The position numbers were made by a program, and so were the translations under genes. DNA of 2,799 nt, from the NCBI RefSeq assembly GCF_003334355.1, contig NZ_QOWP01000071.1; one strand, given 5' to 3'. Source of the DNA: Escherichia coli (GTDB lineage: Bacteria > Pseudomonadota > Gammaproteobacteria > Enterobacterales > Enterobacteriaceae). The first letter of the stretch is position 1, and the number at the start of each line of letters is the position of its first letter. This document shows positions 1 through 2,799 of this stretch, piece by piece. The notes under the pieces are model-generated. The model did no database searches, had not been told where the DNA came from, and saw only the letters and a list, made by a program, of their open reading frames with translations.

Positions 1-62
1 AATCGGTGGAGCTGCATGACAAAGTCATCGGGCATTATCTGAACATAAAACACTATCAATAA
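1..62 (+). CDS. insB: IS1 transposase InsB, C-terminal fragment (5' part lies outside the window)
   Basis: In-frame codons 3..59 followed by TAA at 60-62; peptide [20 protein letters not shown] matches the remembered InsB C-terminus. No start codon in window. Confidence 0.85.
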   Translation, partial: SVELHDKVIGHYLNIKHYQ

Positions 63-77
63 GTTGGAGTCATTACC
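55..77 (+). repeat. IS1 terminal inverted repeat (IRR), about 23 bp
   Basis: atcaataagttggagtcattacc is the reverse complement of the canonical IS1 end GGTAATGACTCCAACTTATTGAT; an exact inverted copy lies at 2669-2691. Confidence 0.9.
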
Positions 78-275
78 AGAAAATCGTTGTCCGTTAACTT
101 CCATATTAGCATAGAGATAACGCTTACATTTCATTAATGCCCATGGTAAATAGATACCTAGCGTTATAATCGTTAACAACACATTCACCACACAAATAAG
201 AAAATATCTCTCACCTGTACCATGAAAAACAAACGAATGGGACGGAACATCCATTTCATTAATAACTTGAGCCAT
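78..275 (-). pseudogene. yjgN: 5' fragment (66 codons) of an inner-membrane protein gene, probably yjgN (DUF898-type), truncated by the IS1 insertion at 77/78
   Basis: Minus-strand ATG at 273-275 opens a frame MAQVINEMDVPSHSFVFHGTGERYFLICVVNVLLTIITLGIYLPWALMKCKRYLYANMEVNGQRFS with a clear hydrophobic helix (YFLICVVNVLLTIITLGIYLPWAL). It runs without a stop straight into the IS1 repeat (..RFS|[13 protein letters not shown]..). Position divergent from yjgM fits the K-12 order argI-rraB-yjgM-yjgN as I recall it. Missing from the supplied ORF track, presumably because it has no stop in the window. Confidence 0.6.
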
Positions 276-285
276 AAAAATTCCC

Positions 286-311
286 TGAATTAAAAAATTC
301 ATTGATATAAT
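286..311 (+). promoter_or_regulatory. Candidate sigma70 extended -10 element (TGaTATAAT, 303-311) directly preceded by a TGAAT-N6-ATTCA palindrome (286-301) in the yjgN/yjgM divergent control region
   Basis: Exact TG-n-TATAAT at 303-311 on the + strand, oriented towards yjgM; no good -35, as is common for extended -10 promoters. A second perfect TATAAT lies at 437-442, 25 bp upstream of the yjgM ATG. Assignment is by sequence pattern only. Confidence 0.3.
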
Positions 312-467
312 TTATAGATACAGACAGTAAAATGTTCTGCCACGTTACAATACTCTTATCAGTAATAGGCTAGCAAAAACTTTATTGCTTTATAAGACGC
401 TTGCGCACGTAAGAAGAGAGTGGTATTAAACAAATGTATAATTACTTTATTTTTATTGGGTTAAACT

Positions 468-971
468 ATGAATAACATTGCGCCGCAATCACCTGTAATG
501 CGTCGCCTGACGTTGCAGGATAATCCTGCTATCGCCCGCGTCATTCGTCAGGTATCCGCCGAATACGGTCTTACCGCTGATAAAGGCTACACCGTCGCCG
601 ATCCGAATCTTGACGAGCTGTATCAAGTGTATAGTCAGCCTGGTCATGCATATTGGGTGGTTGAGTACGAGGGTGAAGTGGTCGGCGGCGGTGGGATTGC
701 GCCATTAGCAGGTAGTGAATCGGACATTTGCGAACTGCAAAAGATGTATTTTCTTCCGGCTATTCGCGGTAAAGGGCTGGCGAAAAAACTGGCCTTAATG
801 GCGATGGAGCAAGCACGAGAGATGGGCTTCAAACGCTGCTATCTGGAAACGACCGCTTTTTTAAAGGAAGCCATTGCGCTTTATGAGCATTTGGGCTTTG
901 AGCATATCGACTATGCGCTTGGCTGCACGGGCCATGTCGATTGTGAAGTGCGGATGCTACGCGAACTCTAA
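468..971 (+). CDS. yjgM: GNAT-family N-acetyltransferase (YjgM-like), 167 aa
   Basis: Complete ORF ATG 468 to TAA 969-971. Contains the GNAT acetyl-CoA-binding signature R-x-x-G-x-G ([10 protein letters not shown]) and the overall motif order expected for a GNAT fold. Length and position next to rraB match E. coli yjgM as recalled. Confidence 0.9.
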
Positions 972-972
972 A

Positions 973-1006
973 AAAATGCCCGCTAGTGTGTGCTATCGGG
1001 CATTTT
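973..1006. terminator. Bidirectional intrinsic terminator between convergent yjgM and rraB
   Basis: Perfect inverted repeat AAAATGCCCG (973-982) / CGGGCATTTT (997-1006) around a 14-nt loop; the A-run on one side and T-run on the other give a U-tail in both transcription directions. Lies in the 45-bp gap between the two stop codons (971 and 1017). Confidence 0.7.
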
Positions 1007-1016
1007 AATCAATTAA

Positions 1017-1433
1017 TTAGTGGCGAACCCCGTCATCGTCTTCATCGACAAAATCTTCATCGTCGCCGTCTTCGCCATTGGGATCTTCAAAGTAAGTGCC
1101 CCAACCGTCGTACTCAACGTCAAATTTCTCCGCCAGCGTCATCAGTTGTTCAACCTGGGCATCGATCAGATCGGCATTCAACGCGCACTCGCTGAGGATG
1201 TCGCAGCAAATCACGATATCACCATCTTCAACTTCCAGCTCTTCTGGATCGGTCACTTCGTAACCGAGTTTAAACGCTTCAACTGCTGCTTTTTCCAGGG
1301 TTTCCAGATCGTCTGCGGAAAGATGGTGTTCGATGGTGTACAGCGCGTCCGGATCGCTGCCATCTTCCAGTAATTCTTCAATAATCAAACGTGTTTCTTC
1401 ACGCTGTTCTTCCAGTTGTTCCGGGTTTGCCAT
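1017..1433 (-). CDS. rraB: RraB, regulator of ribonuclease (RNase E) activity B; highly acidic 138-aa protein
   Basis: Complete minus-strand ORF (ATG at 1431-1433, TAA at 1017-1019) encoding [29 protein letters not shown]...[15 protein letters not shown], very rich in D/E. Preceded on the minus strand by AAGAGGAA, a good SD, about 6 nt from the ATG. Recognised as RraB (YjgD) by sequence and by position next to argI. Confidence 0.93.
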
Positions 1434-1530
1434 GGCTCATTCCTCTTAATGTCCTGCCGATACTCTTATTGTCACACACCACTGACATTGCCTCCACCTT
1501 TGTGACAAAGATTTATGCTTTAGACTTGCA

Positions 1531-1569
1531 AATGAATAATCATCCATATAAATTGAATTTTAATTCATT
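1531..1569 (+). promoter_or_regulatory. ArgR operator: two tandem ARG boxes overlapping the argI promoter
   Basis: Box 2 at 1552-1569 (ATTGAATTTTAATTCATT) fits the 18-bp ARG-box consensus TNTGAATWWWWATTCANW almost perfectly. Box 1 at 1531-1548 (AATGAATAATCATCCATA) is a weaker match, separated by 3 bp. This is the classic arrangement for arginine-regulon operators; a TTGCAA -35-like hexamer lies at 1526-1531. Confidence 0.85.
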
Positions 1570-1583
1570 GAGGCGTTAGCCAC

Positions 1584-1589
1584 AGGAGG
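1584..1589 (+). promoter_or_regulatory. Shine-Dalgarno sequence of argI
   Basis: AGGAGG at 1584-1589, 5 nt upstream of the ATG at 1595. Confidence 0.8.
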
Positions 1590-1594
1590 GATCT

Positions 1595-2599
1595 ATGTCC
1601 GGGTTTTATCATAAGCATTTCCTGAAATTACTCGATTTCACGCCAGCTGAACTCAACAGCCTGTTGCAGTTAGCCGCGAAGCTGAAAGCCGATAAGAAAA
1701 GCGGTAAAGAAGAAGCCAAACTCACTGGTAAAAACATCGCGCTCATCTTCGAAAAAGACTCGACTCGTACCCGATGCTCTTTCGAAGTTGCCGCATATGA
1801 CCAGGGTGCTCGTGTTACTTATCTCGGCCCAAGCGGCAGCCAGATTGGTCATAAAGAGTCGATTAAAGACACTGCCCGCGTGCTTGGTCGCATGTATGAC
1901 GGTATTCAGTATCGCGGCTATGGTCAGGAGATTGTCGAAACACTGGCGGAATACGCTGGCGTGCCGGTATGGAACGGCCTGACCAATGAGTTTCACCCCA
2001 CGCAGCTGCTGGCGGATCTTCTCACCATGCAGGAGCATTTGCCCGGCAAAGCATTCAACGAAATGACGCTGGTCTATGCAGGTGACGCGCGTAACAACAT
2101 GGGAAACTCGATGCTCGAAGCTGCGGCGCTTACCGGTCTGGATTTGCGTCTGGTCGCGCCACAGGCATGCTGGCCGGAAGCTGCGCTGGTTACGGAATGC
2201 CGCGCCCTGGCACAGCAAAATGGCGGGAATATTACGCTGACGGAAGATGTAGCCAAAGGAGTAGAAGGTGCTGACTTTATCTATACCGATGTATGGGTGT
2301 CGATGGGGGAAGCAAAAGAGAAATGGGCGGAACGGATTGCATTGCTGCGTGATTATCAGGTGAATAACAAGATGATGCAGTTGACCGGTAACCCGGAGGT
2401 CAAATTCCTCCACTGCCTGCCCGCGTTTCATGACGACCAGACGACGCTTGGTAAGAAAATGGCGGAAGAGTTTGGCCTACATGGCGGAATGGAAGTGACT
2501 GATGAGGTCTTCGAATCTGCCGCCAGCATTGTTTTTGATCAGGCGGAAAACCGCATGCATACCATCAAAGCGGTGATGGTCGCGACGCTCAGTAAATAA
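1595..2599 (+). CDS. argI: Ornithine carbamoyltransferase (anabolic OTCase), 334 aa
   Basis: Complete ORF with the OTCase catalytic signatures: STRTR carbamoyl-phosphate motif ([12 protein letters not shown]), HPTQ, DVWVSMG and HCLP ornithine-binding motifs. N-terminus [15 protein letters not shown] matches my recollection of E. coli ArgI rather than ArgF; upstream ARG boxes and rraB/yjgM synteny support argI. Confidence 0.95.
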
Positions 2600-2615
2600 T
2601 TGATATCGCTATAAA

Positions 2616-2657
2616 GATGCCGGGAAATACAAAAACATCCCGGCATCACATTATTTT
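2616..2657 (+). terminator. Rho-independent terminator of argI
   Basis: Perfect 10-bp stem GATGCCGGGA (2616-2625) / TCCCGGCATC (2638-2647) with a 12-nt loop, followed by a T-rich tract (ACATTATTTTATG), 17 bp after the argI stop. Confidence 0.8.
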
Positions 2658-2668
2658 ATGCAGTGATA

Positions 2669-2691
2669 GGTAATGACTCCAACTTATTGAT
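2669..2691 (-). repeat. IS1 terminal inverted repeat (IRR)
   Basis: ggtaatgactccaacttattgat, identical to the reverse complement of 55-77. Confidence 0.9.
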
Positions 2692-2799
2692 AGTGTTTTA
2701 TGTTCAGATAATGTCCGATGATTTTGTCATGCAGCTCCACCGATTTTGAGAACGACAGCGACTTCCGTCCCAGCCGTGCCAGGTGCTGCCTCAGATTCA
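2684..2799 (-). CDS. insB: IS1 transposase InsB, C-terminal fragment (variant allele; 5' part outside the window)
   Basis: Minus-strand frame ends ...[16 protein letters not shown] with the stop at 2684-2686; it differs from the left copy by V->I plus one synonymous change. Confidence 0.85.

Follow-up and report, generated by a model that had tools for sequence, protein, structure and literature searches.

Composite transposons formed by IS1 are known with the two copies in direct orientation, as in Tn9, and with the copies inverted, as in Tn1681, and in E. coli K-12 the argF gene also lies in an IS1-flanked segment. Another comparator is the closed chromosome of E. coli strain I3 (NZ_CP195969.1), which has the order valS-IS1-yjgN-yjgM-rraB-argI-IS1-yjgL; the block is the same as here, it sits at its native locus between a pair of inverted IS1 elements, and the right-hand target is shared. 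The window that we analyzed is a 2,799-nt stretch of E. coli DNA and is the entire contig QOWP01000071.1 (GCA_003334355.1; L036, 100% identity). Inward-facing IS1 IRR ends lie at positions 1-77 (plus strand) and 2669-2799 (minus strand) with 2,591 bp between them, as an earlier note on this DNA had placed them, correctly to the base. Our analysis indicates that the contig probably records two separate IS1 insertions at favoured targets of the native argI locus, and not a newly mobilised cassette; on this view the double-IS1 arrangement is ordinary.

The segment between the IS1 ends contains three intact genes. The first, yjgM (468-971, plus strand), encodes a GNAT-family N-acetyltransferase, assigned from its ORF, the RefSeq annotation of identical loci and weak GNAT family matches. 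It converges on rraB (1017-1433, minus strand), the ribonuclease E inhibitor gene, which matches the NCBIfam equivalog NF008393 with 214 bits against a cutoff of 82, and the hairpin between the two genes (973-1006; 14-nt arms, 93% complementary, 6-nt loop, with A and T runs alongside) is probably a bidirectional terminator. The third gene, argI (1595-2599, plus strand), encodes a 334-aa ornithine carbamoyltransferase and matches NCBIfam NF009213 over its full length with 753 bits. Its operator (1531-1569, plus strand) consists of two ARG boxes found by pattern match, one at 1531-1548 with three mismatches and an exact one at 1552-1569, scored against TNTGAATWWWWATTCANW, the established ARG-box consensus of ArgR operators. 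The argI intrinsic terminator (2617-2648, plus strand) is a 10-bp G+C-rich hairpin, GAUGCCGGGA...UCCCGGCAUC, followed by a U-rich tract. A simple terminator scan missed it because its loop is 12 nt, and direct folding caught it, with an RNA fold of -23.2 kcal/mol (z = -5.5) that none of 200 shuffles equalled in stability. The ORFs, the annotation of homologous loci, the ARG boxes and the hairpin together confirm the earlier description of yjgM, rraB and argI as complete, the last with its operator and terminator, and argI is predicted from its sequence to stay ArgR-regulated.

This core is native E. coli chromosome. It differs from the corresponding sequence of G3/10 and strain 582 by 3 mismatches in 2,591, and in both of these its neighbours are valS/yjgN on one side and yjgL/tabA on the other. 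The core is chromosomal and single-copy in 5,426 of 5,426 complete E. coli genomes, and a search of plasmids for a mobilised copy returned only mislabelled pieces of chromosome, for example one carrying lptG to mgtA in native order. The argI gene has 99.9% nucleotide identity to native argI loci, compared with about 79% to K-12 argF (F' records), and on these figures an identity as argF was rejected. An OTCase paralogue at a non-native, IS1-flanked position was likewise ruled out by the native synteny rraB-argI-yjgL, with rraB upstream of argI and yjgL downstream. The proposal of an argI-side parallel to the acquisition of argF, or of a composite transposon, finds no support: the junctions are native, the identity to argI loci is 99.9%, the copy is single and chromosomal, and the left junction is that of a simple insertion.

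The left IS1 end (1-77, plus strand) comprises the final 77 nt of the element, which are the 3' end of insB plus the IRR, with the terminus ...GGAGTCATTACC; it is of the canonical IS1A type and matches the terminal 77 nt of full-length 768-bp IS1 (L003, L004 and L037) at 77 of 77 positions. The right end (2669-2799, minus strand) is in the opposite orientation and is the reverse complement of the last 131 nt of IS1, IRR plus insB 3' end, beginning GGTAATGACTCC..., with 129 of 131 positions identical (98.5%); the annotation of L036 calls a 37-aa DDE_Tnp_IS1 fragment here. The terminal inverted repeat of IS1 (IRR, GGTAATGACTCCAACTTATTGAT...) is present at both window ends by match to the IS1 of closed genomes, and a repeat finder pairs 1-77 with 2669-2745 as inverted arms of 77 nt, 97% complementary and 2,591 nt apart. 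The right copy carries C-to-T changes at 2714 (IS position 46) and 2722 (IS position 54), so that the two ends differ at 2 of 77 positions and are therefore not fresh copies of each other. In a sister contig (L010), which has 2 mismatches to the window, the structure is the same and the change at IS position 46 is shared. The exact 131-mer of the right end occurs in no complete E. coli genome, and the two changes are never found together in any of these genomes. Assembly broke off 77 and 131 nt into the IS1 copies because the assembler was unable to cross the repeated element, and the stub lengths (131 being 54 + 77) fit an assembler with k=77 halting at a repeat. A complete IS1 has 768 bp and encodes insA and insB, with InsAB' made by frameshift; we infer that both copies, of which the window shows the terminal 77 and 131 nt, are full length.

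The left IS1 cuts yjgN, a DUF898 membrane-protein gene. Its first 66 codons remain (78-275, minus strand), identified by alignment to the full 398-aa YjgN, and in translation they read through into the IRR to give a 92-aa peptide; RefSeq labels the corresponding loci of E47, D72 and MLI023K1 as a DUF898 family protein with a missing C-terminus. IS1 generates 8-9-bp duplications (PMC12428005, PMC12065110), and of the 9-bp target duplication belonging to the left IS1 the window retains the inner copy, AGAAAATCG (78-86). This sequence is single in native loci and flanks IS1 on both sides in the closed E47 and D72 genomes and the 4.76-Mb contig L004, all three of which have a full IS1 at this site, with the remaining yjgN and valS beyond it, and a simple-insertion junction base-identical to that of the window. 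The earlier note had proposed a search for a direct repeat at each IS1 and for native outer flanks, and for the left IS1 both are found in these related genomes. The same site and orientation recur in backgrounds 97.6-98.9% identical to the window, and IS1 in the opposite orientation with the same AGAAAATCG repeat is found in MLI023K1 and others. A Shigella-like genome or a Shigella origin need not be assumed, as E47 and D72 are ordinary E. coli with the same left insertion. A look-up of the C-terminal 303-aa fragment of YjgN, for a contig on the outer left side, returned only unrelated yjgN disruptions, and look-ups of the 75- and 76-aa partial products in run assemblies, for co-occurrence of the junctions, returned other lineages only.

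On the right, the IS1 target is CAGTGATA (2661-2668), about 20 nt beyond the argI terminator and within the last codons of yjgL (minus strand; native ...RPITA*), where the uninterrupted native sequence reads ...GCAGTGATA joined to GGTCTATTC (L011). Both IS1 targets lie in DNA of 30-39% G+C. The right site is also a recurrent target, being used in I3, L037 and L038; in the case of I3 the very same base is occupied by a different IS1 variant, flanked by a 9-bp repeat of its own, TAGTAATAG, and in E24/E25 an IS1 lies 49 bp from the site. A synthetic query of inner plus outer right junction found no complete E. coli genome with IS1 at this exact site and orientation, and a search of these genomes with the whole window found no collinear double-IS1 structure.

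Independent insertion of the two elements, one of the readings offered in the earlier note, is best supported because both sites are recurrent hotspots, the IS1 ends are non-identical, and the I3 analogue has a 9-bp repeat for each IS copy. On this reading, an E. coli-type chromosome with the native order valS-yjgN-yjgM-rraB-argI-yjgL would have taken two IS1 insertions in opposite orientations, the first into codon 66 of yjgN at the AT-rich target AGAAAATCG and the second into the last codons of yjgL at the AT-rich target CAGTGATA. The outcome would be a knocked-out yjgN and a YjgL with an altered C-terminus, while yjgM, rraB and argI with its ArgR operator and terminator would be left untouched. 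In the source genome, the outer left junction would be expected to run from the 3' part of yjgN as ...AGAAAATCG joined to GGTGATGCTGCC (IRL), or in its longer form ...CCATAAGAAAATCG joined to GGTGATGCTGCC, and the outer right junction would have the IRL GGCAGCATCACC joined either to GCAGTGATAGGTCT or to (G)CAGTGATAGGTCT, followed by yjgL.

The right-hand side could instead be more complex, with an IRR on both sides of it, either as an IS1-X-IS1 composite with the 8-bp duplication CAGTGATA or as back-to-back IS1 in a duplicated hotspot, so that the window stub is only one edge of the element. This suggestion, which we regard as unlikely, draws on L037 and L038, which are 99.93-99.95% identical to the nearest relatives of the window and which end in yjgL...CCTATCACTG joined to GGTAATGACTCC, that is, with an IRR bordering, from the yjgL side, the 8 bp that in the window abut an IRR. 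Read the other way, this junction, in a contig type (L037) common to 6 samples, is GGAGTCATTACC joined to CAGTGATAGGTCT, and it misfits one simple insertion if the genome type is shared with the window. In addition, the read-through product expected of an IRL outer junction with a 9-bp repeat (YjgL plus VMLPTY) is unrecorded for the two closest yjgL alleles, in an exact look-up that fails on any residue difference, and the version of this look-up with an 8-bp repeat returned IRR-type junctions only. Against this, I3 has a plain single IS1 at that very base with its IRR on the yjgL side and its IRL on the argI side, and because such a plain IS1 exists, the simplest view of L037 and L038 is that they represent other strains in which the IS1 is turned round, which on the argI side would give argI...CAGTGATAG joined to GGTGATGCTGCC (IRL). 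They could also be IS1-mediated deletions of the yjgN'-argI segment. A further reading, in which either the argI/yjgL site is an IS1-bounded composite with IRR on both sides, an 8-bp duplication and cargo, or yjgN'-argI forms an IS1 composite or invertible module that is active in this clade and has L037 and L038 as its excision or deletion product, appears to us very unlikely.

A single event could also have made both ends, if the yjgN copy of IS1 had transposed replicatively into the argI/yjgL target, which would generate a second, inverted copy and at the same time flip the yjgN'-argI segment. Such a duplicative inversion is consistent with the geometry, since IRR ends face inward and IRL ends would point outward, and, reasoning from the Shapiro model, it would leave the same four junctions as two independent insertions. 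IS1 transposase-mediated rearrangements are documented (PMC12065110), and the left IS1 alone is widespread and may have been the parent. However, a fresh replicative copy should start out identical and the two IRR ends differ; the C-to-T change at position 46 is common to the window and L010 and is therefore old; and other IS1 variants strike the right site independently in other strains, so that no special mechanism is needed. We therefore consider this event decidedly improbable, and two separate insertions remain our preferred account.

The idea that IS1-yjgN'-yjgM-rraB-argI-IS1 is, or has been, mobile as one piece, and that the contig stems from a copy that landed on a plasmid or elsewhere outside the native locus, as an argI analogue of the K-12 argF segment, has in its favour a 2.6-kb passenger between two inverted IS1 ends and the classical precedents of Tn9, Tn1681 and the argF segment. 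Inverted IS1 pairs also mobilise chromosomal genes in the laboratory (PMC12065110), but the idea is scarcely credible for this contig, given that all the complete genomes have one copy of the block, on the chromosome, with no genuine plasmid copy found, the left inner junction matches in-situ simple insertions exactly, the right one falls at the native argI/yjgL boundary, vertical inheritance has been long enough for 2 substitutions between the two assemblies, and the OTCase gene, with about 79% identity to argF, is native argI.

The structural premise of the suggestion that the segment is a substrate for inversion or deletion holds, with inverted IS1 copies 2.6 kb apart; as with any inverted IS pair, RecA might invert the 2.6-kb stretch between them or, in rare cases, the two might transpose together as a composite. 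Neither the contig nor any of the four expected junctions would differ with the orientation of the segment, and such inversions are undetectable by short reads (PMC12065110). IS1 insertions that knock out yjgN and clip yjgL belong to the routine wear of E. coli and Shigella genomes and carry small biological weight, and argI stays intact. Of practical use are the two targets: IS1 strikes AGAAAATCG in yjgN and, where argI meets yjgL, CAGTGATA(G) reproducibly, in both orientations and in divergent lineages, and these hotspots might be of use as markers in typing or as natural cases for the study of IS1 target choice. Short contigs that end in IS stubs resemble IS-bracketed cassettes but are mostly assembly breaks, and are therefore not to be scored as composite transposons without their outer junctions.

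Compared with known systems, the window resembles Tn9, Tn1681 and the argF segment in having a passenger between two IS1 copies, and in a passenger that includes an OTCase gene, but its passenger is the native argI neighbourhood at native junctions, with no second locus or plasmid copy found. Segments bracketed by IS copies that are inverted or deleted in a RecA-dependent manner require the substrate that the window has, inverted copies (presumed to be about 768 bp each) 2.6 kb apart, although a short-read contig looks alike in either state. The I3 chromosome is unlike the window in that its IS1 variant is about 90% identical to canonical IS1, its IRL ends point inward, and its left IS1 lies near the 3' end of yjgN, leaving that gene almost intact; each of its IS1 copies has a 9-bp repeat, TAGTAATAG on the right and CTTTATCTG at the second, inverted IS1 beyond yjgN. 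Finally, the simple chromosomal insertions of IS1A type (768 bp, 8-9-bp duplication) differ from the window in that the right copy has the two C-to-T changes and the visible IS1 amounts to 77 and 131 nt, but the window ends are identical or nearly identical to canonical IS1, AT-rich targets are reused in both orientations as at the window sites, and the left junction is base-identical to that of such insertions.

The 2,799-nt contig QOWP01000071.1 of the draft assembly GCA_003334355.1 matches the window with 100% identity and has on record the 91-residue partial product predicted at the left edge; the window is thus an entire draft contig. Its sole long inverted repeat, detected with a repeat finder, pairs 1-77 with 2669-2745 (97% complementary, with a spacing of 2,591 nt), and each arm is an IS1 end proximal to the right terminal inverted repeat (IRR). 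The left stub (1-77) is identical to the final 77 nt of complete IS1 elements of 768 bp (…AAATCGGTGGAGCTGCATGAC…GGAGTCATTACC), and the right stub (2669-2799) carries the final 131 nt in reverse complement (GGTAATGACTCC…). The intervening core contains codons 1-66 of yjgN (78-275, minus strand), yjgM (468-971), rraB (1017-1433, minus strand), two ARG boxes (1531-1569), and argI (1595-2599) with its terminator hairpin (2617-2648). Where yjgM and rraB converge, a further hairpin (973-1006), with a 14-bp stem and A and T runs on its flanks, is likely to be a bidirectional terminator for both. Repeat finding, ORFs and comparison with full-length IS1 bear out the coordinates and gene calls of the earlier note. 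The stub lengths are consistent with an assembly break inside a repeat, 77 nt being a common assembler k and 131 nt being 54 + 77, where 54 is the last base separating this IS1 copy from canonical IS1. A 2,902-nt contig from a sister assembly (L010, GCA_003293365.1) has the same structure with 2 mismatches and likewise ends within IS1, and the IS1-bracketed arrangement is therefore real and inherited. The outer flanks that the earlier note proposed to examine are absent from the record.

The 2,591-bp core differs by 3 mismatches from E. coli G3/10 and strain 582, in which it is flanked by valS-yjgN on one side and yjgL-tabA-bdcR on the other. It is present in 5,426/5,426 complete E. coli genomes, at a median of 1 copy and essentially always on the chromosome. 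Matches in the plasmid collection are to megabase "plasmids" or to pieces such as NZ_AP023207.1 (L031, the 93.8-kb "plasmid" pMTY18781-2), which has lptG-pepA-valS-yjgN-argI-pyrBI-mgtA in chromosomal order and no replicon type; this record is probably a mislabelled chromosome fragment, and the same probably applies to several megabase-sized PLSDB entries filed as plasmids. The best supported reading is that IS1 inserted twice, independently, at hotspots of this native locus. The earlier note gave this as a fallback, and it is favored by the reuse of both sites, the non-identical IS1 ends, and a resolved analogue in E. coli I3; a Shigella-like genome need not be invoked. The two separate insertions would have inactivated yjgN and, on the right, altered the YjgL C terminus, while leaving yjgM, rraB, and argI intact.

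IS1 is 768 bp long, ends in IRL and IRR (the left and right terminal repeats), and generates 8- or 9-bp target duplications (PMC12428005, PMC12065110). The uninterrupted native yjgN sequence at the left site is …CCATAAGAAAATCGTTGTCC…, and in a 4.76-Mb contig (L004) and the closed chromosomes of E47 and D72, IS1 lies at exactly the left point of the window and in the same orientation, with AGAAAATCG on either side and, past the IS1, the remaining 1,008 nt of yjgN followed by valS, the classical pattern of a simple insertion that duplicates 9 bp of target. Copies of this target are found at 78-86 in the window and in pairs in the comparison loci L057 (6301-6309 and 7078-7086) and L002 (2992-3000 and 3769-3777). 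The window-type left junction is widespread among run assemblies (80 index blocks) with cores only 97.6-98.9% identical to the window. In MLI023K1/K2, TOE17, HS-01, and others, IS1 is inserted the other way round and flanked by the same 9-bp duplication, and about 22 more complete genomes have IS1 at other yjgN positions. The target AGAAAATCG, in a region of 32-39% G+C, is a recurrent IS1 hotspot.

Several of these loci have features of their own. D72 has a second IS1 in direct orientation (L058 5186-5953), also within yjgN and 356 nt upstream of the copy at the hotspot. The flanks of this second IS1 (…ggcataattc and cagaaccacag…) have no matching target duplication, suggesting an IS1-associated deletion. 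In GCA_900094025.1 (L005 10199-11010), the hotspot IS1 leads not into the rest of yjgN but into a sulfatase gene and a further IS, and its outer end is GGTAATGGTGCC rather than canonical IRL, so that this outer flank is rearranged. HS-01 (L001 3001-3559) has at the same site ~560 nt of badly eroded IS1 sequence, riddled with substitutions and indels; this remnant is either an old copy in decay or the product of poor local assembly quality.

At the right site, the native sequence runs from …TTTTATGCAGTGATA into GGTCTATTC…, and the break lies in the final yjgL codons (…RPITA*, minus strand), ~20 nt past the argI terminator stem. No complete E. coli genome has IS1 here in the orientation of the window. 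The closed I3 genome has an IS1 variant inserted at the same base, with IRL facing argI and IRR facing yjgL; its 9-bp repeat, TAGTAATAG, is the allelic form of CAGTGATAG in I3. A second, inverted IS1 close to the yjgN 3' end of I3 has the repeat CTTTATCTG. These two copies, a divergent variant about 90% identical to canonical IS1 (L039 7104-7871 and 11410-12177, NZ_CP195969.1), bracket argI-rraB-yjgM-yjgN. With the same block at the native locus and its own 9-bp repeat for each inverted copy, I3 is a fully resolved analogue of the window, formed by two independent insertions with no inversion. IS1 lies 49 bp deeper in yjgL in E24/E25, and at other yjgL positions in several more strains. In relatives, yjgL (downstream of window position 2668; for example, L011 11062-12657) is AT-rich with a weak SopA-like match, and it is unusually polymorphic among E. 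coli, with 527-555-aa forms, split 76+447-aa forms, and alleles frameshifted or IS1-interrupted at several positions.

In laboratory evolution, IS1 pairs can cause inversions and deletions (PMC12065110). The segment may have undergone RecA-mediated or duplicative inversion. The stub-segment-stub contig and all four junctions are identical for the native and inverted orientations, and short-read contigs cannot reveal such inversions (PMC12065110).

For the outer junctions, the draft-assembly collection is indexed by exact protein sequence only, and junction products were predicted and then looked up. For the two closest yjgL alleles, exact look-up of the product expected when YjgL reads through a 9-bp repeat into IRL (…RPITAVMLPTY) returned no record. 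The product of the 8-bp version (…RPITG, equal for IRL or IRR) is recorded in L037 (GCA_049383385.1) and L038 (SRR7904918), where an IRR end adjoins yjgL, …CCTATCACTG meeting GGTAATGACTCC, at contig ends (L037 11577-11718; L038 6565-6611). The junction falls at the 8 bp CAGTGATA, which also adjoin the argI-side IRR in the window. Both contigs are 99.93-99.95% identical to the nearest relatives of the window and belong to its clade. A single IS1 cannot present an IRR end to each side of its target. The simplest reading of the two contigs is that they come from other strains, in which IS1 has the I3 orientation; alternatively, they could have arisen by IS1-mediated deletion of yjgN'-argI, joining the IRR of the yjgN copy to the right target. 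If they share the genome type of the window, the argI/yjgL site would be occupied by a more complex arrangement of IS1. Such an IRR-IRR structure, or an active module, would be of modest interest, and we consider it improbable.

A right IS1 newly copied from the left element by replicative transposition would be expected to be identical to it, and the ends differ. The left end is canonical over the comparable 77 nt, whereas the right differs by two C->T changes. The one at IS position 46 (window 2714) is shared with L010, and the one at position 54 (window 2722) is a polymorphism known from IS1SD and from some copies of IS1A. Read on the insB strand, one of the two is silent (GGG->GGA) and the other is Val->Ile near the InsB C terminus. 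None of the complete E. coli genomes searched has both changes together. Since T46 is common to both assemblies, the right copy is older than their split, since which they have accumulated 2 substitutions in 2.8 kb.

The composite transposon proposed in the earlier note finds no support, as the core lies at its native locus. Likewise unsupported is the suggested argI-side counterpart of the K-12 argF segment, which is flanked by IS1 and, like Tn1681, is a classical example of genes lying between IS1 copies: the K-12 paralogue argF (on F' records) matches at only about 79%, and the gene is the native argI and does not represent an argF-like acquisition. The finding is ordinary, already-known biology. 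IS1 pairs, inverted ones included, can mobilise intervening chromosomal genes as composite transposons in laboratory evolution, and Tn9 is cited as the classical example (PMC12065110); with its IS1-pair architecture, the window is a potential composite-transposon or rearrangement substrate. It shares that paired architecture with IS1 composite transposons but differs from them in that, across the complete E. coli genomes and the plasmid collection, its core was found at no second or non-native site. I3 likewise has this gene block at its native position with an inverted IS1 pair around it, but there the IRL ends face inward, and in the window the IRR ends do.

Follow-up and report, generated by a model that had tools for sequence, protein, structure and literature searches.

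The window, by which we mean the whole 2,799-nt stretch of DNA analysed here, contains intact copies of yjgM, rraB and argI between the remnants of yjgN and yjgL, and ends in IS1 sequence on both sides (Table 1). The gene order and orientation are the same as those of the K-12 map, yjgL-argI-rraB-yjgM-yjgN-valS. The exact ArgI protein occurs very widely among E. coli assemblies, an exact-protein look-up finding it in 11,005 blocks. A GC-rich hairpin (GCCGGGA...TCCCGGC) was seen at 2619-2644, between the convergent argI and yjgL genes, and is probably a bidirectional terminator; the right-hand IS1 starts 24 nt past it. The Rfam scan of the window returned no match.

Table 1. Features of the 2,799-nt window, with positions, strands and the basis of each assignment
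Feature	Position	Strand	Basis or remark
Left IS1 end	1..77	-	IRR end at position 77; element exits the window leftwards
yjgN' 5' fragment, codons 1-66 of 398, inner-membrane protein gene (DUF898)	78..275	-	K-12 alignment
9-bp IS1 target, one copy, CGATTTTCT on the gene strand	78..86	-	yjgN nt 190-198, codons 64-66 (R-F-S)
Chimeric ORF, 66 YjgN codons plus 25 IS1 codons in the window	1..275	-	Complete ORF of 92 codons
Divergent yjgM/yjgN promoter region, intact, AT-rich, ~31% GC	276..467		Colinear with K-12 and other E. coli
yjgM, GNAT N-acetyltransferase gene, intact	468..971	+	167-aa ORF; annotated yjgM in colinear E. coli loci
rraB, RNase E inhibitor B gene, intact	1017..1433	-	138-aa ORF; annotation in colinear loci
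argI, ornithine carbamoyltransferase gene (PGAP label argF), intact	1595..2599	+	334-aa ORF; K-12 argI position
yjgL remnant, final 13 nt including the TAA stop	2656..2668	-	Junction aligned to intact K-12 and other alleles
Right IS1 end, 131 nt, IS1SD-like	2669..2799	+	IRR end at 2669; element exits the window rightwards

The sequence-only reading had proposed a yjgN-like ORF on the minus strand, starting at 273-275 and cut by IS1. This ORF is real: the minus-strand ATG at 275-273 opens a frame (MAQVINEMD...NGQRFS) of exactly 66 codons, running from 275 to 78, with the translation exactly as previously written. Through alignment with K-12, we found that the fragment is the N-terminus of YjgN, as proposed, being identical to residues 1-66 (of 398 aa) at 66 of 66 positions with E = 3e-47; at the DNA level 197 of the 198 nucleotides were identical, with 1 nt difference. 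A Pfam match to PF05987 (DUF898) is listed for the called 92-aa product. The reverse complement of window positions 1-77 matched, at 77/77 nt, the IRR terminus of an IS1A element (768 bp) that is annotated in E. coli MLI023K1, and the left copy carries the terminal inverted repeat of the IS1 family (GGTAATGACTCCAACTTATTGATAGTG...). Because of this complete match to the IRR end, the 77/78 boundary is exact, and the cut after codon 66 lies where it had been placed; the junction falls between codons, and yjgN is left exactly at the IS1 terminus. The gene and IS1 identities are both far beyond chance. The fragment retains a single strongly hydrophobic stretch at about aa 25-43 (Kyte-Doolittle 2.54), which supports the transmembrane helix predicted earlier. 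Only codons 1-66 of the full-length multi-pass YjgN (398 aa in K-12) are present, and yjgN here is a gene remnant and not a functional DUF898 member.

The frame had also been described as open across the IS1 repeat, and following it to the first stop confirmed this. Past codon 66 it runs 25 more codons to the window edge, and a TGA sits 4 nt beyond the left edge, after 26 IS1 codons, so that the last IS1-derived residue (F) and the stop fall outside the window. This stop was read in the sister contig L010 (GCA_003293365.1, 2,902 nt; ...CAC CGA TTT TGA), which extends the window by 68 nt to the left and 35 nt to the right and differs from it at 2 of 2799 positions. The same stop was obtained when the fragment was joined in silico to IS1A, and the right-hand IS1 of the window itself shows the identical CGATTTTGA at 2740-2748. 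The product is thus 92 aa long, with 66 YjgN residues and 26 IS1-derived residues, and its tail is encoded on the strand opposite the final ~21 codons of insB, the stop of which lies 16-18 nt from the IRR end. In random sequence, 26 stop-free codons are expected with a frequency of (61/64)^26 = ~0.3; the open read-through is real, yet its length is unremarkable, as chance predicts. The exact 92-aa protein was found on 18 public contigs, and NCBI nr already lists the chimera as 'inner membrane protein [Escherichia coli]'. Users of such 92-aa records should be aware that they describe an artefact, a broken gene fused to IS1.

The yjgN start codon is intact, as are its Shine-Dalgarno-like AGGGA and the divergent promoter spacer over its full length. 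A simple sigma-70 consensus scan of 276-467 found no promoter. From the report of K-12 genomic SELEX, RpoD-holoenzyme and H-NS sites are placed in the yjgM/yjgN spacer, and the proposed K-12 yjgN promoter is TTGCCA-18-TATTGT (PMC3946193). The -35 hexamer of this proposed promoter (PMC3946193) reads TTGCTA in the window (369-374) against TTGCCA in K-12, and position 372 varies between the haplotypes that were compared. With promoter region and start codon both intact, it is plausible that the 92-aa chimeric peptide is transcribed and translated; no function is expected of this remnant.

We searched for the remaining ~330 codons of yjgN, whose whereabouts the sequence-only reading had raised. 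The results showed that 332 codons are absent from the window, and that in complete genomes with the identical junction they lie directly across IS1, as found in L003 and E47. L003 is a 4.76-Mb contig with the identical junction, in which yjgN' is followed by IS1, CGATTTTCT, 'yjgN and valS; its IS1 is 768 bp long and is flanked by a 9-bp direct repeat of yjgN nt 190-198. The RefSeq E. coli genomes E47 (NZ_CP121151.1) and D72 (NZ_CP035312.1) have the identical junction with the same 198-nt 5' fragment, and their RefSeq annotation gives an IS1A transposase together with two partial pseudogene pieces labelled 'DUF898 family protein, incomplete'. A full IS1 element stands at the target in L003, E47 and D72. 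In D72 (L033 2741-4562) yjgN contains two IS1A copies, of which one occupies the hot spot described below; they enclose only a 356-nt internal yjgN piece, and the gene has lost its 3' end. E47 and D72 differ from the window by 25 and 45 SNPs in the adjacent 2.6 kb and, unlike the window, have no IS1 at the argI/yjgL junction.

From these comparisons we consider it very likely that IS1 transposed into the chromosomal yjgN of an E. coli or Shigella strain. The IS1 transposase would have made a 9-bp staggered cut at CGATTTTCT (yjgN nt 190-198), an AT-rich hot spot, and the IRR end of IS1 would have been joined straight after yjgN codon 66. The 398-aa multi-pass inner-membrane protein YjgN (DUF898, no assigned function) would thereby be abolished, leaving behind a 92-codon ORF with 66 YjgN codons encoding one transmembrane helix, 26 antisense-insB codons and a TGA. 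A second IS1 would have inserted independently, in inverted orientation, 4 codons before the yjgL stop. No polar effect on the neighbours is expected, because yjgN is monocistronic and converges on valS. IS1 sequence in the window is limited to 77 nt of the left copy and 131 nt of the right copy; we infer that both are complete elements and that, in the genome from which the window comes, the remainder of yjgN follows directly after IS1. Of the earlier proposal of IS-mediated inactivation of the kind seen in Shigella-type genome decay, the inactivation itself stands, whereas the Shigella-type attribution is unproven, since the identical junction is carried by ordinary bovine and porcine E. coli (E47 and D72). 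The lesion is an ordinary IS1 pseudogenisation of an already annotated and catalogued kind, with its chimeric ORF already in nr, and it is of mild interest only, for the repeated insertion at exactly the same target in natural strains and for the IS1-bracketed argI block.

It is possible, though distinctly less probable, that the insertion was followed by an IS1-mediated rearrangement, with the left IS1 as the recombination joint and the 332 codons elsewhere or deleted. The window ends on either side in one of two mutually inverted IS1 copies, and in the draft assembly GCA_900094025.1 the same junction of yjgN' with IS1 (L004 6001-8621) leads on to a sulfatase gene, while the 'yjgN-valS part behind IS1 is found on another contig (L028 1-3944) together with Col-plasmid-like genes (Rop, colicin lysis). 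The separation of the yjgN halves in this assembly reflects either IS1-mediated rearrangement, plasmid integration or mis-scaffolding; the L004 and L028 joins come from a draft and could be mis-scaffolds through IS1, and L003, E47 and D72 all keep 'yjgN directly beyond IS1, which argues against a rearrangement. Rearrangement of the region is also reported in Shigella sonnei, where a lineage-specific inversion of ~20 kb spans valS-yjgN-IS21-IS1-yjgM-rraB-argF in an IS-rich genome, with IS1 plus IS21 between yjgN and yjgM (PMC12795559). Compared by published gene order only, S. sonnei resembles the window in having IS1 between yjgN and yjgM and the same neighbours, and differs from it in the presence of IS21 and in showing no IS1 after argF, where the window has its second IS1 (PMC12795559).

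The 9-bp target is duplicated in both L002 (2992-3000 and 3769-3777) and L003 (6190-6198 and 6967-6975). In E. coli MLI023K1, IS1 occupies the same 9 bp in the opposite orientation, with IRL adjoining the 5' fragment and the duplication reading AGAAAATCG. A search of 5,426 complete RefSeq E. coli genomes found the window-type junction contiguous in 2 (E47 and D72) and the opposite-orientation junction in 6 (MLI023K1, MLI023K2, PRO_A-1412-6M-A, EC23HZZ201, HS-01 and TOE17). These six share with the window the target, the duplication (AGAAAATCG/CGATTTTCT) and the 66-codon truncation, but differ in that the IRL end adjoins the 5' fragment and gives another read-through tail. The element at the target is a ~95% variant of IS1 in TOE17; in HS-01 (L001 3001-3559) it is heavily decayed, at ~560 nt with many substitutions and indels, and could be either an old insertion or a low-quality assembly region.

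By comparing the adjacent 2,591 nt, we defined haplotype groups A-E of the carriers. Group A consists of the window and L010, whose nearest relatives, L014 and L012, have an intact yjgN and are 3-5 SNPs away. Group B holds E47, L006 and L007 and also MLI023K1 and HS-01, whose IS1 has the opposite orientation, and its members are mutually within 3-5 SNPs; group C holds D72, L008 and L009; group D holds L003 and L004, at 0 SNPs from L024, which is without IS1; and group E is L005. The groups are 25-56 SNPs apart, with the exception of C and D (8 SNPs). For groups A and D, the closest relatives in which the target is unbroken differ by just 0-5 SNPs. SNPs start 70-140 nt from the junction, and the IS1 end varies among carriers between CAATAAG and CAGTAAG. 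Because the groups are far apart, the SNPs begin so near the junction and the IS1 ends vary, the spread of one ancestral insertion by recombination is unlikely. The same 9 bp carry IS1 in no fewer than four or five unrelated haplotype backgrounds, with the element in either orientation and of differing variants. We count at least about five independent insertions and take yjgN nt 190-198 to be a base-exact hot spot for IS1 in natural populations.

The local GC content of the target site is 31-36%. IS1 reportedly prefers AT-rich targets (Meyer, Iida & Arber 1980; Zerbib et al. 1985), and the AT-rich setting of the hot spot fits this preference. We also considered a pseudo-IS1 end beside the target as the cause of the hot spot, which the comparison did not support: a single ATTACC is found 7 nt away from the 9 bp, but ungapped matches to the IS1 ends were no closer at the target than in the rest of yjgN. 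The repeated use of one 9-bp target offers a possible natural test case for IS1 target choice, and IS1 at this target is usable as a lineage marker, though prone to homoplasy.

Two-piece junction matches in complete genomes showed that the yjgN of many E. coli carries IS1 at further positions. The K-12 derivatives LS5218 and NCM3722 likewise have yjgN disrupted by an IS1 insertion, placed elsewhere in the gene than in the window, at MG1655 coordinate 4480807, which is about yjgN nt 1078, near the 3' end (PMC5699524). We applied exact look-ups with two variants of the 303-aa C-terminal YjgN ORF and obtained other lineages, with nonsense, IS5 or IS1 lesions, and no contig from assembly GCA_003293365.1. 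IS5 insertions at nt ~235 were found in L035, L040 and L041, a frameshift in L013, and the nonsense mutations E59*, Q63*, R64* and Y85* in L022-L025, L027 and L029. The confinement of the nonsense mutations to codons 59-85 is search-biased, as the downstream 303-aa ORF is called separately only if the 5' part of yjgN is broken; because the query finds only such 5'-broken genes, these positions show recurrence and not clustering. Loss of the DUF898 gene yjgN is thus recurrent among strains. In principle, this repeated loss, by IS1 at several positions including the orientation-independent hot spot at nt 190-198, by IS5 and by nonsense and frameshift mutations, could reflect selection against the DUF898 membrane protein in some niches and not target preference alone; we regard this as rather unlikely.

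At the other end of the window, 2669-2799 and 1-77 form an inverted repeat, in which 2669-2745 is the arm pairing with the left copy. The right IS1 copy also has the IS1-family terminal inverted repeat and is identical to IS1A at 129/131 positions, the two differences being C->T at 2714 and 2722. Its best plasmid matches were 99.2% identical to elements annotated IS1SD. As plasmids of E. coli, Klebsiella and Salmonella commonly carry IS1SD, this arm is not diagnostic of the organism. The sister contig L010 shares the difference at 2714 and not that at 2722; the latter may be a consensus artefact, because the contig end falls in a multi-copy repeat. Compared with intact alleles, the right IS1 is inserted 13 nt before the yjgL end, 4 codons ahead of the stop, and cuts off the rest of yjgL. 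Upstream of it, a 25-nt similarity to another IS1 flank (E. coli strain 104, fec region) was considered and set aside as weak and chance-like. The right-hand junction was contiguous in 0 of the 5,426 complete RefSeq E. coli genomes, among which none had both junctions.

The two insertions leave yjgN'-yjgM-rraB-argI as a 2,591-bp block between inverted IS1 copies whose IRR ends both point into the block. Composite transposons of this build are known: Tn9 is an IS1 composite transposon, in Tn1681 inverted IS1 copies flank the ST toxin gene, and the K-12 argF segment is flanked by IS1. The window resembles them in having a short passenger between two IS1 copies, here present as their inner ends and inverted relative to each other as they are in Tn1681, and the passenger of the K-12 argF segment carries an ornithine carbamoyltransferase gene, as does the argI block. 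With IRL outward, the geometry would permit transposition from the outer ends, and the 2.6-kb block might then be a composite transposon or a duplicated, translocated copy, with an intact yjgN persisting at the native locus. We hold this to be very improbable. Unlike Tn9, Tn1681 and the argF segment, the block has its junctions at the native yjgN and yjgL positions, as two in-situ insertions predict, and no copy was found elsewhere. The plasmid search revealed no IS1-bounded copy of the block, its matches being chromosome-like records in which yjgN extends beyond the block; the absence of the right junction from complete E. coli genomes, noted above, and the lack of a second context for contig L010 also count against transposition. 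Less likely, too, than recurrent loss of yjgN under niche selection is that the argI-rraB-yjgM block represents an incipient composite transposon like the one presumed to have given rise to argF in K-12. Two in-situ insertions remain the best reading of the bracketed block.

An assembly artefact, in which the contig end was misjoined to a collapsed IS1 repeat and yjgN is really intact, is the least probable explanation, for although each end of the window falls within a multi-copy repeat, the left arm measures exactly 77 nt, which would be a typical assembler k-mer overlap, and the right-arm SNP at 2722 is missing from L010, the same base-exact junction occurs in independent complete genomes and on the 18 public contigs, the expected 9-bp duplication is seen, and an artefact would not reproduce the IS1 terminus against the canonical target. 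With two in-situ insertions, the bracketing IS1 copies would explain why short-read assemblies break here and the locus assembles as a short contig of ~2.8 kb bounded by IS1 on both sides, and the inverted pair could invert the 2.6-kb block by homologous recombination.

Follow-up and report, generated by a model that had tools for sequence, protein, structure and literature searches.

Insertions of IS1 are among the commonest polymorphisms found in Escherichia coli and Shigella. Here we consider a 2,799-bp stretch of E. coli DNA, referred to throughout as the window, which is bounded on each side by the end of an IS1 copy, both directed inward. The question raised by this locus is whether transcripts leaving the two elements change the expression of the genes that lie between them. 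A sequence-only reading had suggested that RNA leaving the left copy could enter yjgM, an acetyltransferase gene, in the sense direction, and that RNA leaving the right copy could run antisense into the 3' end of argI, the gene for ornithine carbamoyltransferase (OTCase), such that the expression of either might be subtly altered. If outward transcription did alter yjgM or argI, it would constitute one more regulatory change driven by an insertion sequence and not a new principle.

Gene content of the window

On the basis of annotation and synteny, the window derives from the E. coli chromosome and matches the gene order of K-12, namely yjgN-yjgM-rraB-argI-yjgL. Its interior, delineated by positions 78 and 2668, aligns with uninterrupted E. 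coli loci with an identity of 99.8%, and the span between the two inverted IS1 ends is 2,591 bp. The gene yjgM, which encodes a GNAT-family N-acetyltransferase of 167 residues, extends from positions 468 to 971 on the + strand. It converges with rraB, which occupies positions 1017 to 1433 on the - strand and encodes the 138-residue RNase E inhibitor protein B. Both assignments follow from the open reading frames and the RefSeq annotations. Positioned between the two genes is an inverted repeat (976 to 1005) with runs of T on both sides. The resulting hairpin has calculated folding energies of -13.7 (+ strand) and -14.2 kcal/mol (- strand), and it is probably a bidirectional intrinsic terminator.

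The third interior gene, located at positions 1595 to 2599 on the + strand, codes for the 334-residue OTCase. It is labeled argF by the RefSeq PGAP annotation, and K-12 synteny, together with the reading frame and the annotated function, identifies it as argI. By exact look-up, the ArgI protein allele is very common. A predicted promoter for the gene, with the hexamers TTGCAA and TAAATT separated by a 17-nt spacer, is found at positions 1526 to 1554 on the + strand. With a position-weight-matrix score of 11.09 bits, it is the top-scoring sigma-70-like site in the window. An Rfam search of the window for known RNA families returned none at E<=0.3.

A 2,902-bp draft contig (GCA_003293365.1) is 99.93% identical to the entire window, and both of its ends likewise fall inside IS1. 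Indeed, the window and this contig extend just 77 to 166 nt into the IS1 copies. The window thus looks like a repeat-bounded contig from a short-read assembly, and because both sequences terminate inside IS1, the DNA beyond the IS1 ends is not visible in it. A short contig bounded by IS1 in this manner conceals what lies outside. Plasmid-borne copies of the segment were considered as well; the matches were to large or chromosome-like records and to F' plasmids carrying argF, none of which is shown as an IS1-bounded module.

Identity and orientation of the IS1 ends

Positions 1 to 77 and 2669 to 2745 form inverted repeats of 77 nt that are 97% complementary. The left copy (1 to 77, + strand) is represented by its right, insB-proximal end (IRR), and is 100% identical to, and colinear with, the final 77 nt of an annotated complete 768-bp IS1A-type element from E. 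coli E47. The transposase coding sequence of the E47 element lies on the same strand as the left copy and stops at a position equal to window position 62. In agreement with this, translation of the left copy reveals the last 19 codons of insB followed by the stop codon TAA at positions 60 to 62, with the element ending at position 77 (...GTCATTACC). The right copy (2669 to 2799, - strand) aligns in reverse to the IRR side of the same IS1, sharing 98.5% identity with the terminus of that 768-bp element, and the complement of its insB stop codon is found at positions 2684 to 2686. The terminal sequence of IS1 is GGTAATGACTCCAACTTATTGATAG....

In both copies the insB stop codon, as judged by translation, is positioned 15 nt from the tip of the element. 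Both encode the C-terminus of InsB, ...SVELHDK(V/I)..., finishing with HYLNIKHYQ*. This C-terminus and its stop codon lie inside the right inverted repeat, as they do in the annotated E47 transposase coding sequence; the window does not reach insA or the frameshift site. The portions of IS1 that can be seen amount to 77 nt on the left and 131 nt on the right, with the promoter-bearing IRL ends falling outside the window.

Alignment places the left IS1 on the + strand with its exit at position 77, because it is colinear with the E47 IS1 end and the transposase coding sequence runs on the same strand. The right IS1 is placed on the - strand with its exit at position 2669, because positions 2669 to 2799 align to the IS1 end in reverse. 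The arrangement proposed by the sequence-only reading is thus correct: the left copy points in the sense direction toward yjgM and antisense to the remaining portion of yjgN, and the right copy converges on argI. Note that the orientation of an insertion sequence is a binary property, and hence there is nothing statistically remarkable about two copies facing inward. The two copies differ at positions 2714 and 2722, which leads to a single V-to-I change in InsB, and the right one is nearest to IS1SD-type copies (99.2%). On account of these differences and this relationship, the two IS1 copies are not fresh duplicates of each other.

The elements resemble any simple chromosomal insertion of IS1, as can be seen from the terminal sequence, the insB stop codon inside IRR, the 9-bp target duplication in yjgN that emerges from comparison with E47, and the A+T-rich target. 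Nothing unusual is found here; compared with IS1A, the right copy has two base changes.

The left junction and the region upstream of yjgM

The left IS1 interrupts yjgN. Adjacent to it, at positions 78 to 86, lies one copy of a 9-bp target-site duplication, AGAAAATCG. In E47 the sequence AGAAAATCG is present on both sides of IS1, uninterrupted genomes contain one copy, and the window shows one with the second lying outside. The junction is 100% identical over 298 nt to that of E47, which is a simple insertion of a complete IS1 with a 9-bp duplication. According to the K-12 annotation, synteny, and translation, positions 78 to 275 on the - strand correspond to the 5' fragment of yjgN, 198 nt comprising its first 66 codons. 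The fragment reads on into the IS1 end to form a 92-residue fusion reading frame, whose stop codon, as seen in the E47 reading frame, would lie just past window position 1. The exact 92-residue fusion protein is found in 18 public contigs, where it carries the name "inner membrane protein [Escherichia coli]".

A set of 5,426 complete E. coli genomes contains two with the exact yjgN junction in the orientation of the window and six with IS1 in the opposite orientation at the identical 9-bp target. There is no sign in these small numbers of an orientation preference, or of selection for orientation, at this target. In many other complete E. coli genomes, IS1 is present at a different place in yjgN or within yjgL. 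In one public contig, IS1 is located at the same yjgN site but adjoins a sulfatase gene in place of the remainder of yjgN, which suggests an IS1-associated rearrangement at the locus. Strain TUM9757 has no IS1 here, and in its genome both genes are pseudogenes by point mutation, with yjgN containing an internal stop codon and yjgL being frameshifted. These pseudogenes and the many IS1 insertions in both genes suggest that yjgN and yjgL are dispensable. For annotation the lesson is that yjgN and yjgL have been struck by IS1 repeatedly and that the interior genes are unaffected.

The region between the left IS1 and the yjgM start codon at position 468 is, as had been stated, 390 bp in length (78 to 467). 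Of this, positions 276 to 467 constitute the native divergent yjgN-yjgM intergenic region, which is 192 bp long with a G+C content of 28%. A position-weight-matrix scan predicts promoter-like sites within it on both strands, namely TATAAT at 306 and at 437 on the + strand, and TTGCTA (376-371) paired with TATTGT (352-347) on the - strand. The segment from 78 to 1028 is identical to that of the IS1-free strain TUM9757, with divergence from 1029 on, and by this sequence identity yjgM retains its full native 192-bp upstream region. The bases 299T and 372A within the segment had appeared specific to this lineage in a comparison of 23 loci and were entertained as a relaxed or adaptive change. Both are present in TUM9757. 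Because TUM9757 is identical over 78 to 1028 and diverges from 1029, the pattern is that of an ordinary recombination mosaic.

Since the insB stop codon is only 15 nt from the end of the element, any transcript covering the whole of IS1 is bound to continue into flanking DNA. Folding of the + strand between positions 78 and 467 revealed no convincing intrinsic terminator; the sole candidate is a hairpin of -7 kcal/mol at positions 84 to 123. According to the list of open reading frames, this same stretch contains no translated gene on the + strand. Between positions 131 and 235 the + strand is composed of 22-27% C and 8-13% G, and RNA that is rich in C and poor in G is the type upon which Rho acts, so this region could be a Rho target. 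IS1 is known for its Rho-dependent polarity.

The left junction itself does not create a convincing hybrid promoter. The best candidate, TTACCA and TAACTT with a 16-nt spacer, scores 6.2 bits (6.16), an ordinary value that 13% of the fusions simulated between the IS1 end and E. coli sequence also attain. In this scoring no good -10 hexamer was found at the right spacing.

The right junction and the argI hairpin

The right IS1 is located inside the 3' end of yjgL, four codons before its stop. Alignment with uninterrupted loci and the gene calls assign positions 2656 to 2668, on the - strand, to the 3' terminus of yjgL, comprising its final four codons and the stop (...I T A *). One copy of a putative target duplication is visible in the window. 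A junction-specific BLAST search gave no single-piece match in the 5,426 complete E. coli genomes, and an exact 40-mer spanning the junction was absent from species-representative genome contigs and from metagenome contigs.

Positioned between argI and the convergent yjgL is a hairpin (2616 to 2647) with a 10-bp stem and a 12-nt loop, which is present in all uninterrupted relatives. Its calculated folding energy is -19.0 kcal/mol on the + strand and -16.4 kcal/mol on the - strand. On the + strand the stem is followed by the tail CACATTATTTTAT, in which a U-run, AUUAUUUU, begins 2 nt past the stem. The tail on the - strand is (TC)TTTATAGCGA, also given as UCUUUAUA or UCUUUAUAGCGA, and its U-tract is interrupted; the description of a weak T-tract on this strand was accurate as written. 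A consensus terminator scan missed the hairpin on account of its 12-nt loop. Where no insertion is present, yjgL ends with its stop codon 8 nt away from the stem. The predicted structure would function as a native bidirectional terminator, or barrier, between argI and yjgL. As the hairpin natively faced a convergent yjgL, the right IS1 has replaced, or stands in series with, an existing convergent unit, and argI is not newly exposed. If the remainder of yjgL lies beyond the right IS1, its transcripts would enter IS1 in the sense direction and exit toward the same hairpin.

The weight matrix also predicts a promoter-like site across this junction on the - strand (2653 to 2682). Its -35 hexamer, TTGGAG (2682-2677), is contributed by IS1, and its -10 hexamer, TAAAAT (2658-2653), by the flank, with a spacer of 18 nt. 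The predicted start, at approximately 2646-2647, coincides with the base of the hairpin. With a score of 10.35 bits, the site ranks second among the - strand sites of the window and lies within the top 0.45% of 27,964 simulated IS1-IRR fusions. The uninterrupted sequence, which contains the same -10 hexamer and 18-nt spacer preceded by TGGAAG or TGGAAT, already scores 8.85 bits, so the insertion adds little, approximately 1.5 bits. A fusion promoter at this junction had been considered as a real novelty and was downgraded once the empty site gave 8.85 versus 10.35 bits. The -35 hexamer matches the consensus at three of six positions, the spacer is 18 rather than 17 nt, and a stricter promoter consensus scan reported nothing at the right junction. 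Additionally, binding of InsA to IRR might occlude the -35 hexamer.

Transcription out of IS1

Published reporter measurements bear on how much RNA leaves an IS1 element. A lacZ transcriptional fusion placed right after the insAB' stop codon of a native chromosomal IS1E gave ~1.1 units, and with InsA repression abolished the same fusion gave 18.5 units (PMC12903888). The IS1 promoter has been called extremely weak and is repressed by InsA (PMC12903888; PMC12428005). The terminal 600 bp of IS1 yielded no YFP in a study in which IS2 and IS3 did drive its expression; IS1 was described there as a context-dependent half-promoter with an activity set by the 20 bp adjoining the insertion, and a hybrid promoter, IS1-p0, was documented (PMC5526668). 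Other IS1 fusion promoters, those of Prentki (1986) and Goussard (1991), are listed in PMC9330008. Genomic transcription originating upstream can also traverse IS1 (PMC12428005).

These reporter values come from other IS1 copies, namely IS1E and IS1A of K-12, and by analogy with them outward transcription from the copies in the window would be weak. With upstream genomic transcription reported to run through the element (PMC12428005), a strong promoter beyond either copy could raise the outflow.

Taken together, these observations make it highly probable that the window represents the native yjgN'-yjgM-rraB-argI segment between two independent IS1 insertions with their IRR ends inward, and that the net effect on the expression of yjgM and argI is most likely nil or very small. 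One IS1 is located in codon 66 of yjgN and the other four codons before the stop of yjgL. The insertions inactivate or truncate two flanking genes that are probably dispensable, leaving the three interior genes with their own promoters and terminators. Outward transcription is real in principle, because the insB stop codon is 15 nt from the end of the element with no terminator inside, and it is expected to be very weak. A transcript from the left would have to cross 390 nt as an untranslated antisense RNA, in part rich in C and poor in G, against a yjgN promoter that appears still intact. A transcript from the right would have to pass the hairpin that is predicted to have natively stopped yjgL transcripts. 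It is this combination of a very weak outflow with obstacles on both sides that argues for an effect that is nil or very small. The geometry put forward by the sequence-only reading is borne out, whereas the altered expression is without support, given the weak published outflow from IS1, the intact region upstream of yjgM, the native hairpin, and the lack of a -10 hexamer at the left junction. The features are real, the IS1 biology is standard and already known in kind, and the arrangement is ordinary.

Two alternatives would have RNA reach the interior genes from the junctions. In one, transcripts from IS1 or from an outer promoter pass through the left copy and raise yjgM, and those passing through the right copy escape the hairpin and run antisense to the 3' end of argI, thereby changing OTCase. 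The orientations are as such a scheme requires, IS1 mRNA ends in the flank by virtue of the position of the insB stop codon, transcription entering from upstream genomic DNA reportedly crosses IS1 (PMC12428005), the + strand from 78 to 467 lacks an intrinsic terminator, and the - strand U-tract past the argI hairpin is weak. Yet the outflow from a native IS1 is ~1 LacZ unit (PMC12903888), and the IS1 terminus alone gives no YFP (PMC5526668). Moreover, the 390-nt untranslated stretch contains a region with C in excess of G that may be a target of Rho, the yjgN promoter faces the left transcript head-on, the hairpin has a folding energy of -16 kcal/mol on the - strand and already faced yjgL, and both orientations of IS1 are found at the same yjgN site. 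We consider this explanation very unlikely. In the other, the fusion promoter at the right junction initiates a - strand RNA at ~2646-2647, which would be either short and terminated by the hairpin or a cis-antisense RNA over the 3' end of argI. Its score of 10.35 bits, in the top 0.45% of the 27,964 simulations, approaches the 11.09 bits of the predicted argI promoter, and IS1 fusion promoters are documented (PMC5526668; listed in PMC9330008). The empty site with the same -10 hexamer nevertheless scores 8.85 bits, the -35 hexamer has only three of six matches with a spacer of 18 instead of 17 nt, the stricter scan is empty there, and InsA bound to IRR could occlude the -35 hexamer. The RNA would, in addition, start at the base of the -16 kcal/mol hairpin and then enter its U-rich tail. 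This possibility is likewise very unlikely.

The remaining alternatives are concerned with mobility. The inverted pair of IS1 copies might turn the 2.6 kb that carry yjgM, rraB, and argI into a module capable of inversion, deletion, or mobilisation, akin to a composite transposon and much like the IS1-flanked argF of K-12. Two IS1 ends in inverted orientation do bound the segment, IS1 composite elements such as Tn9 are known (PMC12428005), K-12 argF lies between IS1B and IS1C, and the public contig with the sulfatase gene suggests IS1-associated rearrangement at the yjgN site. Against this, the inner junctions are in their native context, the left one equals a simple insertion that has a 9-bp duplication of its own in E47, and the right one was found neither among the 5,426 complete E. 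coli genomes nor in species-representative genome and metagenome contigs. We regard such a module as most improbable. More improbable still is a composite proposal. In it, the insertion near the yjgL stop codon would boost a latent promoter (TTGGAG from IRR, TAAAAT from the flank), so that a cis-antisense RNA arises at the base of the argI terminator hairpin; were this RNA to escape the hairpin, it would pair with the 3' end of argI and tune OTCase. The inverted pair would separately make argI-rraB-yjgM a nascent mobile or invertible module, in a parallel to the way argF acquired its flanking IS1 copies in K-12.

Comparison with related systems

The preferred explanation, two independent insertions with little or no effect on the genes between them, can be set beside other systems in which IS elements flank or activate genes. 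The right junction resembles the IS1 fusion promoters upstream of blaTEM-1, blaTEM-6, and acrEF, and the IS1-p0 promoter, in having an outward -35-like hexamer containing TTG at 8 nt from the IS1 end and a -10-like hexamer 18 nt downstream in the flank. It differs in that the site is a prediction from sequence, the ancestral site scores nearly equally, and what follows it downstream is not a gene in sense but argI in antisense behind a hairpin. The left junction, in contrast, faces a real gene but is without a suitable -10 hexamer. A likeness also exists to IS481 in Bordetella pertussis, IS150 in the E. coli long-term evolution experiment, and IS2 and IS3, in that an IS sends transcripts into an adjacent gene. 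Those elements have complete outward promoters with measured activity, whereas IS1 alone gave no signal beside IS2 and IS3.

Composite transposons of the Tn9/Tn1681 type share with the window the bracketing of a passenger segment by two IS1 copies, here with inverted ends and 2,591 bp between them. Several observations argue against movement as a unit, short of disproving it, as the outer ends are not visible: the inner junctions are native, the left IS1 equals the simple insertion of E47 with its separate duplication, and searches of the complete E. coli genomes and of species-representative genome and metagenome contigs did not recover the right junction.

The argF region of K-12 (IS1B ... 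argF-argL-ykgS-IS1C) likewise has an OTCase gene bracketed by two IS1 copies. The IRR end of its IS1C points in the sense direction at argL-argF from ~260 bp upstream, as the left IS1 does toward yjgM. In K-12, however, the IS1 copies are direct repeats located 10.7 kb apart within the cryptic prophage CP4-6, whereas the pair in the window is inverted, with a spacing of 2.6 kb, and flanks argI at its native location. K-12 argF is a paralogue of argI, with a DNA identity of ~79%.

Insertion of IS1 into yjgN and yjgL

The left IS1 of the window abuts a 9-bp target in yjgN, AGAAAATCG (window 78-86), which is likewise located at positions 3992-4000 and 4769-4777 of locus L002 and at positions 4301-4309 and 5078-5086 of locus L003. 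At this target, IS1 is found in the orientation observed in the window in two complete E. coli genomes, and in the opposite orientation in six. The presence of both orientations, each in separate E. coli genomes, means that IS1 has inserted independently at this exact site at least twice. Many further E. coli genomes carry IS1 at other positions in yjgN, and also in yjgL, and thus the yjgN/yjgL locus looks like an IS1 hotspot.

Two of the loci display variations on this arrangement. In strain HS-01 (L001, 4001-4560) the same yjgN site is occupied by a degenerate IS1, shortened and frameshifted, with an identity of only ~91-94%, which points to an insertion of greater age or else to another isoform of IS1 at the hotspot. 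In GCA_900094025.1 (L015, 6214-8621) a sulfatase gene and a further transposase lie beyond the IS1 at the yjgN site in place of the 3' part of yjgN, which suggests an IS1-associated deletion or rearrangement here. Elsewhere, point mutation has disabled the same two genes that IS1 interrupts in the window. Specifically, in strain TUM9757 (L024, 5790-6986 and 9382-10897), which lacks IS1 here, yjgN contains an internal stop and yjgL a frameshift.

The left junction creates a yjgN'::IS1 fusion reading frame of 92 residues on the minus strand (window 1-275), composed of 66 YjgN residues followed by 26 encoded by the antisense of insB. It is entered at NCBI as an "inner membrane protein." Both the promoter and the start codon of yjgN are intact and would drive the reading frame. 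RNA transcribed from the fusion would be complementary to the 3' end of the transposase mRNA.

Origin of the window

A sibling draft contig of 2,902 bp (GCA_003293365.1, NRWB01000195.1; L021, 1-2902) matches the whole window with 99.93% identity, and both of its ends likewise lie within IS1. The window is thus probably a repeat-bounded short-read contig.

From position 78 to 1028 the window is identical to TUM9757. This stretch includes the rare alleles 299T and 372A, which are shared by only one of the 4,622 complete genomes matching it (5,426 searched). From 1029 to 2668, there are 21 differences from TUM9757, and the sequence matches instead the allele of L004 and L006, two loci without the IS1 insertion. 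The window is therefore a mosaic, which indicates a recombination breakpoint near the 3' end of rraB.

Comparison with K-12

The yjgM-rraB intergenic region measures 144 bp in K-12 versus 45 bp in the window, and the alignment of the two breaks exactly at this gap (window 984-1012; K-12 locus L023, 4394-4523). The additional ~100 bp in K-12 probably represents a small repeat or an insertion adjoining the shared hairpin terminator.

At a second K-12 locus (L025), the insB end of IS1C (13635-14402) is aimed in the sense direction at argL-argF (12302-13371) from ~260 bp upstream of them, a geometry that is the same as that of the left IS1 of the window relative to yjgM. Copies of IS1 thus flank a gene for ornithine carbamoyltransferase at two unrelated locations.

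Follow-up and report, generated by a model that had tools for sequence, protein, structure and literature searches.

The window, by which we mean the whole 2,799-bp stretch of Escherichia coli DNA analysed here, is the reverse complement of an entire short-read draft contig, QOWP01000071.1 (L024; assembly GCA_003334355.1). It contains the native chromosomal segment yjgN'-yjgM-rraB-argI, held between the inward-facing right ends of two IS1 copies in inverted orientation and measuring 2,591 bp from one IS1 end to the other. In annotated homologous loci the native E. coli order reads valS-yjgN-yjgM-rraB-argI-yjgL-tabA, and the outer flanks of both IS1 copies are presumably native as well. The features of the window are listed below (position, strand where assigned, description).

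1-77, + strand: left IS1, last 77 nt (IS1 nt 692-768), identical to the K-12 IS1A, IS1D and IS1E tails
3-59, + strand: InsB codons 149-167 of the left copy (by translation), with the stop codon at 60-62
55-77: 23-bp right terminal inverted repeat (IRR) of the left copy, facing the central segment
78-86: AGAAAATCG, the 9-bp target duplicated by the left insertion (inner copy)
78-275, - strand: yjgN 5' remnant, 66 codons, DUF898 family, reading through into IS1 (translation and homologous-locus annotation)
468-971, + strand: yjgM, GNAT N-acetyltransferase, intact (open reading frame and annotation)
1017-1433, - strand: rraB, RNase E inhibitor, intact (open reading frame and annotation)
1595-2599, + strand: argI, ornithine carbamoyltransferase, intact (open reading frame and native context)
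2660-2668: GCAGTGATA, 9-bp target of the right insertion (inner copy, presumed)
2669-2799, - strand: right IS1, last 131 nt (IS1 nt 638-768), identical to the K-12 IS1A tail at 129 of 131 positions
2669-2691: IRR of the right copy, facing the central segment; InsB stop codon at 2684-2686
2714, - strand: variant at IS1 nt 723, G>A (GGG>GGA), synonymous at InsB G158; left copy G at position 32
2722, - strand: variant at IS1 nt 715, G>A (GTC>ATC), InsB V156I; left copy G at position 24

The gene given here as argI is named 'argF' by PGAP in other genomes, and its surroundings in the window are those of the argI locus. Fusion proteins that join the yjgN remnant to IS1, 91 or 92 aa in length, are on record with the domain PF05987. 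Exact searches with these products recovered the contigs L019 and L024, whereas ArgI, which occurs in 11,005 blocks, gave no useful lead. Between the convergent genes yjgM and rraB, positions 973-1006 form a hairpin with a 14-bp stem (AAAATGCCCGCTAG / CTATCGGGCATTTT) flanked by runs of A and T, which looks like a bidirectional intrinsic terminator.

The two IS1 ends and their differences

A repeat search of the window recovered the two IS1 ends as inverted arms (1-77 and 2669-2745) that are 97% complementary over 77 nt. Base-by-base comparison found identity at 75 of the 77 bases and exactly two mismatches, at 2714 and 2722, while translation in the InsB frame turned one into a silent change and the other into a replacement of valine by isoleucine; on all of these points the preliminary description, which had read the same two differences in 77 bp with one synonymous change and one V->I change, was correct. 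Both positions are T on the plus strand of the window and A in the IS1 sense, so that both variants are G>A transitions, carried by the right copy only of the pair. Compared with the IS1A tail, the right copy likewise differs at these two positions and nowhere else through to the window end at 2799, and the left tail is also that of the yjgN-resident IS1 in two other loci (L013 and L022).

The identity of the arms as IS1 is clear from both their termini and their coding content. Each arm ends in the right terminal inverted repeat GGTAATGACTCCAACTTATTGAT, and the common C-terminus of InsB and InsAB' (...SVELHDK(V/I)...) is encoded up to 15 nt from the end, as expected of IS1; the contig is also annotated with a partial InsB gene of 37 aa (PF03400, DDE_Tnp_IS1). 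One change is silent (723A), the other conservative (V156I), and the 23-bp terminal repeat includes neither site, so that no effect on transposition or function would be expected.

Insertion sites in yjgN and yjgL

The left junction lies at a position in yjgN that IS1 has entered repeatedly. Insertion-free loci contain AGAAAATCG once, and the same nonamer is found at both ends of a full 768-bp IS1 at this yjgN site in other genomes (L013, L022, L002; strains including E47 and MLI023K1). The element occupies exactly this position in L013 and E47, and it sits there in the opposite orientation in MLI023K1. Among complete E. coli genomes the left junction is matched exactly in E47 and D72 only. 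Altogether, at least four backgrounds, 24-57 bases apart per 2,500, carry a hit at the site; both orientations and different isoforms are represented, the resident elements being IS1A-like at one extreme (2-4 differences) and, in L014, an isoform with 55 differences at the other. The 9-bp site AGAAAATCG in yjgN is a hot spot for recurrent IS1 insertion, a minor point of use for studies of IS1 target choice. Starting 12 nt upstream of this target, the native sequence (L003/L005, around 8484) also reads GGTAAT, which agrees with bases one to six of the IS1 right end.

Two of the loci with an occupied yjgN site deserve a separate remark. L013 and L014 are identical across yjgM-rraB-argI (0 differences in 2,500 nt) and share the same junction, yet L013 holds an IS1A-like element with 4 differences and L014 the 55-difference isoform, beyond whose left end a sulfatase gene replaces the rest of yjgN. 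The contrast suggests either that IS1 mediated a rearrangement or that the site was hit independently a second time.

The right IS1 lies 69 bp downstream of the argI stop codon, inside the last codons of yjgL. In the insertion-free loci (L003, L005) the native sequence runs from GCAGTGATA directly into GGTCTATTC, and a 9-bp duplication presumably accompanied the right insertion too. The insertion is predicted to cost yjgL its stop codon and to add six residues (VMLPTY) from the IS1 left end. The resulting YjgL::IS1 product (537 aa; G257, S257) was not on record in a search by exact match, which is fragile at a length of 537 aa. As a single piece, the right junction (GCAGTGATA followed by IS1) occurred in 0 of 5,426 complete E. 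coli genomes, and it was found in the window and in one sister contig (L019) only; no record among the complete E. coli genomes held both junctions together. The predicted outer junctions, where each IS1 copy would meet its far flank, are AGAAAATCG joined to GGTGATGCTGCC and the reverse complement of GGCAGCATCACC joined to GCAGTGATAGGTCT.

Isoform assignment and contig ends

For a reference, the six annotated IS1 copies of K-12 MG1655 (IS1A-IS1F) were extracted and compared. Measured against IS1A, IS1E is identical, IS1B and IS1C are the same sequence with 9 differences, IS1D has 9 differences and IS1F has 73, a table that agrees with the K-12 IS1 pattern in PMC12428005. The K-12 set therefore falls into four sequence types, and copies within one genome can stand a few bases apart, as they do in the window. 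Of the 768 nt, 9 separate IS1B/C from IS1A/E and 9 separate IS1D from IS1A/E, with one such site (nt 704) inside the 77-nt tail. None of the six copies carries 715A or 723A, unlike the right copy here, and the K-12 copies are compared over 768 bp whereas those of the window are compared over 77-131 nt only.

Over this short stretch the left tail matches IS1A, IS1D and IS1E exactly and is 1 nt away from IS1B/C, so that it singles out no isoform, and the right tail equals the IS1A tail with 715A and 723A added, a combination that fits no catalogued isoform. The preliminary description had called the two copies different isoforms. Their ends truly differ, but the isoform label goes beyond what 77 nt can bear when the left end fits three isoforms and the right end none.

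At nt 715 the right copy resembles the elements that PGAP assigns to the 'IS1SD family', found for example in E. coli ATCC 8739 (L020) and on many plasmids. They share 715A, and with it V156I (...HDKIIGHY...), with the right copy, but have G at nt 723 where the right copy has A. The same 715A occurs in an IS1A-like mosaic of strain H8 (L021), and L020 and L021 both have G at nt 723. When the right copy was compared with L020 for IS1SD markers, 715A was present at window 2722; the further IS1SD-specific positions of L020 (nt 262, 265, 281, 393, 396, 444, 597, 609, 612, 615 and 621) all fall outside nt 638-768, the stretch of the right copy that is present. The two backgrounds of 715A differ, for it is found on a 12-difference 'IS1SD family' element in L020 and on an element with 3 differences from IS1A in L021. 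From this pair it follows that either IS1 isoforms are mosaics or nt 715 mutates recurrently.

How common the two variants are was estimated from the 90-nt IS1 tails of 5,426 complete E. coli genomes (about 69,000 IS1 places, about 9,200 records). In this set 715A alone accounts for 195 records, and 723A alone is rare, with about 10. V156I is present in hundreds of IS1 copies. The two variants together gave no full-length exact match in the 5,426 complete genomes and were likewise absent from the plasmid collection and from 10 draft contigs. The right tail is a singleton combination of one fairly common and one rare polymorphism.

The amount of IS1 available for comparison appears to have been set by the assembler. 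The left IS1 part is exactly 77 nt long, and from the last variant base to the right end of the contig is again exactly 77 nt (2722 + 77 = 2799), which makes the right IS1 part 54 + 77 = 131 nt. These lengths suggest that both contig ends are the edge of a de Bruijn graph with k=77: on the left the terminal 77-mer would be shared with other IS1 copies, and on the right the path would remain unique up to the first 77-mer without a copy-specific base. The argument presumes raw de Bruijn graph edges and is confined to the window and those contigs whose ends measure 77 or 131 nt; for the sister contig L019, with end lengths of 145 and 166 nt, no single consistent k explains both. In general, contigs bounded by repeats in such graphs end k nt into the collapsed repeat or k nt past the last copy-specific base, and the window agrees with this throughout. 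Other draft contigs (L023-type) likewise end 77 nt into IS1, and ten end 131 nt into IS1, with the exact 715A tail in eight and in the remaining two a divergent tail that also encodes V156I.

The recurrence of 77- and 131-nt ends in other draft assemblies supports the k=77 reading, and with it the variant 77-mers would be unique in the genome. No other IS1 copy in this genome should then carry 715A or 723A, because the contig would otherwise have stopped sooner, at 123 nt or at 77 nt. Both variants thus look private to the right copy, and would not have been inherited from a second isoform family that still resides in the genome. Since the IS1 bodies are collapsed in the short-read assembly, a full-length comparison of the copies is impossible from it. 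It is the assembler k-mer, and not biology, that confines the comparison to 77 nt and places the right end where it is, and differences between IS ends in contigs of this kind cannot date or explain an arrangement without long reads.

Origin and age of the inverted pair

An independent assembly of the same arrangement was found in the contig NRWB01000195.1 (L019; GCA_003293365.1; 2,902 bp), in which both junctions lie at the same nucleotides as in the window and the central 2,591 bp show 1 mismatch. This sole central difference, at window 1077, is A in the window and G in L019 and is synonymous in rraB; the insertion-free loci L003 and L005 also have G there, so the A is derived in the lineage of the window. 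The right IS1 copy of L019 carries 723A but has G at 715. The variant at 2714 is therefore real, being reproduced in an independent assembly, and the lack of 715A in L019 means that, of the two differences, at least one was gained or erased once the two IS1 copies were already in place. The 715A state may have been gained in the lineage of the window, through mutation or through conversion by an unseen donor; alternatively, the sister lineage may have lost it through conversion to the majority type. All four combinations at nt 715 and nt 723 exist, which requires either recurrent mutation or recombination. With one difference younger than the arrangement, or erased after it, the differences are no clean record of where the two copies came from.

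The account towards which we lean, and which we think fairly probable, is that of a native segment flanked by two inverted IS1 copies, whose differences are micro-heterogeneity of the right copy and are mute on age or isoform families. One IS1 would have settled in the yjgN hot spot and the other in the last codons of yjgL, leaving the native segment between them, and the two changes would be ordinary IS1 micro-heterogeneity, due either to point mutation or to recombination over a short patch with a further IS1 copy. The pair is explained most simply by two independent insertions, and the second copy presumably inserted separately and does not derive from the first. A limit of the account is that 2722 is read from a single assembly. 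The origin of 715A carries a cost in either form: if 715A arose de novo, a known polymorphic site was struck by coincidence, and if it came by conversion, the donor is not visible in the genome.

How the non-identity of the ends bears on age is a separate question. The preliminary description had argued that non-identical ends speak against a very recent duplication of one element. We grant this mild weight, but it says little about origin or age when one of the differences changed after the arrangement had formed. Its further suggestion that the arrangement may be old does not survive comparison with insertion-free relatives: the closest such loci (L003, L005) are separated from the window by only 3-5 bases per 2,500, and the right junction occurs in none of the 5,426 complete genomes.

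Several other histories of the pair were weighed. In one, which we consider rather unlikely, the right copy stems from an independent insertion of a different, IS1SD-like isoform whose donor was not the IS1A-like left copy, with 723A as an additional private change and with 715A lost from the sister by conversion. The base at nt 715 is that of the PGAP 'IS1SD family' elements, 715A is common on plasmids that may have served as a donor since lost, the mosaic in L021 has placed 715A on an IS1A-like backbone, and in other genomes the left insertion occurs alone, so that the two insertions are in principle separable. Against this, the other IS1SD markers (nt 597-621) lie outside the available 131 nt, the lack of 715A in L019 calls for an extra conversion with an endpoint inside 8 bp, and the contig end 77 nt past 715A would imply that the genome has no second 715A copy, although replicative transposition should leave the donor in place (PMC12428005). 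Simple error stands lower still. That one or both differences are faults of sequencing or assembly, the copies being identical over 77 nt, gains something from the occurrence of 2722 in one assembly only, L019 lacking it, and from the error-prone nature of contig ends inside repeats. It seems very improbable to us all the same, given that 2714 was reproduced independently, that the base at 2722 is one known as a natural polymorphism, something a random error would hardly reproduce, and that an error path is normally clipped rather than extended by 77 nt. Moreover, both sites lie at most 54 nt from the IS1 end, and every 77-mer that links them to the unique flank should come from junction-spanning reads.

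A further possibility is that one copy made the other by duplicative inversion, from the yjgN copy to the site downstream of argI or in the reverse direction, with the differences acquired later. In the Shapiro model, duplicative inversion yields inverted copies with like ends inward. The window is built in this way, as IS1(L>R)-segment-IS1(R'<L') with the right ends facing each other, and so shares with duplicative inversion by IS1 and IS26 the two inverted copies whose like ends face the bracketed segment. The same mechanism is reportedly documented for IS26. IS1 has been reported to transpose replicatively within the chromosome (PMC12428005). The sister contig shows that the right tail changes within the lineage, and both variants appear private to the right copy. 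Half of all independent insertions would also be inverted, however, and yjgN is a hot spot that is hit independently. Duplicative inversion further predicts copies that are identical at the outset, which those of the window are not, and an inverted segment, whose orientation is unreadable from a short-read contig. Two substitutions in 77 nt are also many for the time available, with 1 per 2,591 between the sisters and 3-5 per 2,500 to the relatives; by a rough estimate from the flanking divergence, about 0.1-0.2 substitutions would be expected in the compared tails where 2 were observed. We therefore hold this origin to be improbable. When the products of Shapiro-type transposition were derived on paper, separate insertions and duplicative inversion gave the same four junctions and differed only in long-range orientation, so that short-read contigs cannot separate them and the sequence differences between the copies are all that bears on the choice.

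The presence of an ornithine carbamoyltransferase gene between two IS1 copies brings to mind the composite transposons, and the K-12 argF gene is thought to have moved in this manner. Inverted IS1 pairs can form transposons, as in Tn1681. Were IS1-argI-rraB-yjgM-IS1 such a unit, moved as a whole, its ends would reflect a history elsewhere; the two copies do bracket a 2.6-kb segment with the gene in question, and the K-12 paralogue argF lies between IS1B and IS1C. Yet the inner gene order is exactly native, including the truncated yjgN, the left junction is in other genomes a simple insertion with its own 9-bp duplication, identity of the central DNA with insertion-free E. coli loci reaches 99.8%, and there is no sign of a second copy or of a non-native location. 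We give this history almost no credence. A transposed composite element of the Tn9 or Tn1681 kind was rejected as a class for the window, with its native gene order and its simple-insertion left junction.

In the K-12 argF region (L026) an ornithine carbamoyltransferase gene lies between two IS1 copies, as argI does here, but argF is an extra paralogue, and its flanking IS1B and IS1C are identical, in direct orientation and 10.7 kb apart in the CP4-6 prophage region. In the window the IS1 copies are inverted, non-identical and 2.6 kb apart around the native argI at what is presumably its native locus. The parallel between argI and argF is probably coincidental.

Micro-heterogeneity among the IS1 copies of one genome has been known since the early 1980s and is a familiar trait of enterobacterial genomes. 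Small-scale variation of this kind is therefore nothing new, and is biologically of little weight in itself. A bolder proposal, on which we would not place much reliance, is that the IS1 downstream of argI and an IS1 of another type swapped a patch shorter than 10 bp and, separately, that argI-rraB-yjgM is an incipient composite transposon. If the exchange did take place, then 715A/G on a constant 723A in near-identical sisters would make short-patch gene conversion between dispersed IS copies directly observable. If the second part were true, the inverted pair would be a snapshot of how an extra copy of the argF type could be mobilised.
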